In this document: piece by piece, positions 1 through 64,000 of the stretch | Numbering within the stretch: position 1 is the first letter of the stretch | How the letters are laid out: every line of letters starts with the position of its first letter | NCBI RefSeq assembly: GCF_003334305.1 | Contig: NZ_QOWS01000004.1 | Direction: 5' to 3' (one strand) | Length of the DNA: 64,000 bases | Origin: Escherichia coli | GTDB taxonomy: Bacteria > Pseudomonadota > Gammaproteobacteria > Enterobacterales > Enterobacteriaceae | Translations under genes and position numbers: made by a program | Notes under the pieces: model-generated | What the model was told of the DNA's origin: nothing | What the model saw: the letters and a program-made list of their open reading frames with translations, nothing else | The model's database searches: none

Positions 1-193
1 TCTTCAGTAACGAACACTTCCCCGTGTTGGATTGGGCTCATAGTACCTGGATCGACGTTGATGTACGGATCCAGTTTCATGATGGTCACATTGAGGCCAC
101 GGGCTTCAAGAATGGCTGCGAGGGAGGCTGCGGCAATGCCTTTACCCAGAGAGGATACGACCCCGCCGGTCACAAAAATATAGTTCGTTGTCA
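1..193 (-). CDS. pyrG: CTP synthase, N-terminal ~64 codons only (rest of gene lies beyond window start)
   Basis: Reverse complement of 1-193 translates [64 protein letters not shown], the conserved CTP synthase N-terminus; ATG is the reverse complement of 191-193. Not in ORF track because it is truncated by the window edge. Confidence 0.85.
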
Positions 194-421
194 TGCTGAA
201 CCTGAGAAGTTAGGTTGAAAAGACGATGGAATAACCAGGACGGGAAAGCAGTATACCCGAACATGACCTGTGCCACAAACTTTCATTATCCCTCCTCTTC
301 GCCAGCGCACTATTGAAATCAGGAGTGAGAAAATAGCCCCTTTGGGGTAAATGTTTTTGACGCAAATCAAGCGCTTGTCATTTAAAAAATGACACAAATG
401 GCGCTTGACCGCGTAATTCCC

Positions 422-1213
422 TTAGAGATCAATTTCCTGCCGTTTTACCTGTTGCCAGACTTCTTCCATTGTTTCGAGGTCAACACCTGTCATTTCCAGT
501 CCACGCGCGGCAACAATACGCTCCACTTCGCGAAAACGACGCTCAAATTTTTCGTTCGCTTTTTGCAATGCGATTTCCGCTTTTGTCCCTAAATGACGAG
601 CCAGATTGACCGTGGCAAACAGCAGGTCCCCCATTTCCTCCTCCAGTTTAGCCTGGTCGACAACAGCCTGCCGCGCTTCGTACATCACCTCGTCGATCTC
701 TTCGTAGACTTTATCGACTACCGGACCAAGCGTCGTCCAATCGAAGCCAACGTTGGCGCAACGTTTCTGGATTTTTTGCGCACGCATTAAAGCCGGTAAA
801 CTACGAGGAATATCGTCCAGCGCCGAATGCTGCGCTTTCTGCGCGCGCTCTTCGGTTTTGATTTGCTCCCAACGGGCAAGCACTTCACTACTGTTTTCGG
901 CAGAACTGTCAGCAAAAACATGCGGATGGCGACGCTCTAATTTATCGCTAATCGCAGCGCAAATATCATTAAAGTCAAAGCGCCCTTCTTCCTGAGCCAT
1001 TTGCGCGTAAAACACCACCTGGAACAGCAGATCGCCGAGTTCACCGCGCAGATCGTCAAAATCTTCACGGGCGATGGCGTCCAGCACTTCGTAGGTTTCT
1101 TCAAGGGTGTAAGGCGCAATGGTGGCAAATGTCTGCTCTTTATCCCACGGGCAGCCGTTTTCCGGATCGCGCAGGCGCTGCATAATAGTGAGCAAACGGT
1201 CGATTTGATTCAT
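422..1213 (-). CDS. mazG: Nucleoside triphosphate pyrophosphohydrolase MazG
   Basis: 263-aa ORF beginning MNQIDRLLTIMQRLRDPENGCPWDKEQTF, recognised as E. coli MazG; sits immediately downstream of mazEF on the same strand. Confidence 0.95.
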   Translation of the reverse strand: MNQIDRLLTIMQRLRDPENGCPWDKEQTFATIAPYTLEETYEVLDAIAREDFDDLRGELGDLLFQVVFYAQMAQEEGRFDFNDICAAISDKLERRHPHVFADSSAENSSEVLARWEQIKTEERAQKAQHSALDDIPRSLPALMRAQKIQKRCANVGFDWTTLGPVVDKVYEEIDEVMYEARQAVVDQAKLEEEMGDLLFATVNLARHLGTKAEIALQKANEKFERRFREVERIVAARGLEMTGVDLETMEEVWQQVKRQEIDL

Positions 1214-1283
1214 TAGAATGTCCTGAAAATTGCGGGTCTGTCAGGTGGAAACCTGTGACCAGAATAGAAGTGAGTTAGTAACA

Positions 1284-1619
1284 CTACCCAATCAGTACGT
1301 TAATTTTGGCTTTAATGAGTTGTAATTCCTCTGGGACAACCGTTCCTTTCTTCGTTGCTCCTCTTGCCCGCCAGGCGATACTTTTTACCTGATCAGCTAA
1401 CGCTACGCCATCACGTTCCTGACCGGATAAAACAACTTCGAACGGATATCCTTTTGATTGCGTTGTACAAGGAACACACAGACACATACCTGTTTTGTTG
1501 TTGTACATGAAAGGACTCAGGACAACAGCTGGACGATGTCCAGCTTGCTCGCTACCTTTTGTCGGGTCAAAATCAACACAAATCAGATCGCCCATATCGG
1601 GTACGTATCGGCTTACCAT
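1284..1619 (-). CDS. mazF: Type II toxin MazF (mRNA interferase, ACA-specific endoribonuclease)
   Basis: 111-aa [16 protein letters not shown]...INVLIG, recognised as E. coli MazF; start overlaps mazE stop by 1 nt. Confidence 0.96.
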   Translation of the reverse strand: MVSRYVPDMGDLICVDFDPTKGSEQAGHRPAVVLSPFMYNNKTGMCLCVPCTTQSKGYPFEVVLSGQERDGVALADQVKSIAWRARGATKKGTVVPEELQLIKAKINVLIG

Positions 1620-1867
1620 TACCAGACTTCCTTATCTTTCGGCTCTCCCCAGTCGATATTCTCGTGGAGGTTTTCCGGCGTGATGTCGTTGACCAGTTCA
1701 GCAAGCGTAAATACGGGCTCTTTACGCACTGGCTCAATAATTAATTTGCCATCCACCAGGTCAATCTTCACTTCATCATCAATATTCAGATTGAGCGCCT
1801 GCATTAACGTAGCCGGGATCCGCACCGCCGGTGAATTTCCCCAACGCTTTACGCTACTGTGGATCAT
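1619..1867 (-). CDS. mazE: Type II antitoxin MazE
   Basis: 82-aa [50 protein letters not shown]..., recognised as E. coli MazE; directly upstream of mazF. Confidence 0.96.
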
Positions 1868-1944
1868 AACCCTTTCCTCAAACCGCTATCATATGTAGAT
1901 ACAGTATATATCAATCTACATTGTAGATACGAGCAAATTTCTGC

Positions 1945-4179
1945 CTAACTCCCGTGCAACCGACGCGCGTCGATAACATCCGGCACCTGGTTGAGTTTAC
2001 CCAGCACGCGGCCCAGCACCTGCAGGTTGTAAATCTCAATGGTCATGTCGATGGTTGCCAGTTGCTGTTTGGTGTCGCTACGGCTGGCAACACCAAGCAC
2101 GTTCACCTTCTCGTTGGCGAGAATGGTCGTGATATCACGTAACAACCCACTACGATCATTAGCCACCACGCGGACCACCAGCGAATATCCGGCGGAGTAG
2201 CTCTCACCCCATACCGCGTCAACAATGCGTTCTGGCGCATGGGAGCGCAGTTCCGCCAGTTGTTCGCAATCGGCGCGGTGTACTGAAATACCGCGCCCCT
2301 GGGTAATGAAGCCGACAATCTCATCTCCAGGAATCGGCTGGCAGCAGCGCGCGATGTGGTGCATCAGGTTGCCAACACCTTCGACCACCACGCGACCGTT
2401 ATCTTTACTGCGGTTTTGCGGCGTGTAGCTTTTTTGCTGAAGTTGCTTCAGCGCGGCGGCGTCCTGCTCTTCGGCACTCGGCTTATTAAATTGCGATTGC
2501 AGGAAGTTCACCATCTGATTGAGACGGATATCCCCGCCACCAATCGCCGCCAGCAACTCGTCGACATCATTAAAGTTGTAACGCGGCAGCAGATGTTTTT
2601 CTGCTTCTTTCAGGCTGATCCCCAGATGTTCCAGCTCGTCGTCAAGGATTTGCCGCCCAGCCAGAATGTTTTTGTCACGGTCCTGTTTACGGAACCAGGC
2701 GTGAATTTTCGAACGCCCACGGCTGGTTGTGACGTAACCGAGGTTTGGGTTTAACCAGTCACGGCTGGGGTTCGGCTGTTTCTGGGTGATAATTTCAATC
2801 TGGTCGCCCATCTGCAGCTGGTAGGTGAACGGCACAATGCGCCCGCCAATTTTTGCCCCGATGCAGCGGTGTCCGACATCACTGTGGATGTGGTAAGCGA
2901 AGTCCAGCGGCGTTGATCCCGCAGGCAAATCAACGACATCACCTTTCGGCGTAAAGACATACACCCGGTCGTCAAAGACCTGGCTGCGTACTTCGTCGAG
3001 CATTTCGCCGGAATCAGCCATCTCTTCCTGCCACGCAATCAGTTTACGCAGCCAGGCAATCCGGTCTTCATGTCCCGAACGTGCGCCGCCAGCTGCCGCG
3101 CCCTCTTTATATTTCCAGTGCGCAGCAACACCCAACTCTGCATCTTCATGCATCTGTTTGGTGCGGATTTGGATCTCAACGGTTTTGCCACCTGGCCCCA
3201 GAACCACGGTATGAATAGACTGATAACCGTTTGGTTTCGGGTTAGCGACATAATCGTCAAACTCATCCGGCAGGTGGCGATAGTGAGTGTGCACTATCCC
3301 CAGTGCGGCATAACAATCCTGTAAACGCTCGGCGACAATACGTACCGCACGCACATCAAACAGCTCATCGAAGGCGAGGTTCTTTTTCTGCATTTTGCGC
3401 CAGATGCTGTAGATGTGTTTCGGTCGACCATACACTTCAGCTTTAACGCCTTCAGCTTTCATCTCAGCGCGCAGATGGCCGACAAACTCTTCGATATAGT
3501 GTTCGCGGTCGAGACGGCGTTCATGCAGCAGTTTTGCGATGCGTTTGTATTCGGTCGGGTGGAGATAACGGAAGCAGTAATCTTCCAGCTCCCATTTCAG
3601 TTGCCCAATCCCAAGACGGTTCGCCAACGGCGCGTAGATATTGGTGCACTCTTTTGCCGCCAGTACGCGTTCATCTTCCGGCGCATCTTTTACTTCGCGC
3701 AGATGAGCAATACGCTCCGCCAGTTTGATGACCACGCAGCGAAAATCATCGACCATCGCCAATAACATCCGGCGAACGTTATCGACCTGTTCGGAGGAAA
3801 CAGAATCAGTGTGCGTCGCTTTCAGCTGGCGGATCGCCGCCATATCACGCACGCCGTGAATAAGGTTAACAACCGACTTACCGACGCTCTCACGCAGCAC
3901 ATCTTCGCTAACTACGTTGGCATCAGCCAGAGGGAACAGCAGCGCCGCCCGCAGCGTGTCAATGTCCATACTTAATGTCGAGAGGATCTCCACCATCTCA
4001 ACACCACGCCACAATAACAGACTGGCATCCGGATGCCCCTGCGTCTGTTGCAGACAATACGCCCAGGTTTCGGCTAAGCACTCACACGACTTCTGGCTGG
4101 TAATACCCAGACTTGCGATCCATTTTTCCGGATCAAATTCACCAGCCTTATTGATATGTGCACTTCTTACCGCAACCAT
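1945..4179 (-). CDS. relA: GTP pyrophosphokinase RelA ((p)ppGpp synthetase I)
   Basis: 744-aa ORF MVAVRSAHINKAGEFDPEKWIASLG..., full-length match to my memory of E. coli RelA. Confidence 0.97.
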   Translation of the reverse strand: MVAVRSAHINKAGEFDPEKWIASLGITSQKSCECLAETWAYCLQQTQGHPDASLLLWRGVEMVEILSTLSMDIDTLRAALLFPLADANVVSEDVLRESVGKSVVNLIHGVRDMAAIRQLKATHTDSVSSEQVDNVRRMLLAMVDDFRCVVIKLAERIAHLREVKDAPEDERVLAAKECTNIYAPLANRLGIGQLKWELEDYCFRYLHPTEYKRIAKLLHERRLDREHYIEEFVGHLRAEMKAEGVKAEVYGRPKHIYSIWRKMQKKNLAFDELFDVRAVRIVAERLQDCYAALGIVHTHYRHLPDEFDDYVANPKPNGYQSIHTVVLGPGGKTVEIQIRTKQMHEDAELGVAAHWKYKEGAAAGGARSGHEDRIAWLRKLIAWQEEMADSGEMLDEVRSQVFDDRVYVFTPKGDVVDLPAGSTPLDFAYHIHSDVGHRCIGAKIGGRIVPFTYQLQMGDQIEIITQKQPNPSRDWLNPNLGYVTTSRGRSKIHAWFRKQDRDKNILAGRQILDDELEHLGISLKEAEKHLLPRYNFNDVDELLAAIGGGDIRLNQMVNFLQSQFNKPSAEEQDAAALKQLQQKSYTPQNRSKDNGRVVVEGVGNLMHHIARCCQPIPGDEIVGFITQGRGISVHRADCEQLAELRSHAPERIVDAVWGESYSAGYSLVVRVVANDRSGLLRDITTILANEKVNVLGVASRSDTKQQLATIDMTIEIYNLQVLGRVLGKLNQVPDVIDARRLHGS

Positions 4180-4226
4180 CGTCCTCTCCTTTAGGGACCA
4201 GACCTGCCGAAATCGGCAAATCGTAA

Positions 4227-5528
4227 CTATTTAACGCGCGAGAAAAGTACCATCGATTCCAGATGTCCCGTGTGTGGGAACATATCCAGCATCGCCAGTC
4301 GCGCAATGGTATATCCTGCTTTTAATAACGCTTCGCTATCCCGAGCCAGCGTTGCAGGATTACAGGATACATAAACTATACGAATAGGTTCCAGTTTTAT
4401 AATTTGCTGTATAACACCTGCGGCACCTGCTCGCGCGGGGTCCAGCAACACTTTATCGAAGCCGTTTTTCGCCCACGGCTGCTTTGTGACATCTTCTTCA
4501 AGATTTTCATGATAAAACGTCACATTCTGTAAACCATTAAGACGCGCATTCTGCTGGCCTTTTTCCACCAGCGCCGGAACACCTTCTACACCCACCACAC
4601 TGGCAGCTTGTGTCGCCAATGGCAGTGTAAAGTTGCCCATACCGCAGAACAGATCCAGTACGCGATCTTCAGGTTGCACATCCAGCCATTCCAACGCACG
4701 CGCTACCATTTTTTGGTTCACACCCGCATTGACCTGAATAAAATCGCGCGGGCTAAAAGTTAAGCGCAACCCGTTTGAGTCATACCAGGGCATCTCACCA
4801 GAGACGGTTTCGAGTATCTCACTATCGGGGGCGAGATACAGATCCAGGCCTTCAGAATGCGAAAAGCGTTCCAGTTTTTCGCGATCAGCCGAACTTAGCG
4901 GTGCGGTATGGCGCAAAATCATCAGCGTGCCGCTGGTTGCCTGTACCAGTTCAACATGACCAAGATGGCGTATAGCTTGTAAGCTGCCCAGGCATGCCCT
5001 GACTTTGGGCAGCAATGCTTCAAGTTGGGGCACTAAAATGGGGCATTGTTTAACGTCGACAATGTCACTGGAGCCCGCTTTGCGAAAGCCCATCTGAAGT
5101 TGCTGTGTTTTCGGTAAGTAGTTCAAACTTAAACGCGCGCGACGGCGATAGCCCCAGGGAACATCGGCGATCACTTCAGAGACTTCGTGTTTCATTAATC
5201 GGGCGAGTGCCGCACTTTTGCTTCGCTGCTGTAAATCCACGCTGGCGTGTTGTTGCTGACAGCCGCCGCATACGCCAAAATGAGGACAGCGTGGCGTTTC
5301 GCGTTCCGGGCTATCGCTTAACCGGCGCACGACTTTAGCGCGGGCGTACTGTTTTTTATCTTCAGTAACAGTAACTTCCGCGTTTTCCTGTGGCAGTAAT
5401 CCAGGAATAAATAACGCTTTGCCGTTATGTCGCGCCACGCCCTGACCAAAAGAGTCGAGGTCGTTGACTGAAACGGTTATGATCTGACGCGTCGTCGTGC
5501 GTCGTTTTGCAGAGTAGAATTGCGCCAT
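4227..5528 (-). CDS. rlmD: 23S rRNA (uracil1939-C5)-methyltransferase RlmD (RumA)
   Basis: 433-aa [40 protein letters not shown]... with the [11 protein letters not shown] iron-sulfur motif; directly upstream of relA on the same strand. Confidence 0.95.
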
Positions 5529-5584
5529 TGGCGAGACTTTCTCAATTTAACAGTGTGACCTTAATTGTCCCATAACGGAACTCC

Positions 5585-8341
5585 ATGACCAACTACAGCC
5601 TGCGCGCACGCATGATGATTCTGATCCTGGCACCGACCGTCCTTATTGGTTTATTGCTGAGTATCTTTTTCGTCGTGCATCGCTATAACGACTTGCAGCG
5701 TCAACTGGAAGATGCCGGTGCCAGCATTATTGAGCCGCTTGCAGTTTCTACTGAATATGGCATGAGCCTGCAAAATCGCGAATCTATCGGTCAGTTAATA
5801 AGCGTACTGCATCGTCGCCATTCCGATATTGTTCGCGCGATTTCGGTTTATGATGAAAATAACCGACTCTTTGTCACCTCCAATTTTCATCTTGATCCCT
5901 CATCAATGCAGCTCGGCAGCAACGTGCCGTTTCCTCGCCAGCTCACTGTCACTCGTGACGGCGATATTATGATCCTCCGCACGCCGATTATTTCTGAGAG
6001 TTACTCCCCCGACGAATCGCCCAGTAGCGATGCCAAAAATAGTCAAAATATGTTGGGATATATTGCGCTTGAGCTGGATCTTAAATCGGTTCGCTTGCAG
6101 CAATATAAAGAGATCTTTATTTCCAGCGTGATGATGCTGTTTTGTATCGGTATTGCGCTTATTTTTGGCTGGCGCTTAATGCGCGATGTAACCGGTCCGA
6201 TTCGCAACATGGTGAATACCGTCGACCGCATCCGTCGCGGGCAACTCGACAGCCGGGTGGAAGGATTTATGCTCGGCGAGCTGGATATGCTGAAAAACGG
6301 TATCAACTCGATGGCAATGTCGCTGGCTGCTTATCACGAAGAGATGCAGCACAATATCGACCAGGCGACGTCCGATCTGCGTGAAACGCTGGAGCAGATG
6401 GAAATTCAGAACGTTGAGTTAGATCTGGCGAAAAAGCGCGCCCAGGAAGCGGCGCGTATTAAATCCGAGTTTCTGGCAAATATGTCACACGAGCTGCGTA
6501 CACCACTGAATGGTGTTATTGGCTTTACCCGCCTGACGCTGAAAACAGAATTAACACCAACGCAGCGCGATCACCTGAATACGATTGAACGTTCGGCAAA
6601 TAATTTGCTGGCAATTATTAATGATGTTCTCGACTTCTCGAAACTGGAAGCAGGTAAGCTGATTCTGGAAAGTATTCCATTCCCACTACGCAGCACGCTG
6701 GATGAAGTCGTTACTCTGCTGGCACATTCTTCTCACGATAAAGGGTTGGAACTGACGCTCAATATTAAAAGCGACGTGCCTGATAACGTGATCGGCGACC
6801 CACTGCGATTACAGCAAATCATCACTAACCTGGTGGGGAATGCAATTAAATTCACCGAGAATGGCAACATTGATATTCTGGTAGAAAAACGTGCGCTGAG
6901 TAATACCAAAGTGCAGATTGAAGTGCAGATTCGGGATACCGGCATTGGTATTCCTGAACGCGATCAATCGCGCTTATTCCAGGCCTTCCGACAGGCTGAT
7001 GCCAGTATTTCCCGCCGTCATGGTGGCACCGGTCTGGGGCTGGTGATTACACAAAAACTGGTTAATGAAATGGGCGGCGATATTTCGTTCCATAGCCAGC
7101 CGAATCGCGGTTCAACTTTCTGGTTCCACATTAATCTCGATCTGAACCCGAACATTATTATCGAAGGGCCATCCACCCAGTGCCTCGCCGGTAAGCGCCT
7201 GGCCTATGTCGAACCAAACTCCGCAGCAGCGCAATGCACGCTGGATATTTTAAGTGAAACGCCGCTGGAAGTGGTTTATAGCCCAACGTTCTCCGCGCTG
7301 CCTCCCGCGCATTACGACATGATGTTGTTAGGCATCGCGGTGACCTTCCGCGAGCCGCTAACAATGCAACATGAGCGATTAGCGAAAGCGGTATCGATGA
7401 CCGATTTCCTGATGCTGGCACTTCCTTGCCATGCACAAGTCAATGCAGAAAAACTCAAGCAAGATGGTATCGGCGCGTGTCTGCTGAAACCATTAACACC
7501 TACGCGCCTGTTGCCTGCCCTGACGGAATTTTGTCATCACAAACAAAACACGCTTTTGCCTGTAACCGATGAAAGCAAGCTGGCAATGACAGTCATGGCA
7601 GTTGATGACAACCCCGCTAACCTGAAACTTATCGGCGCATTGCTGGAAGATATGGTGCAACATGTGGAACTTTGCGATAGCGGGCATCAGGCGGTTGAAC
7701 GGGCGAAACAGATGCCGTTCGATTTGATCTTAATGGATATTCAAATGCCTGACATGGATGGCATTCGGGCCTGCGAGCTCATCCACCAGCTCCCCCATCA
7801 GCAACAAACGCCGGTTATCGCGGTAACGGCGCATGCAATGGCCGGGCAAAAAGAGAAGCTGCTTGGCGCAGGGATGAGCGATTATCTGGCGAAACCGATT
7901 GAAGAAGAGCGATTGCATAATTTGTTGTTGCGCTACAAGCCTGGCAGCGGTATTTCCTCTCGCGTCGTGACGCCCGAAGTCAACGAAATTGTGGTGAACC
8001 CGAATGCGACCCTCGACTGGCAACTGGCACTACGCCAGGCAGCAGGAAAAACCGATTTAGCGCGCGATATGCTGCAAATGTTACTCGATTTCCTGCCTGA
8101 AGTTCGCAACAAAGTTGAGGAACAGCTGGTTGGAGAAAACCCGGAAGGCCTGGTTGATTTGATTCATAAACTGCATGGCAGTTGCGGCTATAGCGGTGTG
8201 CCGCGTATGAAGAATCTCTGCCAACTGATCGAACAACAGCTACGTAGCGGTACTAAAGAAGAAGATTTGGAGCCGGAGCTGCTGGAACTGTTGGACGAGA
8301 TGGATAATGTAGCGCGCGAAGCCAGCAAAATTCTCGGGTAA
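5585..8341 (+). CDS. barA: Hybrid sensor histidine kinase BarA (tripartite HK-REC-HPt)
   Basis: 918-aa [34 protein letters not shown]... with an H-box ([17 protein letters not shown]), a receiver domain ([14 protein letters not shown]) and a C-terminal HPt region. Confidence 0.97.
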
Positions 8342-8414
8342 CGGACGTCTTGTCGAGTAGCAATCGGCTTTTTATGACGCTGGTTTCAGATTGGTGACAA
8401 AGTGCCTGTGTTTA

Positions 8415-8450
8415 TGCCGGATGCGGCGTTAACGCCTTATCCGGCCTACA
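8415..8450. repeat. REP (repetitive extragenic palindrome) unit
   Basis: gccggatgcggcgttaacgccttatccggcctaca is a near-consensus E. coli REP palindrome, lying in the barA/gudD convergent spacer. Confidence 0.8.
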
Positions 8451-8535
8451 AAACCAATTAAATTCAATGAATTAAAAAATGATGTAGACCTGATACATAG
8501 CACAACAGGCTATTTTGCGTTTAGCATCAGTCTCA

Positions 8536-8567
8536 AGCCGGCTCCAGATAGAGCCGGTTTTGGTTTT
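8536..8567 (+). terminator. Rho-independent terminator (plus-strand orientation, downstream of barA)
   Basis: GC stem gccggctc / gagccggt with a 6-nt loop, followed by TTTTGGTTTT on the plus strand. Confidence 0.6.
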
Positions 8568-8572
8568 CTGTC

Positions 8573-9913
8573 TTAACGCACCATGCACGGGCGCTTGTTA
8601 TCGAACGTCCAGCCAGGAATCAGATACTGCATTCCCATCGCATCGTCACGCGCGCCAAGCCCGTGTTTCTGATACAGCTCATGGGCTTTCATCACTTGAT
8701 CCATATCGATTTCTACACCCAGCCCCGGTTTTTCCGGCACCTGAACCAGACCGCCTTTGATCTCAAACGGTTCTTTGGTCAGGCGCTGATTACCTTCCTG
8801 CCAGATCCAGTGCGTATCAATAGCAGTAATTTTACCCGGTGCAGCGGCGGCAACATGGGTAAACATCGCCAGGGAAATATCGAAGTGGTTGTTTGAGTGT
8901 GAACCCCAGGTCAGGCCAAATTCATGGCACATTTGCGCCACACGTACCGAACCTTGCATCGTCCAGAAATGCGGATCCGCCAGCGGGATATCAACGGATT
9001 GCAGGGAGAGCGTATGGCCCATCTGCCGCCAGTCGGTGGCGATCATATTGGTTGCGGTCGGCAGGCCAGTTGCGCGACGGAACTCTGCCATCACTTCACG
9101 CCCGGAGAAACCTTGCTCCGCACCACACGGATCTTCTGCATAAGCCAGCGACCCTTTCAGGTATTTACCAATTTTAATCGCTTCGTTCAGCGACCAGGCA
9201 CCGTTAGGATCGAGCGTAATACGCGCCTGCGGGAAGCGTTGCGCCAGTGCCACAATAGACTCGGCCTCTTCTTCCCCGGCCAGTACACCGCCTTTCAGTT
9301 TGAAATCGTTGAAGCCATATTTTTCATACGCCGCTTCCGCCAGGCGCACCACCGCATCCGGCGTCATCGCTTCTTCATGACGCAGGCGATACCAGTCGCA
9401 TGAGTCATCCGACTGGCTTTGATACGGCAGCGGTGTGGCTTTGCGATCACCGACGAAGAACAGATAACCGAGCATTTCGACTTCGCTACGCTGTTGACCA
9501 TCGCCCAGCAGGGATGCCACGTTTACCCCCAGATGCTGCCCCAGCAGATCCAGCATTGCCGCTTCTATCCCGGTAACTACATGAATAGTGGTACGCAAAT
9601 CAAATGTCTGCAAACCGCGCCCACCAGCATCACGATCGGCAAAAGTATTACGCACCAGCGTCAGAACGTTTTTGTATTCACCCAGCGTTTTACCTACCAC
9701 CAGCGGAATCGCATCTTCCAGCGTTTTACGGATTTTCTCGCCGCCGGGAATTTCCCCTACGCCAGTGTGACCAGAATTATCTTTGATAATCACAATATTA
9801 CGCGTAAAGAACGGTGCGTGTGCACCACTCAGATTCATCAGCATACTGTCATGACCCGCCACCGGGATGACCTGCATTTCAGTAACAACAGGCGTCGTAA
9901 ATTGAGAACTCAT
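8573..9913 (-). CDS. gudD: D-glucarate dehydratase
   Basis: Enolase-superfamily protein. The ORF track extends to 9937 (MILKKDINM...), but the recognised protein begins [23 protein letters not shown] at the internal ATG (reverse complement of 9911-9913), which also removes the overlap with gudX. Confidence 0.93.
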
Positions 9914-9933
9914 ATTTATGTCCTTTTTCAGAA

Positions 9934-11274
9934 TCAATGACGGCCGAAAACGGGACGTTTACGGTCAAAGGTCCAGCCGGGGATCAGGTACTGCATCGGA
10001 CCTGCGTCGTTACGCGCACCGACAGGCAGACGTTTATAGGCCTCATGTGCCTTTTGTACCTGTTCCCAGTCCAGTTCCACGCCCAGACCGGGCGCATCAG
10101 GAACGGCAATTTTTCCGTTTTTAATCTCCAGCGGATTTTTGGTCAGGCGACAATCGCCCTCCTGCCAAATCCAGTGGGTATCGATAGCGGTAGGATTACC
10201 CGGTGCCGCCGCGCCCACATGGGTAAACATCGCCAGAGAGATATCGAAATGGTTATTAGAATGGCAGCCCCAGGTCAGCCCCCAGTCGTCGCAAAGCTGC
10301 GCCACACGGACTGCACCGGAAAGCGTCCAGAAGTGCGGATCGGCAAGTGGAATATCTACCGCATTGAGCATCACCGCATGACCCATTTCGCGCCAGTTGG
10401 TGGCGATCATGTTAGTCGCGACGGGCAAGCCGGTCGCCCGCCGAAACTCCGCCATCACTTCACGACCGGAGAAACCCTGTTCTGCGCCGCATGGATCTTC
10501 GGCATAGGTAAGAACATCATTCAGCCCTTTGCATAGAGAAATGGCTTCATCAAGTAGCCAGGCACCGTTGGGATCAACGGTAATCCGCGCATCAGGGAAG
10601 CGTTTCTTCAATGCCCGAACAGTGTCGATTTCTTGCTCGCCAGGTAACACCCCGCCCTTAAGTTTGAAATCTTTAAAGCCATAGCGATCCTGTGAGGCTT
10701 CCGCCAGACGCACAACGGCTTCGCTGTTCATCGCTTTCTGATGGCGCAACTGATACCACTCATGGTTGCCCGGCGTATTTTCCAGATAAGGAAGATCGGT
10801 TTTGGTCCGATCACCGATATAAAACAGATAACCGAGGACGGTAATAGTCTCGCGTTGCTTGCCTGGCCCCAACAGTTCGCAGACCGGAACATTCAGCGCC
10901 TTACCTAGCAGGTCAAGCAAGGCGGCTTCCAGCGCCGCCACGGCATTAACGCGCAATTCAAAAGTCCAGGCACCTTTGCCGAAGGTATCAAAATCGGCTG
11001 CCTGATTACCTTTATGCACCTGCTGAACCACTTTATTCAGGCGCGCAACTTCCTGGCCCAGAACCATCGGAATAGCATCGACCAGTGTTTGATAAATCAC
11101 CTCTCCGCCCGGCGCTTCACCAATGCCGGTATGCCCGGCGTTATCGGTGAGTACCACAATATTGCGGGTGAAATATGCGTTATGTGCCCCACCAATATTA
11201 AGCAACATGCTATCGTGCCCGGCGACCGGAATGACTTTCATATCAGTAATAACAGGACTGGATTGTGTCGTCAT
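9934..11274 (-). CDS. gudX: Glucarate dehydratase-related protein GudX (enolase superfamily paralogue)
   Basis: 446-aa [44 protein letters not shown]..., clearly paralogous to the adjacent gudD product. Confidence 0.93.
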
Positions 11275-11275
11275 C

Positions 11276-12628
11276 TTATTGCCCCGCGACAGGTTTCAGC
11301 TCGATACGCTTGATATCGCCCACCAGCACCAGGTAGCTCAGTACCGCGATTAAGGCATGAACACCAACATAAATCAGCGCCCCATTAAAGGAGCCAGTCG
11401 TGCCAACGATATAACCAATTGCGATTGGCGTGACGATGCCAGAAATGTTACCGAACATGTTGAACAGGCCACCGGAAAGACCGCTGATCTCTTTTGGCGC
11501 GGTATCTGCCATTACTGCCCAACCCAGCGCCCCGATGCCCTTACCGAAGAAGGCCAGCGCCATAAAGCCGATGATCATCCACTCAACGTTGACGTAGTTG
11601 CAGAACACCATCACCATCGACAGCAACATGCCCATTACGATCGGTGTTTTACGCGCAATGTTCAGCGATCCCGTGCGGCGCATCAGCCAGTCGGAAATAA
11701 TCCCACCCAGCACACCGCCGATAAAACCGCAAACCGCCGGAACGGAAGCCACAAAGCCCGCTTTCAGAATCGACATCCCACGCGCCTGCACCAGATAAAC
11801 CGGAAACCAGGTAATGAAAAAGTAAGTCAGGGCGTTGATACAGTACTGACCGATATAAACGCCGATCATCATCCGTGACCCGAGCAGTTGTTTGATCTGC
11901 CCCCACTTCACGCTGAACGGCACTTTAACTTTGGTGTTTTGCTGATCCATATTGATCAGCGCGCCACCCGCGGCGATGTACTCCAGCTCTTTCTGATTTA
12001 CCCCCGGATGTTGATTTGGCTCGTGGATGACTTTCAACCAGATAAAGCTGATGACAATCCCCAGACCGCCCATAAAGAAGAAGACGTGTGACCAGCCCAC
12101 TTCATGCGTCAGCCAGCCCATAATCGGCGCGAAGATCACCGTTGCGAAGTATTGAGCGGAGTTAAAAATCGACACCGCCGTTCCCCTTTCCTGCGCCGGA
12201 AACCAGGCCGCAACAATGCGACTGTTGCCGGGGAAAGATGGCGCTTCAGCAAGCCCGACCAGGAAGCGCAGAGTAAACAGGGCAACGATAATGCCGAATC
12301 CACTAAAGATATCGACGAAGCCTTGCAGCAAGGTAAACATCGACCAGATAAAGATCGACCAGAAGTAGACGCGTTTTGAACCAAAACGATCCAGCAACCA
12401 ACCACCAGGGATCTGCCCGATAACATAAGCCCATGAGAAGGCAGAGAACACATAGCCCATTCCCACGGGATCAAGGCCGATATCTTTGGCCATTTCCGAA
12501 CCGGCAATAGAAAGCGTAGCGCGGTCGCCGTAGTTGAAGGATGTGACGATAAACAACATCACCACTATCCAGTAACGAGCATTCGTGCGTTTTTCCACAC
12601 TGCTCGCAGCCTGACTTAAAGAACTCAT
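11276..12628 (-). CDS. gudP: MFS transporter for D-glucarate/galactarate
   Basis: 450-aa hydrophobic [43 protein letters not shown]..., with multiple predicted TM helices; first gene of the gudPXD operon. Confidence 0.93.
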
Positions 12629-13062
12629 TGTTGCACTCCTGAAAATTCGCGTTAGCCACGCTCACTCTGGACTGCGACATAGCCAGGAAATCAGAGGTGA
12701 CGTAGGGTGTTTTTTGCCGTTTTTATAGGTCGTTCGCCGAATACGGCGCGTGTTTATATCTGGCAATAGCAGTATAAAAAGCGCGCCATAGCGGCTCACC
12801 GTGCAACAACACAACATTAATGCGTTCAATGAGGCCCGATTTTGGCATTAGCCCTGGACGGTGGAATCCACTTCACGGAAATGAAAACAAGAACAAGAAA
12901 GGAAGGGTTAAAACGAAGAAATAAAGAAGAGTATGAAATGGATCGCTTGACTCCAGGCAAACGCCAGTAAAAATCCGCGCTATGAAGCAGTTTTTACTGG
13001 CATTTGCCTGAAAATATTCGATTCAGCACCGCTAAAACGACATTTACCGCTCGCTGAACATA

Positions 13063-13512
13063 TCAGGACAACAGCGTGCCCCACTGTTCGACCCACGGAT
13101 TTGATTCCGTTTCCGGTTCCGGGTTCTCACTGGCGTCAATCAACAGCATTTCGCCAACCCGCTGAGCGCTCTGTTCCTGCAACAAGGCATCGAACTGTTT
13201 GCCGCCATTGCAGAAATTTACATAACTGCTGTCACCGAGCGCAATCACGCCATAACGCAGATTCGGCTGGAAGCCCAGACTATCTTTGATTCCCTGAAAG
13301 AGCGGCACAATGCTATCAGGAAGGTCGCCCTGCCCGGTCGTGGACGTAACCACCAGAACATACTTATCCTGATAGGGCAGCCAGTCGCTTAATTCAGGAT
13401 CTTCAAATACCGTTGCTTTGTGGCCCTGTGCGGTCAGAATTGCTTCTGCTTCTTCCGCCACTAACAGCGAATTTCCGTACATGGTGCCGACAAAAATACC
13501 AATTTCCGCCAT
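13063..13512 (-). CDS. yqcA: Short-chain flavodoxin YqcA
   Basis: 149-aa [44 protein letters not shown]... with a flavodoxin-like FMN-binding N-terminus. Confidence 0.9.
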
Positions 13513-13529
13513 ACCGTTTTCTCCCTGGA

Positions 13530-14312
13530 TTAGGAACTTATCTCTCCATCCTGACCCGATGGCGCACTGAACTCAACCCTTTCATTTTCAGGAAGCAGAC
13601 CGCGCCAGCCAAATTGTGATAACGCCTGCATCCAGGTGTCGTCCAGGCCCGCGTGAATAGTCAGCGGCTCGCCAGTAAAAGGATGCGTCAATGACAACTG
13701 ACTGGCATGTAGCATTAACCGCTGGAGGCCAAAATGCTCAGCACCGCTGCGATTCTGGCGTAAATCGCCATGTTTGCTATCGCCAATAATCGGATGACGC
13801 AAATGGGCAAGATGTCGGCGAAGCTGATGTTTGCGTCCGGTTTTCGGCTCCAGTTCCACCAGGCCGTAGCGCGTGGTCGGGTAACGTCCGGTCGCTACCG
13901 GCATTTCTACGGTCGCCAGACCGCGATAATGCGTCACTGCTGGCTGCGAGCCTTTATCTTCGCGGGCAAATTTATCAGCGATTTTGTCCAGTTCTTCCAC
14001 CAGTGGATAATCCAGAACTGCTTCTTCCATCAACCAGCCGCGCACAATCGCATGGTAACGTTTCTGGATTTGGTGCTGTTCAAACTGTTGTGCCAGCAGC
14101 CGTCCGGCCTCGCTGGATAATCCCATCAACAACACACCAGAAGTGGGTCGGTCCAGACGATGAGCGGTAAAAACGTGCTGGCCAATCTGATCACGCACGG
14201 TTTGCATGACCACTACTTTCTCGTCGCGATCCAGCCAGCTGCGGTGAACCAGCCAGCCGGAGGGTTTATTTACCGCAACCAGCCATTCATCCTGATAGAG
14301 TATTTCCAGCAT
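13530..14312 (-). CDS. truC: tRNA pseudouridine(65) synthase TruC
   Basis: 260-aa [28 protein letters not shown]... with the RluA-family catalytic motif [12 protein letters not shown]. Confidence 0.93.
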
Positions 14313-14641
14313 TAGCTCGCATCATCCGCAAAAAGAGCATCCAGTTTTTCCAGCTCAGCCAGAATAAGCGCGCGTTGCGGATGGTCCGTCGCCAGCGCCA
14401 TTTCATAATAGGGTGCAACGGCAAAAGCGCCCGGTAACGGCTGTTTGTTATCTAACAAATCGTGCATTCGCGGGATCAGCACCCACTGCAACCACTCCAG
14501 TGGTTCCATGGTGTCCATAAAGAACGGTTGGGTACTATTAAATTGATGCGGCTGGGGTTCATCGTTTCGCCAGTGCTGATGTTCACGCAGTAACGCTTCA
14601 AGCGCCTGCAACTGGAGACGAACGCGGTCATGAGTGGTCAT
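14312..14641 (-). CDS. yqcC: Conserved protein YqcC (DUF446), function unknown
   Basis: 109-aa ORF MTTHDRVRLQLQALEALLREHQHWRNDEPQ...; stop overlaps truC start (ATGA), suggesting translational coupling. Confidence 0.88.
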   Translation of the reverse strand: MTTHDRVRLQLQALEALLREHQHWRNDEPQPHQFNSTQPFFMDTMEPLEWLQWVLIPRMHDLLDNKQPLPGAFAVAPYYEMALATDHPQRALILAELEKLDALFADDAS

Positions 14642-14683
14642 AAAGCAACCTCAATAAGAAAAACTGCCGCGAAGGATAGCAGG

Positions 14684-15052
14684 AATAAAAAAAGGGAGCA
14701 CTGTATTCACAGCGCTCCCGGTTCGTTTCGCAGCATTCCAGCTACTTTTGTTGCTCCCTGCTCATCCTTGACAACTTTTCCTCTGGCCTTGCGGCCAATC
14801 GTTCATCCTGAACTATTGCTTCCTGCTCACACCACCCCGATGTGATACTTCATCCTGAAGTGTCCCTGGCCTTCCTGACCCACCGAATCATCCTGACCGG
14901 TTCTCATTCTCCATCCTGGAGGTGTCCTTTAACGCGTCCTGCGTCATCCTCTTCGCTTCATCCAGAAGCCTTTCCCTGAAACACCATCCTGGTGTGTCCT
15001 GCAGAAGTGTCATCATCCTGATGTTCACTTCGTTGTCTGACTCCCTGTCGAC
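14684..15052 (-). ncRNA. csrB: CsrB small RNA (CsrA-sequestering sRNA)
   Basis: No long ORF. The plus strand carries at least 8 exact CATCCTG heptamers (CAGGATG on the minus strand) plus about 10 further TCCTG/GGA variants spaced ~15-25 nt apart. Minus-strand 5' end GTCGACAGGGAGTCAGACAACGAAG; 3' end is a GC hairpin (gggagcactgtattcacagcgctccc) followed by a U-run. Confidence 0.93.
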
Positions 15053-15225
15053 GAAGATAGAATCGTCTTTTTCGCGAAGTCTTACAAGGCGCTTACAGAC
15101 AATGCCTTAAGGAAAATTTCATATGAAAGTTAAGAATTAACAATCAACATTTTGATTTTAAATGAAAATAACGATTCTTATCTTTTTAAGTATTCGCTTA
15201 TTTCCTGGCGATCTCCTACAGAGTC

Positions 15226-15243
15226 TGTAAGAGATCTCTCACA
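15226..15243. promoter_or_regulatory. UvrY/GacA-type inverted repeat upstream of csrB
   Basis: tgtaagagatctctcaca is an 18-bp near-perfect palindrome, ~175-190 bp upstream of the csrB 5' end on the minus strand; it matches the response-regulator box described for csrB-family promoters. Confidence 0.65.
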
Positions 15244-15262
15244 ACCAGATGGGGTATTTGGA

Positions 15263-15808
15263 TTACAGAAGAGGCTTAAGTTGATTAAGGAATTCCGCAA
15301 GATTTGAGGCTAAATGCGTCCGTTTACGTGTTCCCAGCGTCTCTTTGCACACTTCACCGGAGAGATTACACACCGAGATGACCTCTAACTCTTCTTCCAG
15401 CGTCGCGATAAATAGCGTGGGCGGCAGTTTTAGCCTTTTCTGAGTCACCAGATGACCAATCAGATTTTCCTGCACCCGACGGAAGTCGTCTTCACTCCAG
15501 GTTTGCAGCAATGTCAGTTTGATATCGCCAAACTGCGCGTGCATATCCCCGGCAAACTGAGTCGTATAAAAGGTATGAATTGTGGGTTGTATCACAATAT
15601 CAAAAGCGCGTTCAACCGCGTTTACATTTTGTTCCCCGGTAAACGGCTGGGGTTGCCAGTATACGGCATCTTCGGTAGTTGAAATAATGCACGGTGAAGG
15701 AACACCGTACAGTTCCTCACTTAACGGCCAGCTTTTATGCTCTTCATGCCACGCATCGCAGTAGCGTGCAGTAAAATCTTTCAGGGCTTGTGCGGTCAAA
15801 TCGTCCAC
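15263..15808 (-). CDS. syd: SecY-interacting protein Syd
   Basis: 181-aa [43 protein letters not shown]..., recognised as E. coli Syd. Confidence 0.92.
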
Positions 15809-15875
15809 TAATTTCTCTCTTCACTTAAACCAGATACACTTGTCGTTTAGTTTATCTGGTTTATGACGGTGAAAC

Positions 15876-16724
15876 ATGTCTTCTTATGCAAACCATCAGG
15901 CACTTGCGGGCCTGACTCTTGGAAAATCAACCGATTACCGGGATACCTATGACGCCAGCCTACTGCAAGGCGTTCCACGCAGCCTGAATCGCGACCCGCT
16001 GGGTCTGAAAGCGGATAACCTGCCTTTTCACGGTACGGATATCTGGACGCTGTATGAACTTTCCTGGCTGAATGCGAAAGGTTTGCCGCAGGTCGCTGTC
16101 GGTCATGTTGAACTTGATTACACCAGCGTAAATCTGATTGAGTCGAAGAGTTTTAAGCTCTATCTCAACAGTTTTAACCAGACGCGTTTTAATAACTGGG
16201 ATGAGGTGCGCCAGACGCTGGAGCGCGACTTAAGCACTTGCGCCCAGGGTAAGGTTAGCGTGGCGTTATATCGTCTTGATGAACTGGAAGGCCAGCCGAT
16301 AGGTCATTTCAATGGCACCTGCATTGATGACCAGGATATCACTATCGATAACTATGAATTCACTACTGACTATCTGGAGAATGCCACCAGCGGTGAAAAA
16401 GTAGTGGAAGAGACGCTTGTCAGCCACCTGCTGAAATCAAACTGCCTGATCACCCATCAACCAGATTGGGGTTCGATCCAAATTCAGTATCGTGGACGCC
16501 AAATTGACAGAGAAAAACTGCTGCGTTACCTGGTCTCATTCCGTCATCACAACGAGTTCCACGAACAGTGCGTGGAACGCATCTTTAATGACCTGTTACG
16601 CTTCTGCCAGCCAGAGAAATTAAGCGTTTACGCACGTTATACCCGTCGTGGCGGTCTGGACATTAACCCGTGGCGCAGTAATAGCGATTTTGTCCCATCG
16701 ACCACAAGACTGGTTCGGCAATAA
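15876..16724 (+). CDS. queF: NADPH-dependent 7-cyano-7-deazaguanine (preQ0) reductase QueF
   Basis: 282-aa [38 protein letters not shown]... containing the QueF motif E(S/L)K(S/A)FKLYL ([12 protein letters not shown]). Confidence 0.94.
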
Positions 16725-16835
16725 ATTTTTTCTCAATTTTGCGTGCTGGATTCACGCAGAAGGTTGTGAAAGGTCATCAGGCAGGGCTATTGTAATCAAA
16801 GGGAATGACGATATTCGTCCCATAAGGAGTTTTTC

Positions 16836-18200
16836 TTGATTACACATATTAGCCCGCTTGGCTCCATGGATATGTTGTCGCAGCTGGAAGTGGATATGCT
16901 TAAACGCACCGCCAGCAGCGACCTCTATCAACTGTTTCGCAACTGTTCACTTGCCGTACTGAACTCCGGTAGTTTGACCGATAACAGCAAAGAATTGCTG
17001 TCTCGTTTTGAAAATTTCGATATTAACGTCCTGCGCCGTGAACGCGGCGTAAAGCTGGAACTGATTAATCCCCCGGAAGAGGCTTTTGTCGATGGGCGAA
17101 TTATTCGCGCTTTGCAGGCCAACTTGTTCGCGGTCCTGCGTGACATTCTCTTCGTTTACGGGCAAATCCATAACACCGTTCGTTTTCCCAACCTGAATCT
17201 CGACAACTCCGTCCACATCACTAACCTGGTCTTTTCCATCTTGCGTAACGCTCGCGCGCTGCATGTGGGTGAAGCGCCAAATATGGTGGTCTGCTGGGGC
17301 GGTCACTCAATTAACGAAAACGAGTATTTGTATGCCCGTCGCGTCGGAAACCAGCTGGGCCTGCGTGAGCTGAATATCTGCACCGGCTGTGGTCCGGGAG
17401 CGATGGAAGCGCCGATGAAAGGTGCTGCGGTCGGACACGCGCAGCAGCGTTACAAAGACAGTCGTTTTATTGGTATGACAGAGCCGTCGATTATCGCCGC
17501 TGAACCGCCTAACCCGCTGGTCAACGAATTGATCATCATGCCAGATATCGAAAAACGTCTGGAAGCGTTTGTCCGTATCGCTCACGGTATCATTATCTTC
17601 CCTGGCGGTGTGGGTACGGCAGAAGAGTTGCTGTATTTGCTGGGAATTTTAATGAACCCGGCCAACAAAGATCAGGTTTTACCATTGATCCTCACCGGCC
17701 CGAAAGAGAGCGCCGACTACTTCCGCGTACTGGACGAGTTTGTCGTGCATACGCTGGGTGAAAACGCGCGCCGCCATTACCGCATCATCATTGATGACGC
17801 CGCTGAAGTCGCTCGTCAGATGAAAAAATCGATGCCGCTGGTGAAAGAAAATCGCCGCGACACAGGCGATGCCTACAGCTTTAACTGGTCAATGCGCATT
17901 GCGCCAGATTTGCAAATGCCGTTTGAGCCGTCTCACGAGAATATGGCTAATCTGAAGCTTTACCCGGATCAACCCGTTGAAGTGCTAGCTGCCGACCTGC
18001 GCCGTGCGTTCTCCGGTATTGTGGCGGGTAACGTAAAAGAAGTCGGTATTCGCGCCATTGAAGAGTTTGGTCCTTACAAAATCAACGGCGATAAAGAGAT
18101 TATGCGTCGTATGGACGACCTGCTACAGGGTTTTGTTGCCCAGCATCGTATGAAGTTGCCAGGCTCAGCCTACATCCCTTGCTACGAAATCTGCACGTAA
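16836..18200 (+). CDS. ppnN: Pyrimidine/purine nucleotide 5'-monophosphate nucleosidase PpnN (YgdH, LOG family)
   Basis: 454-aa [25 protein letters not shown]... with the LOG-family motif [10 protein letters not shown]. Confidence 0.93.
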
Positions 18201-18757
18201 TCTCCCCCTCCCCCGGTGACGTTTGTTGCCGGGTTTTCTCGTTTTTGGTCACTTACTCATCAACTCATTTCATTTGTTATATGAATGTTTCTTACCACCC
18301 TCACGCGACAAATATCATCACAGTTAATATGTCATACAATTTATGTTGCAACGCAAACGTTTCCCTATTTTCATAAACCGTATTTTATCGCTATGAAAAA
18401 GAAATTATCGCCATGATTAACTAAAAGTATTGATTTTTTCAGTTCAACCTACATATATTGCGCGCCCCGGAAGAAGTCAGATGTCGTTTAATGGGCAAAT
18501 ATTGCCCTTAAATTCTCTTTTACTTTTGATTTACAGAGTAAAGCGTTGGGATAATCTATCTTCCAAGTAGATTATTGTATTTGAGATCAAGATCACTGAT
18601 AGATACATAACTTGTGTGTATCTTTCCGCCCTCAAATTATTACGGCGGTAAATGATTAAGCCATCGCCGATAGACAGATTTCATTTTTACGGTCAGGCAC
18701 CTTCCCGGGCTGAACTGGCTAAAAGCTGAATTATTTGCATTCCTCCAGGAGAAATAG

Positions 18758-20047
18758 ATGGAAACGACTCAAACCAGCACGATTGCGTCGAAAGACTCTC
18801 GTAGTGCCTGGCGCAAGACAGACACCATGTGGATGCTGGGCCTTTACGGCACGGCAATCGGCGCGGGCGTGCTGTTCCTGCCAATCAACGCCGGTGTTGG
18901 CGGTATGATCCCGCTGATCATCATGGCTATCCTTGCGTTCCCGATGACATTTTTTGCACACCGCGGCCTGACTCGCTTCGTACTGTCTGGTAAAAACCCG
19001 GGCGAAGACATCACCGAGGTTGTAGAAGAACACTTTGGTATTGGCGCAGGTAAACTGATTACCCTGCTCTATTTCTTCGCTATCTACCCGATCCTGCTGG
19101 TTTATAGCGTAGCAATCACCAATACAGTTGAAAGCTTCATGTCTCACCAGCTGGGTATGACACCACCGCCGCGTGCGATTCTGTCGCTGATCCTGATCGT
19201 GGGTATGATGACCATCGTTCGCTTCGGTGAGCAGATGATCGTTAAAGCGATGAGTATTCTGGTATTCCCGTTTGTTGGCGTACTGATGCTGCTGGCTCTG
19301 TACCTGATCCCGCAGTGGAACGGCGCAGCACTGGAAACGCTGTCTCTGGACACTGCATCTGCAACCGGGAACGGTTTGTGGATGACCCTGTGGCTGGCAA
19401 TTCCGGTAATGGTGTTCTCGTTCAACCACTCTCCGATCATCTCTTCTTTCGCCGTTGCGAAGCGTGAAGAGTACGGCGATATGGCAGAACAGAAATGCTC
19501 GAAGATCCTTGCATTCGCACACATCATGATGGTGCTGACCGTAATGTTCTTCGTCTTCAGCTGCGTACTGAGCCTGACTCCGGCAGACCTGGCTGCGGCT
19601 AAAGAGCAGAACATCTCGATTCTGTCTTACCTGGCTAACCACTTTAACGCACCGGTTATCGCGTGGATGGCTCCGATTATCGCGATTATCGCTATCACCA
19701 AATCCTTCCTCGGCCACTACCTGGGCGCACGTGAAGGCTTCAACGGTATGGTGATTAAATCTCTGCGTGGTAAAGGTAAGTCTATCGAAATCAACAAGCT
19801 GAACCGTATCACTGCGCTGTTCATGCTGGTAACGACCTGGATTGTTGCCACCCTGAACCCGAGCATCCTGGGTATGATTGAAACCCTGGGCGGCCCAATC
19901 ATCGCGATGATCCTGTTCCTGATGCCGATGTACGCAATTCAGAAAGTACCGGCAATGCGTAAGTACAGCGGTCACATCAGCAACGTATTCGTTGTCGTGA
20001 TGGGTCTGATTGCAATCTCCGCAATCTTCTACTCTCTGTTCAGCTAA
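18758..20047 (+). CDS. sdaC: Serine:H+ symporter SdaC
   Basis: 429-aa polytopic membrane [49 protein letters not shown]... (HAAAP family); RBS ggag 8 nt upstream. Confidence 0.96.
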
Positions 20048-20055
20048 GTCCTTTC

Positions 20056-20090
20056 GCGCCGCTTTCGGGCGGCGCTTCCTCCGTTTTAAC
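20056..20090 (+). other. GC-rich hairpin in sdaC-sdaB spacer (possible partial terminator or processing/attenuation element)
   Basis: gcgccgctttcgggcggcgc forms a 7-bp stem with a tttcgg loop, followed by ttcctccgtttt; it lies between two co-oriented genes of one operon. Confidence 0.4.
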
Positions 20091-20104
20091 GCGATGTATT
20101 TCCT

Positions 20105-21472
20105 ATGATTAGCGTATTCGATATTTTCAAAATCGGCATTGGCCCTTCCAGTTCTCATACCGTTGGACCAATGAAAGCGGGTAAACAATTTACCGACGAT
20201 CTGATTGCCCGTAACCTGCTTAAAGACGTGACCCGCGTGGTGGTTGACGTGTACGGCTCGCTCTCTCTGACCGGTAAAGGCCACCACACTGATATCGCCA
20301 TTATTATGGGCCTGGCGGGTAACCTGCCGGATACCGTGGATATCGATTCCATCCCCGGTTTTATTCAGGATGTGAATACTCATGGTCGCCTGATGCTGGC
20401 AAACGGTCAGCATGAAGTGGAGTTCCCGGTTGATCAGTGCATGAACTTCCATGCCGACAACCTTTCTCTGCATGAAAACGGTATGCGCATTACCGCACTG
20501 GCGGGCGATAAAGTCATTTACAGCCAGACTTACTACTCTATCGGCGGTGGCTTTATCGTTGATGAAGAACATTTTGGCCAGCAGGATAGCGCACCGGTTG
20601 AAGTTCCTTATCCGTACAGTTCAGCAGCCGATCTGCAAAAACATTGTCAGGAAACCGGGCTGTCACTCTCTGGCCTGATGATGAAAAACGAGCTGGCGCT
20701 GCACAGCAAAGAAGAGCTGGAACAGCACCTGGCGAACGTCTGGGAAGTCATGCGCGGCGGTATTGAGCGCGGTATTTCTACCGAAGGCGTGTTGCCTGGC
20801 AAACTGCGCGTACCACGCCGTGCTGCGGCACTACGCCGGATGCTGGTCAGCCAGGATAAAACCACCACTGACCCGATGGCGGTTGTTGACTGGATCAACA
20901 TGTTTGCACTGGCAGTGAACGAAGAGAACGCCGCTGGCGGTCGCGTGGTGACTGCGCCGACTAACGGTGCGTGCGGGATTATCCCGGCTGTGCTGGCGTA
21001 CTACGATAAGTTTATCCGCGAAGTGAACGCTAACTCACTGGCTCGTTACCTGCTGGTAGCCAGTGCCATTGGTTCTCTTTATAAGATGAACGCGTCAATT
21101 TCTGGTGCTGAAGTCGGCTGCCAGGGTGAAGTTGGTGTGGCGTGCTCAATGGCGGCGGCTGGTCTGGCAGAACTGTTAGGTGCAAGCCCGGCGCAGGTGT
21201 GCATCGCGGCGGAAATCGCCATGGAGCACAACCTCGGTCTGACGTGTGACCCGGTCGCCGGACAGGTCCAGGTGCCATGCATCGAGCGTAACGCCATTGC
21301 GGCAGTAAAAGCGGTGAACGCCGCACGTATGGCGCTACGCCGTACCAGCGAGCCGCGCGTCTGCCTCGATAAAGTTATCGAAACCATGTACGAAACAGGT
21401 AAAGATATGAACGCCAAGTACCGCGAAACCTCTCGCGGCGGCCTGGCAATGAAGATCGTTGCCTGCGATTAA
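20105..21472 (+). CDS. sdaB: L-serine dehydratase 2 (L-serine deaminase, Fe-S)
   Basis: 455-aa ORF MISVFDIFKIGIGPSSSHTVGPMKAGKQFTDDL..., recognised as E. coli SdaB. Confidence 0.96.
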   Translation: MISVFDIFKIGIGPSSSHTVGPMKAGKQFTDDLIARNLLKDVTRVVVDVYGSLSLTGKGHHTDIAIIMGLAGNLPDTVDIDSIPGFIQDVNTHGRLMLANGQHEVEFPVDQCMNFHADNLSLHENGMRITALAGDKVIYSQTYYSIGGGFIVDEEHFGQQDSAPVEVPYPYSSAADLQKHCQETGLSLSGLMMKNELALHSKEELEQHLANVWEVMRGGIERGISTEGVLPGKLRVPRRAAALRRMLVSQDKTTTDPMAVVDWINMFALAVNEENAAGGRVVTAPTNGACGIIPAVLAYYDKFIREVNANSLARYLLVASAIGSLYKMNASISGAEVGCQGEVGVACSMAAAGLAELLGASPAQVCIAAEIAMEHNLGLTCDPVAGQVQVPCIERNAIAAVKAVNAARMALRRTSEPRVCLDKVIETMYETGKDMNAKYRETSRGGLAMKIVACD

Positions 21473-22339
<867 letters not shown>

Positions 22340-22345
22340 CGGCGA

Positions 22346-22374
22346 GCCGGATACGCCGCAAACGTCGTATCCGG
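22346..22374. repeat. REP-like palindromic unit
   Basis: gccggatacgccgcaaacgtcgtatccggc is an imperfect palindrome of REP type in the xni/fucO convergent spacer. Confidence 0.6.
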
Positions 22375-22393
22375 CATTATCACATCAGCGCAT

Positions 22394-23545
22394 TTACCAG
22401 GCGGTATGGTAAAGCTCTACAATATCCTCAAGCGTTGCTTCACGCGGGTTGCCACCGGTACAAACATCATCCAGTGCCGCCTGCGCCAGTGCCGGAATGT
22501 CTTCCTTGCGTACACCAACATCACGCAAATGTGGCGGAATACCGACATCACGGTTGAGAGCAAACACCGCTTCAACAGCGGCATTACGCGCCTCTTCCAG
22601 GCTCATACCTTCCACTTTCACGCCCATAACGCGCGCGATATCGCGGTACTTCTCACCGGTAAAGTCAGCGTTATAGCGCATGACATGCGGTAACAGGATG
22701 GCGTTCGCAACACCGTGTGGAGTGTTGTAAAACGCGCCCAGTGGATGCGCCATACCATGCACCAACCCTAACCCAACATTCGAGAAGCCCATACCCGCAA
22801 CATACTGCCCGAGCGCCATTTCTTCTCCGGCATCCTTATCACCAGCAACCGATCCTCGCAGCGCCCCAGCAATGATTTCAATCGCTTTAATGTGCAGTGC
22901 ATCGGTTAGTGCCCACGCGCCACGGGTAATATACCCCTCAATAGCATGAGTGAGCGCATCGACACCCGTCGCGGCTTTCAGCGCTGGAGGCATACCATCC
23001 ATCATGTCAGCGTCAATAAACGCCACCTGCGGGATATCATGCGGATCAACGCAAACAAACTTGCGCCGTTTCTCTTCGTCAGTGATCACGTAGTTAATGG
23101 TCACTTCTGCCGCAGTACCTGCTGTGGTAGGAATTGCCAGAATCGGTACACTGGGTTTATTGGTCGGGGAAAGCCCTTCCAGGCTACGCACATCGGCAAA
23201 CTCCGGGTTGTTGCTGATAATGCCAATCGCTTTACAGGTATCCTGTGGAGAACCACCACCAATAGCGATCAGGTAATCCGCGCCGCTATTCTGGAATACA
23301 CCGAGCCCTTCTTTGACGACAGTAATTGTTGGGTTGGGCACTACGCCGTCGTAAATCGCCCATGCCAGCCCTGCAGCATCCATCTTATCGGTCACTTTCG
23401 CCACCACGCCGCATTGCACCAGCGTTTTATCGGTGACGATCAGCGCCTTCTGATAACCACGGCGTTTCACCTCATCGGTTAAAGCCCCAACAGCACCCCG
23501 ACCAAACCATGCCGTTTCGTTCAGAATCATTCTGTTAGCCATCAT
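22394..23545 (-). CDS. fucO: L-1,2-propanediol oxidoreductase (lactaldehyde reductase)
   Basis: ORF MMANRMILNETAWFGRGAVGALTDEVKRRGYQK..., an iron-containing alcohol dehydrogenase. The true start may be the second Met (23542), giving 382 aa. Confidence 0.95.
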   Translation of the reverse strand: MMANRMILNETAWFGRGAVGALTDEVKRRGYQKALIVTDKTLVQCGVVAKVTDKMDAAGLAWAIYDGVVPNPTITVVKEGLGVFQNSGADYLIAIGGGSPQDTCKAIGIISNNPEFADVRSLEGLSPTNKPSVPILAIPTTAGTAAEVTINYVITDEEKRRKFVCVDPHDIPQVAFIDADMMDGMPPALKAATGVDALTHAIEGYITRGAWALTDALHIKAIEIIAGALRGSVAGDKDAGEEMALGQYVAGMGFSNVGLGLVHGMAHPLGAFYNTPHGVANAILLPHVMRYNADFTGEKYRDIARVMGVKVEGMSLEEARNAAVEAVFALNRDVGIPPHLRDVGVRKEDIPALAQAALDDVCTGGNPREATLEDIVELYHTAW

Positions 23546-23569
23546 CCTTCTCCTTGTTGCTTTACGAAA

Positions 23570-24217
23570 TTACTCTTCAATCCGTAACCCATAGGTTTTG
23601 AATTTCTCCAGCACTACGGCAATCTCTTCATCGCTCAGCACTGGCACCGGGTCCGTAATCGCCAGGGTCGTCAGGTAAAGTTGCGCCAGCACTTCAACTT
23701 CATGCGCCAGCCATAACGCTTTTTCCAGATTCACCTCACAAGCGATAAGCCCATGATGTTGTAACAAAGTTGCCTTACGATTTTTGAGAGCCAGCGCAAC
23801 ATGTTCAGAAAGTTCGCGTGTTCCAAAGGTCGCATAAGGCGCGCAAGGAATAGAATTACCACCTGCCGCCGCAATCATGTAGTGAATAGCGGGGATCGGT
23901 CGGTTAAGAATGGAAACTGCTGTGCAATGAACGGCATGATTGTGAACAACCGCGTTGGCATCCGGTCTGCTTTGATAGGCCGCCATATGGAAACGCCATT
24001 CGCTTGAGGGGAGCTTTCCTTCCTCATGTTTACCGTTGCCATCAATAAAGACAATATGCGACTCCGTCAGTTTTTCATATGGAATGCCTGTAGGCGTAAT
24101 CAGCATCCCATCCTGATAACGTACACTGACGTTCCCCGCTGTCCCCTGGTTCAGTCCCAGGCGGGTCATTTCCAGGCAAGTGTCAATAATCTGACGAGCA
24201 AGTTTATTTCGTTCCAT
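23570..24217 (-). CDS. fucA: L-fuculose-1-phosphate aldolase
   Basis: 215-aa ORF MERNKLARQIIDTCLEMTRLGLNQGTAGNVSVRYQDGMLITPTG... (class II aldolase). Confidence 0.96.
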   Translation of the reverse strand: MERNKLARQIIDTCLEMTRLGLNQGTAGNVSVRYQDGMLITPTGIPYEKLTESHIVFIDGNGKHEEGKLPSSEWRFHMAAYQSRPDANAVVHNHAVHCTAVSILNRPIPAIHYMIAAAGGNSIPCAPYATFGTRELSEHVALALKNRKATLLQHHGLIACEVNLEKALWLAHEVEVLAQLYLTTLAITDPVPVLSDEEIAVVLEKFKTYGLRIEE

Positions 24218-24402
24218 TAGCTACCTCTCTCTGATTCAAAACAGGGCAATAATGTTGTTCCTTTCACACTATTGAATTAGCCGTTTAATTACCCACCATC
24301 TTCTTCCTGATTAACAAGAAAGAAATTCACAAGCTTATATTTTGTGACCTGGTTCAACTAATCACAGTAAATAACTGCAAGTTCTCTTTTTATAACCCCA
24401 TT

Positions 24403-24545
24403 AAAAATGACCGCTCTTAAAAATATTTATCAAAACGGTCATTTTTCTATTCACCCAAGCCAGGAATGCCCGTTTTCGGCATAAACAATTAATACGGTCA
24501 TCTGGTTTGTGTTTTTTATGATTTATTTTCTGAAACGGGCATGAA
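24403..24545. promoter_or_regulatory. Array of five CGG(T/G)CAT heptamers in the fucA/fucP divergent control region (candidate FucR operator sites)
   Basis: atgaccg (24407-13), cggtcat (24436-42), atgcccg (24466-72), cggtcat (24495-501) and cgggcat (24536-42). The first two form a 10-bp inverted repeat, AAAATGACCG-N20-CGGTCATTTT. Confidence 0.5.
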
Positions 24546-24559
24546 ATTTCGATTATTAA

Positions 24560-24575
24560 AGTGATGGTAGTCACA
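24560..24575. promoter_or_regulatory. CRP-binding-site-like sequence upstream of fucPIKUR
   Basis: aGTGAtggtagTCACa matches the TGTGA-N6-TCACA consensus at 9/10 positions, ~190 bp upstream of the fucP ATG. A weaker site, tTGTGAcctggtTCAAc, lies at 24342-24358. Confidence 0.55.
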
Positions 24576-24763
24576 TAAAGTCACCTTCCAGCTAATAAGT
24601 GTGACCGCCGTCATATTACAGAGCGTTTTTTATTTGAAAATGAATCCATGAGTTCATTTCAGACAGGCAAATATTCACTGATATGAAGCCCGAACTCGCT
24701 GGTTTTGCACTTTTGAAAACATAACCGATTACGTGCTTAAGCTTCTGAACCTAAGAGGATGCT

Positions 24764-26080
24764 ATGGGAAACACATCAATACAAACGCAGAGTTACCGTG
24801 CGGTAGATAAAGATGCAGGGCAAAGCAGAAGTTACATTATTCCATTCGCGCTGCTGTGCTCACTGTTTTTTCTTTGGGCGGTAGCCAATAACCTTAACGA
24901 CATTTTATTACCTCAATTCCAGCAGGCTTTTACGCTGACAAATTTCCAGGCTGGCCTGATCCAATCGGCCTTTTACTTTGGTTATTTCATTATCCCAATC
25001 CCTGCTGGGATATTGATGAAAAAACTCAGCTATAAAGCAGGGATTATTACCGGATTATTTTTATATGCCTTGGGCGCTGCATTATTCTGGCCCGCTGCAG
25101 AAATAATGAACTACACCTTATTTTTAGTTGGCCTATTTATTATTGCAGCCGGATTAGGTTGTCTGGAAACTGCCGCAAACCCTTTTGTTACGGTATTAGG
25201 GCCAGAAAGCAGTGGTCACTTCCGCTTAAATCTTGCGCAAACATTTAACTCGTTTGGCGCAATTATCGCGGTTGTCTTTGGGCAAAGTCTTATTTTGTCT
25301 AACGTGCCACATCAATCGCAAGACGTTCTCGATAAAATGTCTCCAGAGCAATTGAGTGCGTATAAACACAGCCTGGTATTATCGGTACAGACACCTTATA
25401 TGATCATCGTGGCTATCGTGTTACTGGTCGCCCTGCTGATCATGCTGACGAAATTCCCGGCATTGCAGAGTGATAATCACAGTGACGCCAAACAAGGATC
25501 GTTCTCCGCATCGCTTTCTCGTCTGGCGCGTATTCGTCACTGGCGCTGGGCGGTATTAGCGCAATTCTGCTATGTCGGCGCACAAACGGCCTGCTGGAGC
25601 TATTTGATTCGCTACGCTGTAGAAGAAATTCCAGGTATGACTGCCGGCTTTGCCGCTAACTATTTAACCGGAACCATGGTGTGCTTCTTTATTGGTCGTT
25701 TCACCGGTACCTGGCTCATCAGTCGCTTCGCACCACACAAAGTCCTGGCCGCCTACGCATTAATCGCTATGGCACTGTGCCTGATCTCAGCCTTCGCTGG
25801 CGGTCATGTGGGCTTAATAGCCCTGACTTTATGCAGCGCCTTTATGTCGATTCAGTACCCAACAATCTTCTCGCTGGGCATTAAGAATCTCGGCCAGGAC
25901 ACCAAATACGGTTCGTCCTTCATCGTTATGACCATTATTGGCGGCGGTATTGTCACTCCGGTCATGGGTTTTGTCAGTGACGCGGCGGGCAACATCCCCA
26001 CTGCTGAACTGATCCCCGCACTCTGCTTCGCGGTCATCTTTATCTTTGCCCGTTTCCGTTCTCAAACGGCAACTAACTGA
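24764..26080 (+). CDS. fucP: L-fucose:H+ symporter (MFS)
   Basis: 438-aa hydrophobic ORF MGNTSIQTQSYRAVDKDAGQSRSYIIPFALLCSLFFLWAVANNLNDILLPQFQQAF...; RBS aggatg precedes the ATG. Confidence 0.96.
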   Translation: MGNTSIQTQSYRAVDKDAGQSRSYIIPFALLCSLFFLWAVANNLNDILLPQFQQAFTLTNFQAGLIQSAFYFGYFIIPIPAGILMKKLSYKAGIITGLFLYALGAALFWPAAEIMNYTLFLVGLFIIAAGLGCLETAANPFVTVLGPESSGHFRLNLAQTFNSFGAIIAVVFGQSLILSNVPHQSQDVLDKMSPEQLSAYKHSLVLSVQTPYMIIVAIVLLVALLIMLTKFPALQSDNHSDAKQGSFSASLSRLARIRHWRWAVLAQFCYVGAQTACWSYLIRYAVEEIPGMTAGFAANYLTGTMVCFFIGRFTGTWLISRFAPHKVLAAYALIAMALCLISAFAGGHVGLIALTLCSAFMSIQYPTIFSLGIKNLGQDTKYGSSFIVMTIIGGGIVTPVMGFVSDAAGNIPTAELIPALCFAVIFIFARFRSQTATN

Positions 26081-26112
26081 ACATATTTTCCGAATAAAGT
26101 GAGGAATCTGTA

Positions 26113-27888
26113 ATGAAAAAAATCAGCTTACCGAAAATTGGTATCCGCCCGGTTATTGACGGTCGTCGCATGGGTGTTCGTGAGTCGCTTGAAGAACAAA
26201 CAATGAATATGGCGAAAGCTACGGCCGCACTGCTGACCGAGAAACTGCGCCATGCCTGCGGAGCTGCCGTCGAGTGTGTCATTTCCGATACCTGTATCGC
26301 GGGTATGGCTGAAGCCGCTGCTTGCGAAGAAAAATTCAGCAGCCAGAATGTAGGCCTCACCATTACGGTAACGCCTTGCTGGTGCTATGGCAGTGAAACC
26401 ATCGACATGGATCCAACCCGCCCGAAAGCCATTTGGGGCTTTAACGGCACTGAACGTCCCGGCGCTGTTTACCTGGCAGCGGCTCTGGCAGCTCACAGCC
26501 AGAAAGGCATCCCGGCATTCTCCATTTACGGTCATGACGTTCAGGATGCCGATGACACATCGATTCCTGCCGATGTTGAAGAAAAACTGCTGCGCTTTGC
26601 CCGCGCCGGTTTGGCCGTCGCCAGCATGAAAGGTAAAAGCTATCTGTCGCTGGGCGGCGTTTCGATGGGTATCGCCGGTTCCATCGTTGATCACAACTTC
26701 TTTGAATCCTGGCTGGGAATGAAAGTCCAGGCGGTGGATATGACCGAACTGCGTCGCCGTATCGATCAGAAGATTTACGACGAAGCCGAACTGGAAATGG
26801 CACTGGCCTGGGCTGATAAAAACTTCCGCTATGGCGAAGATGAAAATAACAAACAGTATCAACGCAATGCCGAGCAAAGCCGCGCAGTTCTGCGCGAAAG
26901 TTTACTGATGGCGATGTGTATCCGCGACATGATGCAAGGCAACAGCAAACTGGCCGATATTGGTCGCGTGGAAGAATCACTTGGCTACAACGCCATCGCT
27001 GCGGGCTTCCAGGGGCAACGTCACTGGACCGATCAATATCCCAATGGTGACACCGCCGAAGCGATCCTCAACAGTTCATTTGACTGGAATGGCGTGCGCG
27101 AACCCTTTGTCGTGGCGACCGAAAACGACAGTCTTAACGGCGTGGCAATGCTAATGGGTCACCAGCTCACCGGCACCGCTCAGGTATTTGCCGATGTGCG
27201 TACCTACTGGTCACCAGAAGCAATTGAGCGTGTAACGGGGCATAAACTCGATGGACTGGCAGAACACGGCATCATCCATTTGATCAACTCAGGTTCTGCT
27301 GCGCTGGACGGTTCCTGTAAACAACGCGACAGCGAAGGTAACCCGACGATGAAGCCGCACTGGGAAATCTCTCAGCAAGAGGCTGACGCTTGCCTCGCCG
27401 CTACCGAATGGTGCCCGGCGATCCACGAATACTTCCGTGGCGGCGGTTACTCTTCCCGCTTCCTTACCGAAGGCGGCGTCCCGTTCACCATGACTCGTGT
27501 CAACATCATCAAAGGCCTGGGACCGGTACTGCAAATCGCGGAAGGCTGGAGCGTGGAATTGCCGAAGGATGTGCATGACATCCTCAACAAACGCACCAAC
27601 TCAACCTGGCCAACCACCTGGTTTGCACCGCGCCTCACCGGTAAAGGGCCGTTTACGGATGTGTATTCGGTAATGGCGAACTGGGGCGCTAACCACGGGG
27701 TTCTGACCATCGGCCACGTTGGCGCAGACTTTATCACTCTCGCCTCCATGCTGCGTATCCCGGTATGTATGCACAACGTTGAAGAGACCAAAGTATATCG
27801 TCCTTCTGCCTGGGCCGCGCACGGCATGGATATTGAAGGTCAGGATTACCGCGCTTGCCAGAACTACGGCCCGTTGTACAAGCGTTAA
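26113..27888 (+). CDS. fucI: L-fucose isomerase
   Basis: 591-aa [39 protein letters not shown]...; RBS gaggaa upstream. Confidence 0.96.
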
Positions 27889-27907
27889 TACATTACTCCC
27901 TGATGTG

Positions 27908-27977
27908 ATGCCCGGTCGCTCCGGCTACCGGGCCTGAACAAGCAAGAGTGGTTAGCCGGATAAGCAATGTTATCCGG
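27908..27977. repeat. REP/BIME-like palindromic units in the fucI-fucK spacer
   Basis: gcccggtcgctccggctaccgggc and gccggataagcaatgttatccggc are two GC-rich imperfect palindromes resembling REP units. Confidence 0.6.
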
Positions 27978-27996
27978 CTATATTGCAGGAGCGATT

Positions 27997-29415
27997 ATGA
28001 AACAAGAAGTTATCCTGGTACTCGACTGTGGCGCGACCAATGTCAGGGCCATCGCGGTTAATCGGCAGGGAAAAATTGTTGCCCGCGCCTCAACGCCTAA
28101 TGCCAGCGATATCGCGATGGAAAACAACACCTGGCACCAGTGGTCTTTAGACGCCATTTTGCAACGCTTTGCTGATTGCTGTCGGCAAATCAATAGTGAA
28201 CTGACTGAATGCCACATCCGCGGTATCGCCGTCACCACCTTTGGTGTGGATGGCGCTCTGGTAGATAAGCAAGGCAATCTGCTCTATCCGATCATTAGCT
28301 GGAAATGTCCGCGAACAGCAGCGGTTATGGACAATATTGAACAGTTGATCTCCGCACAGCGGTTGCAGGCTATTTCTGGCGTCGGAGCCTTTAGTTTCAA
28401 TACGTTATATAAGTTGGTGTGGTTGAAAGAAAATCATCCACAACTGCTGGAACGCGCGCACGCCTGGCTCTTTATTTCGTCGCTGATTAACCACCGTTTA
28501 ACCGGCGAATTCACTACTGATATCACGATGGCCGGAACCAGCCAGATGCTGGATATCCAGCAACGCGATTTCAGTCCGCAAATTTTACAAGCCACCGGTA
28601 TTCCACGCCGACTCTTCCCTCGTCTGGTGGAAGCGGGTGAACAGATTGGTACGCTACAGAACAGCGCCGCAGCAATGCTCGGCTTACCCGTTGGCATACC
28701 GGTGATTTCCGCAGGTCACGATACCCAGTTCGCCCTTTTTGGCGCTGGTGCCGACCAAAATGAACCCGTGCTCTCTTCCGGTACATGGGAAATTTTAATG
28801 GTCCGTAGCGCCCAGGTTGATACTTCGCTGTTAAGTCAGTACGCCGGTTCCACCTGCGAACTGGATAGCCAGGCAGGGTTGTATAACCCAGGTATGCAAT
28901 GGCTGGCATCCGGCGTGCTGGAATGGGTGAGAAAACTGTTCTGGACGGCTGAAACACCCTGGCAAATGTTGATTGAAGAAGCTCGTCTGATCGCGCCTGG
29001 CGCGGATGGCGTAAAAATGCAGTGTGATTTATTGTCGTGTCAGAACGCTGGCTGGCAAGGAGTGACGCTTAATACCACGCGGGGGCATTTCTATCGCGCG
29101 GCGCTGGAAGGGTTAACTGCGCAATTACAGCGCAATCTACAGATGCTGGAAAAAATCGGGCACTTTAAGGCCTCTGAATTATTGTTAGTCGGTGGAGGAA
29201 GTCGCAACACATTGTGGAATCAGATTAAAGCCAATATGCTTGATATTCCGGTAAAAGTTCTCGACGACGCCGAAACGACCGTCGCAGGAGCTGCGCTGTT
29301 CGGTTGGTATGGCGTAGGGGAGTTTAACAGCCCGGAAGAAGCCCGCGCACAGATTCATTATCAGTACCGTTATTTCTACCCGCAAACTGAACCTGAATTT
29401 ATAGAGGAAGTGTGA
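27997..29415 (+). CDS. fucK: L-fuculokinase
   Basis: The ORF track begins at 27967 inside the REP region; the preferred start is the ATG at 27997 ([26 protein letters not shown]...), preceded by the RBS gcaggag. FGGY kinase family. Confidence 0.93.
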
Positions 29416-29416
29416 A

Positions 29417-29839
29417 ATGCTGAAAACAATTTCGCCGTTAATTTCTCCCGAACTATTGAAAGTGCTGGCAGAGATGGGACATGGAGATGAAATTATTTTT
29501 TCCGATGCTCACTTTCCCGCCCATTCGATGGGACCGCAGGTGATCCGCGCTGATGGCCTGTTGGTGAGCGACTTGCTCCAGGCGATTATCCCGTTATTTG
29601 AGCTGGACAGTTATGCCCCGCCGCTGGTGATGATGGCAGCGGTAGAAGGTGACACTCTCGATCCTGAAGTAGAACGACGTTACCGTAATGCGCTTTCACT
29701 ACAAGCCCCGTGTCCTGACATCATCCGCATCAATCGTTTTGCGTTTTATGAACGGGCGCAAAAAGCCTTTGCGATCGTTATCACAGGCGAACGAGCGAAG
29801 TACGGGAATATTCTTTTAAAAAAAGGGGTAACACCGTAA
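29417..29839 (+). CDS. fucU: L-fucose mutarotase
   Basis: 140-aa [42 protein letters not shown]... (RbsD/FucU family). Confidence 0.95.
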
Positions 29840-29896
29840 TCTCATACCGGTACGCCCGCATGACGCGGGCGGTTATCGAATGATGGGGTGAAAAAT

Positions 29897-30628
29897 ATGA
29901 AAGCGGCACGCCAGCAAGCGATAGTCGACCTGCTGCTGAACCATACCAGCCTGACCACGGAAGCTCTCTCTGAACAGCTAAAGGTCAGTAAAGAAACCAT
30001 TCGTCGTGATCTCAATGAATTACAGACGCAGGGTAAAATTCTGCGCAATCATGGACGCGCTAAATATATCCACCGTCAAAATCAAGACAGTGGCGATCCC
30101 TTTCACATCCGGCTGAAAAGCCATTATGCGCATAAAGCAGATATCGCGCGCGAGGCGCTCGCGTGGATTGAAGAAGGGATGGTGATAGCCTTAGACGCCA
30201 GTTCAACTTGCTGGTATCTGGCACGCCAGTTGCCTGACATCAACATTCAGGTCTTCACCAATAGCCATCCGATTTGCCATGAACTCGGTAAACGCGAACG
30301 CATTCAACTGATCAGTTCCGGCGGCACACTTGAGCGCAAATATGGCTGTTACGTCAATCCCTCGCTGATTTCCCAACTTAAATCGCTGGAAATCGATCTG
30401 TTTATTTTTTCTTGTGAAGGGATCGATAGCAGCGGCGCACTGTGGGACTCCAATGCCATCAACGCTGATTACAAATCGATGCTATTAAAACGTGCCGCGC
30501 AATCGTTGTTATTGATTGATAAAAGTAAATTTAATCGTTCAGGGGAAGCCCGCATCGGGCATCTGGATGAGGTAACGCACATTATTTCTGATGAGCGCCA
30601 GGTTGCAACTTCTTTGGTAACAGCCTGA
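29897..30628 (+). CDS. fucR: DeoR-family transcriptional activator of the fuc regulon
   Basis: The ORF track begins at a GTG (29888); the recognised protein begins MKAARQQAIVDLLLNHTSLTTEALSEQLKVSKETIRRDLNEL at the ATG at 29897 (243 aa), with an N-terminal HTH. Confidence 0.93.
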   Translation: MKAARQQAIVDLLLNHTSLTTEALSEQLKVSKETIRRDLNELQTQGKILRNHGRAKYIHRQNQDSGDPFHIRLKSHYAHKADIAREALAWIEEGMVIALDASSTCWYLARQLPDINIQVFTNSHPICHELGKRERIQLISSGGTLERKYGCYVNPSLISQLKSLEIDLFIFSCEGIDSSGALWDSNAINADYKSMLLKRAAQSLLLIDKSKFNRSGEARIGHLDEVTHIISDERQVATSLVTA

Positions 30629-30671
30629 CGGAAAGGGTAGCAGGCCGGAGACGACGCCCCGGCCTTGCCTG

Positions 30672-31772
30672 TTATCGCTCGTCGCGACGACCACCCACCG
30701 CAGCCCAGATGCGGCGGACGTGCACCGTCACTTCTTCGCGATCGTGATACAACTGCCGCGCCTGAATCTGAGCATTTATGCCATGTTCATCAAGCTGTGC
30801 CTGAATATACGCCAGATTGTGTGACACTTCTTCGTAGCGTTTTTTCATCGGCAGTTTGAGGTTGAAAATGGTTTCACGACACCAGCCATTAACCAGCCAC
30901 TGCGCCATCAATGCCGCAACTTTCGCCGGTTTTTCAACCATATCGCATACCATCCAGGAGATATTGCTGCGCGTCGGACGGAATTTGAAACCATCTTCCC
31001 GCAGCCACGTCACCTGTCCGGTATCCATCAGACTTTGCGCCATCGGGCCGTTGTCGACGGAATAAACCCACATGTTGCGCTTCACCAGTTGGTAGGTCCA
31101 GCCGCCAGGGCAAGCGCCTAAATCCACCGCCCACATCCCGTTCGCCAGGCGTTCATCCCACTCATCCGCAGGAATAAACACATGAAATGCCTCTTCCAGT
31201 TTGAGCGTGGAACGACTCGGCGCATCTGCCGGAAATTTCAGGCGCGGAATGCCCATATAGAACGGCGAATTATTGTTGCTGTATGAGTAACCGGTATAGC
31301 AGCAGCCTGGTGCAATAAAGAATACATGCACAACCGGACGCTTCGGCGTTTCATAGTTCGCCAGCACCCCAGCATCGCGCAAGGCAGCGCGTAGCGGAAC
31401 AGTGAATTTACGGCAGAATTTCAGCAACTCTTTGCTTTCGTTGGTATCGGCAACTTCAACACGCAGTTCACCGCCCTTCTCTACTACGCCCTGTAACATG
31501 CCGACAATGGGGGTAATACGATCTTCTGGCGGCAAATGCTGCAGGAGCTCCCCCACCACAAACCACTGGCGGGCAAAAATTAATGAACTGAACGGCAGCT
31601 CACGGATTAACTTATCGCCATCATCAGGTTGATAACATTCATAAATGACATAACCCGCATTCTCTTTCACGCGGGCAAAACCGAAAATTTCCCGCTGGCC
31701 GGCTTTATCGGTAATTTCTGCGGCGCACTCTTTTTCAAAGCCCGGACGGCACAGCAATACAACCTTATTCAT
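30672..31772 (-). CDS. rlmM: 23S rRNA (cytidine2498-2'-O)-methyltransferase RlmM (YgdE)
   Basis: 366-aa [51 protein letters not shown]... with a THUMP-like N-terminus and a methyltransferase fold. Confidence 0.93.
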
Positions 31773-32160
31773 GACTTACGCCCTTGCGCTTTAAACGGAT
31801 AGCACCAACTAACATTAACGCCCAGCCCGCGAGGAAGCTCACGCCGCCAACCGGAGTGACAAACGCCCACAAACGCAGATGGGACAGTGCCAGGCAATAA
31901 AGGCTGCCGCTGAACAGCACCGTGCCTAACGCGAGGAAAACGCTACTCCAGTAAAACCAGATACTGATGCGACGCTGCATTGCCACCGCCAGACCTAAGA
32001 TCGCCAGCGTATGAAACGCCTGGTATTCGAGGCCGGTCTGGATCCAGCCCATCTCAACGGCCCCCATGGTTTTACTTAACACATGCGCGCCAAAAGCGCC
32101 CAGAGCCACAAAAATGAAGCCGCTAATGGCGGCGAAAATCAGCATAAAACGGCTGGTCAT
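31765..32160 (-). CDS. ygdD: Inner membrane protein YgdD (DUF423), function unknown
   Basis: 131-aa hydrophobic [32 protein letters not shown]...; overlaps the rlmM start by 8 nt. Confidence 0.88.
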
Positions 32161-32178
32161 GGTCGTACCCTACGTAAA

Positions 32179-33096
32179 TTATTGTTCATAACGAAAGCGG
32201 AATTTTTCTTGTTCAGCAGCGGCTTTCGCCAGGATCCATTGGCGAAAGGCGGCTATTTTACCCAGTTCTGCCTGGCTGTCATGACAAACCAGATAAAAAG
32301 CGTTTTTACTGACCAGAACATCATTAAACGGGCAAACAAGACGTCCGGCTTCAATTTCAGATTGCGCCATCACGTTATTTGCCAGCGCCACTCCCTGCCC
32401 GTGAATAGCCGCTTGCAGCACCATGGCGCTATGACTAAAAATTGGCCCTTGCTGAACGTTGATATGATTTAACCCCAACTGTCGGGTATATGTCTGCCAG
32501 TCACGGCGTGACGCATCATGTAATAACGTATGTTTAGCCAGATCTTCCGGGGTCTTCAAGGGTTTTTCGCCTGTCAGCAGTAGCGGCGAACACACCGGCA
32601 ATAAATATTCGGCGTACAGTTTTTCCACCCGTAGCCCCGGCCAGTTGCCCCGACCATAAAATATCGCCACATCAACATCATCCGCCAGCTTATCTTCCTG
32701 ACGATCAACCGCCTGGATTCGAACGTCAATTCCCGGATAAGCTGAATTAAAGCTGGAAAGTCGCGGAACCAACCAATGAATGGCGAAACTGGGGAGTAAA
32801 CTGACCGTCAACGCCCCCTTGGCGCTACGGGCCTGGAGTTTACGCGTCGCTTCGGTTAATTGCGAAAATATCTCTTTGATATCGAGGAAATAGCTTTGCC
32901 CTTCCTCGGTCAGCAGGAGTGAACGATTACGGCGGCGGAACAGTTTTAGCCCCAAAAAATCCTCAAGAGACTTGATTTGATGACTTACTGCGGCCTGGGT
33001 CACAAAAAGCTCTTCTGCTGCGCGAGTGAAACTTAAATGGCGTGCTGCGGCATCAAAAACTCGTAAGGCATTTAGCGGTGGTAATCGTTTAGACAT
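32179..33096 (-). CDS. gcvA: LysR-family regulator of the glycine cleavage system, GcvA
   Basis: 305-aa ORF MSKRLPPLNALRVFDAAARHLSFTRAAEELFVTQAAVSHQIKSLE... with an N-terminal LysR HTH. Confidence 0.96.
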   Translation of the reverse strand: MSKRLPPLNALRVFDAAARHLSFTRAAEELFVTQAAVSHQIKSLEDFLGLKLFRRRNRSLLLTEEGQSYFLDIKEIFSQLTEATRKLQARSAKGALTVSLLPSFAIHWLVPRLSSFNSAYPGIDVRIQAVDRQEDKLADDVDVAIFYGRGNWPGLRVEKLYAEYLLPVCSPLLLTGEKPLKTPEDLAKHTLLHDASRRDWQTYTRQLGLNHINVQQGPIFSHSAMVLQAAIHGQGVALANNVMAQSEIEAGRLVCPFNDVLVSKNAFYLVCHDSQAELGKIAAFRQWILAKAAAEQEKFRFRYEQ

Positions 33097-33224
33097 GGCT
33101 TTTAAACTTTGATGTTAAATGAATTTAACAATTAGATCACACTATGTAACCTATTAGTTTTTTTAATCTGAGCCATTATAAATTGTCCGTTGAGCTTCTA
33201 CCAGCAAATACCTATAGTGGCGGC

Positions 33225-33430
33225 ACTTCCTGAGCCGGAACGAAAAGTTTTATCGGAATGCGTGTTCTGGTGAACTTTTGGCTTACGGTTGTGATGTTGT
33301 GTTGTTGTGTTTGCAATTGGTCTGCGATTCAGACCATGGTAGCAAAGCTACCTTTTTTCACTTCCTGTACATTTACCCTGTCTGTCCATAGTGATTAATG
33401 TAGCACCGCCTAATTGCGGTGCTTTTTTTT
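33225..33430 (+). ncRNA. gcvB: GcvB small regulatory RNA
   Basis: No ORF. Begins ACTTCCTGAGCCGGAACG, carries the GU-rich seed tract GTTGTGATGTTGTGTTGTTGTGTTTGC, and ends in the intrinsic terminator gcaccgcctaattgcggtgc + T8. It is divergent from gcvA, the canonical arrangement. Confidence 0.93.
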
Positions 33431-33446
33431 ACCTTGCGATCGCGAA

Positions 33447-33674
33447 TTACTGATCCAGTTCGACCATCTCTTTCACGTCAGTACGGTTGATCTGCTGTTT
33501 GTTGCCATTAGCGTCTTTATACGAAATCATACCGGTATCGTTATCAGTCTGTGGTTTGCCGTCAGAGACGATGGTACGTCCGTCATTGGTGTGCATCACA
33601 TAGTTCGAACCGGAACAGGCGCTCAGGGCAAAAGTCAGCATACAGGCAGAAATAATTGCGGCAGTCTTTTTCAT
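33447..33674 (-). CDS. ygdI: Small lipoprotein YgdI (DUF903)
   Basis: [79 protein letters not shown] with lipobox LSAC. The start is taken at the second Met; the ORF track gives 33677. Confidence 0.88.
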
Positions 33675-33865
33675 CATCTTCTCCTTAAAGCGATTAATAA
33701 ATCTTAATAGTATTGATTAACAGGCTAAAATTAACGCCTAACACTATTCAGCATATGTTACTTACGCGGCTTCGCCAGGATATCCAGATAATTCTGATGG
33801 TTAGCACTCTCCTTGTATCAAAGTGAATTTTGCGTCACGATCGGTGCATCAAGCCGAGGAGTACC

Positions 33866-35071
33866 ATGAACGTTTTTAATCCCGCGCAGTTTCGCGCCCA
33901 GTTTCCCGCACTACAGGATGCGGGCGTCTATCTCGATAGCGCCGCGACCGCGCTTAAACCTGAAGCCGTGGTTGAAGCCACTCGACAGTTTTACAGCCTG
34001 AGCGCCGGAAACGTCCATCGCAGCCAGTTTGCCGAAGCCCAACGCCTGACCGCGCGTTATGAAGCTGCACGAGAGAAAGTGGCGCAATTACTGAATGCAC
34101 CGGATGATAAAACTATCGTCTGGACGCGCGGCACCACTGAATCCATCAACATGGTGGCACAATGCTATGCGCGTCCGCGTCTGCAACCGGGCGATGAGAT
34201 TATTGTCAGCGTGGCAGAACACCACGCTAACCTCGTCCCCTGGCTGATGGTCGCCCAACAAACTGGAGCCAAAGTGGTGAAATTGCCGCTTAATGCGCAG
34301 CGACTGCCGGATGTCGATTTGTTGCCAGAACTGATTACTCCCCGTAGTCGGATTCTGGCGTTGGGTCAGATGTCGAACGTTACTGGCGGTTGCCCGGATC
34401 TGGCGCGAGCGATTACCTTTGCTCATTCAGCCGGGATGGTGGTGATGGTTGATGGTGCTCAGGGGGCAGTGCATTTCCCCGCGGATGTTCAGCAACTGGA
34501 TATTGATTTCTATGCTTTTTCAGGTCACAAACTGTATGGCCCGACAGGTATCGGCGTGCTGTATGGTAAATCAGAACTGCTGGAGGCGATGTCGCCCTGG
34601 CTGGGCGGCGGCAAAATGGTTCACGAAGTGAGTTTTGACGGCTTCACGACTCAATCTGCGCCGTGGAAACTGGAAGCTGGAACGCCAAATGTCGCTGGTG
34701 TCATAGGATTAAGCGCGGCGCTGGAATGGCTGGCAGATTACGATATCAACCAGGCCGAAAGCTGGAGCCGTAGCTTAGCAACGCTGGCGGAAGATGCGCT
34801 GGCGAAACGTCCCGGCTTTCGTTCATTCCGCTGCCAGGATTCCAGCCTGCTGGCCTTTGATTTTGCTGGCGTTCATCATAGCGATATGGTGACGCTGCTG
34901 GCGGAGTACGGTATTGCCCTGCGGGCCGGGCAGCATTGCGCTCAGCCGCTACTGGCAGAATTAGGCGTAACCGGCACACTGCGCGCCTCTTTTGCGCCAT
35001 ATAATACAAAGAGTGATGTGGATGCGCTGGTGAATGCCGTTGACCGCGCGCTGGAATTATTGGTGGATTAA
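33866..35071 (+). CDS. csdA: Cysteine desulfurase / cysteine sulfinate desulfinase CsdA
   Basis: The ORF track begins at 33830; the recognised protein begins [35 protein letters not shown] at the ATG at 33866 (401 aa), preceded by the RBS gagga. PLP-dependent class V aminotransferase fold. Confidence 0.94.
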
Positions 35072-35514
35072 TGACAAACCCGCAATTCGCCGGACATCCG
35101 TTCGGCACAACCGTAACCGCAGAAACGTTACGCAATACCTTCGCACCGTTGTCGCAATGGGAAGATAAATATCGCCAGTTGATCATGCTGGGGAAACAGC
35201 TTCCGGCTTTGCCAGACGAGTTAAAAGCGCAGGCTAAAGAGATTGCCGGATGCGAAAACCGCGTCTGGCTGGGATATACCGTGACTGAAAACGGTAAAAT
35301 GCACTTCTTTGGCGACAGCGAAGGGCGCATTGTGCGCGGCCTGTTGGCGGTGTTGTTGACTGCCGTTGAGGGGAAAACCGTCGCCGAATTGCAGGCACAG
35401 TCGCCGCTGGCATTGTTTGATGAGCTGGGATTGCGTGCACAGCTTAGCGCCTCACGCAGCCAGGGGTTGAATGCGTTAAGCGAGGCGATTATCGCTGCGG
35501 CGAAGCAGGTTTAA
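35071..35514 (+). CDS. csdE: Sulfur acceptor protein CsdE (SufE-like)
   Basis: 147-aa [51 protein letters not shown]...; start overlaps the csdA stop. Confidence 0.93.
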
Positions 35515-35526
35515 GCACAGAACCAG

Positions 35527-35556
35527 GTCGGATAAGACGTTCGCGTCGCATCCGAC
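35527..35556. repeat. REP-like palindromic unit
   Basis: gtcggataagacgttcgcgtcgcatccgac is an imperfect palindrome in the csdE/tcdA convergent spacer. Confidence 0.6.
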
Positions 35557-35564
35557 CTGATTGT

Positions 35565-36371
35565 TTAACCCTGACGCGCCGCTTTCGCCATCATCTTCTT
35601 CAGCGCATGAGAAACCGCAACAAACCCAAAGGTGGCGGTCACCATCGTTGCCGCGCCAAATCCAGATGCACAATCCATCCGCTTCGGCCCTTCTGCCGTG
35701 GCTTTCATCGCACACACAGTACCGTCTGACTGCGGGTACACCAGCGCTTCAGTAGAAAACACGCAATCGACGCCGAGCTTACCTTTACTGTTTTTCACTA
35801 CGCCAAAATCGCTTTTCAGGCGCTCGCGCAACTTCGCCGCCAGCGGATCCTGAATCGTTTTCGCCAGATCGGTAACCTGAATCTGCGTCGGGTCAATCTG
35901 CCCACCCGCGCCACCGGTCGTGACCAGCGGGATTTTATTGCGCCGACAATAAGCAATCAGCGCCGCTTTGGGCCGTACACTATCAATGGCATCAATCACG
36001 TACGAATAACCCACGCTCATATACTGCGCTACGTTATCCGGCGTCACGAAATCATCCACCACCGTTACACGGCACTCCGGGTTAATCTGGCGAATACGCT
36101 CCGCCATGACTTCCGCTTTTGCCAGCCCGACGTTATCGCGCAGAGCGTGAATTTGCCGATTGGTATTGGTGACGCACACATCATCCATATCGATAAGCGT
36201 GATTGCGCCAATCCCCGTGCGCGCCAGCGCTTCCGCCGCCCAGGAACCGACACCACCGATACCAACCACACAAATATGCGCGTCAGCAAACAGTTGCAAC
36301 GCTTTTTCACCATACAGACGCGCTGTGCCACCAAAACGCTGACGCCATGCATCACTAATTACCACAGACAT
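35565..36371 (-). CDS. tcdA: tRNA threonylcarbamoyladenosine dehydratase TcdA (CsdL/YgdL)
   Basis: 268-aa ORF MSVVISDAWRQRFGGTARLYGEKALQLFADAHICVVGIGGVGSWAAE... with an E1-like (ThiF/MoeB) nucleotide-binding motif GxGGxG. Confidence 0.93.
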   Translation of the reverse strand: MSVVISDAWRQRFGGTARLYGEKALQLFADAHICVVGIGGVGSWAAEALARTGIGAITLIDMDDVCVTNTNRQIHALRDNVGLAKAEVMAERIRQINPECRVTVVDDFVTPDNVAQYMSVGYSYVIDAIDSVRPKAALIAYCRRNKIPLVTTGGAGGQIDPTQIQVTDLAKTIQDPLAAKLRERLKSDFGVVKNSKGKLGVDCVFSTEALVYPQSDGTVCAMKATAEGPKRMDCASGFGAATMVTATFGFVAVSHALKKMMAKAARQG

Positions 36372-36447
36372 AGCACCTCAGAATTAAAAAGGGTGAGGTT
36401 ATCCCTCACCCTGGCGTATCCGTAAAAACGGTATACAGAATAACACA

Positions 36448-37545
36448 TCAGCCGCTAAAGACGTTACCTGCGCCCGGGGCGGTTTTCAGCACCCAGACAC
36501 GTCCATAGTGGTTGTACCAACCTGCGCGATGTCCGGCTTCCGGCCCGATCCCTTGATAGATATCGAAGTGTTGGCCTTTGATTGCGCCACCGACATCCAG
36601 CGCCACCATCAGACGCAATTCGTACTGACCGTTAAATTTGCCGTTATTATCCAGCAGCGGCACTTCTGCCAGCAAGGTAGTACCTGGCGGAATAATTGAA
36701 CGATCGGAGGCAACAGAAGCACGGCCAACCAGCGGCACCGCACTTGCCCCTTTCACCGGTGCAAAAGATTGCGGTTTAAAGAAGACGAAAGACGGGTTCT
36801 GTTCCAGCAGCTCGCGAACCTCGGCTTCACTGTGTGTTTCGCCCCAATGACGAATCGCCTGCATCGACATATCTTCTTTTTTCACTTCGCCACGGTCGAT
36901 CAGCACCTTACCAATGCTGCGATAGGCATGACCGTTTTTCCCTGCATAGCTGAAAAAGTTAAGCGGACTGCCATCACCAAAGTCGATATACCCGCTACCC
37001 TGCACATCCATAATGAAGTTATCCATCAGGGAGTTGCTGTAAGCGAGAATATATTTATCACTCAGCGCCCCTGCGTAGATCTCCGCACGAGACGGCAGAC
37101 GACCACGTTTTGGCGGCATACGGTAAATCGGATACTGGAACTCGCCCTGGCGGGTATGGCGCGCCTGAATTACCGGCGTGTAATAGCCTGTAAACTGCAC
37201 GTTACCATAGTTGTCGGCACCTTCCATCTGCCAGGCATCAATGCCGAACTGACGCATATTGCGGGTATCACCGCCTGCGCGCAGCCACTCTTGCACCGCG
37301 TTATAAACATTACTCTGGTTGCCATACAGACGCGGTGACGAATTACGGATATGGTTAATTTGCTCGGCAAAATCACCGGCGTTAATCGGCGCGCCAACGG
37401 CATCTGGCTGGTTCACCAGAGAGAAAGGCTGGGTAAATTTCCCGTCTTTATATTGCTGTCCGCGATCGGTTGGTTTGGAAGAGCAGGCGGCAAGCATTGC
37501 CACAACCGTGCCCATAAGAAGGTACTTTACCCAACGTCCTTTCAT
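36448..37545 (-). CDS. mltA: Membrane-bound lytic murein transglycosylase A (lipoprotein)
   Basis: The ORF track runs to 37890 (480 aa) but that extension crosses the tRNA locus. The recognised protein begins MKGRWVKYLLMGTVVAMLAACSSKPTD (lipobox LAAC) at the ATG that is the reverse complement of 37543-37545, giving 365 aa. Confidence 0.93.
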   Translation of the reverse strand: MKGRWVKYLLMGTVVAMLAACSSKPTDRGQQYKDGKFTQPFSLVNQPDAVGAPINAGDFAEQINHIRNSSPRLYGNQSNVYNAVQEWLRAGGDTRNMRQFGIDAWQMEGADNYGNVQFTGYYTPVIQARHTRQGEFQYPIYRMPPKRGRLPSRAEIYAGALSDKYILAYSNSLMDNFIMDVQGSGYIDFGDGSPLNFFSYAGKNGHAYRSIGKVLIDRGEVKKEDMSMQAIRHWGETHSEAEVRELLEQNPSFVFFKPQSFAPVKGASAVPLVGRASVASDRSIIPPGTTLLAEVPLLDNNGKFNGQYELRLMVALDVGGAIKGQHFDIYQGIGPEAGHRAGWYNHYGRVWVLKTAPGAGNVFSG

Positions 37546-37712
37546 TGTTCTCTTCTTCAGGTTAAAAAATAAGGCGCAACGAAGATAACAAACCGCCGCG
37601 TTTAATGAAATGAGCAGCCTCTCCCTGACGCAAATTTTGCACAAAAAATAGGCTTTAGTGATTTGTTTTTGTTCAAAATCATGCCAAATCCGTGATCGGG
37701 GTAAAAAAAAGG

Positions 37713-37740
37713 TTGCATGAAAACGCGAGCGGAGTATAGT
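37713..37740 (+). promoter_or_regulatory. Sigma70-type promoter for the tRNA-fMet gene
   Basis: TTGCAT (-35), a 16-bp spacer, then TATAGT (-10), followed by a GC-rich discriminator (gcgc) about 10 nt before the tRNA 5' end; this is typical of a stringently controlled stable-RNA promoter. Confidence 0.6.
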
Positions 37741-37753
37741 GCGCATCCACGGA

Positions 37754-37830
<77 letters not shown>

Positions 37831-37837
37831 ATTATTG

Positions 37838-37864
37838 AACACCCTAACGGGTGTTTTTTTGTTT
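37838..37864 (+). terminator. Rho-independent terminator downstream of tRNA-fMet
   Basis: aacaccc taac gggtgtt stem-loop followed by TTTTTTTGTTT. Confidence 0.7.
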
Positions 37865-37874
37865 CTGCTCTCCC

Positions 37875-37903
37875 AAAAAAAAAGCGCCATTCAGCGCCTT
37901 TTT
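37875..37903. terminator. Bidirectional terminator-like hairpin between the tRNA and the amiC 3' end
   Basis: aaaaaaaaa GCGCCATTCAGCGCC ttttt: a short GC stem flanked by an A-run and a T-run, so it can act in both orientations; it ends 2 nt before the amiC stop codon. Confidence 0.5.
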
Positions 37904-37904
37904 A

Positions 37905-39158
37905 TCATCCCCTTCTCGCCAGCGTCGCCCCATCGGCAAAATACGCTTTAATTCCCGCAAGAATAGACTCCGCAACTTCCTGCTGGAAAGTCGCCGTTTT
38001 CAGTTTACGCTCTTCCTCAACGTTACTGATAAACGCCGTTTCGACCAGAATGGAGGGAATATCTGGTGCCTTTAGTACGGCAAACCCGGCCTGTTCAACT
38101 TGATTTTTATGCAGCTTGTTGATTTTACCGAGCTTATTCAGTACCGCTTTACCAAACTTCAGGCTGTCGGCAATGGTCAGCGACTGCACCATATCGAACA
38201 TGGTGTGGTCGACATAGCGGTCACCGCTTTTGCTCACGCCACCAATCAAGTCCGAGGCGTTCTGGGTTTGTGCCAGATATTTTGCCGCAGTACTGGTTGC
38301 ACCTTTGGTTGAGAGCGCAAACACAGAGGAACCGCTCGGCTGACGACTGGTAAAGGCGTCGGCATGGATAGAGACAAACAGGTCAGCACGCTGTTTCTGG
38401 GCTTTTGCTACGCGCACTTGCAACGGAATGAAGATGTCTTCATTGCGCGTCATGTACACCTTCATATTGCCCTCTTTCTCGATCAGAGAGCGCAAACGGC
38501 GAGCTATTTGCAATACCACGTCTTTTTCGCGCGTTTTGTATTTCCCCACCGCACCGGAGTCTTCGCCACCGTGGCCAGGGTCAAGCATAATGACAATCGG
38601 ACGATCGCGCCCTGCTTTACCCGGTTGTGGACCACTTTGTGCTGGCGGCACCTGCTTTTCGAGGTCGCCTTTGTTGTAATCCTCCAGCAGCGCCAGCAGC
38701 GGGTCCTGCATATCCTGTGCATTGGCCGGATAGAGGTCCATCACCAGACGCTCTTTAAACCCGGCGACCGGCGCAAGGGCAAACAGCTGCGGTTTTACGT
38801 TTTGCTTTAATTCAAAAACCATCCGTACGGTCTGCGGGTCAAATTGCCCGACGCGCGCCGACTTGATGAACGGGTCGTCTGCACGAATTTGTGCCGCCAT
38901 CCCCTTGAGTACCGAGTTCAGGTTTACATCTTCGATATCCACCACCACGCGTTCCGGGTTACTCAACGCGAACTGCTTATATTTCAGCTGACGATTTGAT
39001 TCTACCGTCACACGGGTGTAGCTGGACGCAGGCCAGACGCGCACCGCCACGACCTGGCTGACCGCAGCCAGACTGACCTGACTTACGCTCAATAGCCACA
39101 TGGCACCCGCGCCTTGCAGTAAACGACGACGGCTGATTGCAGTGTTGGATCCTGACAT
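37905..39158 (-). CDS. amiC: N-acetylmuramoyl-L-alanine amidase AmiC (Tat-exported)
   Basis: The ORF track begins at 39248; the recognised protein begins [31 protein letters not shown] (twin-arginine signal motif) at the ATG that is the reverse complement of 39156-39158, giving 417 aa. Confidence 0.93.
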
Positions 39159-39340
39159 GCCTCTCCCGAGCAAAAGAAATCTAAGCTGTGTAACAAGTAA
39201 ACGACTAATTTGACCGGAAACTTTAGCGAAAGACGCATAATCTGTCATCTAATAAACGGTAAACATTCTTTTTATATTCACGGCATTACTGATAAAAAAG
39301 TCGCTCTCGCATAAAATTTACACTTGCACCCTGCGAAAAA

Positions 39341-39378
39341 ACAGAATAAAAATACACTAATTTCGAATAATCATGCAA
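39341..39378. promoter_or_regulatory. Candidate ARG boxes (ArgR operator) upstream of argA
   Basis: agaataaaaatacac and tcgaataatcatgca are two adjacent imperfect matches to the TGAAT-w4-ATTCA ARG-box consensus, immediately upstream of the argA GTG start. Confidence 0.4.
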
Positions 39379-39389
39379 AGGGGTGTGCC

Positions 39390-40721
39390 GTGGTAAAGGA
39401 ACGTAAAACCGAGCTGGTCGAGGGATTCCGCCATTCGGTTCCCTATATCAATACCCACCGGGGAAAAACGTTTGTCATCATGCTCGGCGGTGAAGCCATT
39501 GAGCATGAGAATTTCTCCAGTATCGTTAATGATATCGGGTTGTTGCACAGCCTCGGCATCCGTCTGGTGGTGGTCTATGGCGCACGTCCGCAGATCGACG
39601 CAAATCTGGCCGCGCATCACCACGAACCGCTGTATCACAAGAATATACGTGTGACCGACGCCAAAACACTGGAACTGGTGAAGCAGGCTGCGGGAACATT
39701 GCAACTGGACATCACTGCTCGCCTGTCGATGAGTCTCAATAACACGCCGCTACAGGGCGCGCATATCAACGTCGTCAGTGGCAATTTTATTATTGCCCAG
39801 CCGCTGGGCGTCGATGACGGCGTGGATTACTGCCATAGCGGGCGTATCCGGCGGATTGATGAAGACGCGATCCATCGTCAACTGGACAGCGGTGCAATAG
39901 TGCTAATGGGGCCGGTCGCTGTTTCAGTCACTGGCGAGAGCTTTAATCTGACCTCGGAAGAGATTGCCACTCAACTGGCCATCAAACTGAAAGCTGAAAA
40001 GATGATTGGTTTTTGCTCTTCCCAAGGCGTCACTAATGACGACGGTGATATTGTCTCCGAACTTTTCCCTAACGAAGCGCAAGCACGGGTAGAAGCCCAG
40101 GAAGAGAAAGGCGATTACAACTCCGGTACGGTGCGCTTTTTGCGTGGCGCAGTGAAAGCCTGCCGCAGCGGCGTGCGTCGCTGTCATTTAATCAGTTATC
40201 AGGAAGATGGCGCGCTGTTGCAAGAGTTGTTCTCACGCGACGGTATCGGTACGCAGATTGTGATGGAAAGCGCCGAGCAGATTCGTCGCGCAACAATCAA
40301 CGATATTGGCGGTATTCTGGAGTTGATTCGCCCGCTGGAGCAGCAAGGTATTCTGGTGCGCCGTTCTCGCGAGCAGCTGGAGATGGAAATCGACAAATTC
40401 ACCATTATTCAGCGCGATAACACGACTATTGCCTGCGCCGCGCTCTATCCGTTCCCGGAAGAGAAGATTGGGGAAATGGCCTGTGTGGCAGTTCACCCGG
40501 ATTACCGCAGTTCATCACGGGGCGAGGTTCTGCTGGAACGCATTGCCGCTCAGGCGAAGCAGAGCGGCTTAAGCAAATTATTTGTGCTGACCACGCGCAG
40601 TATTCACTGGTTCCAGGAACGTGGATTTACCCCAGTGGATATTGATTTACTGCCCGAGAGCAAAAAGCAGTTGTACAACTACCAGCGTAAATCCAAAGTG
40701 TTGATGGCGGATTTAGGGTAA
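39390..40721 (+). CDS. argA: N-acetylglutamate synthase
   Basis: The ORF track begins at 39324; the recognised protein begins (M)[36 protein letters not shown] at an in-frame GTG (39390-39392), giving 443 aa. It has an amino-acid-kinase-like domain followed by a GNAT domain. Confidence 0.92.
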
Positions 40722-40733
40722 GCGATGAAAATC

Positions 40734-40774
40734 GTCGGATGCGACATGCGTAACACTCGTACGTCGCATCCGGC
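40734..40774. repeat. REP-like palindromic unit
   Basis: cggatgcgacatgcgtaacactcgtacgtcgcatccggc contains the inverted repeats cggatgcgac / gtcgcatccg, in the argA/recD convergent spacer. Confidence 0.6.
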
Positions 40775-40782
40775 AATTACGT

Positions 40783-42609
40783 TTATTCCCGTGAACTAAA
40801 CAACGCCGCCAGACCACTGCGCCGCTCAGTACGAGTGGCGATTGCCGCACTTAATATGCGCTCATCGGCATACAGCGACAGACGGCGACGCGCGCGGGTC
40901 ACCGCGGTATAAACCAGCTCTCGCGTTACTACCGGCGTGCGTTGGCTCGGCAAAATCAACGCCGCATGGTCGAACTCCGATCCCTGCGATTTATGTACCG
41001 TCATCGCCCACGTAGTTTCGTGCTCTGGCAAGCGACTCGGTTGCACAGACTTAATATTGCCGTCCGGCATCGCAAACCAGACGCGCGTCCCCTGCCCGCG
41101 ATCCAGCGCAATACCGATATCGCCATTAAACAACCCAAGCGCGCTGTCATTACGGGCAATCATCACCGGTCGACCTTCGTACCAACGAGAGTGCGGATGA
41201 CGATGAATTTTGCGCTTCTGTTGCATAAACTGCTCAATTCGCTCATTCAGTCCAGCCACGCCAAACGGCCCTTCCCGCAGGGCGCACAAAAGCTGGTACT
41301 CATTGAACGCCTGAATGATTAAATCCGGCTCGGCACGCGCTTGCAGCAGATCCAGATAACGTCCGTAACCCGCAAGAGCTTCCTCAAGCATCGCAATATA
41401 ATCTTCGCCGCTCTGTAAAAGCCGTTTTTCGATATCAGTAAAATCCTGCTGAAAAACGGTTTTCACTGCCGTTTTATCACCACGGTTGATCGCCGCAGCT
41501 AACTGACCAATGCCAGAATCGCTGCCGAAACGATAGCTTTTTTGCAGCAGGCAGAGACTGTCGCGCAAAGATGCCGCTTCTGTGCCGGTTCCTGCCGGAA
41601 CGTGAGTCCCCGTCAGGCGGCTTAGCTGCCCGGCACGCTCGGCGGTAAAGCCGGCATTGGCATAAGCGCAGATATCGCCCAGCACAGCCCCAGCCTCAAC
41701 CGAGGCCAGTTGATCACGATCGCCGAGAAAGATCACTCGCGCATGATCGGGCAAGGCGTCGATCAGTCTCGACATCATAGGCAGATCGATCATTGACGCT
41801 TCATCTACCACCAGCACATCAAGATGCAGCGGGTTACCGGCATGATGACGTAAACGCTGGCTACCCGGCTGCGCACCCAGCAATCGGTGCAAAGTACTGG
41901 CATCTTCCGGAATGCGTTTCTTTTGTTCATCGGTCAGCGGTAACTGTCGCAAAGCCTTGCCGAGAGATTCGGTTAAGCGCGCGGCAGCTTTACCCGTTGG
42001 TGCAGCCAGACGGATACGGCAGCGTTCGCCGTCGGCCATTTGAATTAACGCTGCCAGTAACTTCGCCACGGTGGTCGTTTTACCGGTGCCTGGGCCGCCG
42101 GAAATCACCGAGATCCGCCGCGTCAGCGCCACTGCCGCTGCAACTTTTTGCCAGTTAATTTCATCGCTTACTGGAAAAAGTTTGTCCAGGGTTTGCGCCA
42201 GTAGAGCTTCATCAACCTCAATGGCATGATTCACCTCATTGAAGAAGCGCGCTACCGTCCGCTCGTTACACCACATGCGATTCAAATAAAGACGATCGCC
42301 ACAGAGGATCATCGGCGTGGGTTCATCTCCCCTGCTGACTGCTTGAGAAGCCAGCAAGCATTCTTCCCAATTTTGTAGCTCACCGATTTCACTGACACAG
42401 GTCGCCAACAGCGGATGCGACGCCTCGTTATTTTCCAGTCGTGAAAGCGGCAAACAGACGTGTCCCTCTCCGGCATCATGACTTAACAGTGCCGCCGCGA
42501 GGGTGACGGCAGGATGTTCATCTCCCGCCACGGTCAGGGCAAATTGCACATCCAGCGGGCGTAGCTGTTTGTGCTCCACAGCTTCCAGTAATTGCTTTTG
42601 CAATTTCAT
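40783..42609 (-). CDS. recD: Exodeoxyribonuclease V alpha subunit (RecD helicase)
   Basis: 608-aa [32 protein letters not shown]... with Walker [10 protein letters not shown]. Confidence 0.96.
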
Positions 42610-45600
42610 TACGCCTCCTCCAGGGTCATACCGGCAAACATCTCATCCATCAGGGCAATCAACCCGGCGTTGGGTCGGGTTGTGTAAATCCCTTGTTGCG
42701 GATGTTCTTTATCAACGCCACGCAGGAACAGATAGATAACGCCGCCAAAGTGACGATCATAGTCGTAATCAGCAATGCGATGGCGCAGATAACGATGCAG
42801 CGCCAGGGTATAAAGCTGATATTGCAGATCATAGCGGTGTGCCTGCATCGCTGCTGCCATAGCCTGTTGGGTGTAAGCCGAACTGTCTTCACCCAGCCAG
42901 TTGGATTTATAGTCGAGCAGGTAATAACGCCCTTCGTGGCGGAATACCAGGTCGATAAAGCCTTTTAACATGCCGCGTACCTGCATGAACTCCAGCGGCG
43001 GGCAGCCAGCGGATAGCGGGTCAAACTGGCGAATTAGTGCATCAAGCTGGCTGGCGATGAGCGGTTCGCTAATCGGCAGGTAAAACTCCATCTCCACCTG
43101 TTTATCGCGGTCGGAAAGCTGACTCAGGCTAACACCCGTTTCATTGAGAGATGCCTGGAGGACAGCCGTGATCCACTCGGTCAACACCGGTTCCCACTGC
43201 GATTCAAAGCCGCCGAGTTCCAGTTTTTCCTGTACCCAGTTCGGGTCAACCGGCCGGGTAAAATCGAGGTCTTCAAACAAACTGTGCAAGAATGTCCCCG
43301 GTGACGCACCGCGCGGGAACTGATGCGGTGTTAACGTCGGTTCTTCAACGACGCTGACCACGCCTGCGGCATCAACATCCAGCCGTGGCATCAGATCCTG
43401 AGCGATACCGTGACCACGCTGCTGCAAGCCGGAGTAGCTGGTGACACGCCAGTTATCGCCGGGCAATCGTTGTAGTGTCCTCGCATTCAGTTCTGCAGTT
43501 AAAGCATCATTAACCTGCCAGGGCTGGTTATCACCAGTTTGTGCCGTTTGCCAGGCAATATCATCATCGCATAACGCTTCAATACAGGTGCGAAGCCCTG
43601 CCGCATCTTGCGGTTCCCCTTTTTGCAGCAAACGCCCGAGCGCACTTTGGTGGACGTCGGTGTCACCTTTTTTATCGCCACGACGGCGCACCAGCGGTGC
43701 AACGCCGAGACTACAATGCCAAACCGAACGCGTCAGCGCCACGTAAAGCAAACGCAGATCTTCCGCCAGACGTTCGGCCTCCGCGAGATCGACACTTTCT
43801 GGCACAGCGTTAAGATCCAGAACAGCCTCAAACGAGTGTCGATCGTGATAAAACGCCTGATCCTGGACGCGGAAATTGGTAATAAATGGCAACCAGACCA
43901 GCGGATATTCCAGCCCTTTCGATTTATGTATCGTGACAATCTGCACCAAATGTTTGTCGCTTTCGAGGCGCATTTGTTGGCTGGAGGCATTACTGTCTGG
44001 CTCGAGGATATGTTGCGATAACCAGCGTACCAGCGCATGTTCACTTTCCAGCTGCGTTCCGGCTTCTTGTAGCAGTTCGCTGATATGCAAGATATCGGTA
44101 AGACGCCGCTCACCGCCTGCCGTTGCCAGCAAGTTTTCTGCAATGTTACGCGCCGACATCAGCGCCCGCAGCATCGGCATAACGCCACGTTTGCGCCAGA
44201 TTTGCCGATAACCATCGAACTCTTCGACTACCGCATCCCACGCATGTTCGTCATTATTCAGCGTTTCAATATCCAGCGCATTCAGCCCCATCATTGACGT
44301 TGCCAGCGCACTGCGCAGGGTGTTCTCACGTTCGGGCGTCATCACCGCCTGCAACAACCAAAGCATTTCCTGCGCTTCCAGAGTTTCAAAAACACTGTCG
44401 CGGTTCGAAAGGTAAACGGAAGGGATTTCCAGCAACGTTAAGGCATCGCGCACCTGGGCGGCCTCCTGGCGGCTGCGCACCAGCACGCTGATGTCCGAAG
44501 CACGCACCGAACGCGCGTCGTCGCCGTTCATCAGCAACGCTTCGCCCCGCTGTCCGGCTTGTAGCCAGTCGCGGATTTGCGCAGCACATACCTGCGCCAT
44601 GGTACTTTGATAGTCGCCAACGCCGCAGCTTTCGCCTTCCATCAGCCACATTTTCATCGCAGGCTGCGTTTCACCTTTAAATACAAAACGTAACGCCTGA
44701 TTTTTCCCGGCTGATTTCACTGGAATAAACGGTATTTCGCGAAACATGAACGCGTCATCAGTCTGGCTGAAAAGCTTATTCACGCTGTTCACCATTCCTG
44801 GTGCGGAACGCCAGTTGGTGTCTAAAGTGTAGTGGGCGTGAACTTCGCTACGCGCCTTCATATAAGTGAAGATATCCGCACCCCGGAATGCATATATGGC
44901 CTGTTTCGGGTCGCCAATTAGCAACAATGCGGTTTCCGGCTGATGGTGCCAGATACGGCGAAAAATTCGGTACTGCTGGGGGTCGGTATCCTGAAATTCA
45001 TCGATCATTGCCACCGGGAATCGCGTACGGATCGCCGCTGCCAACACCTCACCGCTTTCGCTACGCAGCGCGGAATCGAGCCGACTTAACATGTCATCAA
45101 AACCCAATTCGCCACGGCGGCGTTTTTCACGCGCTACTGTTTCGCGGATCTCAGCCAATGCGCGGGTGATCACCAGATCGCGGATCGACAATGGTTCTGC
45201 AAGCAGTTGATCGATCGCCTCAAACAGTGGATGTCGCGGGGTTTCCCCCCCGGCTTTCGTGCGATCTTCTAAGAAACGCTGGGAGAATTTTTCCAGCGAC
45301 TCTGGCAACTGATAACTGTTGGTCTCTTCTTCTGCCCAGGCGCTGATCTTTTCGATCCATTTAGCCTGATTACTACGGTTAAACTTGCGTCGATCAATAC
45401 CAGAAGATTCGATCAGCGCATCCAGTTCACCCACTGCGTCGCGCCACTGCTGTTTTACCGTATCAATACGCGCCACAATTTGCGCGTGGCGGGAAGCCAG
45501 CGTTTCATCATCGGGCGGCGGTGCTTTGATAACCGGCGCTTCGCCTTGCAGATAACGATTAATATCGCGCAGCAACGCCTGCGGCCCTTTCCAGGTTTCA

Positions 45601-46151
45601 AAGACGACCTGGGCTATTTCACGCGGCAGCGGGTAGCAGTGGCGACGCCAGAAATCGGCGCAGGCCTGGTAGCGTAGCAGAGACTCATCTTCAATCAGCT
45701 GCTGCTCAAACAGCATACCGGATTCAAAGGCATTCAGGTTGAGCATGCGCTGGCAAAAACCGTGAATAGTAAAGACTGCCGCTTCATCCATCTGCCGTTC
45801 GGCTAACAACAACCACTGCGCGGCTTGCGCTTTATCGTCGATCTCTTCCAGCAGGCGTTCGTACAGTGGATTGTCGGTGGTTTCACGCAGACAGGCGATG
45901 CGCAACTCGTGGATATTGCTACGGATACGACCGCGCAATTCTGCCGTGGCAGCCTCGGTAAAGGTGACCACCAGCAGTTCTTCAACGGTCAGCGGGCGGG
46001 GAAAGGCGGCGGAACCGCCTAGTCCAAGTAACAGGCGCAAATAGAGCGCCGCAATCGTAAAGGTTTTGCCTGTGCCGGCAGAGGCTTCAATCAGGCGCTC
46101 GCCCTGTAAGGGCAAGCGCAAAGGATCTAGTGTCTCGGCGACATCACTCAT
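42609..46151 (-). CDS. recB: Exodeoxyribonuclease V beta subunit (RecB helicase-nuclease)
   Basis: The ORF track begins at a GTG (46160); the recognised protein begins [41 protein letters not shown] at the ATG that is the reverse complement of 46149-46151, giving 1180 aa. Confidence 0.96.

Positions 46152-64000: not shown

Follow-up and report, generated by a model that had tools for sequence, protein, structure and literature searches.

The pair of small genes that lies between relA and mazG in Escherichia coli raises the question whether it is the canonical mazEF module in an intact state, and whether its position ties it functionally to the stringent response gene relA. The locus was analyzed in a window of 64,000 nt, this being the whole stretch of DNA under study (contig NZ_QOWS01000004.1, assembly GCF_003334305.1), in which the coding sequences of mazE and mazF together span exactly positions 1284–1867. 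In answer to the first question, the pair is most probably, at roughly 96%, mazEF (chpA) as known from the Escherichia coli chromosome, a canonical type II toxin-antitoxin module, and, judged from its sequence, the module of the window is intact and ordinary. A preliminary description had called the module well known, and rightly so, as textbook E. coli mazEF was encountered at its usual site. E. coli mazEF ranks with the best-studied toxin-antitoxin pairs, and textbooks place it between relA and mazG, so that this identification carries little significance beyond annotation.

Identity and layout of the pair

Both proteins were assigned with large margins over the thresholds of their families. 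The toxin matched the NCBIfam equivalog NF007386 over residues 1–111 of 111 (219.5 bits against a cut-off of 120, E 5.7e-66) and Pfam PF02452, PemK_toxin (4.6e-22), the antitoxin NCBIfam equivalog NF007312 over residues 1–82 of 82 (196.2 bits against a cut-off of 113, E 6.9e-59) and Pfam PF04014, MazE_antitoxin (4.6e-14). The affiliation to PemK/MazF and MazE/AbrB-type families suggested earlier was hence recovered for both at equivalog level, and the next-best NCBIfam models (ChpB, ChpS and an Agrobacterium MazEF pair) scored well under their cut-offs. Structures of E. coli MazF and of the MazE-MazF complex (PDB 3nfc, 5ck9, 1ub4) matched the toxin at about 1e-70.

MazE is predicted to consist of an N-terminal AbrB/SpoVT-type DNA-binding domain (residues 6–51) and a C-terminal tail that would bind MazF. 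The DNA-contact residues K7, R8 and R16 and the MazF-binding tail, the roles of which are described in PMC4333400, are present, 82 of 82 residues being those of K-12 MazE. In the translated toxin the catalytic and substrate-loop residues E24, R29 and T52 are found; they are kept in 114, 114 and 119, respectively, of 122 full-length MazF representatives, 38–61% identical, that a search through 1.84 billion proteins had yielded. In Klebsiella pneumoniae the equivalents of R29 and T52 are the catalytic Arg28 and Thr51 (PMC8086154).

Coordinates, order and co-orientation of the two frames, previously described as overlapping by 1 nt between relA and mazG, proved exact in every respect (Table 1). 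Transcription order is relA, mazE, mazF, mazG, all on the minus strand, with 77 nt from the end of relA to mazE and 70 nt from the end of mazF to mazG. Base 1619 is common to the stop codon of mazE and the start codon of mazF (TAATG, minus-strand 1621 to 1617), and this overlap suggests coupled translation. Ribosome-binding sites were found before the ATG of mazE (GAGGA) and before mazF, within the 3' end of mazE (AAGGAAG). The layout is that of a type II toxin-antitoxin system: a small, co-oriented and overlapping gene pair with the antitoxin first. In strain H15, which carries a 100% identical cassette, PGAP calls mazF and mazE at the same coordinates.

Table 1. Positions of the mazEF locus, its neighbours and further features in the 64,000-nt window.
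Feature	Position	Strand	Basis or remark
mazG, nucleoside triphosphate pyrophosphohydrolase, 263 aa	422-1213	-	TIGR00444 419 bits; NF007113 370 bits
mazF-mazG spacer	1214-1283	-	without terminator-like element
Whole mazEF cassette, 697 nt	1248-1944	-	alignment against the empty relA-mazG site
mazF, endoribonuclease toxin, 111 aa	1284-1619	-	ATG-started ORF
mazF codon 14	1578-1580	-	TGT (Cys); TGG (Trp) in K-12
mazE, antitoxin, 82 aa	1619-1867	-	ATG-started ORF
relA-mazE spacer, mazEF promoter and operator	1868-1944	-	repeat search, exact arm positions
Operator arm ATCTACA, 7 nt	1894-1900	-	
ATATAT core of operator site 'a'	1906-1911	-	
Operator arm TGTAGAT, 7 nt	1914-1920	-	
Operator arm ATCTACA, 7 nt	1922-1928	-	
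relA, GTP diphosphokinase / (p)ppGpp synthetase I, 744 aa	1945-4179	-	NF008124 equivalog, 1678 bits, residues 1-744 of 744
CsrB regulatory RNA, full length, usual place	14684-15043	-	Rfam 380 bits
GcvB regulatory RNA, full length, usual place	33225-33430	+	Rfam 199 bits
tRNA-Met (CAT), single copy	37754-37830	+	
recBCD	40783-52576		

The K-12 pair MazE-MazF (ChpAI-ChpAK; PDB 1UB4, 5CR2, 3NFC) shares locus, gene lengths and the 1-nt overlap with that of the window. The mazE genes are identical in protein and DNA, whereas MazF is identical in 109 of 111 residues (98%) and differs by W14C and A95V. Three base changes in mazF underlie this comparison, namely G>T at nt 42 (W14C), C>T at nt 284 (A95V) and the synonymous A>G at nt 279. 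The latter, at window position 1341, removes one ACA, the cleavage motif of MazF, leaving 8 sites in mazF compared with 9 in K-12; mazE contains 2 ACA sites, with 4.4 expected from base composition.

Other members of the family stand further off. ChpBI-ChpBK (ChpS-ChpB), the second chromosomal MazEF-type pair of E. coli, has the same two folds and the same order of antitoxin and toxin, but is situated at another locus and shows a looser cleavage specificity (PMC7781912). Cross-matches to ChpB and ChpS reached only 54.2 and 34.6 bits, far under the cut-offs of 129 and 101, and the pair of the window is therefore not ChpBI-ChpBK. EndoA of Bacillus subtilis (MazF-bs/YdcE; PDB 4MDX, 1NE8) is a distant relative within the same toxin family (8e-5), and its antitoxin presumably shares no sequence relationship with E. 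coli MazE. In contrast to the E. coli toxin it recognises UACAU, not ACA (PMC7781912). Kis-Kid / PemI-PemK of plasmids R1/R100 has the same PemK/MazF toxin fold (PDB 1m1f, 4e-9) and works on the same principle as mazEF, as an addiction module of type II whose antitoxin is autoregulatory (PMC4333400), yet it is plasmid-borne, whereas the cassette of the window is chromosomal, and the cleavage motif reported for it differs (PMC7781912).

A palindromic operator had been predicted for the spacer between relA and mazE, and it was indeed detected there in the form of three 7-nt arms and an ATATAT core, the middle arm TGTAGAT being able to pair with either neighbouring arm. The published operator is a 47-bp 'c-a-b' "alternating palindrome" with three MazE dimer sites and an ATATAT palindrome (PMC4333400). 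Arms and core, at positions 1894–1928, are identical to those of K-12, the sole difference in the spacer, at window position 1942, being located outside the arms, and the spacer thus carries the known three-arm mazEF operator. A consensus promoter scan yielded 3 sites with 1.8 expected, which is not significant and did not place the mazEF promoter; the promoter was therefore taken from the literature. A minus-strand terminator-like element was sought in the spacer between mazF and mazG and none was found there (RNA fold z = 0.00 relative to shuffles), so that this spacer is consistent with read-through into mazG, and co-transcription of mazG with mazEF has been reported (PMC1626106).

The way in which the module would work can be transferred from studies of the K-12 pair, given the identical MazE and the 98% identical MazF (PMC7781912, PMC4333400, PMC1626106, PMC8749433). 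Dimers of MazF would cut single-stranded RNA at ACA, independently of the ribosome as is known for the K-12 toxin, and thereby halt translation, and a MazE dimer would bind two MazF dimers via its disordered C-terminal tails and block them in a complex MazF2-MazE2-MazF2. Aided by MazF, MazE would also bind the 'c-a-b' operator and repress its own promoter. MazE is expected to be unstable and degraded by ClpAP and Lon, unlike the stable toxin, and owing to this instability anything that stops MazE synthesis would free MazF. The physiological role is disputed, with stress-induced stasis, cell death, limitation of phage spread and selfish persistence all having been put forward (PMC7167474, PMC7781912), and effects of mazEF on phage P1 and RNA phages were reported (PMC1626106 among the sources).

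The Cys14 variant of the toxin

The sole unusual feature of mazEF in the window is W14C, an uncommon natural change, by which the conserved Trp14 of strand beta-1 is absent from the toxin and Cys stands in its place. Among the 122 homologues position 14 is occupied by Trp in 98 (80%) and by Cys in 0, and position 95 is freely variable. Ten other residues (Y, K, M, L, S, F, R, E, H and V) also occur at position 14, and Trp14 is thus frequent in the MazF family without defining it. With Trp in 98 of 122 sequences and Cys in none, a functional effect of W14C is possible. The legend of a review figure names Trp-14 as involved in substrate specificity, with no primary reference traceable in the review text (PMC7781912), and a literature search for experimental data on MazF W14C found none. 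The uncommon allele at this strongly conserved position would be an informative variant with respect to toxicity and specificity.

The distribution of the variant was followed in 5426 complete E. coli genomes, for which the 731-nt cassette region served as query. An exact 61-mer with Cys14 was present in 28 of the 4419 genomes positive for mazF, and the whole 731-nt region was 100% identical in 26 genomes from very varied hosts. The exact C14/V95 protein was recorded on at least 1000 contigs of a larger collection, again from varied hosts, and C14/A95 on 39 contigs, while both Trp14 forms occurred on at least 1000 contigs each.

It could be assumed from these figures that the toxin is a natural hypomorph or a variant of altered specificity, in which W14C weakens folding, RNA binding or ACA recognition and leaves the module partly disarmed or drifting. 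Such an explanation would agree with the prevalence of Trp and the lack of Cys among the representatives, with the connection of Trp-14 to substrate specificity in the review legend, with the rarity of Cys14 in complete genomes and with its occurrence together with both A95 and V95. However, position 14 is not invariant in the family, the C14/V95 protein is widely spread over hosts with the rest of the cassette 100% conserved, and mazE and the operator beside Cys14 are intact and identical to K-12, unlike those of a decaying module. Engineered MazF variants free of Trp are also reportedly still toxic. The unchanged antitoxin and operator and the wide spread of the allele argue against a module in decay, and we regard a hypomorphic or altered toxin as rather doubtful; such a toxin would bear on function alone and leave the identity of the pair as mazEF unaffected. 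It is likewise unlikely that Cys14 MazF circulates in nature as a toxin variant whose activity, stability or cleavage specificity has changed. If this were true, it would amount to a natural experiment in which a chromosomal toxin is tuned or disarmed with antitoxin and operator untouched, and the presence of Cys14 in A95 and V95 backgrounds could mean recurrent selection, not recombination.

Strain 357900 possesses Cys14 on a locally K-12-like haplotype. Its mazG-mazEF-relA region (corresponding to window positions 422–4000) is a mosaic, K-12-like at about 908–2092 and window-like from about 2164, and Cys14 is the only window-like site in the K-12-like block. The informative markers nearest to Cys14 are 237 and 364 nt off (window positions 1341 and 1942). 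Because the region is mosaic and the markers are distant, a recurrent W14C mutation and a short conversion tract are indistinguishable in this strain; recombination around the mazEF locus is evidently frequent.

An accessory cassette between relA and mazG

The 731-nt region was recovered at a coverage of at least 80% in 4416 of the 5426 genomes, with matches in 4614 places, all of them chromosomal and 0 on plasmids. A 61-nt probe inside mazF detected the gene in 4419 genomes (81.4%), and a probe for the relA-mazG junction, derived from a mazEF-free strain, detected an uninterrupted junction in 1007 (18.6%). As 4419 and 1007 add up to 5426, the polymorphism seems to be a simple one of two states, with mazEF present as an accessory cassette or absent; the count puts figures on what reviews state qualitatively. 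When the two genes were compared across strains for their intactness, as had been proposed at the outset, both were found intact in the window and in the majority of strains. In three complete genomes the match to the cassette is split over two places, and in three the mazF probe is present and the cassette stays below 80% coverage in one place; these genomes probably carry insertions inside mazEF.

Alignment of occupied and empty sites delimited the cassette sharply, homology breaking off directly behind the stop codon of relA and restarting 34 nt before the ATG of mazG, with the result that the 697 nt of the cassette replace 61 nt of a hairpin-forming spacer. No flanking direct repeats were found at the cassette boundaries in this alignment. 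GC content amounts to 0.458 in mazF and 0.351 in the spacer between relA and mazE, as compared to 0.540 in relA. In the mazEF-free strain PK8261 (positions 3001–3095 of the retrieved locus) the spacer between relA and mazG is 95 nt long and folds into two successive hairpins, the first of 12 bp, with -33.2 kcal/mol (z = -6.0); it looks like a possible REP-type palindromic unit. The accessory nature of mazEF and an undisturbed relA-mazG operon in strains such as UTI89 have been described before (PMC7167474).

The preliminary description had regarded relA, mazEF and mazG as one cluster in which stringent-response and toxin-antitoxin functions sit together. Co-oriented adjacency stands, whereas the link to the stringent response is one of position and not obligatory, given the 1007 genomes without mazEF. 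A stronger version holds that relA-mazE-mazF-mazG are a single stringent-response unit, the ppGpp made by RelA shutting the mazEF promoter and MazG tuning the response, so that position reflects function. The four genes do point in the same direction, the allele of the window has no terminator-like element after relA or between mazF and mazG, and both a ppGpp-triggered activation and a modulating role of MazG were reported (PMC1626106). Against this, relA is directly followed by the hairpin-forming spacer and mazG in nearly a fifth of the genomes, and the inserted segment has sharp boundaries and a GC content below that of its neighbours. In addition, a review finds mazEF without functional link to its neighbours, the relA-mazG operon being undisturbed in mazEF-free strains and Salmonella having parDE in the same spacer (PMC7167474). 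A functional unit of the four genes is for these reasons unlikely, and mazEF is preferably understood as an accessory cassette in the spacer between relA and mazG.

In the K-12-type laboratory strain OV2 (positions 3731–6727 of the retrieved locus) an element of the IS2 family interrupts relA, which is annotated there as a pseudogene; the interruption presumably represents the classical relA1 allele. Many laboratory strains used in work on mazEF are relA-defective.

The opposite strand and the remainder of the window

Several overlapping open reading frames on both strands are listed for this locus, and the mazEF frames might accordingly be due to chance or obscure a true antisense gene, e.g., the 146-aa plus-strand frame at 1458–1898, but this is practically negligible, as four overlapping alternative frames matched zero NCBIfam families at E<=0.1, the minus-strand pair matches its families at 1e-59 to 1e-66, and the plus-strand aMEF, which begins inside mazF, was described as a non-coding antisense RNA and not as a protein (PMC8749433). 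The pair is thus retained as mazEF.

Beyond the locus the window and strain H15 are collinear and 99.98% identical, and the PGAP annotation of H15 lists a run of pyrG, barA, gud, fuc, gcvA, csd, recBCD-ptrA, thyA, ptsP, mutH and lplT. The PGAP annotation of the collinear H15 contains no other toxin-antitoxin pair, and the Rfam matches in the window are limited to CsrB, GcvB and one tRNA. The module had been described as the only addiction module of a defence or stress type in the window. According to the annotation of H15 and the Rfam matches this is valid for toxin-antitoxin systems, but recBCD is present as well, and RecBCD, although a housekeeping enzyme, acts as a nuclease barrier against the DNA of phages. 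With PADLOC, RecB and RecD gave partial helicase-domain similarities and MutH a weak REase_II match (E 4.3e-4), and seven other proteins tested gave no match. MazE, MazF and MazG all remained without a match in PADLOC-DB v2, a library that may merely have no mazEF model, and a defence role of the pair consequently receives no support from it. Neither a further toxin-antitoxin pair nor a dedicated defence module was found in the window.

CsrB and GcvB are both missing from the retrieved PGAP feature tables of H15. At the site of the single tRNA-Met, H15 has three tandem copies and the window is shorter by 220 nt, the length of two repeat units, which may be either a real copy-number variant of metZWV or an assembly collapse. 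At about position 18208, in the spacer between ppnN and sdaC, a C-run differs from that of H15 by one base in length and may be a homopolymer sequencing difference.

Follow-up and report, generated by a model that had tools for sequence, protein, structure and literature searches.

What kind of element is the GC-rich palindrome at positions 8415-8450 of this DNA, and do the similar palindromes at other gene junctions nearby share its origin? The window, a 64,000-nt stretch of the Escherichia coli chromosome analysed at its full length, runs from mazG to lplT and is colinear with K-12 from mazG through recD and on to lplT. REPs are short, nonautonomous palindromes associated with the REP transposase TnpAREP (RAYT) and are defined by a GTAG head and a stem mismatch, both of which TnpAREP requires for binding and cleavage (Ton-Hoang et al. 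2012, PMC3333891). K-12 contains 697 palindromic units, and approximately 60% of its REP elements lie between convergent genes (Harris et al. 2026 preprint). A preliminary description of the window had reported palindromes of REP type at barA/gudD, xni/fucO, fucI-fucK, csdE/tcdA and argA/recD, and all five were recovered there. All are intergenic, with lengths of 35 nt (barA/gudD), 30 nt (xni/fucO), 29 nt (fucI-fucK, with a core of only 24 nt), 30-37 nt (csdE/tcdA) and 42 nt (argA/recD), and they fold far beyond shuffled sequences (z -4.2 to -6.6; -3.2 to -6.6 for all hairpins examined). The reading we consider very probable is that the element at 8415-8449 is a standard Z-class REP and the other four are older members of its family, decayed to differing degrees, which fold as RNA hairpins on transcripts.

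Existing annotation contributes little to this question. An Rfam scan of the window returned CsrB, GcvB and one tRNA only, and the REP family is absent from that database. In the RefSeq record of K-12, REPs are left unannotated even at RIP1, where one is well known, so their absence from that record is uninformative. Of the small RNA genes, csrB lies at 14684-15043 and gcvB at 33225-33430, and the window has one initiator tRNA-Met gene (37754-37830) compared to three tandem copies in K-12 (metZ, metW, metV).

The barA/gudD element and the neighboring terminator

The barA/gudD spacer contains two distinct palindromic features:

8415-8449, minus strand: single Z-class REP with a GTAG head at 8449-8446, a 7+4 bp stem, an AA/GC bubble, loop TTAA and a tail A
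8535-8566: non-REP hairpin with a T-run, arms AAGCCGGCTC / GAGCCGGTTT, fold z -3.8

Positions 8415-8450 read TGCCGGATGCGGCGTTAACGCCTTATCCGGCCTACA (GTAGGCCGGATAAGGCGTTAACGCCGCATCCGGCA on the minus strand). The element is part of the barA 3' untranslated region (UTR), where it follows the stop codon by 73 nt and precedes the terminator; as RNA it folds at -21.3 kcal/mol (z -5.2). It is a canonical, full-length, single Z-class REP (palindromic unit) of an already catalogued kind. Its loop, TTAAC, is one base off both z1 (TTCAC) and z2 (TTTAC), so no subclass can be assigned. The GTAG tetranucleotide is found in this copy only, the corresponding positions being CCAG at csdE/tcdA, TAAT at xni/fucO and GTTA at fucI-fucK (CTGA in its partner), with none at argA/recD. 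The two-base stem bubble (AA opposite GC) occurs here and at csdE/tcdA and is closed or absent at xni/fucO, fucI-fucK and argA/recD. By analogy with characterized REPs, we predict that the barA/gudD copy alone would qualify for binding and cleavage by TnpAREP.

The preliminary description had REPs marking convergent gene junctions. At barA/gudD the REP does not mark the point of termination, as the bidirectional terminator mapped for this junction is a hairpin of its own at 8535-8560. Table 16 of Harris et al. 2026 derives from Ju et al. 2019; among its entries available to us, the one directly ahead of row 230 gives a K-12 overlapping bidirectional termination site for gudD:gudP:gudX:barA with no REP label, and its stem, CUCAAACCGGCUC, matches the window hairpin. 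The hairpin at 8535-8566 is the bidirectional terminator of this junction and the constant part of the spacer.

Strain variation at this and the other sites was surveyed with queries of approximately 100 nt, centered on each element, against 5426 complete E. coli genomes. The barA/gudD region of the window is identical in strain E2865 and many others, and the element was found at its own locus in 5210/5426 genomes (96%); the REP block is missing or replaced in approximately 4%. This query matched a median of three near-identical places per genome, compared to the own locus only for the decayed copies. Three alleles of the spacer (window 8342-8534) were identified: the REP block, a G-rich palindromic block in Z142-7 whose repeat (...CCCCTCCGGGGAGAGGGTTAGGGTGAGGGG...) is distinct from REP, and, in R32_14_1F, a minimal spacer of 57 nt. 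All three keep the terminator hairpin downstream, with some sequence differences (non-REP alleles examined: Z142-7 and R32_14_1F). The barA/gudD REP has the look of a passenger that the barA 3' UTR can do without.

Consensus scores and allelic comparisons at the weaker palindromes

To set the remaining palindromes against the family, REPs were drawn from 250 kb of K-12, in chromosome parts outside the window region. There, nhmmer with the barA/gudD copy as seed harvested 51 REPs of this dispersed, high-copy family, representing 30 distinct sequences (28 retrieved automatically and two by hand) and including y-type, z-type, short araD-araA-type and GTC...GAC compensated variants. Covariance model R1 was built from 29 aligned independent K-12 REPs, with a 7+4 bp stem and a two-base bubble, and the window was scanned with filters off; an nhmmer profile provided a second scan. 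Within the K-12 sample, training REPs score 43-60 bits under R1 and degenerate copies 22-38 bits, and at approximately 15 bits remnants are mixed with chance matches, as shown by a 15.3-bit match inside the fdhF coding sequence. R1 scores of 14-17 bits are therefore a twilight zone. Across the 64 kb, R1 reached E <0.05 only at four intergenic palindromes, which fill five rows because xni/fucO scores on both strands:

barA/gudD, 8415-8449, minus strand: R1 60.3 bits, E 1.4e-17, model positions 1-35; nhmmer 41.3 bits, E 6.8e-12
csdE/tcdA, 35527-35556, plus strand: R1 40.2 bits, E 6.6e-11, body only; nhmmer 33.5 bits
xni/fucO, 22346-22375, both strands: R1 17.2 bits, E ~0.003; nhmmer 11.9 bits
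fucI-fucK, 27951-27979, plus strand: R1 14.3 bits, E ~0.03; nhmmer 4.9 bits
argA/recD, 40734-40775: no R1 match; nhmmer 13.2 bits, E 0.004, 3' arm only

On consensus alone, two sites pass (barA/gudD and csdE/tcdA) and the other three are undecided: xni/fucO and fucI-fucK fall in the twilight zone and argA/recD is missed by the covariance model. Three of the five palindromes lack GTAG and/or the mismatch and also score no higher than approximately 17 bits under R1, if it detects them at all. The three borderline sites are rescued because good REPs occupy the same loci in other strains or genera. The elements outside the fuc operon are as follows:

22346-22375 (xni/fucO): decayed REP without GTAG, bubble closed, one stem mismatch
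35524-35560, plus strand (csdE/tcdA): REP of the GTC...GAC compensated subtype, AA/GC bubble intact, head CCAG instead of GTAG
40734-40775 (argA/recD): REP-derived hairpin, both arms of 'GCATCC' type, 12-bp stem with one G-U pair, 17-nt loop

The csdE/tcdA copy, which occupies a 50-nt spacer, folds at -24.3 kcal/mol (z -5.9) and was found at its own locus in 5011/5426 genomes (92%), is a clear REP whose sole loss is the GTAG head. Beyond tcdA, the tcdA-mltA spacer (window 36393-36412) is an empty site where K-12 has a 162-nt REP pair, composed of an inverted y REP (38.1 bits), a linker and a z1 REP (59.6 bits). This K-12 insert has on each side a copy of GTGAGGTTATCCCTCACCCT, a 20-mer that is a hairpin in its own right, and the filled form occurs in 2755/5426 genomes.

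The xni/fucO palindrome begins 6 nt past the xni stop codon, fills its 54-nt spacer and was found in 4352/5426 genomes (80%). In YSP8-1, the same junction contains 50 extra bases with a palindrome of 37.8 bits (R1). In the O157:H7 strain SS NE 1040-1, the palindrome is cleanly deleted (equivalent to window 22345-22390), leaving 8 nt between the convergent stop codons; other O157:H7 strains retain it. Entry 230 of the available part of Table 16 (Harris et al. 2026) names the K-12 hairpin REP203, a mapped overlapping bidirectional termination site, and the REP203 sequence is identical to that of the window. Judging from these alleles and the shared arms, the xni/fucO palindrome is probably best described as a REP remnant minus its head and stem bubble.

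The argA/recD hairpin, which fills a 61-nt spacer, has the strongest fold relative to shuffles (-27.5 kcal/mol; z -6.6) and was found in 77% of the 5426 genomes. It is likewise identical to a named K-12 element, REP207, given as a mapped overlapping bidirectional termination site in entry 233 of the same part of Table 16. In CT282, the argA/recD spacer extends to 237 nt and contains three REPs, one canonical and of z type (55.2 bits), the others y-like and degenerate (20.7 and 18.0 bits); the canonical copy is flanked by a tandem duplication that covers a y-like REP together with approximately 90 nt from the 3' end of argA. The window hairpin looks like one of the degenerate y-like REPs of CT282 less approximately 20 inner bases, and would retain REP arm sequences only. 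Membership of the long CT282 palindrome in another repeat family (e.g., boxC) was considered and rejected, as nhmmer matched y-type REPs only. As at tcdA/mltA, the CT282 insertion is bracketed by duplicated hairpin-containing sequence. The REP203-207 numbers fit five K-12 elements in order, since K-12 also has the tcdA/mltA pair; from order alone, REP204-206 would be the fucI-fucK, csdE/tcdA and tcdA/mltA elements.

An alternative hypothesis takes the four weaker palindromes for ordinary terminator hairpins, each specific to its locus, whose GC-rich stems, starting with GCCGGAT, resemble REPs by chance. Such an origin would explain the low or missing R1 scores (17.2 bits, 14.3 bits or none), the absence of GTAG, the single copy number at megablast level and the similar-scoring chance match in fdhF. 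It is at odds with the 40-bit score at csdE/tcdA, the REP203 and REP207 labels in Table 16, the good REPs that other strains and genera have in the same places, and an IS1397 insertion in the fucI-fucK hairpin (see below). The allelic and orthologous sequence comparisons largely refute chance resemblance, which we regard as highly improbable. The strain comparison envisaged in the preliminary description showed filled, empty or replaced alleles at several junctions and, in other strains, good REPs at xni/fucO and argA/recD. The term 'REP type' stands for all five in the sense of membership in or descent from the family, although only the barA/gudD copy is complete, with both GTAG and the stem mismatch.

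The assertion that REPs mark most convergent junctions needs a similar adjustment. The window has eight such junctions (barA/gudD, xni/fucO, fucR/rlmM, gcvB/ygdI, csdE/tcdA, tRNA/amiC, argA/recD and tas/lplT), and REP-derived hairpins are found at four of them, or at 4/6 if protein genes only are counted. The latter share does not significantly exceed the genome-wide figure of approximately 35% (binomial P ~0.12; our arithmetic from the 207 K-12 convergent gene pairs with REPs and 383 without in Harris et al. 2026). The other four junctions have non-REP hairpins; that of fucR/rlmM appears in the available part of Table 16 as a terminator without a REP label. The gcvB terminator also serves the gcvB/ygdI junction.

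If transcribed, each element would fold, within a 3' UTR or between two cistrons, into a stable hairpin rich in GC. At xni/fucO and argA/recD, the hairpins coincide with overlapping bidirectional transcript ends mapped by others in K-12. As in studied REPs, such hairpins would partly stop transcription and block 3'-to-5' exonucleases, raising the upstream message relative to the downstream one. We infer that the worn-down copies act mainly as RNA hairpins at gene ends, a role mapped by others at those two sites.

The hairpins could also act on translation. REPs near stop codons are reportedly linked to ribosome stalling and tmRNA tagging (work ascribed to Liang, Rudd and Deutscher in 2015). 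By analogy, a REP hairpin within approximately 15 nt of a stop codon would stall the terminating ribosome, leading to tmRNA tagging and less upstream protein. The short gaps between stop codon and stem after xni (6 nt), csdE (9 nt), tcdA (4-5 nt), argA (12 nt) and recD (8 nt) are compatible with this effect, but it is inapplicable to barA (73 nt) or fucI (21 nt), and we consider it unlikely. A role at the DNA level seems more doubtful still. Convergent junctions accumulate positive supercoils, which counts in favor of a part in shaping supercoiling between convergent units through the binding of DNA gyrase, IHF, HU or DNA polymerase I. All four proteins are reported to bind REPs or BIMEs (background in PMC1525189), but the elements in the window are single or decayed and not tandem BIME-2 arrays, and no chromosome-compaction role was found for REP325 (Harris et al. 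2026). We judge this explanation very improbable.

The fucI-fucK spacer

The preliminary description had noted one palindrome between fucI and fucK. A second one, at 27910-27933, completes a pair:

27910-27937, plus strand: hairpin 1, decayed inverted REP, GCCCGGTCGCTCCGGCTACCGGGC followed by CTGA (CTAC in relatives), -18.9 kcal/mol, z -3.2
27951-27980, plus strand (palindrome 27955-27978): hairpin 2, decayed REP with head GTTA (GTAG in relatives), fold z -4.6

The two hairpins lie head to head across a 13-nt linker, the arrangement of a BIME, and the whole spacer folds at -46.4 kcal/mol (z -4.6). The stem of hairpin 2 is a perfect 9 bp (GCCGGATAA/TTATCCGGC), or 11 bp counting the flanking TA pair, and ends 6 nt ahead of the fucK Shine-Dalgarno sequence (27987-27991; fucK ATG at 27997). 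Its loop contains an in-frame ATG (27967-27969) that the open reading frame lister took as the fucK start (482 amino acids); the annotated start at 27997 (472 amino acids) has AGGAG 6 nt upstream.

A cross-genus scan of species-representative genomes with FucI yielded 25 Enterobacterales loci. Hairpin 1 corresponds, column for column, to GCCCGGTGGCGCAAGCTTACCGGGCCTAC from Klebsiella and Citrobacter. A strong head-to-head REP pair, with 37-46 bits for each half, is found at the same position in Citrobacter youngae and Citrobacter sp. Cu233, and pairs with a weaker partner (15-19 bits) occur in C. werkmanii (49.6 bits), Klebsiella spallanzanii (30.3 bits) and Salmonella arizonae (20.5 bits); over Klebsiella and Salmonella as a whole, the partner half ranges from 12 to 19 bits. 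Elements at the position of hairpin 2 score 20-50 bits across Citrobacter, Klebsiella and Salmonella, and the pair is best preserved in Citrobacter. In Escherichia, hairpin 2 reads TTATCC where relatives have CCATCC, so that the bubble is closed into the perfect 9-bp stem and the inner stem is lost. The outer stem of the fucI-fucK hairpins does not vary, and their inner parts resist alignment between REP classes. On this comparative evidence, the spacer appears to be a fossil head-to-head REP pair (BIME) with both heads mutated, orthologous to the pairs in related genera. In BH100, IS1397 (IS3 family) lies in hairpin 2, at the boundary of loop and 3' arm (~window 27966-27970), with a 4-bp GTTA duplication, and puts approximately 1.4 kb between fucI and fucK; this element is documented to insert specifically into REPs (PMC1525189).

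Two loci from the scan deserve mention in their own right. In a contig labelled Serratia marcescens, the fuc locus shows 93% FucI identity and has a REP pair of Klebsiella/Citrobacter type; the label may be in error, or the region may have been transferred. The Citrobacter sp. MGH106 spacer has no REP pair and contains a long AT-rich palindrome (GCAGGACAAAAA...TTTTTGTCCTGC) within a larger inverted repeat, which may be a different small mobile element.

A role of the hairpins in the fucI/fucK mRNA is plausible by analogy with studied REPs and finds some indirect support; it would favor fucI over fucK through the upstream-over-downstream effect proposed above. Uninduced RNA-seq base means per nucleotide are 0.17 for fucP, 0.97 for fucI, 0.61 for fucK, 0.66 for fucU and 0.58 for fucR. 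Folding and expression data fit a protective, attenuating hairpin after fucI, short of proof; an internal promoter could also cause this pattern, which comes from uninduced base means with no replicate analysis. Genes with and without REPs show no general difference in mRNA half-life (Harris et al. 2026), so any stabilizing effect would be context-dependent.

All of these elements might instead be selfish or neutral DNA fossils with no selected role, whose effects on transcripts are incidental. Polymorphism for presence, absence or replacement at barA/gudD, xni/fucO, argA/recD and tcdA/mltA would be expected of such fossils, as would the decay of the GTAG head and bubble, and the lack of a general half-life effect points the same way. 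At fucI-fucK, however, pairing in hairpin 2 was kept and even improved after the REP features were lost, as the change from CC to TT closes the bubble, and the element was found in 5423/5426 genomes (99.9%). A hairpin after fucI also recurs in Enterobacterales with unrelated sequences, and at xni/fucO and argA/recD the transcripts of the junction have been mapped to end at the element itself. We regard pure neutrality as rather unlikely.

For fucI-fucK, we tentatively suggest domestication, a possibility that we hold with less than even confidence. The pair would have inserted before the split of Escherichia, Citrobacter, Klebsiella and Salmonella, after which the transposase features were lost and the hairpins were kept and tightened for the fucI:fucK message ratio; more distant Enterobacterales would use unrelated hairpins in the same place. 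Across the 25 Enterobacterales loci, 21 spacers fold at z <= -2 (against mononucleotide shuffles), a count that includes hairpins unrelated to REPs.

Relation to known repeats and intercistronic hairpins

By descent, all five elements are correctly called REPs, with a single complete one among them, and this is established biology that is already known. Among E. coli repeats, REPs are the best known, and names already exist for at least two of the copies (REP203 and REP207), so the significance extends little beyond correct annotation. Within those bounds, the five sites clearly grade from a complete REP down to a plain hairpin, several junctions exist as filled, empty or replaced alleles among the 5426 genomes, and the fucI-fucK spacer may exemplify a mobile palindrome kept as an intercistronic RNA hairpin.

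Compared to the E. coli REP classes y, z1 and z2 (Bachellier et al.; PMC3333891), the element at 8415-8449 shares the 35-nt length, GTAG, the AA/GC bubble, the extragenic site and the tail A. The csdE/tcdA copy shares body and bubble, and the xni/fucO, fucI-fucK and argA/recD copies share arm sequences. In contrast to those classes, four copies are without GTAG and three of these are also without the bubble. With respect to overlapping bidirectional terminators (Ju et al. 2019), xni/fucO and argA/recD are listed in the available part of the table, where the barA/gudD entry is the non-REP hairpin and the csdE/tcdA REP does not appear.

Like the BIME of Citrobacter youngae and C. werkmanii, the E. 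coli fucI-fucK pair has the same position and order (inverted REP, ~13-nt linker, REP) and aligns column for column. Unlike it, the E. coli and E. albertii pairs have mutated heads (CTGA and GTTA), and the second unit has lost its inner stem and closed its bubble. The intercistronic REP hairpins of malE-malF and hisJ-hisQ cause a partial stop of transcription and a block on 3'-to-5' exonucleases, and like the fucI-fucK pair they lie between co-transcribed genes. REP325 of the yjdM-yjdN operon, a dual terminator and stabilizer (Harris et al. 2026), shares this setting. It is a tandem array of REP pairs, whereas fucI-fucK, known here from sequence, has one decayed pair.

Follow-up and report, generated by a model that had tools for sequence, protein, structure and literature searches.

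Organization of the gudX-gudD locus

The window, a 64,000-nucleotide stretch of an Escherichia coli contig (NZ_QOWS01000004.1, assembly GCF_003334305.1), carries the genes gudX and gudD side by side on its minus strand at positions 8573-11274, each with a product of 446 amino acids. The gudX coding sequence (9934..11274, minus strand; formerly ygcY) encodes the glucarate dehydratase-related protein (GlucDRP) and runs from an ATG start to a TGA stop at 9936-9934. The open reading frame listed for gudD, which encodes D-glucarate dehydratase, begins at an upstream TTG (8573..9937), but the true start is the ATG at 9913, with an AAAGGA Shine-Dalgarno sequence (9926-9921) 7 nt ahead of it; based on the reading frame and this start codon, gudD occupies 8573..9913 on the minus strand (446 codons plus stop). 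Upstream lies the first gene of the operon, gudP (11276..12628, minus strand, 450 amino acids), coding for an MFS transporter of glucarate, galactarate and glycerate, and its TAA stop is separated by 1 nt from the ATG of gudX (junction ...CAA TAA G ATG...). The spacer between gudX and gudD (9914..9933, minus strand) is 20 nt long and has no room for a promoter or terminator of its own; across 39 species it has a median length of 20 nt and an AAGGA sequence, and the gene order is always gudX then gudD. The gudX message is part of the same mRNA as those of gudP and gudD. A G+C-rich hairpin with a 10-bp stem, found by a consensus scan and assigned to neither strand (8535..8560), lies directly 3' of the gudD stop codon between the convergent genes gudD and barA, and is likely to be the operon terminator. 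A scan of the minus strand upstream of gudP revealed no convincing sigma-70 promoter; a weak consensus is expected there because the operon is activated by CdaR, as described in the literature.

The 4.3-kb stretch covering gudP-gudX-gudD finds a match in every one of the 5,426 complete E. coli genomes and is 100% identical to that of strain H15, and these genes form a core E. coli operon. RefSeq names the three genes gudP, 'enolase C-terminal domain-like protein' (gudX) and 'glucarate dehydratase' (gudD). Both the gene pair and the question of what GudX does have been documented before, so that their detection in a scan of this DNA is a rediscovery.

Relationship of GudX to glucarate dehydratase

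The original prediction described two adjacent paralogues of about 446 residues, gudX and gudD, with an almost identical N-terminus. This description is accurate: BLASTP aligns the two proteins with 285/448 identities (64%), 79% positives and 5 gap positions, and the N-terminal motif, 18 residues in each protein, is exactly as described, a likeness far above chance. The gene identities and the paralogy are likewise borne out by the RefSeq names, the BLASTP alignment and the family model TIGR03247 (D-glucarate dehydratase, EC 4.2.1.40). GudD passes the cutoff of this model (828.7 bits) with a score of 899.6, whereas GudX, at 751.7, falls below it and therefore receives only its generic RefSeq name; in the PDB it is called 'Glucarate dehydratase-related protein'.

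GudX is nevertheless a member of the enolase superfamily and of its GlucD subgroup, based on its domain architecture, its Mg2+ ligands and its acid/base catalysts. The N-terminal capping domain (PF02746) and the C-terminal barrel domain (PF13378) were identified on cluster representatives 98-99% identical to the two proteins (P0006 and P0008), both proteins match GlucD chains in the PDB over their full length, and GudD belongs to the same sequence family as PDB 1EC7. The AF2 model of GudX has a pLDDT of 90.5, with barrel elements that alternate between strand and helix. Compared with E. coli GlucD/GudD (b2787; PDB 1EC7, 1EC8, 1EC9, 1ECQ, 1JCT and 1JDF), GudX shares fold, length and operon, but it holds 13 clade-fixed substitutions or indels and belongs to a separate, old clade. 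It lies outside the TIGR03247 equivalog, D-glucarate dehydratase proper, both by score and because it lacks the canonical lid and 20s loop. L-talarate/galactarate dehydratase (NF047820) and similar families follow the same principle of conserved barrel chemistry combined with divergent capping loops. To the NF047820 type GudX is only a weak match (63.9 bits against a cutoff of 500), and unlike these families it shows the characteristics of the GlucD subgroup, namely a His-Asp dyad, a KxK motif and Asn as the third metal ligand.

Conservation of the catalytic residues

The original prediction regarded differences between GudX and GudD at the metal-binding, general-base and other catalytic Lys/His/Asp/Glu positions as potentially informative. 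No such difference is present: at each of the 18 positions that bind metal, act as acid or base or contact the substrate, the two E. coli proteins have the same residue, which eliminates an altered catalytic or metal site as the distinction between them. Nor do these 18 first-shell positions vary among the GudX-clade proteins of other species (45/45), a set spanning Enterobacterales, Orbaceae, Pasteurellaceae, Halomonas and Paludibacterium. Residues D234, E259 and N288 of GudX correspond to Asp235, Glu260 and Asn289 of GudD, the carboxylate and amide residues that reportedly bind Mg2+ where barrel strands 3, 4 and 5 end (Gulick et al. 2000; UniProt P0AES2). The acid/base catalysts of GudX are the Lys204-x-Lys206 motif and the His338-Asp312 dyad, and its catalytic machinery further includes Asn340, Asp365 and His367; the GudD residues with an identical counterpart in GudX are Lys205/Lys207, His339-Asp313, Asn341, Asp366, His368, His32, Thr103, Tyr150, Phe152 and Arg422. 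Lys205-x-Lys207 and His339-Asp313 (GudD numbering) are invariant in both clades and in 14 distant outgroups. Three related outgroup proteins (P0125, P0128 and P0140) do not have these catalytic residues, indicating that such residues are lost in this family once catalysis is no longer selected. Invariance of the GudX residues would also fit a protein that senses a ligand without turning it over.

Clade-specific changes in the capping-domain loops

In the enolase superfamily, as established by Babbitt, Gerlt and co-workers, residues of the barrel carry out a conserved partial reaction and loops of the capping domain decide substrate specificity. We identified 13 positions that are fixed in both the GudX and the canonical clade (at least 90% conserved within each), in each case to a different residue. 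They gather in the two capping-domain loops that contain His32 and Thr103 and beside Asn289, His339 and Arg422, with 6 of the 12 numbered sites falling within residues 88-114 (P=0.0017) and 7 of the 12 lying no more than 5 residues from a first-shell residue (P=0.023). The signature of the GudX clade comprises I27, G28, H87, G89, F98, W103, E106, V109, N110, A113, N293, A321, C337 and P417.

One part of this signature lies in the '20s' hairpin loop, where the codons for residues 27-31 (11182..11196, minus strand) specify I-G-G-A-H in place of the canonical L-S-G-A-H, the change from LS to IG immediately preceding the substrate-contact residue His31; in the AF2 model this loop lies between strands E24-26 and E34-44. 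A second part is the lid, encoded by the codons for residues 87-113 (10936..11016, minus strand), which includes H87, a G89 insertion, F98, W103 (canonical Q), T104, F, E106 (canonical D), a two-residue deletion, V109, N110 (canonical H) and A113 (canonical T). Further changes are D to N293 beside Asn288, S to C337 beside His338, and G to P417 beside Arg421. The canonical 20s loop, NLSGAH, and the canonical lid sequence, RG plus 14 further residues, are conserved from Firmicutes to Proteobacteria; GudX instead has NIGGAH and a lid of the form F-G-x-GAWTFELR(2-residue deletion)VNAVAA. No part of GudX is more conserved than this lid, which has a mean conservation of 0.985 compared to 0.873 for the whole protein, with 72% of its positions invariant within the clade compared to 42% protein-wide. 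The single mobile, low-confidence stretch of the AF2 model, residues 95-102, lies in the lid. At 7 of the 13 diagnostic sites, the closest outgroup with an intact catalytic set agrees with the canonical clade, and most of the differences are therefore derived in GudX. Based on their closeness in sequence to residues known to make contacts, and on the domain architecture, the signature residues are predicted to line the substrate pocket.

Clade history and maintenance of gudX

The GudX clade is old and monophyletic (53/60 bootstraps), branching off close to where the canonical radiation begins. The GudX protein of the window is placed within it by the shared signature, by monophyly and by 99% identity to PDB 4IL0. 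A recent enterobacterial duplication is ruled out, since the canonical enzymes among which GudD is nested come from many phyla (73-77% identity) and GudX lies outside all of them. Lone genes of the GudX clade that carry the signature are found in hexarate gene clusters of Halomonas (kdgD, gudX-like, TctA-type transporter, kdgD) and Paludibacterium (glycerate kinases, gudP-like MFS transporter, gudX-like), with no gudD within 6 kb. P. stewartii DC283 carries a natural hybrid of the X and D genes, in which the capping domain and half of the barrel are of X type and the C-terminal half is of D type.

Among the 5,426 E. coli genomes, gudX is kept intact in 5,409 (99.7%) and gudD in 5,413. Orthologues of GudX are 84-91% identical across Enterobacterales, and dN/dS ranges from 0.015 to 0.047 for gudX and from 0.016 to 0.052 for gudD. 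The gudX gene is not decaying; it is under purifying selection as strong as that on gudD, and this selection together with its retention eliminates relaxed constraint or pseudogenization.

Structures and probable assembly with GudD

The GudX protein of the window is 99% identical to PDB 4IL0 and to chain C of PDB 4GYP. It differs from the K-12 construct of these entries at five positions (E59D, T142A, L164V, K381Q and V418G), none of which is a signature or catalytic site. PDB 4GYP contains both the GudD and the GudX sequence, with two GudX chains, and its title reportedly describes a heterotetrameric complex. Structures of GlucDRP from Actinobacillus succinogenes (3N6H, 3N6J and 3PFR) are also available, with 3PFR reportedly containing D-glucarate as ligand, and 3N6H bears the full GudX signature within a 41-residue segment. 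We found no paper in the open-access literature attached to the GlucDRP entries 4IL0, 4GYP and 3N6H/3N6J/3PFR, and no activity is known to have been published from the structural-genomics effort that produced 4IL0 and 4GYP. Paralogous heteromers are a general outcome when the gene for a homomeric enzyme is duplicated; GudX and GudD resemble them in being oligomeric tandem duplicates that are co-transcribed and co-crystallized, but differ in that GudX-clade genes also occur without an adjoining gudD. GudX is co-expressed with GudD and probably also assembles with it.

Discussion

The original prediction considered the catalytic role of GudX to be unsettled. The record agrees: RefSeq and NCBIfam withhold the glucarate dehydratase name, and our search of the open-access literature retrieved no paper that assigns GudX/GlucDRP a function, gudX appearing in passing mentions only. 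A paper on active-site profiling treats GlucD as a single group and is silent on GlucDRP. In Salmonella Typhi, a weak GudD is not compensated by an apparently intact ygcY orthologue. In a Tn-seq study of Dickeya solani, the genes listed as affecting fitness on galactarate include gudP, gudD, gudX and garL (PMC10202176). We rejected a galactarate role for GudX on this basis, because in D. solani gudP-gudX-gudD-garL-garR-garK form an operon on one strand, with garD also present, and gudX insertions are expected to be polar on garL, garR and garK.

We consider it most plausible, at a probability of roughly 45%, that GudX is a catalytically equipped enzyme whose specificity has been retuned, and that it is co-expressed with GudD and probably joins it in one assembly. 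By this account gudX would encode a second working member of the GlucD subgroup, its retained residues serving to remove the alpha-proton of a carboxylate, to stabilize the enediolate and to eliminate the beta-hydroxyl group. The specificity-determining periphery would have been rebuilt once, early in the GudX clade, and then frozen. We infer that GudX may bind or turn over a hexarate-like diacid whose difference from D-glucarate lies at the end remote from the carboxylate that reacts. Another option is that it acts on glucarate and idarate with very different kinetics. In either case the product, 5-dehydro-4-deoxy-glucarate, would enter the same GarL or KdgD pathway, and in enteric bacteria the enzyme would probably act in vivo as a hetero-oligomer with GudD.

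It is also possible, although we are inclined to doubt it, that GudX serves chiefly as a partner with little or no catalysis of its own, which stabilizes, regulates or tunes GudD in a heterotetramer of the two proteins, perhaps sensing a ligand without turnover, a situation that would have arisen when a homo-oligomeric GlucD was duplicated and the paralogues went on assembling together. The presence of both proteins in the 4GYP crystal is consistent with this possibility, as are the strict X-then-D tandem with its short coupled junction in 39 species, X and D trees that mirror each other, the stronger codon bias of gudD (ENC 39.9 compared to 46.6 for gudX), as expected of the main catalyst, and the failure of ygcY to make up for the weak GudD of S. 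Typhi. Purified GlucDRP was, moreover, reportedly strongly impaired in the dehydration and epimerization of glucarate and idarate (Hubbard et al. 1998, Biochemistry 37:14369). A scaffold, however, needs no intact Mg2+ site, KxK motif or His-Asp dyad, yet these are invariant throughout the GudX clade, and related proteins presumed to have lost catalysis did lose those residues. The signature also persists in Halomonas and Paludibacterium, with no gudD in the neighbouring 6 kb, and the most conserved GudX-specific region is the lid of the active site.

An unlikely but more specific version of an active GudX is a dedicated enzyme for a physiologically relevant compound related to glucarate but not usable by GudD, for example D-glucaro-1,4- or 6,3-lactone or another hexarate stereoisomer. 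This compound would be converted to the common intermediate 5-dehydro-4-deoxy-glucarate, and the new specificity would come from the rebuilt Trp103/Glu106 lid. The two glucarolactones are forms that glucarate takes in the gut.

Simple redundancy, with GudX a back-up isozyme performing the same D-glucarate dehydration as GudD, we regard as quite improbable. The identical catalytic and first-shell residues, the common operon and regulon, and the kdgD gene adjoining the lone GudX-clade gene of Halomonas all speak for it. GudX nonetheless scores below the curated glucarate dehydratase cutoff, it differs from all canonical enzymes in a lid and pocket periphery that are derived and frozen, and a truly redundant copy would not stay at a dN/dS of about 0.03 for so long across bacterial orders; the reported impairment of the isolated protein and, indirectly, the S. 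Typhi phenotype point in the same direction. The original prediction had coupled retention of every catalytic residue to redundancy with GudD. The retention is real, but the redundancy is not supported, given the derived lid, the purifying selection and the S. Typhi observation, and it is more likely that GudX performs a related yet distinct reaction than that it is a spare copy. Finally, that gudX is a decaying duplicate without function, on the path to pseudogenization, is hardly credible despite the lack of an assigned function and the gudX pseudogenes of some host-restricted Salmonella serovars (in which gudT, gudD and garD are degraded too), given the selection, orthologue identity, near-universal retention and catalytic invariance described above.

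In the search for the function of GudX, the answer lies in the derived, frozen signature of the lid and 20s loop, not in the catalytic residues. The gene is a core and strongly conserved one in E. coli and Salmonella, the pathway is linked to gut colonization, and crystal structures exist. Should GudX prove to be a dedicated enzyme for a glucarate relative, a core-genome gene of E. coli that has long been an orphan would gain a real reaction, and the glucarate/galactarate pathway used by enteric pathogens in the inflamed or antibiotic-treated gut would be extended.

The gudP-gudX-gudD Operon

As expected from the original prediction, two adjacent paralogous ORFs are found within 8573-11274, both on the minus strand and each of 446 amino acids, their products being 64% identical (285/448, with 5 gap positions) in a pairwise protein alignment; the N-terminal motif quoted for them is present exactly in both proteins. 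The gudX ORF (9934-11274) runs from an ATG start to a TGA stop. For gudD, the TTG start of a mechanical ORF listing (8573-9937) was replaced by the ATG at 9913, which has AAAGGA upstream of it, so that the gene occupies 8573-9913. The gudP TAA stop (11278-11276, minus strand) lies 1 nt ahead of the gudX ATG, 20 nt of window sequence separate the gudX stop from the gudD ATG, and a consensus scan placed a G+C-rich hairpin 3' of gudD. A 4.3-kb stretch labelled gudP, gudX, and gudD in RefSeq has matches in 5,426/5,426 complete E. coli genomes (strain H15 being 100% identical), and based on this annotation and these matches the gudP-gudX-gudD operon of the E. coli core genome lies in the window. 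The genes barA and rlmD flank it at one end; at the opposite end are yqcA, truC, and yqcC. Codon bias is markedly stronger in gudD (ENC 39.9) than in gudX (46.6) or gudP (48.9), a contrast inside one operon which hints that translation demand differs from gene to gene; the lower dS of gudD relative to gudX in most comparisons with other Enterobacteriaceae fits the stronger gudD codon bias.

With its cutoff of 828.7 bits, the curated NCBI glucarate-dehydratase model TIGR03247 accepts GudD (899.6 bits) and rejects GudX (751.7 bits), and for this reason RefSeq names GudX only as an 'enolase C-terminal domain-like protein'. In the PDB, GudX is found alone (4IL0) and with GudD in one entry (4GYP), named 'Glucarate dehydratase-related protein' in both; between the window allele and the K-12 construct there are 5 differences, all at non-critical positions. 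Entries 3N6H, 3N6J, and 3PFR represent an Actinobacillus succinogenes protein closer to GudX.

Selection and Phylogeny of GudX

The gudX gene is clearly kept by selection. In comparisons of E. coli with 14 Enterobacteriaceae, the Nei-Gojobori dN/dS was 0.015-0.047 for gudX and 0.016-0.052 for gudD, and in deeper comparisons the dN of gudX was 1.0-1.7 times that of gudD. Of the 5,426 complete E. coli genomes, 5,409 retain gudX and 5,413 retain gudD, with coverage of at least 80% as the criterion. GudX orthologues of Erwinia, Pantoea, Mixta, Buttiauxella, Enterobacter, and Salmonella are 84-91% identical. In E. coli strain SCPM-O-B-8794, protein identity to the window is 98-99% with a dS of approximately 0.42-0.45 for gudX and gudD; since this exceeds the usual within-E. 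coli level, the strain, a GTDB species representative, may belong to a divergent Escherichia lineage that carries the E. coli label.

One scan of species-representative genomes yielded 80 loci, from which 121 GlucD-family genes were taken. The tandem occurs in approximately 39 species (Enterobacterales, Orbaceae, one member of the Pasteurellaceae, and one proteobacterial MAG), always in the order gudX then gudD, with a short spacer (median 20 nt) that contains a Shine-Dalgarno sequence. The only non-tandem gudD/gudX locus is that of Acerihabitans arboris, where gudD (L036:2729-4297, minus strand) lies 1.7 kb upstream of gudX (5974-7323, plus strand) on the opposite strand. Single-copy enzymes of Pseudomonas, Bradyrhizobium, Variovorax, Acinetobacter, Bacillus, Paenibacillus, and others are 73-77% identical to GudD and 64-66% to GudX. 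In distance trees GudX forms a separate clade whose internal branching mirrors that of the partner-GudD clade. A tree rooted with outgroups from a 50%-representative library, after removal of one chimera, supported GudX monophyly in 53/60 bootstraps and the partner-GudD clade in 52/60; GudX branches off close to the base of the entire canonical radiation, a region of poor resolution, and has a longer root-to-tip path (0.285 vs 0.17-0.19). The trees and the pattern of similarity therefore indicate that GudX is an old paralogue family, and the separate monophyletic clade near the canonical base rules out an origin by recent enterobacterial duplication.

Catalytic Residues and the Clade-Specific Signature

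We took the GlucD active-site residues to be H32, T103, Y150, F152, K205, K207, D235, N237, E260, E266, N289, D313, H339, S340, N341, D366, H368, and R422 (reported by Gulick et al. 2000/2001 and in UniProt P0AES2). The residue types agree with the GudD sequence at every one of these 18 numbers, which supports the numbering. The original prediction had proposed a look for informative differences between GudX and GudD at the metal-binding and general-base positions. There are none: E. coli GudX has the GudD residue at each of the 18, and these are invariant across 45/45 GudX-clade proteins. Judged from sequence, a functional difference would thus not be explicable by catalytic or metal-site substitution. 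Three related outgroup proteins from the library (P0125, P0128, and P0140), a small 39-45% identical GlucD-like group, are without Lys207, His339, Tyr150, and other catalytic residues, and therefore loss can happen in the family when catalysis is not selected. These three look like pseudoenzymes or repurposed proteins.

Signature sites were defined as positions at least 90% conserved within each clade but with a different residue. There are 13: L28I, S29G, R88H, an inserted Gly89, Q102W, D105E, I110V, H111N, T114A, D294N, S322A, S338C, and G418P; beyond these, Phe98 is invariant in GudX and two residues are deleted after Arg107. Residues 88-114 contain six of the 12 numbered sites (P=0.0017 for any 27-residue window), and seven of the 12 lie no more than 5 residues from a first-shell residue (P=0.023). 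The lid (98-115), the capping-domain loop carrying Thr103, is the most conserved part of GudX within its clade, both in invariant positions (72% vs 42% overall) and in mean conservation (0.985 vs 0.873 for the whole protein). An AlphaFold2 model of GudX (pLDDT 90.5) places I27/G28 in a hairpin loop ahead of His31 and the lid in the sole low-confidence segment (residues 95-102, presumably mobile), which leads into helix 109-127. P0124, the nearest catalytically intact outgroup protein (55% identity), is canonical at 7 of the 13 sites (L28, S29, Q102, D105, D294, S322, and S338), and most GudX states are therefore derived. The Actinobacillus protein 3N6H carries the entire GudX signature. An independent tandem GlucD pair in Lucifera butyrica (Negativicutes; L054:4512-5954 and 5908-7326) gives a second instance of lid divergence in a duplicate: in its upstream copy the same loop is longer by 17 inserted residues, and of 123 sequences this one alone lacks Thr103.

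Discussion

In the enolase superfamily the barrel residues perform a conserved partial reaction, the Mg2+-assisted abstraction of the proton alpha to a carboxylate, and loops of the capping domain bind the remainder of the substrate and set specificity (Babbitt, Gerlt and co-workers). The reaction center of GudX is untouched, whereas its capping loops and pocket periphery were remodelled once and thereafter stayed fixed; selection acts on it as strongly as on bona fide GudD. We tentatively favor, at a probability of about 0.45, a catalytically equipped GudX whose specificity or kinetics have been retuned; it would be expressed together with GudD, probably assemble with it (4GYP), and feed the same downstream pathway.

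The principal rival, that GudX is for the most part non-catalytic and acts as a partner or regulatory subunit, is possible though less probable; the GudD-GudX co-crystal (4GYP), the strict tandem order, and the low activity reportedly found for GudX all speak for it, but it leaves unexplained the invariant catalytic residues and the lone GudX-clade genes. Such genes, with the signature and no gudD within 6 kb, occur in Halomonas eurihalina and Paludibacterium. The Halomonas locus (L044:4866-11635) consists of kdgD (5-dehydro-4-deoxyglucarate dehydratase), the gudX-like gene, three transporter ORFs (336, 182, and 504 aa, the last a TctA tripartite tricarboxylate transporter subunit), and a second, paralogous kdgD, with no canonical GlucD within 6 kb. 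The Paludibacterium locus has two glycerate kinases, a pyruvate kinase, a gudP-like MFS transporter, and the gudX-like gene. The two settings are those of hexarate or glycerate catabolism and suggest that a GudX-clade protein is able to supply a pathway alone, gudD presence being judged within 6 kb.

Simple redundancy with GudD fits poorly and is improbable. The Salmonella operon gudT-ygcY-gudD is controlled by CdaR, with glucarate, galactarate, and glycerate as inducers; S. Typhi carrying a functional transporter grew poorly on glucarate and was rescued by S. Typhimurium gudD although ygcY is 'apparently intact', and in S. Paratyphi A gudT, ygcY, gudD, and garD are all degraded (PMC11077982). 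The S. Typhi result is indirect evidence that the GudX orthologue is no substitute for GudD. Decay of GudX fits the selection data poorly and is very improbable.

Paralogue hybrids also occur. In Pantoea stewartii subsp. stewartii (L031:6001-7338), residues 1 to approximately 260 are GudX-type (0.8-0.97 identity to Erwiniaceae GudX) and residues from approximately 261 to 445 are GudD-type (0.95-0.98), the crossover lying inside a block without differences between the paralogues ([28 protein letters not shown]). The exact sequence is found on 7 contigs, strain DC283 among them, and is the sole GlucD-type gene of an otherwise intact garD / gudP-hybrid-garL-garR-garK cluster. Six library proteins (P0002, P0003, P0004, P0005, P0007, and P0010) are over-long GudX-GudD fusion types of 583-690 aa, either a full GudX that continues into the N-terminus of GudD or GudX 1-229/274 fused to the greater part of GudD. 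Singletons predominate, but P0007 (an E. coli 'hypothetical protein') is found on 23 contigs. Rearrangement between the tandem paralogues seems recurrent, and some of these products may have arisen as artefacts of assembly or annotation.

Earlier records already document the two genes and their paralogy, the label 'related protein', the structures, and the missing functional assignment for GudX, which the original prediction had rightly recognized; our search of the open-access literature found no assignment. Added here are the negative answer at the catalytic positions, the clade signature with its polarity, the selection and phylogeny, and the natural X/D hybrids. The P. stewartii gene is a domain-swap experiment made by nature, such hybrids are possible experimental handles, and there is a modest chance of a real new reaction behind GudX.

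Follow-up and report, generated by a model that had tools for sequence, protein, structure and literature searches.

The purine-rich run between gudP and yqcA of Escherichia coli is probably the Escherichia version of a linker whose length and helical phase are conserved and whose sequence is not. The linker would belong to a multi-site region upstream of the CdaR-dependent gudPXD promoter. The original prediction, which was made from this sequence alone, had offered a regulatory element of the gud operon as one reading of the run. That idea was right in kind and wrong in detail: the run is a spacer that lies between conserved boxes, and it is not itself a conserved binding site. Overall, the gudP–yqcA spacer is an ordinary piece of promoter architecture, and what the comparison of genomes adds is modest, namely a putative phase-locked distal module, which was previously undescribed, and a candidate CdaR operator.

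A purine-rich tract in the gudP–yqcA spacer

We analyzed a 64-kb stretch of the E. coli genome (the window), and all coordinates are positions in this window (Table 1). The spacer between gudP and yqcA is 434 bp long (12629-13062) and corresponds to 2922101-2922534 of MG1655. It was found in 5426 of 5426 complete E. coli genomes. No feature is annotated within it in MG1655 or in the 25 RefSeq genomes that we sampled from the 5426, and a literature search found gudP mentioned together with yqcA nowhere. The spacer had been described as free of open reading frames, which holds for long frames but not for short ones, as several mechanical ORFs of 20-55 amino acids are listed in it.

The reported run of nearly uninterrupted A and G, about 65 nt long, is real. 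The 65-nt span at 12877-12941 is 85% purine, and the tract is the top-scoring purine segment on the + strand of the window (score 27). In 200 simulations of 64 kb each from a first-order Markov model, the score of a purine segment never exceeded 24, so the run is beyond chance. The tract carries small tandem duplications (ACAAGA and AAGG each occur twice). When it is placed on the map of conserved elements, it consists of the variable linker stretch plus the purine-rich edges of the boxes on either side (Box 1 and Box 2).

Table 1. Features in and around the gudP–yqcA spacer, in window coordinates.
Feature	Position	Strand	Description
gudP	11276-12628	-	
gudP ribosome-binding region	12629-12645	-	TTCAGGAGTGCAACA then ATG; nearly invariant
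Conserved stem-loop in the gudP 5' leader	~12658-12703	-	Folds in nearly all species
Predicted gudP -10 hexamer	12771-12776	-	TATACT; invariant across species; 29/30 nt from the core box
Core activator box	12795-12819	-	Adjoins the -35; gudP sense TAATGTTGTGTTGTTGCACGGTGAG; nearly invariant in 68 species
Mid box	12840-12857		TTTTGGCATTAGCCCTGG; conserved, GCAWWWGC core; candidate CdaR operator
Box 1	12861-12887		Palindrome GTGGAATCCAC then TTCACGGAAATGAAAA; from the 68-species profile; includes the ATG at 12881
Polypurine tract	12877-12931	+	55 nt, 87% A/G; the gudP-sense strand is pyrimidine-rich
29-codon frame	12881-12970	+	ATG at 12881, TAA at 12968-12970; judged spurious
Linker between Box 1 and Box 2	12888-12927		Length conserved, sequence free; filled by the purine tract in Escherichia
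Box 2 (distal)	12928-12952		AGAGTATGAAATGGATCGCTTGACT in E. coli, GGAGTGTGAAACAGGTCGCTTGAC in most other genera; pattern TGTGA-N6-TCNCTTGAC
yqcA terminator hairpin	12952-13012	-	A-run, stem, T-run; symmetrical on both strands
yqcA	13063-13512	-	

Conserved modules of the gudP control region

We compared the yqcA neighborhood across 80 enterobacterial species. In 68 of them gudP lies next to yqcA as in E. coli, and we built a profile of conserved blocks from these 68 syntenic spacers. (The species are related by descent, so counts of species, here and below, overstate the number of independent events.)

The part of the spacer nearest to gudP has a recognizable promoter and leader. The invariant TATACT would place the start of gudP transcription near 12764. 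The core box is TGCACGGTGAG with an upstream TGTG, and the garP and gudP promoters have a common core layout (TTGCAC, then 18-19 nt, then TATACT). Within the leader, the arms of the stem-loop show compensatory changes (CATTCTGA/TCAGAATG, CTCTGA/TCAGAG, CATCCTG/CAGGATG, and CATTCGG/CCGGATG). RNAalifold reported no structure for the raw leader alignment because the arms were misaligned; folding the sequences one by one showed the hairpin.

At the other end of the spacer, the yqcA terminator has a folding energy of -40.1 kcal/mol in E. coli, and its arms also show compensatory changes (CCAG/CTGG, CCTG/CAGG, and CCCG/CGGG). The E. coli version is atypical: the U-run is paired inside a stem of 26 bp, and there is no U-tract beyond the full stem, whereas other genera have a canonical GC stem and then a U-run. 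What looked like a third conserved box (TGAAAA) turned out to be the left arm of this hairpin.

The distal module, Box 2, is conserved in a way that is typical of a DNA site, with high information in the columns of both half-sites and a variable center of 5-6 nt. In Escherichia the left half is degraded (TATGA instead of TGTGA), so E. coli itself may have a distal site with little or no function. Two other readings of Box 2 were considered and rejected. As a 5-codon mini-ORF ([AG]TG AAA NNN NTC NCT TGA), it would vary at first codon positions and across the central N6, as DNA sites do, and AGGAG lies only 1 nt before the start codon. As a + strand promoter (TTGACT-16-AAAAAT, 12947-12974), it would depend on a -10 element that is not conserved outside E. 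coli. With that promoter, a CRP site of class-II type would sit at -41.5.

Enterobacter, the Citrobacter freundii group, Lelliottia, and Buttiauxella all contain gudP but have neither Box 2 nor the linker. In these bacteria, Box 1 is retained and a GC-rich, REP-like palindrome abuts it. Because many lineages have gudP without Box 2, the distal module is dispensable there and is an accessory to the promoter. Conversely, none of the gud-less loci that we examined has Box 2 downstream of yqcA: in E. albertii and at loci L065 and L070 there is a plain terminator, and locus L069 retains a remnant of Box 1. At the loci examined, then, the boxes accompany gud rather than yqcA.

The linker is conserved in length and free in sequence

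All 30 species with canonical boxes have a linker of 40 or 41 nt. In Leclercia and in isolate RIT714 it is 30 nt, or exactly one helical turn less. Its sequence shows nothing like this constancy: identity between genera is 90% for the 16-nt core of Box 1 and 75% for Box 2 but 35% for the linker. The suggestion that the purine run is itself a protein-binding site does not survive this comparison.

The constancy extends to the promoter. In 35 of 36 species, 145-147 bp separate Box 2 from the core box; the exception is Leclercia, with 135 bp. At the same loci, the distance from the -10 hexamer to the ATG varies from 128 to 173 and the distance from yqcA to Box 2 varies from 34 to 183, so indels are otherwise frequent in the spacer.

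We also scanned metagenome contigs with the pattern TTCACGGAA-N{35,65}-TGTGA-N6-TCNCTTGA, which allows 31 different gap lengths. Among the 92 loci with a match, 81 (40 distinct sequences) have the gudP core motif 65/66 bp from Box 1, as expected. Only four gap lengths occur at these 81 loci: 51 (49 loci), 52 (28), 41 (3), and 42 (1), which are the equivalents of linkers of 40/41 and 30/31 nt. The other 11 loci, which is about the number expected by chance, lack the core motif, and their gaps are scattered over 39, 44, 47, 51, 52, 56, 61, and 65. The short class of linker arose at least twice, once in Leclercia-type sequences and once at locus L121, which has a canonical Box 1.

Within Escherichia, all six of the representatives that we compared keep the 40-nt linker and TCGCTTGAC exactly. 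Their linkers contain no indels, whereas many have accumulated in the neighboring stretch from the terminator to yqcA. Substitutions are not similarly suppressed, as their density in the tract (0.118) is no lower than in the flanks.

Lengths that fall about one helical turn apart, with none in between, are by all appearances the signature of a face-of-helix constraint on DNA. Linkers of 40, 41, and 30 nt differ modulo 3, so coding does not fit, and quantized lengths do not suggest an RNA gene either. A structured RNA had been put forward for the tract; an Rfam search of the tract with a permissive E-value returned only sub-threshold eukaryotic and viral noise, and the structured RNA of this spacer lies elsewhere, in the gudP leader.

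The linker does have a compositional bias. Its purine fraction on the + strand is 0.56-0.88 across all 36 species and is strongest in Escherichia; that strand has at least as much G as C, and more A than T, in 36 of 36. A pure length constraint leaves this bias unexplained.

A linker that is free in sequence, with a spacing conserved modulo one helical turn, is what is expected of a phase-dependent multi-site promoter. The classic case is the looping between O2 and I1 at araBAD, in which the distal site acts only if a whole number of helical turns separates it from the proximal ones. The sequence in between is unconstrained, and changes of ±10-11 bp are tolerated but half-turn changes are not. 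The restriction of gudP linkers to 40/41 or 30/31 nt follows the same rule. There are also differences. The rule at gudP comes from natural variation rather than from insertion mutants, and the distance between Box 1 and Box 2 (about 60-70 bp) is shorter than in classic loops. Also, the gudP regulator is an activator of the PucR family and not AraC, and it is only a candidate for the protein at the boxes.

We propose that the upstream regulatory region of gudP occupies about 190 bp between the yqcA terminator hairpin and the -10 hexamer and would contain four conserved modules: the core box at about -39, the mid box at about -85, Box 1 at about -105 to -120, and Box 2 at about -175. Selection would act on the distance and the rotational phase of Box 2 relative to the other modules and not on the sequence of the linker, so the linker would drift. 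In Escherichia the result would be an A/G run of low complexity that contains small internal duplications. The reason for such selection may be that proteins at Box 2 and at the proximal boxes need a fixed helical register. If so, the bound proteins would act jointly on RNA polymerase, by bending or wrapping the DNA or by forming a short loop. The likeliest binder would be an oligomeric CdaR complex, possibly together with a CRP-like factor.

A more ambitious version of this proposal is tentative. In that version, Box 1, the phase-locked linker, and Box 2 would form an undescribed distal operator array that is specific to gudP. It would be bound by oligomeric CdaR or by a second regulator, with wrapping or looping over about 175 bp. 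Selection would also favor the purine/pyrimidine asymmetry of the two linker strands, for instance because Rho could use it to insulate gudP from yqcA read-through. If this version is true, the array would provide the first operator map for CdaR, a regulator that is widely used in glucarate biosensors.

Candidate proteins for the conserved boxes

To compare the gudP modules with other CdaR-dependent promoters, we considered the garP-garD spacer and the region upstream of cdaR. Only the mid box is common to all of these promoters. A weight matrix for the mid box matches the garP-garD spacer at 11.2 bits and the upstream region of cdaR at 7.2 bits (the 99.9th percentile of the background is -2.6). 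This points to the shared GCAWWWGC-type element as a candidate CdaR operator. We found no counterparts of Box 1, Box 2, or the tract at garP-garD or cdaR.

As of 2020, the binding sites of CdaR and its oligomeric state were still undetermined (PMC7652997). GabR of Corynebacterium glutamicum, which is a PucR-family relative of CdaR, is an octamer and binds cooperatively to two repeats upstream of its target (PMC7652997), which makes a multi-site CdaR complex plausible. An oligomer of this family on two sites would fit the phased boxes upstream of gudP. Unlike the repeats bound by GabR, though, Box 1 and Box 2 do not resemble sequences at other CdaR promoters; only the mid box does.

A second candidate is CRP, or a protein like it. 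Glucarate catabolism is a plausible target of CRP, and Box 2 resembles CRP sites (TGTGA-N6-TCACA) in its layout, TGTGA-N6-TCNCT, and in its pattern of conservation: both of the critical C positions in the right half are conserved, and the central 6 nt vary. We scored Box 2 with an approximate CRP matrix derived from classical sites. The score is only 3.2 bits for the E. coli sequence and 3.2-9 bits for those of other genera, as compared to 7-17 bits for the training sites. Unlike standard CRP sites, Box 2 also carries an extra conserved TTGAC and, at -175, it lies far beyond the usual positions of CRP at class I or class III promoters. In genomic SELEX, the garP-garD spacer was bound by CRP, and the list of targets includes garP<>garD but not gudP, although absence from such a list is weak evidence (PMC3105977).

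We also inspected the boxes by eye for the consensus sites of KdgR, Cra, FadR/GntR-type, and GalR/LacI-type regulators and of IHF, FNR, CreB, and OmpR/TorR. These gave only partial or half-site matches, and none of them fitted the pattern of conservation across species.

Other explanations of the tract

The tract might instead work as RNA, as a Rho-utilization (rut-like) region on the minus strand. Rho would end read-through transcription from yqcA before it reaches the gudP promoter and would thereby insulate the operon, which is tightly regulated. We consider this rather unlikely as the explanation of the tract, but a Rho-dependent back-up terminator or insulator would be a live rival, and it could also be an additional function of the linker. 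On the minus strand, 12872-12949 contains 20 C versus 7 G, a ratio that ranks among the top 0.1% of 78-nt windows, and it has 16 YC dimers. As in rut regions that follow weak terminators, the gudP-sense RNA right after the yqcA hairpin would have more C than G and would be pyrimidine-rich and unstructured. The unusual E. coli terminator, with its U-run paired in the stem, would also suit a back-up, and a Rho site would account for the strand asymmetry that is seen in 36 of 36 species. But the RNA is rich in U (50%) and not in C (26%), and the conserved boxes and the 10-bp quantization of the linker length would have no explanation. Furthermore, the association of a weak terminator with a strong tract rests on one lineage. 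The Term-seq supplement that we searched has no entry for gudP or yqcA.

About equally improbable, in our view, is that the linker and Box 2 are a decaying remnant without function in E. coli, so that the purine run is neutral filler generated by slippage. The loss of Box 2 from many lineages and its degraded left half in Escherichia are what decay would look like, as are the low CRP score in E. coli (3.2 bits with our approximate matrix) and the absence of gudP from the SELEX list that includes garP<>garD. The small tandem duplications are suggestive of slippage, and the substitution density within Escherichia is not below that of the flanks. Against decay, the 40-nt linker and TCGCTTGAC are exact in six of six Escherichia representatives, and the linker has no indels even though they abound between the terminator and yqcA.

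A small RNA from the + strand, purine-rich with (ARN)n motifs of the Hfq-binding type and ending at the bidirectional hairpin, is very improbable. The symmetry of the hairpin gives the + strand a T-run as well, and the tract does include runs such as AAG AAC AAG AAA. However, we found no promoter-like site upstream of the tract on that strand, and the lone match (12947-12974) is downstream of it. The sequence of the tract is not conserved (35% between genera) and has no match in Rfam, and the gudP-yqcA spacer does not appear as a node in the RIL-seq and CLASH supplements that we searched.

Still less credible is an action of the polypurine·polypyrimidine run through DNA structure, as a stiff tract or as supercoiling-responsive H-DNA (triplex): besides the purine bias in 36 of 36 species there are two mirror repeats, GAAGAAATAAAGAAG (12915-12929, 15 nt, with a central T) and AAGAACAAGAA (12889-12899, 11 nt, with a central C), but these are short and interrupted, no long uninterrupted homopurine mirror repeat is present, the A-tracts do not recur in phase (about 10.5 bp), and the linker of most genera is only 56-77% purine and includes hairpin-forming GC palindromes. 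Intrinsic curvature from phased A-tracts was rejected as well, as the spacings are irregular.

The 29-codon frame appears to be an accident of sequence

The original prediction also raised the possibility of a small basic peptide encoded within the tract. The frame exists as it was described: it runs for 29 codons from ATG to TAA and translates to MKTRTRKEGLKRRNKEEYEMDRLTPGKRQ, and a TTG at 12842 would lengthen it to 42 amino acids. It was also correct that there is no well-spaced Shine-Dalgarno sequence, as the sole Shine-Dalgarno-like bases upstream of the ATG are GGA at 12877-12879, just 1 nt away. We found no promoter-like site on the + strand upstream of the frame.

Comparisons across species argue strongly against a peptide. 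The ATG is conserved, but only because it is inside a conserved DNA box (GGAAATGAAAA, in Box 1). In 30 other species, the frame that starts at the same ATG varies from 3 to 82 codons and stops at unrelated positions. The distance from Box 1 to Box 2 is 52 or 53 nt depending on the species, and the reading frame between the boxes differs accordingly. In one Escherichia lineage, codon 11 is a stop. Across the six Escherichia representatives, which is a small sample, the frame has 13 variable sites, distributed as 3, 4, and 6 among the first, second, and third codon positions, so there is no third-position bias; eight of the 13 changes are non-synonymous, and one is a nonsense change. Finally, the last six codons of the frame lie inside the left arm of the stem of the yqcA terminator. 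Analysis of conservation and of synonymous substitutions was the check that had been proposed for the peptide. Conservation does not respect the reading frame, which refutes the peptide by the standard that the original prediction set.

Whether the frame matches an annotated small protein had been left open. The 42-amino-acid form that starts at TTG is called a "hypothetical protein," with no function, in some E. coli and Shigella records by automatic annotation, but it is absent from the annotation of MG1655. Neither the coordinates of the frame nor its gene names have an entry in the one published ribosome-profiling supplement that we searched. The frame does have something in common with genes for small proteins and leader peptides, which is that it is a short intergenic frame, starting with ATG, upstream of a regulated operon. 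Unlike them, it is on the strand opposite to the operon and lacks a usable Shine-Dalgarno sequence, a promoter, and a conserved frame or length, and it has a nonsense allele in one lineage. Despite the presence of the frame, the conserved ATG, and the scattered database records, we think there is only the slightest chance that the 29-codon frame or the 42-amino-acid form is translated into a small, highly basic protein. Sequence comparison indicates that the frame is an accident and not a gene. Neither form should be called as a gene, and the sporadic "hypothetical protein" annotations are spurious.

Implications for gudP regulation

Glucarate use matters for the expansion of enterobacteria in the inflamed gut, and PgudP with CdaR is a popular biosensor for glucarate. 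The control region of gudP appears to be larger and more structured than is annotated, with four modules in register over about 190 bp and a hairpin in the leader. The PgudP/CdaR biosensor uses the whole spacer as a single undissected piece of about 500 bp (PMC4551912). The map of modules and the candidate GCAWWWGC operator would give testable targets for trimming or tuning PgudP.

Hairpins at the two ends of the gudP–yqcA spacer

The 5' leader of gudP contains a conserved stem-loop that carries no annotation. Between genera, its arms change in step: the covarying pairs are CATTCTGA/TCAGAATG, CTCTGA/TCAGAG, CATCCTG/CAGGATG, and CATTCGG/CCGGATG. An outer helix (ACGT/ACGT) lengthens the stem-loop. 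At the other end of the spacer, the yqcA terminator hairpin of E. coli is atypical: its A-run is paired with its U-run, and the full stem is not followed by a U-tract. In contrast, the yqcA terminators of Citrobacter, Klebsiella, and Raoultella are canonical, with a GC stem and then U5-6.

Coordinates of the features, in the window unless a comparison locus (L-number) is named
Feature	Position	Strand	Basis
gudP 5' leader stem-loop, conserved	12658-12703	minus	arm covariation across genera
E. coli yqcA terminator hairpin, atypical	12952-13012		26 bp, -40 kcal/mol
GCAWWWGC-containing element	12840-12857; L082 7071-7096; L083 2391-2418		sequence comparison of the gudP, garP-garD, and cdaR regions
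EC6563 deletion junction	L176 3990-4010 (window 8560 joined to 12906)		comparison with the window
Polypyrimidine run, the window's strongest	61670-61716		score 31, higher than the purine tract

A candidate CdaR operator

An element containing GCAWWWGC, TTTWDGGCATWWGCMC, is common to the gudP upstream region, the garP-garD spacer, and the cdaR upstream region. As of 2020, the operator of CdaR, the regulator of the gudP promoter, was given as undetermined (PMC7652997). Based on this shared sequence, the element is a candidate for it.

Similar sequences elsewhere in the window

The strongest polypyrimidine run lies in the spacer immediately upstream of a 346-aa ORF that starts at 61745. It resembles the gudP purine tract (the A/G run between Box 1 and Box 2, the conserved modules upstream of gudP) in that both are pyrimidine-rich when read in the sense direction of the gene that follows. 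Separately, strong CRP-like 22-mers occur at 59433 (ATTCGTGACCCAGGTCACACCT), 15578, 24597, and 24340; these score 15-18 bits with an approximate weight matrix that was built from classical CRP sites.

Natural replacements and deletions downstream of yqcA

A GC-rich REP-like palindrome, GCCGGGTGGCGGCTTCGCCTGACCCGGCCTAC, adjoins Box 1 in Enterobacter and the C. freundii group (loci L010, L011, L016, L017, and L025-L041), where it takes the place of the long hairpin as well as of Box 2 and the linker. E. coli EC6563 has naturally lost about 4.3 kb, including gudPXD and the adjacent downstream gene. The right junction of this deletion falls within the purine tract, at GGTT, a microhomology shared with the terminator near window position 8556-8560. 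In another locus (L069), gud is deleted and barA is the next gene after yqcA, and a remnant of Box 1, CCGTGGACCAGCCCCCATCC, is kept at about 6480-6530. This remnant is the footprint of a lost gud promoter.

Follow-up and report, generated by a model that had tools for sequence, protein, structure and literature searches.

The yqcC–truC–yqcA cluster of Escherichia coli: a conserved yqcC–truC pair and a flavodoxin gene of restricted distribution

TruC isomerises U65 to pseudouridine (Psi) in a few tRNAs, a reaction that proceeds without a cofactor, and in Escherichia coli its gene is flanked by those of YqcC, a small protein of the DUF446 family, and YqcA, a short-chain flavodoxin. Both neighbours are E. 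coli proteins with solved structures but no known function, and the locus raises the question of which of the three gene products, if any, work together. A first-pass annotation of this DNA had proposed that the linkage reflects an unrecognised shared role, for example a redox-dependent tRNA modification step. Here, the cluster was analysed in a window of 64,000 nucleotides from E. coli (the whole stretch of DNA, contig NZ_QOWS01000004.1) and compared with DUF446 loci from other genomes and from metagenomes.

Gene identities and boundaries of the cluster

Positions 13063-14641 of the window carry three co-oriented genes on the minus strand, a strand left unstated in the first-pass annotation, in the order yqcC, truC and yqcA, with the following features.

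14652-14649, minus strand: ribosome-binding site of yqcC, GAGG
14641..14312, minus strand: yqcC, 109 aa; match to Pfam PF04287 (DUF446) with an E value of 1.5e-34 over residues 7-103
14314-14310, minus strand: yqcC/truC junction TAATG, in which the stop and start codons share one base
14312..13530, minus strand: truC, 260 aa; NCBIfam equivalog NF008321, 499.3 bits against a cutoff of 328
13513-13529, minus strand: truC–yqcA spacer of 17 nt, with a GGAG-type ribosome-binding site
13512..13063, minus strand: yqcA, 149 aa; NCBIfam equivalog NF005989, 258.6 bits against a cutoff of 160

The tightly packed trio described in the first-pass annotation was borne out by these profile matches, by the RefSeq annotation, which gives the same three genes at the locus, and by identity to E. 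coli K-12, where gene content, order, relative strand and spacing of the cluster (b2792–b2790) are unchanged. YqcC and YqcA match the products of K-12 b2792 and b2790 exactly, and TruC shares 259 of 260 residues with that of b2791, the sole change being S122 in place of P122 in K-12. There is no substantive difference from K-12; the window, taken from a different strain of the species, matches several RefSeq genomes at 100% identity, and the cluster was found in all complete E. coli genomes (5426/5426).

The YqcC sequence is identical to that of an NMR structure (PDB 2HGK) and describes an acidic helical-bundle protein (pI 4.9) with the conserved DUF446 motif PF..D....WLQ(W/F)..(I/L)PR, in which P39, F40 and W50 showed no variation among 60 diverse homologues. 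The TruC match spans residues 1-256 of the 257-position NF008321 model and includes the RluA-family catalytic motif HRLDRPTSG, which is invariant across a 28-sequence alignment. Formation of Psi65 by this TruC is predicted from the literature on the 259/260-identical E. coli gene. That literature is not uniform: deletion of truC (VC_0888) in Vibrio cholerae abolishes Psi65 (PMC12588516), whereas a 2026 bisulfite-based map found Psi at tRNA position 65 still present after deletion of truC in E. coli and suggested that TruB acts redundantly (PMC13062092), a residual signal that conflicts with the clean loss in V. cholerae. YqcA is a short-chain flavodoxin (PF00258), classed as 'Short' elsewhere (PMC7084853), its 149 aa leaving out the insertion of roughly 20 residues found in long-chain members. 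Its closest paralogue is MioC, which was also its second-best family (NF006531, 115 bits). It has the sequence of the YqcA NMR structures in apo and holo form (PDB 2M6R/2M6S), and by this identity it binds FMN; its function was stated as unknown in the same study (PMC4122359).

The three genes were considered a single operon, being co-oriented with junctions of -1 nt and 17 nt and with no internal promoter or terminator seen; a consensus scan of the minus strand gave neither element within 13063-14641, nor a sigma-70-like promoter for yqcC. The 17-bp gap before yqcA had been read correctly in the first-pass annotation, but its 'ATGA overlap' between yqcC and truC is in fact TAATG, a 1-nt overlap, which would imply translational coupling of the two genes. 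Two further elements delimit the cluster.

14684..15043, minus strand: csrB sRNA gene (RF00018, 380 bits), with an intrinsic terminator at 14719-14694
12951-13013, minus strand: 27-bp near-perfect hairpin (-40.3 kcal/mol, z = -8.6 versus shuffles), 50 nt past the yqcA stop codon

The flanks comprise gudP downstream of yqcA and csrB, syd and queF upstream of yqcC. csrB, whose terminator-bearing end lies only 42 nt upstream of the yqcC ATG, marks the cluster's upstream limit. In Salmonella, Yersinia, Pectobacterium and Pantoea, too, yqcC has csrB as its immediate upstream neighbour. An AppY ChIP-seq peak that was assigned to yqcC (K-12 position 2924287; 4.8-fold by RNA-seq, PMC10057817) falls inside K-12 csrB (2924156-2924524). 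Together with the lack of a yqcC promoter in the consensus scan, this position suggests that the cluster promoter probably lies within csrB, or that csrB may supply transcription by read-through of its terminator. At the other end, the hairpin contains no U-tract and is therefore not a canonical intrinsic terminator; it is possibly the 3' end or a stabiliser of the transcript, or else a repeat element between yqcA and gudP.

Conservation of the yqcC–truC pair

Three samplings of DUF446 loci were compared: the best 80 matches in species-representative genomes, which with the E. coli reference locus made 81 loci; 12 look-ups of representatives from diverse DUF446 clusters, most of which shared less than 50% identity with each other; and a metagenome scan seeded with the DUF446 family consensus to reach other lineages, which returned 80 loci. 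The best 80 genome matches were all from Enterobacterales. In 79 of these 81 genome loci truC directly follows yqcC, and nearly all contain the block queF–syd–yqcC–truC–yqcA; since the whole block is syntenic, conservation within this order says little about function. One Serratia locus has neither truC nor yqcA. Similarly, among the 64 of 80 metagenome loci with enough downstream sequence, truC lay downstream of the DUF446 gene in 25, most of which carried syd (20/25) and a flavodoxin gene (23/25), indicating that these loci are enterobacterial.

The diverse look-ups were more informative about distance. In 6 of the 12 lineages a TruC orthologue is encoded immediately downstream of DUF446, and the five of these neighbours that were scored against NF008321 all passed (388-445 bits, cutoff 328). 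In V. orientalis and V. penaeicida, yqcC–truC is preceded by a divergent DUF3549 gene and followed by DUF3461 and glnD. As in E. coli, the DUF446 gene of the Vibrio pair, which in V. cholerae consists of yqcC (VC0887, PMC6606805) and truC (VC_0888, PMC12588516), lies directly upstream of that for the TruC orthologue, its stop codon overlapping the start codon of the latter; the pair differs in having no flavodoxin gene, syd, csrB or queF nearby. A Vibrio-type context was also seen at locus L096, where the pair is flanked by DUF3549 and by glnD/map. Other loci had other flanks: at the non-enteric locus L181, queF (524-1372) is directly divergent upstream and dctM follows, with neither syd nor csrB; at L087, syd precedes the pair and rlmD–relA follow; and at the non-enteric contig L082, DUF446 and TruC are joined by an in-frame read-through and followed by a YqcA-type flavodoxin gene, with dapD and glnD adjoining. 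The gene-neighbourhood comparison proposed with the first-pass annotation thus extends the yqcC–truC pairing beyond close relatives, to Vibrio and to non-enteric contigs with different flanks.

The junction itself is also conserved. In 100 of 101 loci where it could be measured, the yqcC stop and truC start overlapped or were at most 8 nt apart (-1 nt in 72, -4 nt in 14, -7 or -8 nt in 3, and +1 to +8 nt in 11). The 4-nt ATGA overlap attributed to the present locus in the first-pass annotation is the form of Enterobacter-type relatives (14/101), and gene calls in the Vibrio loci and L181 gave overlaps of 7-17 nt. No other evidence speaks as strongly as this conserved coupling despite changed neighbours for joint production, and probably joint action, of YqcC and TruC.

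Four candidate YqcC–TruC fusion proteins came up. Three of them (P0130, P0145 and P0155) were rejected as probable products of frameshifts in reads of enterobacterial origin, and that at L082 (P0226), although in frame, was left unconfirmed because it lies on a contig of very low coverage with another truC frameshift.

From the gene identities, packing and conservation pattern described above, we infer that TruC has a dedicated partner in YqcC and that YqcA is a co-transcribed electron carrier acting outside Psi65 formation, a reading that we hold as a whole with moderate confidence. Expression data point the same way: yqcC and truC both belong to a ribosomal-protein co-expression community of E. 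coli in which yqcA is not listed (PMC3285575). yqcC–truC–yqcA would form one transcription unit, in which YqcC would be translated from the same mRNA as TruC, the overlapping stop and start codons causing the two proteins to be made together. TruC would carry out the cofactor-free isomerisation of U to Psi at position 65, and YqcC, probably its partner, could be for example a stabilising, a specificity or targeting, or a regulatory subunit. YqcA, an FMN electron carrier, would be co-transcribed in Enterobacterales and have a redox partner outside pseudouridine formation.

The alternative that survives best is that the genes have no mechanistic link at all, but are neighbours by inherited synteny and shared growth-rate-dependent expression, with YqcC and YqcA serving unrelated processes. 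It accords with the uninformative synteny of queF–syd–csrB–yqcC–truC–yqcA as a whole in Enterobacterales and with the many alternative neighbours of DUF446 (see below). It also accords with Erwinia endophytica (L064 5995-6928), a natural truC deletion at the locus: some 20 codons are left of truC, and the intact yqcC (110 aa) and yqcA (149 aa) stand 151 nt from each other. A linker-fused YqcC–TruC AlphaFold2 model showed no confident docking (pTM 0.61, pLDDT 75.5, from a shallow MSA with 28 paired sequences and with no PAE), and among the structural relatives of YqcC, whose fold is a generic helical bundle, none was informative. What speaks against the absence of any link is that the overlapping yqcC–truC pair survives every other change of neighbours (Vibrio, L096, L181, L087 and L082) and that truC-linked loci occur in 5 of 11 DUF446 sequence clusters (distance cut 0.55, roughly 45% identity). 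Inertia alone hardly explains a pairing of such persistence, and we consider this alternative rather unlikely.

A dedicated partnership of YqcC with TruC would resemble, if YqcC binds TruC, that of the archaeal and eukaryotic pseudouridine synthase Cbf5 with its small accessory proteins Nop10, Gar1 and L7Ae. Our literature search returned no functional study of DUF446. Deletion of yqcC in V. cholerae caused no growth phenotype (PMC6606805), a point against the partnership. The comparative data provide the testable prediction that YqcC works with TruC. Should YqcC modulate TruC, bacterial stand-alone pseudouridine synthases would not all be single-protein enzymes, and the inconsistent Psi65 phenotypes of truC mutants might be explained in part.

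DUF446 genes away from truC

The other 6 of the 12 diverse look-ups had no truC nearby; the DUF446 gene lay beside an EF-G gene in three, ampD in two and xerD in one. The remaining metagenome loci carried DUF446 with a stand-alone EF-G gene, dinG, xerD or mtfA, or with no recurrent neighbour. Because about half of the diverse lineages have no truC nearby, a location next to truC is not a strict requirement for YqcC, whose action may be more general. This distribution and the retention of yqcC without truC at the E. endophytica locus both weigh against a YqcC that serves TruC only.

The pairing with EF-G was observed in 27 loci from uncultured gammaproteobacterial MAGs (for instance, L089 3613-6345 and L090 3614-6354, and among the 25 others L099, L108, L113, L116, L117, L132, L139 and L158), in which the DUF446 gene is divergent from, and 200-340 bp away from, a full-length EF-G gene (TIGR00484, 976 bits). 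The EF-G gene in question is a stand-alone one outside the str operon context, and its outer neighbours vary. We therefore weighed the possibility that YqcC has a general role in translation, binding tRNA or the ribosome, and is encoded beside truC in some lineages and beside an extra copy of the EF-G gene in others. The constancy of the EF-G pairing among varying neighbours agrees with such a role, as do the co-expression of yqcC with ribosomal-protein genes noted above and the up-regulation of yqcC together with growth-related genes in urinary tract infection. However, the EF-G-linked DUF446 proteins form one single sequence cluster, so the pairing may have had a single origin, and it is divergent rather than operonic. 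In addition, the acidity of YqcC argues against direct binding to RNA, and ampD, xerD, dinG and mtfA are not translation genes. A general translation factor is accordingly an improbable identity for YqcC, and partnership with TruC remains the reading that we prefer.

ampD is a second recurrent association of DUF446, unrelated to tRNA. A gene of this type (Amidase_2) directly precedes DUF446 in two distant lineages (L094 4412-5324, from Orbus hercynius, and L180 3436-4312), where the pair sits downstream of pilin and type II secretion-like genes, and in one protein of 283 aa (P0176) AmpD and DUF446 are fused. Another long protein, P0233 (527 aa), belongs to a high-GC organism; DUF446 forms its N-terminal domain (residues 8-109), and the roughly 400 residues after it have no assigned domain. 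DUF3549 (PF12069) adjoins DUF446 in Vibrio and at further non-enteric loci, whether or not truC is there too (L178 2881-3918, L096 3846-4913 and L091 7106-8140), at the position that syd occupies in Enterobacterales; the idea that DUF3549 is a relative of Syd was dropped, since BLASTP showed no similarity.

The flavodoxin gene and its link to truC

An association of YqcC or YqcA with TruC has been on record as an observation: the cluster is annotated in every E. coli genome, Pfam describes PF04287 as 'tRNA pseudouridine synthase C', InterPro notes that some TruC proteins begin with a DUF446 domain (as quoted in PMC4569619), and in Shewanella (S. oneidensis) YqcA is annotated as TruC-associated (PMC7084853). 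The linkage was therefore not 'unrecognised', as had been thought in the first-pass annotation. What our comparison adds is the difference between its halves, the yqcC–truC half being broad and translationally coupled and the flavodoxin half lineage-restricted.

A yqcA gene follows truC almost only in Enterobacterales, where the gap is -1 to 56 nt in nearly all cases, and in addition on the single non-enteric contig L082, whose flavodoxin passes the YqcA-type equivalog (187 bits, cutoff 160). L082 was also the only one of six diverse non-redundant truC-linked DUF446 lineages with a flavodoxin gene beside truC (1/6). In Photorhabdus and Proteus, yqcA is displaced from truC by 1.8-3.5 kb; no yqcA was found at the syd-linked L087, and Vibrio, L096 and L181 likewise keep yqcC–truC without a flavodoxin gene. 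Searches for homologues of YqcC and of YqcA gave hits almost exclusively from Enterobacterales, with no informative fusions among them. Judged by this distribution, YqcA is a mostly enterobacterial, lineage-restricted addition to the pair, and of the conserved linkage proposed earlier, the yqcC–truC part holds in Enterobacterales, Vibrio and other non-enteric lineages, whereas the flavodoxin part holds weakly. The tight truC–yqcA spacing, the trio at L082 and the name given to the Shewanella protein may leave room for a real YqcA link.

Such a link would be closest in a three-protein, redox-dependent tRNA modification, in which YqcA gives electrons and YqcC bridges to TruC or to another enzyme on the same tRNAs. 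The close packing of the trio in most Enterobacterales, with gaps of -1 to about 30 nt, its presence at L082 and the S. oneidensis annotation are in line with this scheme, as is queF, another tRNA modification gene, located 1.2 kb upstream. To our knowledge, however, pseudouridine synthases need no redox cofactor. The pair exists without a flavodoxin gene in the four settings named above, yqcA has moved away from truC in Photorhabdus and Proteus and stands outside the translation co-expression community that holds yqcC and truC, and our literature search found no paper tying TruC to a flavodoxin. A parallel exists in the E. coli oriC region, where the flavodoxin gene mioC is located beside the tRNA modification gene mnmG. 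Like yqcA by truC, a paralogous short-chain flavodoxin gene there adjoins a tRNA modification gene, which could be taken in favour of the redox scheme; but the reaction of the flavoenzyme MnmG is redox-dependent, whereas isomerisation by TruC is cofactor-free, so the analogy offers no mechanism here. With nothing found in support of the redox-dependent step suggested in the first-pass annotation, we regard this scheme as highly improbable, and the data argue against effort on a flavodoxin redox role in Psi65 formation. Least probable of all is that TruC strictly requires YqcC as a protein cofactor, a kind of dependence for which no bacterial stand-alone pseudouridine synthase would offer an earlier example, and that in Enterobacterales and Shewanella the pair recruited YqcA, coupling Psi65 or another modification of the same tRNAs (e.g. 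tRNA-Asp) to the redox state of the cell.

As a separate observation, queF (15876-16724), a tRNA modification gene of the queuosine pathway, is situated near yqcC–truC in Enterobacterales in general, and tRNA-Asp is a substrate of both the queuosine and the TruC pathways.

Follow-up and report, generated by a model that had tools for sequence, protein, structure and literature searches.

The csrB locus of a non-K-12 Escherichia coli strain: identity with K-12, RNA structure and control elements

The csrB locus and its chromosomal setting

We analysed a stretch of 64,000 nucleotides from E. coli (assembly GCF_003334305.1, contig NZ_QOWS01000004.1), referred to here as the window, in which a GGA-rich interval on the minus strand at 14684–15052 lies between two open reading frames of the same strand that correspond to K-12 syd (15263–15808) and K-12 yqcC (14312–14641). 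An earlier note on this DNA had read the interval as the gene of the CsrA-sequestering RNA CsrB. The Rfam covariance-model search proposed there returned family RF00018 (CsrB) on the minus strand at 15043–14684, covering model positions 1–356 of 356 with 380.4 bits (E = 1.2e-110), compared with a gathering score of 71 bits; the lack of a CsrB hit, named in the note as refuting, was thus not observed. Alignment of 14600–15320 with K-12 MG1655 comprised 721 nt and was 100% identical throughout the gene, the promoter region and both flanks. In K-12 MG1655, csrB is the ncRNA b4408 of 369 nt (NC_000913.3, 2924156–2924524, complement), located between yqcC and syd, and its coordinates map exactly onto window 14684–15052, so that the interval coincides with the annotated gene to the base in the K-12 coordinate frame. 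The identification as csrB is thus borne out by a full-length family match together with base-for-base identity to b4408. From this comparison, the interval is almost certainly the chromosomal csrB of a non-K-12 E. coli strain, with gene and promoter identical to those of K-12. The locus is already fully known, a textbook csrB, and this copy adds nothing new, since the biology has been established on the K-12 gene, from which it does not differ. Along the minus strand, from upstream to downstream, the following features were located:

15226–15243, minus strand: 18-bp palindrome TGTGAGAGATCTCTTACA, the UvrY site, assigned by its sequence and by its centre at −183/−182 as in PMC4682653
15212–15220, minus strand: TGTAGGAGA, a partially conserved half-site-like element 5 bp downstream of the palindrome, described in PMC4682653
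15145–15157, minus strand: match to the IHF consensus, AATCAAAATGTTG (WATCAANNNNTTR), at −105 to −93 between UvrY site and promoter, from a consensus search
15059–15087, minus strand: putative weak sigma-70 core promoter, −35 TTGTAA at 15087–15082, 17-bp spacer, −10 GATTCT at 15064–15059, read relative to +1 = 15052
14684–15052, minus strand: csrB gene, a 369-nt non-coding RNA with 22 GGA motifs, from Rfam RF00018 and identity to K-12 b4408
14733–15023, minus strand: array of short hairpins with GGA (typically CAGGAUG) in most loops, plus single-stranded GGA sites, from the Rfam structure and covariation
14755–14757, minus strand: GGA site 20, nt 296–298, from the motif scan; invariant in 68 of 68 homologues, by construction
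14737–14739, minus strand: GGA site 21, nt 314–316, located in the loop of the final hairpin ahead of the terminator, from the motif scan and the Rfam structure; invariance likewise by construction
14722–14726, minus strand: the 'necessary cleavage site' of RNase E at A327 and A331, part of AAACGAACC shortly before the terminator (PMC5027483)
14684–14719, minus strand: Rho-independent terminator, stem-loop 14719–14694 followed by the T-run TTTTTTTATT at 14693–14684, from the terminator scan

Motif content by itself does not discriminate CsrB from other sponge RNAs of the Csr/Rsm clan, whose members all have hairpins with GGA in the loop and a terminator. It is nevertheless very improbable that the interval holds a different member (of the CsrC, RsmB or RsmX/Y/Z type) or a degenerate, non-functional copy. 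CsrB is the best overlapping match within clan CL00106, spanning the whole model at 380 bits, and both the sequence and the flanks, with syd upstream and yqcC downstream, are those of K-12 csrB. The palindrome of csrC differs from that of csrB (TGTGAGACATTGCCGATA; PMC4682653), and it is the exact csrB form which is present in the window, while a copy identical to the functional K-12 gene cannot be a decayed one. The reading of the interval as an intact csrB is therefore retained.

Outside this locus, the window matches K-12 at about 99% identity (98.98% across the first 36.4 kb, with 367 mismatches and 370 differences in all). Between 14191 and 15415 there are zero differences, whereas the neighbouring genes diverge by 0.2–2.5%. 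This difference-free stretch of 1.2 kb takes in the first 122 nt of truC, yqcC in full, csrB together with its promoter and the 3' end of syd. Purifying selection acting on csrB could account for it, as could a recombination patch. Within the species, the csrB sequence was found in 5,426 of 5,426 complete E. coli genomes, nearly always as a single copy and with an identity of at least 99% in 4,513 of them; coverage was below 80% in three. The arrangement syd-csrB-yqcC is likewise maintained across the homologous loci described below, with both neighbours present in 66 of 78 and the exceptions being mostly short loci. We also considered a plasmid-borne csrB, since the genome survey assigned one copy to a plasmid; a PLSDB search gave four records with csrB (NZ_OL790696.1, NZ_CP141089.1, NZ_CP134663.1 and NZ_LN868944.1). 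These records measure 0.7–4.9 Mb and are mislabelled chromosomes or chromosome fragments, and csrB is consequently not plasmid-borne; the 5,426 complete genomes and the PLSDB search gave no evidence of a mobile csrB. Among the matches listed, RefSeq (PGAP-annotated) E. coli chromosomes carry no feature of any kind under the csrB sequence, from which we conclude that routine automated annotation omits the gene; the K-12 reference record does annotate it.

Several further features of the window were recorded in passing. A second sRNA gene, gcvB, lies at 33225–33430 on the plus strand (Rfam RF00022, 199 bits, full length) and adjoins gcvA as in K-12. A single initiator tRNA-Met gene was found at 37754–37830 on the plus strand by ARAGORN and Rfam, where K-12 MG1655 has three in tandem (metZ, metW and metV), and BLAST against K-12 shows this triplet collapsed to one unit in the window. 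At about 36393–36412, in the tcdA-mltA intergenic region, the alignment with K-12 MG1655 breaks and the K-12 coordinates jump by 161, marking a 161-bp insertion/deletion which may be a REP-type element. The left part of the window (1284–4179, minus strand) contains the mazEF toxin-antitoxin pair and relA as in K-12, whose record also annotates the antisense RNA ameF across mazE-mazF.

GGA motifs, RNA structure and covariation

The minus strand of 14684–15052 contains 22 GGA and the plus strand two, the former in agreement with the 22 GGA reported for the 369-nt CsrB RNA of E. coli (PMC5027483). The exact heptamer CAGGATG was found six times, always on the minus strand, with starts at 14804, 14851, 14889, 14912, 14985 and 15014; the whole window holds 25 matches to it, of which these six fall inside the 369 nt of csrB. 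More relaxed forms are more frequent on the minus strand of the gene, namely AGGATG (8), CAGGANG (9) and AGGA (14). The description given in the earlier note, a GGA-rich minus-strand stretch ending in a strong intrinsic terminator, could be confirmed by the motif count and by the terminator scan, while its figures require correction. It counted at least eight exact CAGGATG, a number which instead belongs to the hexamer AGGATG, the heptamer being present six times. Its roughly ten additional GGA variants, implying a total of about 18, are in fact 16, giving the total of 22. The regular spacing it described was not found either, since the distance between successive GGA varies from 4 to 32 nt (mean 15) and a search with Tandem Repeats Finder gave no array.

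The csrB region stands out in the window by its GGA content. Tiles of 360 nt over both strands contain 4.45 ± 2.37 GGA, and the maximum of 21 is the csrB region. The base composition of the minus strand at 15043–14684 (110 A, 119 G, 65 C and 66 T) accounts for a good part of this, as mononucleotide shuffles of 14684–15043 contain 12.0 ± 2.7 GGA with a maximum of 22, compared with 21 observed (about 3.3 sd). Because the RNA is 64% purine and shuffles of its own bases are already rich in GGA, the enrichment beyond composition is moderate. The signal is carried by the extended CAGGATG motif, by its strand specificity and by its placement in loops.

With respect to this placement, the partition function gave a mean probability of being unpaired of 0.79 for GGA compared with 0.36 for other nucleotides, and sets of random triplets reached at most 0.67. 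Within the Rfam match (15043–14684), 11 of 21 GGA lie wholly in Rfam hairpin loops, although these loops make up 19% of the nucleotides; of the others, most fall in single-stranded linkers and one falls in the stem of the terminator. The single-sequence minimum free energy (MFE) fold, at −118.8 kcal/mol (z = −3.99 vs dinucleotide shuffles), puts just 8 of these 21 GGA in hairpin loops. We rejected this fold as a structural model, its long-range pairing between 5' and 3' parts being without support in the Rfam structure, and used the covariation-tested hairpins instead. It should be noted that the fold of full-length CsrB may not be the same in vitro as in vivo (PMC5027483). The expectation of the earlier note that folding would place the GGA motifs in hairpin loops thus held, with GGA preferentially unpaired and 11 of 21 in Rfam loops, compared with 8 of 21 from MFE alone. 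The hairpin array and the single-stranded GGA sites at 14733–15023 are, as predicted from motif and structure, the CsrA-binding sites.

Homologous loci were collected with a degenerate pattern of 31 nt, taken from the 3' portion of the RNA and run against the GTDB representative genomes, one for each species. This yielded 78 loci from Citrobacter, Salmonella, Enterobacter, Kosakonia, Leclercia, Cedecea, Hafnia, Mangrovibacter, Erwinia and others, 73 of which are complete and 70–99% identical to the query. Two loci come from assemblies labelled as non-enterobacterial, with an enterobacterial csrB in a 797-nt contig of Phyllobacterium myrsinacearum (an alphaproteobacterium) and in Chryseobacterium sp. 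18061 (Bacteroidota). The alignment statistics of the latter are the same as those of Citrobacter sp. 18056 from the same study. Both cases probably represent contamination or mislabelling of public assemblies.

For the covariation test, 69 Enterobacterales sequences including the window, from about 25 genera, were aligned and the Rfam structure was projected through the window row. Standard pairs fill 95.8% of the pair cells, and compensatory changes on both sides were observed in 24 of 54 pairs. None of 500 column shuffles reached any of the five measures of the test, and sliding the 3' partners by 1–3 columns reduced pairing to 35–49%; these values are to be read with the caveat that the structure tested derives from the Rfam model of the same family. 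In the same alignment, mean column identity is highest for GGA (95%), followed by stems (90%) and by the remaining columns that are neither (78%). Homologues contain 16–29 GGA with a median of 23. Outside the search pattern, 15 of the 18 GGA sites are kept in 81–100% of homologues, and sites 1, 5 and 14 in 40–62%, while the invariance of GGA sites 19–21 holds by construction, since these sites fall inside the pattern.

An internal deletion allele was encountered in E. coli FDAARGOS_1292 (NZ_CP070124.1; locus L081, about 3283). Here csrB lacks 65 nt equivalent to window 14764–14828, with the deletion running exactly between two copies of a direct repeat, D6 (GAGCAGGAAGCAA, GAGCAGGGAGCAA; 65 nt apart). 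GGA sites 17–19 are removed and sites 16 and 20 fused. An insertion element as the cause of this truncated copy was ruled out, the change being the internal deletion itself, which looks like the product of repeat-mediated slippage or recombination. Such repeat-mediated internal deletions could tune the capacity for CsrA buffering in natural isolates.

Two readings of the interval other than as an RNA gene were weighed against these data. The first is a small protein. The earlier note had called the interval free of open reading frames and of coding potential; its non-coding character was upheld, but four mechanical open reading frames of 45–71 aa do overlap 14684–15052, for example one of 46 aa on the sense strand at 14888–15028. 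That one of them is a gene is highly unlikely, given that just 7–20 of 68 homologues, essentially the closest relatives, keep the frames open and in phase, that length changes are not a multiple of three in 35–40 and in-frame stops occur in 40–60 of the 68, and that the K-12 record annotates no CDS within csrB.

The second, a DNA-level tandem repeat or CRISPR-like array in place of an RNA gene, a confusion against which the earlier note had warned, is likewise highly unlikely. Short direct-repeat families do exist in csrB, a 13-nt unit in five copies and units of 15–16 nt in four; the top family consists of a palindromic hairpin unit, its five 13-nt copies lying 47–61 nt apart. However, Tandem Repeats Finder on 14500–15300 stayed blank even at its lowest score of 30, and the units, 13–16 nt long and 75–92% alike, are irregularly spaced (13–134 nt), each of them a small palindrome and as such a hairpin. 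CRISPR repeats, in contrast, measure 28–37 nt and have spacers of constant size. The strand specificity of GGA (22 vs 2), the covariation of the hairpins and the full-length match to Rfam CsrB likewise argue against an array. The region is csrB, and the practical use of this result lies in annotation, where it should be masked as a known sRNA and not be reported as a repeat array.

Promoter, terminator and decay determinants

At csrB, phosphorylated UvrY has been shown to bind specifically to an 18-nt sequence centred at −183/−182 (PMC4682653). In the window, the palindrome is centred at the same distance if +1 is taken as 15052, and the annotated 5' end is thereby independently supported. The element is well conserved. 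Among the homologous loci with enough upstream sequence, all 62 have it with at most three mismatches and 47 exactly, and its centre lies at −180 to −186 in 60 of the 62, while the best match in shuffled controls has at least five mismatches. Between this palindrome and the csrB promoter, a putative IHF site has also been reported (PMC4682653), to which the match at 15145–15157 may correspond. The consensus has just five matches in the whole window on both strands, and 16 of 63 homologues retain its strict form at −104 to −106. The gene of the sensor kinase of this pathway, barA, is located in the same window at 5585–8341 (plus strand), 6.3 kb from csrB, and is 99.4% identical to K-12 barA (16 differences in 2,757 nt).

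A sigma-70 consensus scan of 14300–15500 on both strands returned no promoter-like site, which we attribute to the weakness of the csrB promoter, assigned by hand from the published +1. Its putative −35 hexamer TTGTAA matches the consensus in four of six positions and the putative −10 hexamer GATTCT in three of six. In 67 Enterobacterales sequences, all positions of the two hexamers but one are conserved to at least 90%, the exception being the fifth base of the −35 hexamer with at least 70%. A weak promoter fits dependence on an activator, as far as the hexamers, which we infer from their position, are correctly assigned.

At the other end of the gene, the minus strand reads GGGAGCGCTGTGAATACAGTGCTCCC and then TTTTTTTATT, and the terminator scan describes a stem of 11 bp with seven G-C pairs, a loop of 4 nt and a T7 run. 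The terminator equals helix 13 of the Rfam structure, in which all ten pairs are 100% paired in the 69 sequences, with compensatory changes in two of them. Immediately upstream lies the entry site for decay. Major RNase E cleavages have been mapped to A327 and A331 of the 369-nt CsrB (PMC5027483), which translate to window 14726 and 14722, and both positions are A in the window sequence. In the alignment of 69 sequences, A326–A331 and C333 show no variation, and A325 and C332 are conserved to at least 90%. The RNase E segment AAACGAACC and the terminator, although located outside the search pattern, are almost invariant.

CsrA bound at GGA sites 20 and 21 is reported to shield this entry site from RNase E, and lifting the protection requires CsrD (PMC5027483). 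In our numbering, GGA sites 19, 20, 21 and 22 are found at nt 286, 296, 314 and 335. In the same publication, site 19 is flanked by residues 278–281 and 289–291 and site 22 resides in the terminator, and for sites 18–22 both numberings agree (PMC5027483). The one Erwinia sequence among the loci, a divergent homologue in Erwinia sp. 198 (locus L074, 749–1137), aligns with E. coli csrB only in its 3' part of about 100 nt, with 87.6% identity over 97 nt. The aligned part comprises GGA sites 19–21, the RNase E site and the terminator, while the hairpin array of the 5' part has diverged too far for BLAST to recognise it. Conservation in the CsrB RNA thus appears to be highest in the decay-control module, bearing in mind that the search pattern is biased towards it.

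The start codon of yqcC (14641) follows 43 nt past the 3' end of csrB, and this spacer measures 38–65 nt in 52 Enterobacterales species. As the scan of 14300–15500 showed no sigma-70-like site, read-through from the csrB promoter, which is very strongly expressed, could in principle feed yqcC-truC-yqcA and would then bring a tRNA pseudouridine synthase operon under the control of BarA-UvrY. We regard this as unlikely, and the csrB terminator looks strong. Alternatively, a non-consensus yqcC promoter inside the 3' part of csrB may feed the operon. A search of open-access papers gave nothing on read-through from csrB into yqcC, the papers returned only listing both as neighbouring genes.

Proposed mechanism and comparison with known systems

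We propose that the locus operates as established for K-12. Identity to K-12, family membership, motifs, loop placement, covariation, promoter, UvrY and IHF elements, terminator and synteny were read from the DNA analysed here, and CsrA binding and sequestration, dependence on UvrY and IHF and the decay pathway are taken from work on the identical K-12 sequence (PMC4682653, PMC5027483). In this model, csrB would be transcribed along the minus strand from the weak sigma-70 promoter with +1 at 15052. BarA would phosphorylate UvrY, and UvrY-P would activate the promoter from the palindrome some 183 bp upstream, with the help of IHF. The untranslated 369-nt RNA would fold into short hairpins presenting GGA, mostly as CAGGAUG, in their loops, with more GGA in the linkers and 22 in total. 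A CsrA homodimer, having two RNA-binding surfaces, would bridge two GGA sites, and a single CsrB could in this way hold many dimers. The original description of CsrB in 1997 reportedly gave about 9 CsrA dimers per RNA. CsrA would thus be titrated off its lower-affinity mRNA targets, and its control of glycogen synthesis, biofilm, motility and central carbon metabolism would be reversed. Transcription of the RNA would end at the strong intrinsic terminator. Decay would begin with cleavage by RNase E at AAACGAAC, just upstream of the terminator, a step expected to be blocked by CsrA on GGA sites 20 and 21 until CsrD overcomes the block. CsrB is a central node of the global Csr regulation of carbon storage, biofilm, motility and virulence.

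Compared with K-12 csrB, the copy in the window has the same neighbours, syd on one side and yqcC-truC-yqcA on the other, the same 22 GGA, the same terminator, the same UvrY palindrome and the same RNase E site. Only the host strain differs, the window having one tRNA-fMet gene and K-12 three.

Among related RNAs, CsrC is shorter than CsrB, has fewer GGA sites and is encoded at another locus of E. coli. It resembles CsrB in its multiple GGA sites, in its decay dependent on CsrD and RNase E and in its activation by BarA-UvrY via a far-upstream inverted repeat (PMC4682653, PMC5027483), and differs in that its UvrY repeat is less symmetric and an IHF site is not apparent (PMC4682653). Among the sponge RNAs of other Gammaproteobacteria, RsmX/Y/Z of Pseudomonas are much shorter, with fewer sites. 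The pseudomonads are without CsrD, the protein there stabilising the sRNA (PMC5027483). RsmB of Pectobacterium/Erwinia belongs to the same Rfam family as CsrB, RF00018. Common to RsmB and RsmX/Y/Z with CsrB are loop GGA motifs that titrate CsrA/RsmA/RsmE dimers, and a transcription dependent on GacS/GacA, the orthologues of BarA/UvrY.

Follow-up and report, generated by a model that had tools for sequence, protein, structure and literature searches.

The 64-kb stretch of Escherichia coli DNA analysed here (64,000 nucleotides, hereafter the window) harbors a small RNA gene, its upstream control region and the gene of the sensor kinase at the head of the controlling pathway. In the annotation, the gene order is relA-rlmD-barA(+)-gudD-gudX-gudP-yqcA-truC-yqcC(-)-csrB(-)-syd(-)-queF(+). 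The csrB gene (369 nt, 14684–15052, minus strand; b4408 in the K-12 annotation) is recognized by the Rfam model RF00018 (CsrB/RsmB) at 15043..14684 (-), over model positions 1–356 of 356, with 380.4 bits against a threshold of 71 (E = 1e-110). Its intrinsic terminator lies at 14719–14694. Upstream of csrB follows syd, which encodes the SecY-interacting protein (15263–15808, minus strand).

The feature of interest occupies the intergenic region between these two genes. At 15226–15243 the window reads TGTAAGAGATCTCTCACA, which on the csrB strand (minus) is TGTGAGAGATCTCTTACA, an inverted repeat (IR) of the UvrY (SirA/GacA) type. The assignment is based on its sequence, on a published footprint and on conservation in csrB promoters. 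In the direction of syd transcription, the IR, or box, begins 20 bp past the stop codon of that gene. Counted from the csrB start at 15052, it extends from −174 to −191, and its centre falls at −182.5. The first-pass annotation had placed the box about 180 bp upstream of csrB, and this distance holds for the 369-nt csrB of the K-12 annotation. The 1.3 kb around the box matched all 5426 complete E. coli genomes searched, many of them at 100% identity, and the csrB upstream region is single-copy. One of these 5426 matches sits on a record classed as a plasmid, which may be a mis-assigned replicon.

The hybrid sensor kinase BarA, which phosphorylates UvrY, is encoded at 5585–8341 (plus strand), where the first-pass annotation had located it; the 918-aa open reading frame is 100% identical to the annotated BarA protein WP_000186450.1. 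Two genes upstream of barA lies relA (relA-rlmD-barA, window 1–5528). RelA/ppGpp and DksA have been examined as additional inputs to csrB and csrC expression (PMC4682653), and the window therefore holds two genes of csrB control besides csrB itself. Elsewhere, Rfam searches detected the GcvB small RNA (33225–33430, 199 bits) and a tRNA gene (37754–37827).

The barA–csrB neighbourhood

From the barA stop codon, the distance is 6.3 kb to the 3′ end of csrB and 6.9 kb to the box, with gudD, gudX, gudP, yqcA, truC and yqcC in between. Sensor and RNA had been described as linked across gud and yqc genes, and the annotated gene order bears this out. The glucarate operon gudD-gudX-gudP (8573–12628, minus strand) is a variable insert between barA and yqcA, and yqcA-truC-yqcC (13063–14641, minus strand) are conserved genes between barA and csrB. 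The response regulator gene uvrY, said to be missing from the window, is indeed missing: the sole tblastn match in the window is the receiver domain of BarA itself (29% identity). In K-12, uvrY stands beside uvrC at 1.99 Mb, 0.9 Mb from csrB.

This neighbourhood was compared in 71 BarA-anchored loci from species-representative genomes, in 35 of which csrB was located by nhmmer. All 33 Enterobacteriaceae loci with enough flanking sequence share the order barA(+), gudDXP (complete, in part or not at all), yqcA(-), truC(-), yqcC(-), csrB(-) and syd(-). The gap from the barA stop codon to csrB is 1.67–8.9 kb in the Enterobacteriaceae loci and 1.67–1.73 kb where gud is absent; in E. albertii, which has no gud genes, it is 1.7 kb. 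The barA-yqcA interval (8342–13062 in the window; L003, L020–L031 and L052 in the comparison set) contains gudDXP in complete form, gudD-gudX, or none of these genes. In some Citrobacter and Cedecea, the interval reaches 9 kb through other inserts. Among the Erwiniaceae, Pantoea stewartii has the same barA-csrB order with a gap of 9.5 kb. The loci of Erwinia, Mixta and other Pantoea, taken with a 10-kb flank, end at yqcA, and csrB would lie beyond this point if they resemble P. stewartii.

Six genera with BarA are free of the linkage, namely Yersinia, Rahnella, Rouxiella, Edwardsiella, Moritella and Alcanivorax. Within 10 kb of their barA we found neither csrB or any other Csr/Rsm RNA, nor yqcA, truC, yqcC or syd. 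In Yersinia and in Erwinia carotovora, csrB stays beside syd (PMC1488887). The rlmD-barA adjacency is kept far more widely than that of barA and csrB, and it reaches Moritella and Alcanivorax. The linkage is the juxtaposition, in one clade, of two old blocks, rlmD-barA and csrB-syd. The variable spacer and the loss of linkage in other Enterobacterales families argue for synteny rather than functional coupling, and the evidence points to a synteny inherited in the Enterobacteriaceae and in at least some Erwiniaceae.

Alternatively, the proximity could be functional and kept by selection, for instance through co-inheritance or a shared chromosomal domain or context. The linkage persists in the 33 Enterobacteriaceae loci and in P. 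stewartii despite repeated remodelling of the barA-yqcA interval, the gap shrinks to its minimum where gud is absent, and in 5413 of the 5426 E. coli genomes the first 25 kb of the window are still largely together (at least 80% matched). Nevertheless, we regard selection for proximity as unlikely. The rlmD-barA and csrB-syd-queF adjacencies are kept equally well, so that barA-csrB is ordinary core-genome synteny. Furthermore, the six genera named above carry BarA and lack the linkage, with Yersinia keeping csrB beside syd instead. A functional cluster would imply linkage wherever the system exists or co-transcription, and neither was found for barA and csrB, which are convergent and separated by six unrelated genes. 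The intermediary UvrY is itself encoded 0.9 Mb away, and a second target, csrC, lies outside the region between yihA and yihI (PMC1488887). The UvrY mechanism does not need barA and csrB to be close, as UvrY acts in trans from that distance. Literature searches retrieved no earlier discussion of the barA-csrB proximity; Kulkarni et al. 2006 discuss the neighbourhood of csrB for syd only (PMC1488887).

The UvrY box and the wider csrB operator

Genome-wide binding of UvrY/SirA has been mapped by ChIP-exo, with csrB and csrC as the strongest targets by far (Zere et al. 2015, PLoS One 10:e0145035, PMC4682653). In E. coli, the phospho-UvrY site at csrB is the same IR, centred at −183/−182 and defined by ChIP-exo and DNase I footprinting (PMC4682653). 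The footprint at csrB covers this upstream site alone, and deletion of barA lowers UvrY binding to csrB in vivo about 35-fold as measured by ChIP-PCR (PMC4682653). As early as 2006, csrB genes had been classified with the help of a conserved 18-bp site in their upstream regions (Kulkarni et al., PMC1488887). The first-pass annotation called the box UvrY-type and suggested a comparison with published UvrY/GacA footprints and a binding assay. The comparison gives exact identity: the box equals, letter for letter, the IR printed by Zere et al., with the same centre and with the third half-site TGTAGGAGA also present, and binding in vivo and in vitro is already on record from their experiments. 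Over the 67 nt surrounding the box, the window and K-12 MG1655 are 100% identical. Martinez et al. 2014 are said to have carried out a mutational analysis of the Salmonella csrB IR.

The box thus very probably serves the csrB promoter as its upstream activating site, bound by phospho-UvrY; no evidence contradicting this assignment was found in our analysis. It is an already known UvrY operator, carried here by a further E. coli strain. Finding it again adds no new biology, because comparative analysis had predicted the site by 2006 and its nucleotide-resolution map dates from 2015.

The box had been presented as an 18-bp palindrome. Position and length stand, and the symmetry is imperfect: eight of the nine pairs are complementary, and the reverse complement TGTGAGAGATCTCTTACA differs from TGTAAGAGATCTCTCACA at two positions. 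The palindrome is also part of a larger operator. A third half-site, TGTAGGAGA (15212–15220, minus strand; 15210–15220 or −158 to −168 with the following TC), lies 5 bp promoter-proximal of the IR. As TGTRRGAGATC, this half-site is conserved at a spacing of 4–5 bp in nearly all of the 36 csrB promoters compared (see below). Together with the promoter-proximal half of the box it forms a second near-perfect palindrome, GATCTCCTACAG-AGT-CTGTAAGAGATC (15210–15236), and the operator therefore consists of three half-sites in the arrangement -> <- N5 ->.

The operator contains two GATC (Dam) sites, at 15210–15213 and 15233–15236. A role for Dam methylation was considered; the GATC sites are lost in 4 of the 36 promoters and are missing from the csrC and Pseudomonas boxes. 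A literature search on Dam methylation of the csrB operator gave no relevant report.

Between the operator and the promoter, an IHF-consensus match, AATCAAAATGTTG, occupies 15145–15157 (minus strand, −93 to −105), with an overlapping plus-strand match at 15142–15154. Its specified positions (ATCA, TT) are conserved across csrB promoters and the N4 positions are not; the strict consensus is found at equal offset in only about 11 of the 36. Zere et al. describe a putative IHF site in the interval that separates the box from the csrB promoter (PMC4682653). Loss of IHF lowers CsrB about 10-fold, and only if uvrY is present (PMC4682653). An IHF site and ihfA dependence of the Salmonella csrB are credited by Zere et al. 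to Martinez et al. 2014 (J Bacteriol 196:325; ref. 18 in PMC4682653).

The core promoter is less conspicuous. The likely −35 hexamer TTGTAA (15082–15087, minus strand, −35 to −30) stands within the conserved block CTTGTAAGAC, and the likely −10 hexamer GATTCT (15059–15064, minus strand, −12 to −7) within the conserved block GATTCTAT. Both assignments are likely, judging from the conserved blocks and from the spacing of 17 bp between the two hexamers. A sigma-70 promoter scan called no strong promoter for csrB, which fits an activator-dependent promoter. A second 18-bp near-palindrome, AAATTTCATATGAAAGTT, lies at 15114–15131 (−62 to −79), 95 bp from the box, with the IHF site on one side and the −35 hexamer on the other; its conservation is merely average and it may have arisen by chance.

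Two TGTAAG motifs resembling half-sites lie at 15082–15098 (CTGTAAGCGCCTTGTAAGAC), within the −35 region and immediately upstream of it. The pair falls inside the promoter-proximal ChIP-exo crosslinking zone. Conservation is high for the proximal motif, which overlaps the −35 hexamer, and limited to Escherichia and Citrobacter for the distal one. According to Zere et al., the IR is not preserved in the promoter-proximal csrB region, and the ChIP-exo signal found there has no matching footprint (PMC4682653).

Conservation and other readings of the palindrome

The conservation analysis covers 36 csrB upstream regions, comprising the window and its relatives from about 20 enterobacterial genera (both csrB copies of L028 are included and the E. 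coli locus L001 is left out). The box is identical in 27 of these regions and recognizable in all 36. Within the 330 nt upstream of csrB, no other stretch of 18 nt is conserved as well as the box, whose mean column identity of 0.97, compared with 0.61 overall, exceeds even that of the coding end of syd. The outer TGT and ACA triplets are invariant, and the 12 nt preceding the box and the 4–5-nt spacer following it vary freely. The centre of the box falls between −180.5 and −186.5. The apparent exception, L011 at −232.5, is explained by an internal csrB duplication which shifts the inferred 5′ end. The distance separating the IR and the conserved −10 block GATTCTAT is 177–181 bp in 33 of the 36 promoters, and the DNA from −150 to −100 is poorly conserved. 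Such a constant distance across about 20 genera supports a looping mechanism which depends on geometry. The overall pattern is that expected of a protein-binding operator in a looped promoter of this kind.

In none of the 36 promoters is the box a perfect palindrome; 7–8 of the nine pairs match, though one transition would suffice for full symmetry. The G4/T15 asymmetry is flipped in L022, L043, L045 and one of the L028 copies. The imperfection may have no effect, or the half-sites may have to be unequal. Imperfect palindrome and third half-site together might encode an asymmetric UvrY oligomer required for activation.

Two loci deserve mention for csrB itself. L028, an uncultured Enterobacteriaceae metagenome-assembled genome (CALYPF010000002.1), carries two tandem csrB copies between yqcC and syd (15982–17022). 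They lie at 16336–15982 and 17022–16673 (nhmmer E ~1e-39 each), and a separate UvrY-type box precedes each of them at about −183. Duplication of csrB has been described in Vibrio. In L011 (Pseudocitrobacter faecalis), the nhmmer match to csrB is split at 20249–20666 (model 1–98 and 54–368), which indicates an internal duplication of about 45–50 nt in the 5′ part, one that would add CsrA-binding hairpins.

The same palindrome can be read at the RNA level, as a hairpin in the syd 3′ UTR which terminates or stabilizes the syd transcript, with no protein-binding DNA site involved. This reading is in keeping with the position of the box, which on the syd strand follows the stop codon of syd at a distance of 20 nt. 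In the predicted RNA fold, the third half-site pairs with the right half of the box over 12 bp, closed by a loop of 3 nt; the folding energy of the 106-nt region is −25.4 kcal/mol (z = −2.1), and pairing is retained at 8–9 of 9 positions in most species. However, the hairpin is followed by GCCAGGAAAUAAG and not by a U tract, and a terminator scan of the minus strand calls nothing at the box. An intrinsic (rho-independent) terminator, with its G+C-rich stem-loop and immediate U tract, is consequently not found there. Variation in the stem is all single-sided (G-U or mismatch) and includes no compensatory double changes, exactly as a repeated DNA half-site predicts. Furthermore, the flipped asymmetry in the four promoters breaks an RNA pair (A opposite C) and leaves the DNA palindrome unaffected. 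Direct footprinting and ChIP-exo place UvrY at the site (PMC4682653). The hairpin reading was rejected for want of a U tract and of covariation, and its likelihood appears very small.

Palindromy in itself is unremarkable. Zero-spacer 18-mers in which 8 or more of the 9 pairs match number 11 in the window, compared with 8.5 ± 3.0 expected from first-order Markov simulations, and the near-palindrome at 15114–15131 lies only 95 bp off; from such counts the box could be taken for a functionless accident of AT-rich intergenic DNA. The evidence therefore had to rest on the specific motif and on conservation. Allowing up to 3 mismatches, the 18-mer matches nothing in the window except the site itself (0.01 chance matches expected), and the GacA/UvrY pattern TGTRAGN6CTYACA has one mismatch-free match in the 64 kb, at 15226–15243. 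Palindromy alone does not exceed chance; the specific content of the box does. Given strong conservation across about 20 genera with diverged flanks, and the published UvrY footprint (PMC4682653), a chance origin is extremely improbable and was rejected.

The operator of another regulator is equally hard to accept. CRP is the obvious candidate, as the outer pentamers of the box (TGTGA...TTACA) look like the CRP half-sites TGTGA and TCACA. In the CRP consensus, TGTGA-N6-TCACA, the half-sites are 6 bp apart. Those of the box are separated by 8 bp, and the protein crosslinked and footprinted there is UvrY, not CRP (PMC4682653), so that CRP was dismissed as having hardly any likelihood.

Proposed mechanism and comparison with known systems

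With the box read as the UvrY operator, activation of csrB can be pictured as follows. BarA (5585–8341) phosphorylates UvrY, encoded elsewhere beside uvrC. Phospho-UvrY, a regulator of the FixJ/NarL family, binds the IR TGTGAGAGATCTCTTACA at −182.5 and probably uses the adjacent third half-site TGTAGGAGA as well. IHF at about −100 would bend the DNA and thereby allow the far-upstream UvrY complex to reach RNA polymerase at a presumably weak promoter (−35 TTGTAA, −10 GATTCT); the looping geometry is suggested by the constant box-promoter distance. Once transcription is switched on, CsrB sequesters CsrA. UvrY binding in vivo and in vitro, the dependence on barA and the requirement for IHF were established by others. 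Our analysis contributes the identity to the published site, its uniqueness in the window, its conservation and the box-promoter distance. The loop and the polymerase contact are what we infer, with support from the promoter-proximal ChIP-exo signal, for which footprinting gave no counterpart. In a defined in vitro transcription system, UvrY-P and IHF did not lead to csrB expression (PMC4682653). The insufficiency of these two proteins suggests that a further factor is probably missing.

The BarA-UvrY-CsrB pathway acts on the global regulator CsrA and, through it, on carbon metabolism, biofilm, motility and virulence. The csrB box is the strongest single genomic target of UvrY. The additions made here are modest: palindromy alone is non-significant, the box-promoter distance is held, and the barA linkage is restricted to a clade.

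The closest mechanistic parallel is the narG promoter (NarL at −190, IHF at −125, Fnr at −41), where a far-upstream activator of the FixJ/NarL family works through an IHF bend, an analogy drawn by Zere et al. (PMC4682653). Regulator and operator are different from those of csrB. Moreover, unlike for narG, we know of no Fnr-like proximal activator for csrB.

With respect to the motif, the Pseudomonas GacA boxes of rsmX, rsmY and rsmZ (TGTAAGN6CTTACA) are also 18-bp palindromes and share the outer hexamers of the csrB box; they are recognized by GacA, the orthologue of UvrY, and lie upstream of genes for small RNAs which sequester CsrA/RsmA (rsmY UAS TGTAAGCATTCTCTTACA; rsmZ TGTAAGCATTCGCTTACT). 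In contrast to the csrB box, their central six nucleotides are CATTCT instead of AGATCT, no GATC is present, and the small RNAs belong to other Rfam families. The GacA (GrrA) site of Erwinia amylovora csrB, TGTAAGAGATCGCTTGTA, lies 165 nt upstream and shares the left half TGTAAGAGATC. It fits the TGTRAGN6CTYACA family with a degenerate right half, as proposed from sequence analysis in that species, and an IHF site has been reported there as well.

Within E. coli, the csrC site TGTGAGACATTGCCGATA is recognized by the same regulator, has the left half-site TGTGAGA and is also far upstream (crosslinked from −223 to −143; PMC4682653). Its symmetry is much weaker, its consensus is classed as distinct from that of csrB, and csrC lies outside the window. 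The csrC upstream region also differs in that an IHF site was not identified there, and csrC is expressed without need of IHF. The SirA IR of Salmonella csrB, as described in PMC4682653, is an orthologous site in another genus; it has the same 18-nt sequence, a centre at −182/−181 and an IHF site between box and promoter. Finally, the csrB IR of E. coli K-12 (PMC4682653) shares with the window the same 18 nt, the same position and TGTAGGAGA 5 bp downstream, and the two elements do not differ.

Follow-up and report, generated by a model that had tools for sequence, protein, structure and literature searches.

Comparative anatomy of the ppnN-sdaC intergenic region in Escherichia coli: a conserved CRP core with a predicted start and an apparently lineage-specific upstream module

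Background

In the class II arrangement of a CRP-activated promoter, the CRP site is centred at -41.5 and the -10 hexamer occupies -12 to -7. The control region of sdaC in Escherichia coli resembles such promoters (galP1, melAB type) in three respects: its 16-bp CRP site would overlap the -35 position, where no recognisable -35 element is seen; a -10-like hexamer begins 29.5 bp downstream of the centre of this site; and the sdaCB operon is cAMP-induced, with the CRP site occupied in vivo (PMC4287617). It differs from them in that the sdaC start is a predicted one, in that a base other than the consensus T always occupies the third position of the first half-site, and in that there is an additional, weaker CRP motif 15 bp further down, a feature foreign to the standard architecture. 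The tandem promoters of gal (P1/P2) offer another likeness, as sdaC appears to possess two sigma-70-type elements of the same orientation, one positioned for CRP and the other CRP-independent, and up-mutations in the CRP-independent element are selected when cAMP is absent. However, the two sdaC elements are about 165 bp apart instead of a few bases, and the upstream one has its own lineage-specific YieP activator sites.

Downstream of these elements, repression by the small RNA ArcZ at the ribosome-binding site has been described for sdaC, tpx and STM3216, and here there is no difference to report, since what the region contains is that very interaction as published: positions -13 to -2 of the mRNA are complementary to the seed of processed ArcZ, and the target is conserved across the family. 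With the leaders of amino-acid riboswitches and attenuators, sdaC shares a long leader in front of an amino-acid transporter and catabolic operon, in which a few local hairpins can be drawn. Unlike these leaders, the sdaC leader has no Rfam match, no consensus fold and no conserved leader peptide; nor is its start codon preceded by a terminator hairpin and U-run, and its folding energy is ordinary.

The sdaCB operon serves to take up and detoxify serine; it is important for growth on serine and for survival once glucose is exhausted. An initial annotation of this locus had suggested multi-factor control, a suggestion that is supported and already published, with inputs from YieP, CRP, Lrp, a sigma-70 / sigma-S promoter and ArcZ. 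Publications have demonstrated experimentally the binding and effect of YieP, the occupancy by CRP, the repression by ArcZ and the effect of insertions in the distal -10 element. The comparative anatomy presented here is a modest addition to this picture: a conserved CRP core with class II geometry, a lineage-specific distal/YieP module, and a predicted start near K-12 position 2928102.

Results and discussion

Extent, composition and conservation of the spacer

The spacer occupies positions 18201-18757 of the window, i.e., of the whole 64,000-nt stretch of DNA that was analysed, between ppnN (16836-18200, with its TAA stop codon at 18198-18200) and sdaC (18758-20047, with its ATG at 18758); sdaB is the next gene after sdaC. 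The length of 557 bp given by the initial annotation is therefore exact, and the described AT-richness holds as well, G+C accounting for 212 of the 557 bases (38%). Calculated in 200-nt windows, the G+C content is 0.34-0.39 within the spacer versus roughly 0.50-0.58 in the adjoining coding sequence, and it stays at 34-39% across about 450 bp. We found the spacer in all of the 5426 complete E. coli genomes (5426/5426) at an identity of at least 95%; the K-12 version is 556 bp long, one base being missing relative to position 18204 of the window. RefSeq annotates nothing inside the spacer in either strain A7 or K-12. A protein-occupancy study used K-12 coordinates 2927672-2928228, which are precisely the ppnN-sdaC spacer, as "the sdaC promoter" (PMC8282354). 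The spacer is the already studied, and largely known, control region of sdaCB, and neither a hidden gene nor a new kind of element.

Scanning one genome per species, we obtained 80 sdaC loci, with encoded proteins of 87-100% identity; almost all belong to named Enterobacteriaceae. The upstream neighbour of sdaC is ppnN in 76 of the 80, and among the other four, which gave no ppnN call, three had too little upstream DNA to judge. The 76 orthologous spacers that could be extracted range from 436 to 648 bp with a G+C content of 0.36-0.48, so that all are long and all are AT-rich. In total, 77 spacers entered the spacer alignment, and 73 spacers from non-Escherichia Enterobacteriaceae entered the comparison of open reading frames (ORFs). 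Along the 77-spacer alignment conservation is very uneven. The upstream half is plastic between genera, with positions 18294-18338 missing from over half of the other genera, and the best-conserved block is 18565-18680. The conservation analysis that had been proposed for this region therefore finds conservation that is sharply localised in this block and not merely compositional.

The CRP sites and a predicted proximal promoter

Near the upstream end of the conserved block lies a CRP site, TGAGATCAAGATCACT (18582-18597, centre 18589.5), which is identified by its consensus match, by a ChIP-seq motif and by its conservation. It has two mismatches to TGTGA-N6-TCACA and is the sole match in the spacer at up to two mismatches. 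The motif scans that the initial annotation had proposed were thus productive for CRP, with this one match, and unproductive for Lrp, for which the spacer contains no match to the SELEX consensus at up to two mismatches. In the ChIP-seq data for CRP in ETEC H10407, the sdaC peak has two motifs, AGTGATCTTGATCTCA and AGTTATGTATCTATCA (PMC4287617), and these are the reverse complements of 18582-18597 and of 18597-18612, respectively. The latter interval is the second, weaker CRP motif, TGATAGATACATAACT, the right half of which is poorly conserved. The first site, on the other hand, is matched with up to two substitutions in 77 of the 77 spacers. Its half-sites are conserved, while bases 18589-18590 in the central N6 vary, a combination that is the signature of protein recognition. 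The first half-site reads TGAGA, TGGGA or TGCGA in every spacer examined, and in none of them does it read as the consensus TGTGA.

The distance from the start of this CRP site to TGTATCTTTCCG is exactly 35 bp, without any indel, in all of the 70 genomes (70/70) in which a match to the block follows the site. TGTATCTTTCC is nearly invariant in the 77-spacer alignment, and the hexamer TATCTT (18619-18624), which agrees with TATAAT at four of the six positions, is invariant across genera. Based on this spacing and conservation, we infer a proximal promoter core on the plus strand at 18619-18631, consisting of TATCTT as a -10-like element and a G+C-rich discriminator, and along with it the proximal start, operation by a class II mechanism and a sharing of tasks with the distal promoter described below. 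The start is predicted to lie near 18631 (about 2928102 in K-12), which would give a leader of about 127 nt. With a start at this position, the CRP site would be centred at -41.5 and TATCTT would span -12 to -7. We also considered a class I arrangement, with CRP at -61.5 and either AATTAT (18635-18640) or TATTAC as the -10 element, and rejected it, since these hexamers are weak or lack the T at -7, the candidate -35 is not conserved, and the spacing is off the correct helical face.

The conserved block also contains the inverted repeat that had been given as an example of short inverted repeats in the spacer, which we located as AGATACA-N9-TGTATCT at 18601-18623, overlapping both the second CRP motif and the putative -10. 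Such repeats are indeed present, and modestly above chance: there are five perfect 7-mer inverted pairs with loops of 3-20 nt, compared with 0.96 +/- 1.2 in dinucleotide shuffles, 1.6% of which reach five. The example itself, however, is not a conserved hairpin. Its 3' arm, TGTATCT, is invariant across genera and lies within the block of the putative -10, whereas its 5' arm, AGATACA, which lies in the second CRP motif, varies at 18602, 18605 and 18606 without compensation. Because conservation is confined to a single arm, we rejected a hairpin at 18601-18623, whether of RNA or of DNA; the repeat most likely reflects the chance juxtaposition of two protein-recognition elements, the CRP motif and the -10.

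Another inverted repeat, ATAATCTA-N9-TAGATTAT, is located just upstream of the CRP site at 18551-18575. Aligned to it, many genera have CCAC-N7-GUGG, with one apparent compensatory change. This pair of arms is at best a candidate hairpin, since the predicted folds disagree between genomes.

The upstream part and the distal promoter

Directly 3' of the ppnN stop codon, the consensus scan detected a hairpin and T-run resembling an intrinsic terminator (18212-18246, plus strand), with a 9-bp stem containing six G-C pairs and a 4-nt loop, followed by TTTTCTCGTT. This is the sole terminator-like site in 18100-18900. Further downstream on the same strand are two sites for the GntR-family regulator YieP, ATTTGTTATATGAAT (18272-18286) and ATATGTCATACAATT (18327-18341), both of which match the published sequences with zero mismatches (PMC8282354). 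The evidence for YieP at sdaC consists of a specific gel shift, agreement with ChIP-exo, and a change in lacZ reporter activity upon scrambling of both sites or deletion of yieP, and the second site is the one beneath the IPOD-HR occupancy and the ChIP-exo peak (PMC8282354). In the comparison across genera, the first YieP site is present in Escherichia spacers only. The second lies mostly inside the gap stretch 18294-18338, and a similar site occurs in one non-Escherichia genome, that of Citrobacter amalonaticus S646. Judged by this distribution, YieP control of sdaC looks like a recent lineage-specific acquisition. It would be a lineage-specific overlay on the conserved CRP core. The comparative picture as a whole refines a known system.

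Lrp has also been reported to act at the sdaC region (PMC8282354, PMC10882989), and an Lrp site taken from EcoCyc has been drawn about 200 bp downstream of the YieP peak (PMC8282354). Scans of the spacer for FNR and ArcA-like sites gave nothing convincing. A repeat search found two direct copies of TTATCGC(T/C)ATGA on the plus strand, 20 bp apart (18385-18416), about 50-80 bp upstream of the distal start inferred below. Their TTATCG core is partly conserved in other genera, and the first copy resembles half of an FNR-type site, with two mismatches.

The distal promoter, of sigma-70 type, was found by the consensus scan as TTGATT-18-TATATT at 18430-18459 on the plus strand (9/12 matches), with its -10 hexamer at 18454-18459 and a G+C-rich discriminator behind it. 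Its start would be near 18466, giving a leader of about 291 nt. The evidence for its activity comes from the evolution of a cAMP-less strain, in which insertions arose repeatedly at K-12 positions 2927924 (+A) and 2927928 (+ATT) (PMC8546631, Table S1). These PsdaC* insertions are gain-of-function mutations that raise sdaC promoter activity and enable growth on serine, and they were assigned by the authors to the -10 box of a sigma-70 / sigma-S promoter (PMC10882989, PMC8546631) whose discriminator is G+C-rich (PMC10882989). After correction for the 1-bp indel, the insertions map to positions 18453 and 18457 of the window, in or beside TATATT. The +A at 18453 brings no obvious improvement of the hexamer, so that the exact assignment of the distal -10 is not secure. 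The distal hexamers are recognisable in Salmonella and poorly conserved outside Escherichia and Salmonella.

The authors of recent work on the region took this distal element as the sdaC promoter, and stated in 2024 that no sdaC promoter had been experimentally verified (PMC10882989). There is no sdaC entry in those portions of the start-site text of Kim 2012 and Mendoza-Vargas 2009 that were available to us.

In most other genera, a well-conserved motif, TG-TAGCCTTCGCGCC, is found downstream of the distal promoter. E. coli has a different sequence in its place (18488-18512), which includes the perfect hairpin GGGCAA-ATA-TTGCCC at 18493-18507.

Two tandem promoters as a probable explanation

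We consider it moderately probable that sdaCB is served by two promoters, a conserved, CRP-dependent proximal one and a CRP-independent, lineage-specific distal one. The spacer would then be a transcriptional and post-transcriptional control region for serine uptake and deamination, through which several regulators and two tandem promoters act. After the ppnN terminator, an Escherichia-specific upstream module would comprise the two YieP sites and the weak distal sigma-70 / sigma-S promoter, which would be independent of CRP and is strengthened by the PsdaC* insertions selected in the cAMP-less strain. About 165 bp downstream, the CRP site and TATCTT would form an ancestral core, common to all Enterobacteriaceae examined, and a class II CRP-activated promoter at this core would account for catabolite control. 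Both transcripts would have a leader of at least 127 nt, ending in a ribosome-binding site that can be masked by the Hfq-dependent small RNA ArcZ.

Besides the conservation pattern and the fixed spacing, one consideration leads to this reading. The CRP site would be at about +123 from the distal start, which is not an activating position, yet sdaC is cAMP-induced and, as a whole, CRP/cAMP-activated (PMC10882989); two promoters are the simplest reading of this. The two-promoter picture also explains why promoter-up mutations in a cAMP-less background arose 165 bp upstream of the CRP site: if the CRP-dependent promoter is silent without cAMP, such mutations of a cya strain are expected in the distal -10. 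Against it stands the position of the YieP sites, about 300-350 bp upstream of the predicted proximal start, which is far for a direct activator, so that YieP more plausibly serves the distal promoter. Other points against it are the first CRP half-site, which never reads TGTGA, the agreement of TATCTT with TATAAT at no more than four of six positions, the published treatment of the distal element as the promoter, and the insecure assignment of the distal -10.

The leader RNA and the ArcZ site

The long 5' untranslated region that the initial annotation had put forward is likely: transcripts from the distal promoter are predicted to begin with about 291 nt of leader, and those from the CRP-positioned one with about 127 nt. 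As a whole, this leader shows little sign of a common fold. From the putative -10 to the start codon, RNAalifold found no family-wide fold (-0.77 kcal/mol), the sole predicted pairs being three between a CCUCC element and the Shine-Dalgarno sequence, and a 57-nt sub-region gave no consensus structure (0 kcal/mol). Compared with shuffled sequences, the E. coli leader is not unusually stable either (z = +0.39 for 145 nt and -1.34 for 310 nt). Hence neither a consensus fold nor unusual stability marks it as a structured leader, and isolated short helices alone are supported.

The better supported of these helices is GUCAGG / CCUGAC, enclosing about 30 nt on the plus strand at 18692-18731, the arms of which are the alignment columns for 18692-18697 and 18726-18731. 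Its evidence is covariation: 80.6% of cells are paired versus 19-40% in slid controls, 61 cells are changed on both sides versus 21.5 in shuffles (with 0 of 500 shuffles reaching 61), and double-sided changes occur at six of the six pairs. Most genera show the helix clearly; in E. coli it is degenerate, TCAG/CTGA and one further pair being all that can form. Both candidate starts lie upstream of the helix, which therefore cannot tell the promoter models apart. In Klebsiella, Raoultella, Yokenella and Trabulsiella (eleven loci), about 18-20 nt of the leader are missing, and these deletions remove the 3' arm, indicating that the helix is dispensable in at least one large clade.

A small stem-loop with an A-rich loop, GGCGGU / AUCGCC in E. 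coli, lies on the plus strand at 18644-18668. In other genera it takes the form ACGG / CCGU and variants, with different arm sequences and a register that shifts between genera. The arm windows pair better than the shuffled mean in 89% of the 70 distinct orthologues, and in the commonest register, ACGG/CCGU, 67% of cells are paired versus 15-46% in slid controls. Support for this putative helix is moderate only, because its register differs between genera. CCGCC/GGCGG (18626-18648) was rejected as a conserved helix, as its register shifts between genera and it competes with the stem at 18644-18668; it may simply be the G+C-rich discriminator.

At the end of the leader, the ArcZ pairing site covers the Shine-Dalgarno sequence (GGAG, 18747-18750) on the plus strand at 18745-18756. 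In both Salmonella and E. coli, sdaC is repressed by ArcZ, which base-pairs with positions -13 to -2 of the mRNA (PMC11331407, PMC7213987). In our sequence, UUUC-CCUGG from UUUCCCUGG, the 5' terminus of E. coli ArcZ after processing, pairs with CCAGG-A-GAAA at 18745-18754, as an ArcZ target should, and CCAGGAGA at the ArcZ and ribosome-binding site is nearly invariant in the alignment. The CCUCC that resembles an anti-Shine-Dalgarno sequence lies one base upstream of GGAG (18742-18751) and is conserved in most genera; it is too near the Shine-Dalgarno sequence for a stable hairpin, with 3 bp predicted.

Putting promoter and leader together, we hold with roughly even confidence the fuller proposition that the main ancestral promoter of sdaCB would be, instead of the distal element, the class II CRP promoter near 18631, conserved base for base throughout the Enterobacteriaceae, that the distal promoter and the YieP sites would be a recent Escherichia addition, and that a covarying helix immediately upstream of the ArcZ-targeted ribosome-binding site would have been largely lost in E. 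coli.

Alternative explanations and coding potential

A single distal promoter near 18466 with a 291-nt leader would be an alternative, in which the block 18565-18680 acts as RNA or as a downstream protein-binding region: CRP might bind within transcribed DNA, or the leader might be structured and govern elongation, stability or translation. It is the sole promoter discussed in the literature that we consulted, and mutations there raise expression; moreover, one leader helix covaries (18692-18731), a second is moderately supported (18644-18668), and folding of the 291-nt leader is slightly more stable than that of shuffled sequences (z = -1.34). However, the distal hexamers are poorly conserved beyond Escherichia and Salmonella while the downstream block is nearly invariant, and the pattern in that block is one of conserved half-sites, a variable N6 and fixed spacing, not of compensatory change. 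RNAalifold returned no consensus structure, the covarying helices are downstream of 18631 and so fit either model, and activation by cAMP cannot come from CRP bound at +123. We therefore regard a single distal promoter as rather unlikely. The spacer might instead be AT-rich mainly as a platform for nucleoid proteins, such as filaments of H-NS, Fis, IHF or Lrp, with no further architecture. The G+C content of 34-39% over about 450 bp, the low G+C in all orthologues and the reports of Lrp are in favour of this idea, but specific YieP and CRP sites have been documented experimentally, conservation is localised instead of compositional, and the Lrp SELEX consensus is without a match at up to two mismatches. 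As a full account it seems to us improbable, although it is compatible with the two-promoter explanation as an additional layer.

Least of all do we expect a hidden gene in the spacer, be it a small RNA, an attenuation leader peptide or a small protein, which we judge highly improbable. The length of the region and the mild enrichment of inverted repeats would suit it, and E. coli has two ATG-initiated ORFs here, one of 29 codons (18481-18570) with a purine-rich stretch before it and one of 25 codons (18652-18729). Both, however, are intact in 0 of the 73 orthologous spacers, and the ORF at 18481, plausible by eye, was rejected as it is not conserved. More generally, none of the 19 ORFs of at least 12 codons on both strands is intact in more than 2 of the 73 non-Escherichia spacers, which bears out the earlier statement that the spacer has no credible ORF, and RefSeq annotates nothing in K-12. 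The accompanying proposal of an unannotated small RNA has no support, as there is no Rfam match, internal terminator, family-wide fold or unusual folding energy: covariance models applied to both strands of 17800-19200 gave no match at E <= 1, the scan found no terminator for a small-RNA gene in the spacer beyond the one of ppnN at 18212-18246, and the consensus scan found no promoter-like or terminator-like sites on the minus strand. For a leader-peptide attenuator, the leader has neither a conserved ORF nor a terminator-like site.

A much longer ORF, of 613 codons, runs on the minus strand at 18731-20572, antisense to all of sdaC and extending into sdaB, in the codon-complementary frame. We rejected it as a gene and consider it a by-product of codon bias. 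The sdaC gene contains no TTA, CTA or TCA codons, and 43 of its Leu codons are CTG; because those three codons are absent, the antisense frame is free of stops until the first TCA of sdaB at 20621.

What the first reader, a model, noticed from the sequence alone, without database searches (positions are those of the whole stretch)
24218..24763. Repeated CGG(T/G)CAT heptamers and CRP-like sites in the fucAO/fucPIKUR divergent control region
Five copies of one heptamer occur in both orientations over 140 bp, the first two as a 10-bp inverted repeat (AAAATGACCG…CGGTCATTTT), together with a 9/10 CRP consensus at 24560-24575 and a weaker one at 24342-24358. This looks like an operator array for the DeoR-family activator FucR encoded at the end of the operon. 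The exact FucR site is not something I can recall as established, so this is a concrete candidate.
Basis: seen in the sequence. Interest (0 to 1): 0.45.

Follow-up and report, generated by a model that had tools for sequence, protein, structure and literature searches.

The report
FucR and CRP sites, fuc promoters
The repeated CGG(T/G)CAT heptamers are real, strongly conserved binding sites for the fucose activator FucR in the E. coli fucAO/fucPIKUR control region, but the motif and two of the sites were already published in 2021-2024, so the finding is correct and not new.

Summary
Window 24218-24763 is the E. coli fucA/fucP intergenic region. It holds five exact CGGKCAT heptamers, at 24407(-), 24436(+), 24466(-), 24495(+) and 24536(+). 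About 0.05 are expected by chance.

The interpretation as a FucR operator array is supported, but it is already in the literature:
- A DAP-seq FucR motif (..AAACGG[T/G]CA[T/A]..) was published by Baumgart in 2021.
- Zhang et al. 2024 mutated two of these sites. OFucR3 is site 1, and its loss reduced fucAO induction more than 50-fold. OFucR2 is site 3, and its loss cost about 30%.
- A 2025 paper speaks of four known sites.

My comparison of 43 other Enterobacterales genomes shows all five sites as conserved islands in the same order and orientation. The geometry is rigid. The inverted pairs S1/S2 and S3/S4 are 28 bp apart, S4-S5 is 41-42 bp, and only the S2-S3 linker varies. Distant FucR homologues (36-39% identity) carry the same core in their fuc control regions.

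The modest additions here are that site 2 appears unnamed in the papers' text, the two-module geometry, and a conserved TGTGGnTTT block.

The parts
24405..24419 (-). FucR site S1 (TTAAGAGCGGTCATT), the published OFucR3. It is the promoter-proximal FucR site of PfucAO, with its hexamer centre about -130 from the fucA transcription start.
   Evidence: Exact heptamer. The sequence is identical to OFucR3, whose mutation lowered induced PfucAO more than 50-fold. PWM score 14.0; found in 39 of 44 genomes, often as CGGACAT outside Escherichia.
24430..24444 (+). FucR site S2 (TCAAAACGGTCATTT), the inverted partner of S1 with hexamer starts 28 bp apart. Its sequence is not given in either paper's text, and its position between OFucR2 and OFucR3 suggests it is unnamed.
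   Evidence: Exact heptamer. PWM score 19.5; present in 44 of 44 genomes. S1-S2 spacing is 28-29 bp in all 44. The published truncation V6 (-206, window 24423) removes S2 and S3 yet keeps about 70% of induction.
24464..24478 (-). FucR site S3 (CGAAAACGGGCATTC; K-12 has CGGTCAT), the published OFucR2.
   Evidence: Mutation cost about 30% of induced PfucAO. PWM score 19.8; found in 43 of 44 genomes.
24489..24503 (+). FucR site S4 (TTAATACGGTCATCT), the inverted partner of S3 at 28 bp. It is probably one of the 'putative OR0/OR1' operators assigned to PfucPIKUR.
   Evidence: PWM score 17.1; found in 44 of 44 genomes. S3-S4 spacing is 28 bp in 42 of 44. Putative OR0/OR1 are mentioned in PMC11894529.
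24530..24544 (+). FucR site S5 (CTGAAACGGGCATGA), the site nearest the fucP promoter. Its hexamer centre lies 29 bp from the centre of OCrp1.
   Evidence: PWM score 14.8; found in 40 of 44 genomes. S4-S5 spacing is 41-42 bp, and S5-OCrp1 spacing is fixed in 42 of 44.
24505..24516 (.). Conserved block TTTGTGTTTTTT (CTGTGGGTTT in most genera) of unknown role. It lies 13 bp after the S4 hexamer start and 28-29 bp before S5. It mirrors S5 only at the AAA and CA positions.
   Evidence: It does not score as a FucR site with the PWM.
24250..24271 (.). CRP site OCrp3, in the fucA 5' UTR.
   Evidence: Reverse complement of the published 'tagTGTGAaaggaacaACAtta'. 2-mismatch consensus match at 24253-68.
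24340..24361 (.). CRP site OCrp2, centred at -70.5 from the fucA transcription start and essential for PfucAO.
   Evidence: Reverse complement of the published 'ttagtTGAaccaggTCACAaaa'. Consensus match. TGTGA is near-invariant across genera.
24557..24578 (.). CRP site OCrp1 (core AGTGAtggtagTCACA at 24560-75).
   Evidence: It lies on the fucA side of the K-12 IS5 target (window 24588-91), as stated for OCrp1. Both half-sites are invariant across genera.
24597..24618 (.). CRP site OCrp0 (core TGTGAccgccgTCATA at 24600-15). Its position is inferred to be about -41 from the fucP transcription start.
   Evidence: Reverse complement of the published 'taaTaTGAcggcggTCACActt'. Consensus match; conserved.
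24280..24290 (-). PfucAO transcription start (C at 24280 on the minus strand, -63 from the fucA ATG) and the -10 element aATtAa (24285-90).
   Evidence: 5'RACE result in PMC11011485, mapped onto the window sequence.
24626..24649 (+). Conserved block GTTTTTTATTTGAAAATGA, inferred to be the fucP core promoter (-10 GAAAAT at 24636-41, start near 24648).
   Evidence: Conservation, and a fixed 36-bp distance from OCrp0 in 42 of 44 genomes. The transcription start is inferred and was not verified.
23570..24217 (-). fucA (L-fuculose-phosphate aldolase), first gene of fucAO.
24764..26080 (+). fucP (L-fucose:H+ symporter), first gene of fucPIKUR.
29897..30628 (+). fucR, the DeoR-family L-fucose operon activator (243 aa) and last gene of the operon.
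   Evidence: NCBIfam NF007720, 508 bits against a cut-off of 259. Pfam PF08220 plus PF00455 in homologues.

Best explanation
The five heptamers are the cores of five binding sites (consensus about AAACGGKCAT) for FucR, the fuculose-1-phosphate-activated DeoR-family activator encoded at the end of fucPIKUR. With four CRP sites they form the shared control region of two divergent, activator-dependent promoters.

Proposed sequence of events. Fucose is converted to fuculose-1-P. FucR bound to this effector occupies the sites. Bound FucR helps CRP-cAMP occupy its weak sites, and CRP then recruits RNA polymerase. At PfucAO the relevant CRP site is OCrp2 at -70.5. At PfucPIKUR they are OCrp1 and OCrp0, at roughly -81 and -41. 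Because fucR is the last gene of fucPIKUR, the circuit is positively autoregulated.

Shown by others:
- the FucR motif in vitro (DAP-seq);
- the dependence of fucAO induction on S1 (strong) and S3 (weak);
- the requirement for OCrp2;
- the fucA transcription start.

Shown here:
- all five sites, all four CRP sites and their spacings are conserved across Enterobacterales;
- the same core recurs next to distant FucR homologues.

Inferred:
- FucR binds S2, S4 and S5.
- S4 and S5 (with S3) serve PfucPIKUR.
- The functional units are inverted half-site pairs, ATGMCCGTTT-N16-AAACGGKCAT. Their dyad centres lie about 41-43 bp (four helical turns) from each other and from the CRP sites on the fucP side.
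- The region therefore consists of two rigid modules, OCrp2-S1-S2 and S3-S4-S5-OCrp1-OCrp0, joined by a variable S2-S3 linker.
For: - Exact sites, and clustering far beyond chance.
- Published consensus and site-directed mutagenesis of S1 (OFucR3) and S3 (OFucR2), and truncations at -270, -206 and -166 (K-12 sequence match).
- 'Putative OR0, OR1' plus OR2 and OR3, described as 'four known binding sites'.
- 43 other genomes, from Escherichia to Yersinia, Hafnia, Photorhabdus and Rahnella, keep the hexamers in the order -,+,-,+,+.
- The alignment shows the sites as islands of conservation. The majority-base fraction is 0.91 in hexamer columns against 0.61 in the other columns of 24380-24555.
- A PWM scan finds exactly these five recurrent positions, in 39-44 of 44 sequences.
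- Spacings: S1-S2 28/29 bp, S3-S4 28 bp (42/44), S4-S5 41-42 bp, S5-OCrp1 fixed, S2-S3 about 20-50 bp.
- FucR identity.
- Loci with distant FucR homologues (36-39% identity) and other gene orders carry clusters of the same core. These include (-,+) pairs 30 bp apart, and in L050 an adjacent CRP-like site.
Against: - No direct binding data could be inspected for any individual site. The DAP-seq paper is not held, and figures are not available.
- S2, S4 and S5 rest on motif match and conservation only.
- The pair model is weakened by the published V6 construct. It retains S1 alone and still gives about 70% of induction, so S2 is not needed for PfucAO in that reporter.
- S1 is the least conserved site outside Escherichia, although it is the critical one for fucAO in K-12.
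- A 28-bp half-site separation is not what I know of classical DeoR or GlpR operators (own knowledge).
- The fucP transcription start used for the position numbers is inferred.
Confidence: 0.9

Rival explanations
1. Only the two experimentally tested heptamers (S1, S3) are FucR sites. S2, S4 and S5 are non-functional look-alikes.
For: Only S1 and S3 were mutated. Removing S2 together with S3 costs no more than mutating S3 alone.
Against: S2, S4 and S5 are the best conserved of the five, present in 40-44 of 44 genomes while the surrounding sequence diverges. Their spacing to each other and to OCrp1 is fixed. The published assays measured only PfucAO, not PfucPIKUR. The 2025 paper itself lists two further putative operators for fucPIKUR.
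Confidence: 0.05
2. The heptamers are bound by a regulator other than FucR, such as SrsR or an unknown factor, and the FucR dependence is indirect.
For: No footprint is available. SrsR has been reported to affect the fuc operons.
Against: The motif was derived from an in vitro FucR-DNA binding assay, as quoted. Site mutations matter only under fucose induction. Zhang et al. found no SrsR dependence, and the proposed SrsR site lies in the fucP 5' UTR. The core co-occurs with FucR homologues in unrelated gene orders.
Confidence: 0.03
3. The repeats are a chance cluster or a non-regulatory feature, such as a small ORF, an RNA hairpin, or remnants of a mobile element.
For: The heptamers contain ATG. 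Short ORFs of 25-57 aa can be drawn across the region. S1 and S2 form a 44-bp near-palindrome.
Against: Simulations never reach this clustering. The ORFs cross the variable linker and are not conserved. There is no Rfam match above noise and no terminator-like site. The region lies upstream of the mapped fucA transcription start and of the inferred fucP start. Symmetry is confined to the 9-10 bp cores, and the spacer is no more symmetric than shuffled sequence.
Confidence: 0.02

Closest known systems
Published FucR operators OFucR2/OFucR3 (OR2/OR3) and putative OR0/OR1 of E. coli K-12 (Baumgart et al. 2021 motif; Zhang et al. 2024, PMC11011485; Zhang et al. 2025, PMC11894529)
   Same: Same locus and same motif. 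S1 is identical to OFucR3. S3 is identical to OFucR2 apart from the tolerated T/G polymorphism. The four CRP sites equal OCrp0-3.
   Different: The papers speak of four sites, and their text gives sequences for only two. The sequence and the comparison here show five equally conserved sites. S2 lies between OR2 and OR3, so it is probably the unnamed one; this could not be checked because the figures are not held. The fixed 28-bp inverted pairing, the two-module layout and the TGTGGnTTT block are not in the text I could read.
Multi-operator control regions of other DeoR-family regulators (DeoR at deoCABD, GlpR at the glp operons, AgaR, UlaR); comparison from my own knowledge
   Same: The regulator has an N-terminal HTH_DeoR domain and a C-terminal sugar-phosphate-binding DeoRC domain. 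A phosphorylated pathway intermediate is the effector, and several dispersed sites occupy one control region.
   Different: Those proteins are repressors released by the effector, and they use short palindromes or tandem repeats. FucR is an activator that needs its effector. Its sites are asymmetric 10-mers, paired at 28 bp and not symmetric in between.
CRP-dependent promoters that also need a sugar-specific activator (Class III type, for example araBAD with AraC, rhaBAD with RhaS, malE/malK with MalT); from my own knowledge and the discussion in PMC11894529
   Same: Weak core promoters (no sigma-70 consensus match), one or two CRP sites, and a specific activator bound further upstream that helps CRP and RNA polymerase. 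The layout is divergent.
   Different: The specific activator belongs to the DeoR family rather than the AraC or MalT families. It sits upstream of CRP rather than next to the -35 element.

Membership tests
FucR binding site (DAP-seq consensus [GA][CT][CG][AC][AG][ATC][AT]CGG[TG]CA[TA][TCG]) | Match to the invariant core CGG-K-CA-(T/A) with an A-rich 5' flank | tested here: met
   Five exact CGGKCAT copies. All five score 14-20 bits with a PWM built from 139 orthologous instances, and nothing else in the region exceeds 6 bits. The consensus is quoted.
FucR binding site (DAP-seq consensus [GA][CT][CG][AC][AG][ATC][AT]CGG[TG]CA[TA][TCG]) | Lies in the control region of FucR-regulated operons in a genome that encodes FucR | tested here: met
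   The region is the fucA/fucP intergenic region. fucR at 29897-30628 matches NF007720 at 508 bits.
FucR binding site (DAP-seq consensus [GA][CT][CG][AC][AG][ATC][AT]CGG[TG]CA[TA][TCG]) | Sequence identity with sites whose mutation abolishes FucR-dependent induction | tested here: met
   S1 equals OFucR3 and S3 equals OFucR2. This holds for two of the five sites only.
   Present in 39-44 of 44 sequences at each of the five positions. The same core lies next to FucR homologues of 36-39% identity.
FucR binding site (DAP-seq consensus [GA][CT][CG][AC][AG][ATC][AT]CGG[TG]CA[TA][TCG]) | Direct, effector-dependent binding of FucR to each individual site (EMSA, footprint, or DAP-seq peak) | not testable with these tools
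   The DAP-seq paper is not held. No footprint was found in the library.
CRP-cAMP binding site | 22-bp site with TGTGA-N6-TCACA cores and at most 2 core mismatches | tested here: met
   Matches at 24253, 24343, 24560 and 24600. These are 4 of the 25 matches in the 64-kb window, all within 546 bp.
CRP-cAMP binding site | Correspondence to functionally tested sites, and conservation | tested here: met
   Sequences equal the published OCrp0, OCrp2 and OCrp3. OCrp1 was assigned by its position relative to the IS5 target. The majority-base fraction in half-site columns of OCrp0, OCrp1 and OCrp2 is 0.97 (OCrp3 columns were not included).
Classical DeoR-family operator (short palindrome or tandem 10-bp repeats, as at deo and glp) | Dyad or tandem half-sites about 8-10 bp apart within one 16-20 bp operator | tested here: not met
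   Each FucR site is an asymmetric 9-10 bp core. Partners lie 28 bp apart, and the 16-bp spacer is no more symmetric than shuffled sequence. The description of the classical operators is from my own knowledge.

The most novel reading that the evidence does not exclude
FucR may not act through four independent 15-bp sites. It may act through inverted half-site pairs (ATGMCCGTTT-N16-AAACGGKCAT, hexamers 28 bp apart) arranged in two rigid modules joined by a variable linker. The fucAO module is OCrp2-S1-S2. The fucPIKUR module is S3-S4-TGTGGnTTT-S5-OCrp1-OCrp0.

On the fucP side the pair centres and CRP centres follow each other at about 41-43 bp, or four helical turns. That would mean one face of the helix carries an ordered FucR/CRP assembly.

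On this reading, S2 is a fifth real site missing from the published model. S3 (OFucR2) belongs mainly to the fucPIKUR module. The conserved TGTGGnTTT block is a degenerate partner half-site for S5, or a site for another factor. Such long-spaced half-sites would be an unusual binding mode for a DeoR-family protein.
Probability: 0.4. Interest if true: 0.35.

Novelty: already known. Interest (0 to 1): 0.18.

Why it matters
The fuc regulon is a textbook case of a divergent, doubly activated sugar regulon and of IS5-mediated activation, so a correct operator map is useful. The core result, that CGG(T/G)CAT is the FucR site, has been in print since 2021-2024, so this finding does not open a new question.

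The comparison across genera adds a testable refinement:
- a fifth site;
- pairs with fixed spacing;
- two modules;
- a conserved unexplained block.

This could guide footprinting and work on the still uncharacterised FucR control of fucPIKUR. It also shows that the first-stage reader recovered a real transcription-factor motif from raw sequence alone.

Tried and rejected
1. A second cluster of CGGTCAT copies in the 3' end of fucP and the 5' end of fucI (25801, 25959, 26031, 26529, 26740; five in 945 bp). It looked enriched. The '+' copies are not conserved outside Escherichia, and the conserved '-' copies disappear in Yersinia and Hafnia. I treat it as chance or codon-driven.

2. Small ORFs starting at the ATG of the heptamers. 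Rejected because they run through non-conserved, length-variable sequence.

3. An RNA element or terminator. Only a sub-threshold Rfam hit appeared (tsr25, 20 bits against 63), and no terminator-like site.

4. Extended palindromic operators. Symmetry stops at the AAACGGKCA core.

5. Additional weaker FucR sites. The PWM scan finds none that recur, apart from a CGGTCA inside OCrp0 in 4 genomes. The whole-window count of AAACGGKCA with 1 mismatch is at the chance level.

6. A solved structure of a FucR relative, to judge half-site geometry. phmmer against the PDB found nothing at E <= 0.001.

7. Papers that would give the DAP-seq peaks and the fucP start site (Baumgart 2021, Zhang 2010, Podolny 1999) are not held. 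A literature search for the fucP start led nowhere.

8. The search for homologous proteins returned only close FucR relatives. Distant ones came from the representative search. Two of its top hits lie on contigs too short to help.

Full report
**What is there.** The window segment 24218-24763 is the 546-bp intergenic region between fucA (23570-24217, minus strand) and fucP (24764-26080, plus strand) of Escherichia coli. It is 99% identical to K-12 MG1655 between b2800 and b2801. It is found in 5025 of 5426 complete E. coli genomes. The operon on the plus strand continues through fucI, fucK and fucU to fucR (29897-30628). The fucR product matches the NCBIfam equivalog 'L-fucose operon activator' at 508 bits against a cut-off of 259. 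It belongs to the DeoR/GlpR family, with HTH_DeoR PF08220 and DeoRC PF00455 domains.

**Check of the observation.** Exact CGGKCAT copies lie at 24407(-), 24436(+), 24466(-), 24495(+) and 24536(+).

The heptamer is not enriched in the window as a whole (29 copies against about 21 expected), but the cluster is far beyond chance. None of 400 simulated windows had more than 3 copies in 140 bp. Sequence simulated with the composition of the intergenic region carries 0.054 copies on average, and none of 20,000 simulations had more than 2.

Two more were missed, at 24600-15 (1 mismatch) and 24253-68 (2 mismatches).

**What the literature already says.** Zhang et al. 2024 (PMC11011485) quote the FucR consensus obtained by Baumgart et al. 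[quoted passage not shown]

They mutated two sites in a PfucAO-lacZ reporter:
- OFucR3, 'ttaagagCGGtCAtt', is window 24405-19 on the minus strand. Its loss cut fucose-induced activity more than 50-fold.
- OFucR2, 'ccgaaaaCGGtCAtt', is window 24464-78 on the minus strand. Its loss cost about 30%. K-12 has T at the degenerate position where this strain has G.

They mapped the fucA transcription start 63 nt upstream of the ATG, which is window 24280. They also validated OCrp2 (window 24340-61, essential) and OCrp3 (24250-71, auxiliary).

The 2025 paper from the same laboratory (PMC11894529) gives OCrp0 as 'taaTaTGAcggcggTCACActt', which is window 24597-618. It places the IS5 target between OCrp0 and OCrp1. 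[quoted passage not shown]

**Independent test by comparison.** A scan of one genome per species recovered 43 other Enterobacterales loci with the same divergent fucA/fucP arrangement. They include Escherichia, Citrobacter, Salmonella, Klebsiella, Raoultella, Kluyvera, Enterobacter, Kosakonia, Mangrovibacter, Yokenella, Buttiauxella, Hafnia, Rahnella, Yersinia and Photorhabdus. The intergenic regions are 467-665 bp long.

In nearly all of them the hexamer CGGKCA recurs in the same order and orientation, -,+,-,+,+. In the alignment the five sites and the CRP half-sites stand out as islands in otherwise diverged sequence. The majority-base fraction is 0.91 in the hexamer columns and 0.61 in the remaining columns of 24380-24555. 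It is 0.97 in the half-site columns of OCrp0, OCrp1 and OCrp2.

The per-site consensus is AAACGGKCA(T). Site 4 has T in place of the last A, and site 1 is often CGGACAT outside Escherichia. A weight matrix built from 139 distinct instances finds exactly these five recurrent positions (39, 44, 43, 44 and 40 of 44 sequences) and no others.

As a negative control, heptamer copies inside fucP and fucI are not retained in the more distant genera, although those coding sequences are far more conserved overall.

**Geometry.** Spacings between hexamer starts are as follows:

| Interval | Spacing | Constancy |
|---|---|---|
| OCrp2 to S1 | 64-65 bp | all 44 |
| S1 to S2 | 28-29 bp | all 44 |
| S2 to S3 | about 20-50 bp | variable |
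| S3 to S4 | 28 bp | 42 of 44 |
| S4 to S5 | 41-42 bp | all 44 |
| S5 to OCrp1 | fixed | 42 of 44 |
| OCrp1 to OCrp0 | 38-39 bp | all 44 |
| OCrp0 to the conserved GAAAAT | 36 bp | 42 of 44 |

The region therefore consists of two rigid blocks joined by one flexible linker between S2 and S3. S1/S2 and S3/S4 are inverted pairs of the form ATGMCCGTTT-N16-AAACGGKCAT. Symmetry does not extend into the spacer.

Taking pair centres, the fucP side reads: OCrp0, 40 bp, OCrp1, 43 bp, centre of (block/S5), 41 bp, centre of S3/S4. These are steps of about four helical turns. That arithmetic and its reading as same-face alignment are my inference.

A further conserved block, CTGTGGGTTT (E. coli TTTGTGTTTTTT, 24505-16), lies exactly 13 bp after S4 and 28-29 bp before S5. 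It mirrors S5 at the AAA and CA positions but not at CGG, and it does not score as a FucR site. I cannot explain it.

**Distant relatives.** FucR orthologues form a tight group. The representative search drops from 67% to 39% identity. Homologues of 36-39% identity sit next to fucI, fucK, fucU and fucA in other gene orders: fucR-IKUAPO, fucR divergent from fucIKA, and fucR-IKAU.

Their fuc control regions again carry clusters of (A/T)-rich CGGKCA(T) cores. These include (-,+) pairs 30 bp apart in L050 (8769/8799) and L053 (99/129), and in L050 an adjacent TGTGAtctttgTCAC CRP-like site. This ties the core to the FucR lineage rather than to the Escherichia locus.

**Mechanism.** The best-supported account is the published one, extended to the whole array. 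Fuculose-1-phosphate-bound FucR occupies the AAACGGKCAT sites. It helps CRP-cAMP occupy its imperfect sites, and CRP recruits RNA polymerase to two promoters that lack a sigma-70 consensus (discussion). fucR, as the last gene of fucPIKUR, is thereby positively autoregulated.

- Shown: the motif (in vitro, by others), the roles of S1, S3, OCrp2 and OCrp3 at PfucAO, and the fucA transcription start.
- Inferred: FucR binding to S2, S4 and S5; their role at PfucPIKUR; the pair and phase model; and the fucP start near 24648.

One point counts against obligatory pairs. The published truncation at -206 (window 24423) removes S2 and S3 but still gives about 70% of induced PfucAO activity. So S1 alone suffices there, and S2 must serve something else, most plausibly the fucPIKUR side or cooperative occupancy.

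**Which sites are new.** The papers' text gives sequences only for OR2 and OR3. Their numbering runs from the fucP side to the fucA side, as with OCrp0-3. OR0 and OR1 should therefore lie on the fucP side of OR2, making them S5 and S4. S2 sits between OR2 and OR3 and would then be unnamed. I could not verify this because figures are not held.

**Rivals.** Three alternatives are each contradicted:
- A chance cluster is contradicted by the simulations.
- A different regulator is contradicted by the FucR-specific assay, by the fucose-dependent effect of the mutations, and by co-occurrence of the core with FucR homologues.
- A small ORF or an RNA element is contradicted by the lack of conservation, of Rfam matches and of terminator-like sites.

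The minimal rival, that only S1 and S3 are functional, is unlikely given that S2, S4 and S5 are the best-conserved sites.

**Verdict.** The increment from this analysis is a five-site map with conserved pair spacing, a two-module layout and an unexplained conserved block. It is modest but directly testable.

Noticed in passing
window 24505-24516: A conserved block, CTGTGGGTTT in most genera and TTTGTGTTTTTT here, sits between FucR sites S4 and S5. It lies 13 bp after the S4 hexamer start in 44 of 44 genomes and 28-29 bp before S5. It shares the AAA and CA positions of the FucR core but has CC where the core has GG. Its role is unknown; it could be a degenerate partner half-site or a site for another factor.
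   Followed up: partly
window 29770-29785: A CRP-like site with one mismatch (TGCGATCGTTATCACA) lies inside the 3' end of fucU, about 110 bp upstream of the fucR start. It could serve the separate fucR promoter implied by the literature.
   Followed up: no
window 24588-24591: This strain has CCAG where K-12 has CTAG. CTAG is the IS5 target used in all propanediol-positive mutants (-374 to -371 from the fucA ATG). The hotspot tetranucleotide is therefore absent here, although CTAA follows at 24592-95.
   Followed up: no
window 25801-26746: Five further CGGKCAT copies lie in the 3' end of fucP and the 5' end of fucI (25801, 25959, 26031, 26529, 26740), about 0.3 expected. They are not conserved in the distant genera, so they are probably chance or codon-driven.
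   Followed up: yes
window 24640-24657: A near-palindrome, ATGAATCCATGAGTTCAT, lies immediately after the inferred fucP -10 element and transcription start. It is conserved in Enterobacteriaceae but not in Yersinia, Hafnia or Photorhabdus. It could be a 5' UTR hairpin or a protein site; the literature mentions an unverified SrsR site in the fucP 5' UTR.
   Followed up: no
window 24600-24615: The CRP site OCrp0 (TGTGACCGccgTCATA) contains a CGGTCA hexamer on the minus strand (24602-07) and CCGTCAT on the plus strand. The hexamer is kept in about half of the genomes but reaches the FucR PWM threshold in only 4.
   Followed up: partly
L044 and L045: Two very short contigs (384 and 279 bp) in assemblies labelled Jiangella anatolica and Chryseobacterium mucoviscidosis encode fragments 100% identical to E. 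coli FucP, with very low coverage given in their names. They look like E. coli contamination of those assemblies.
   Followed up: no
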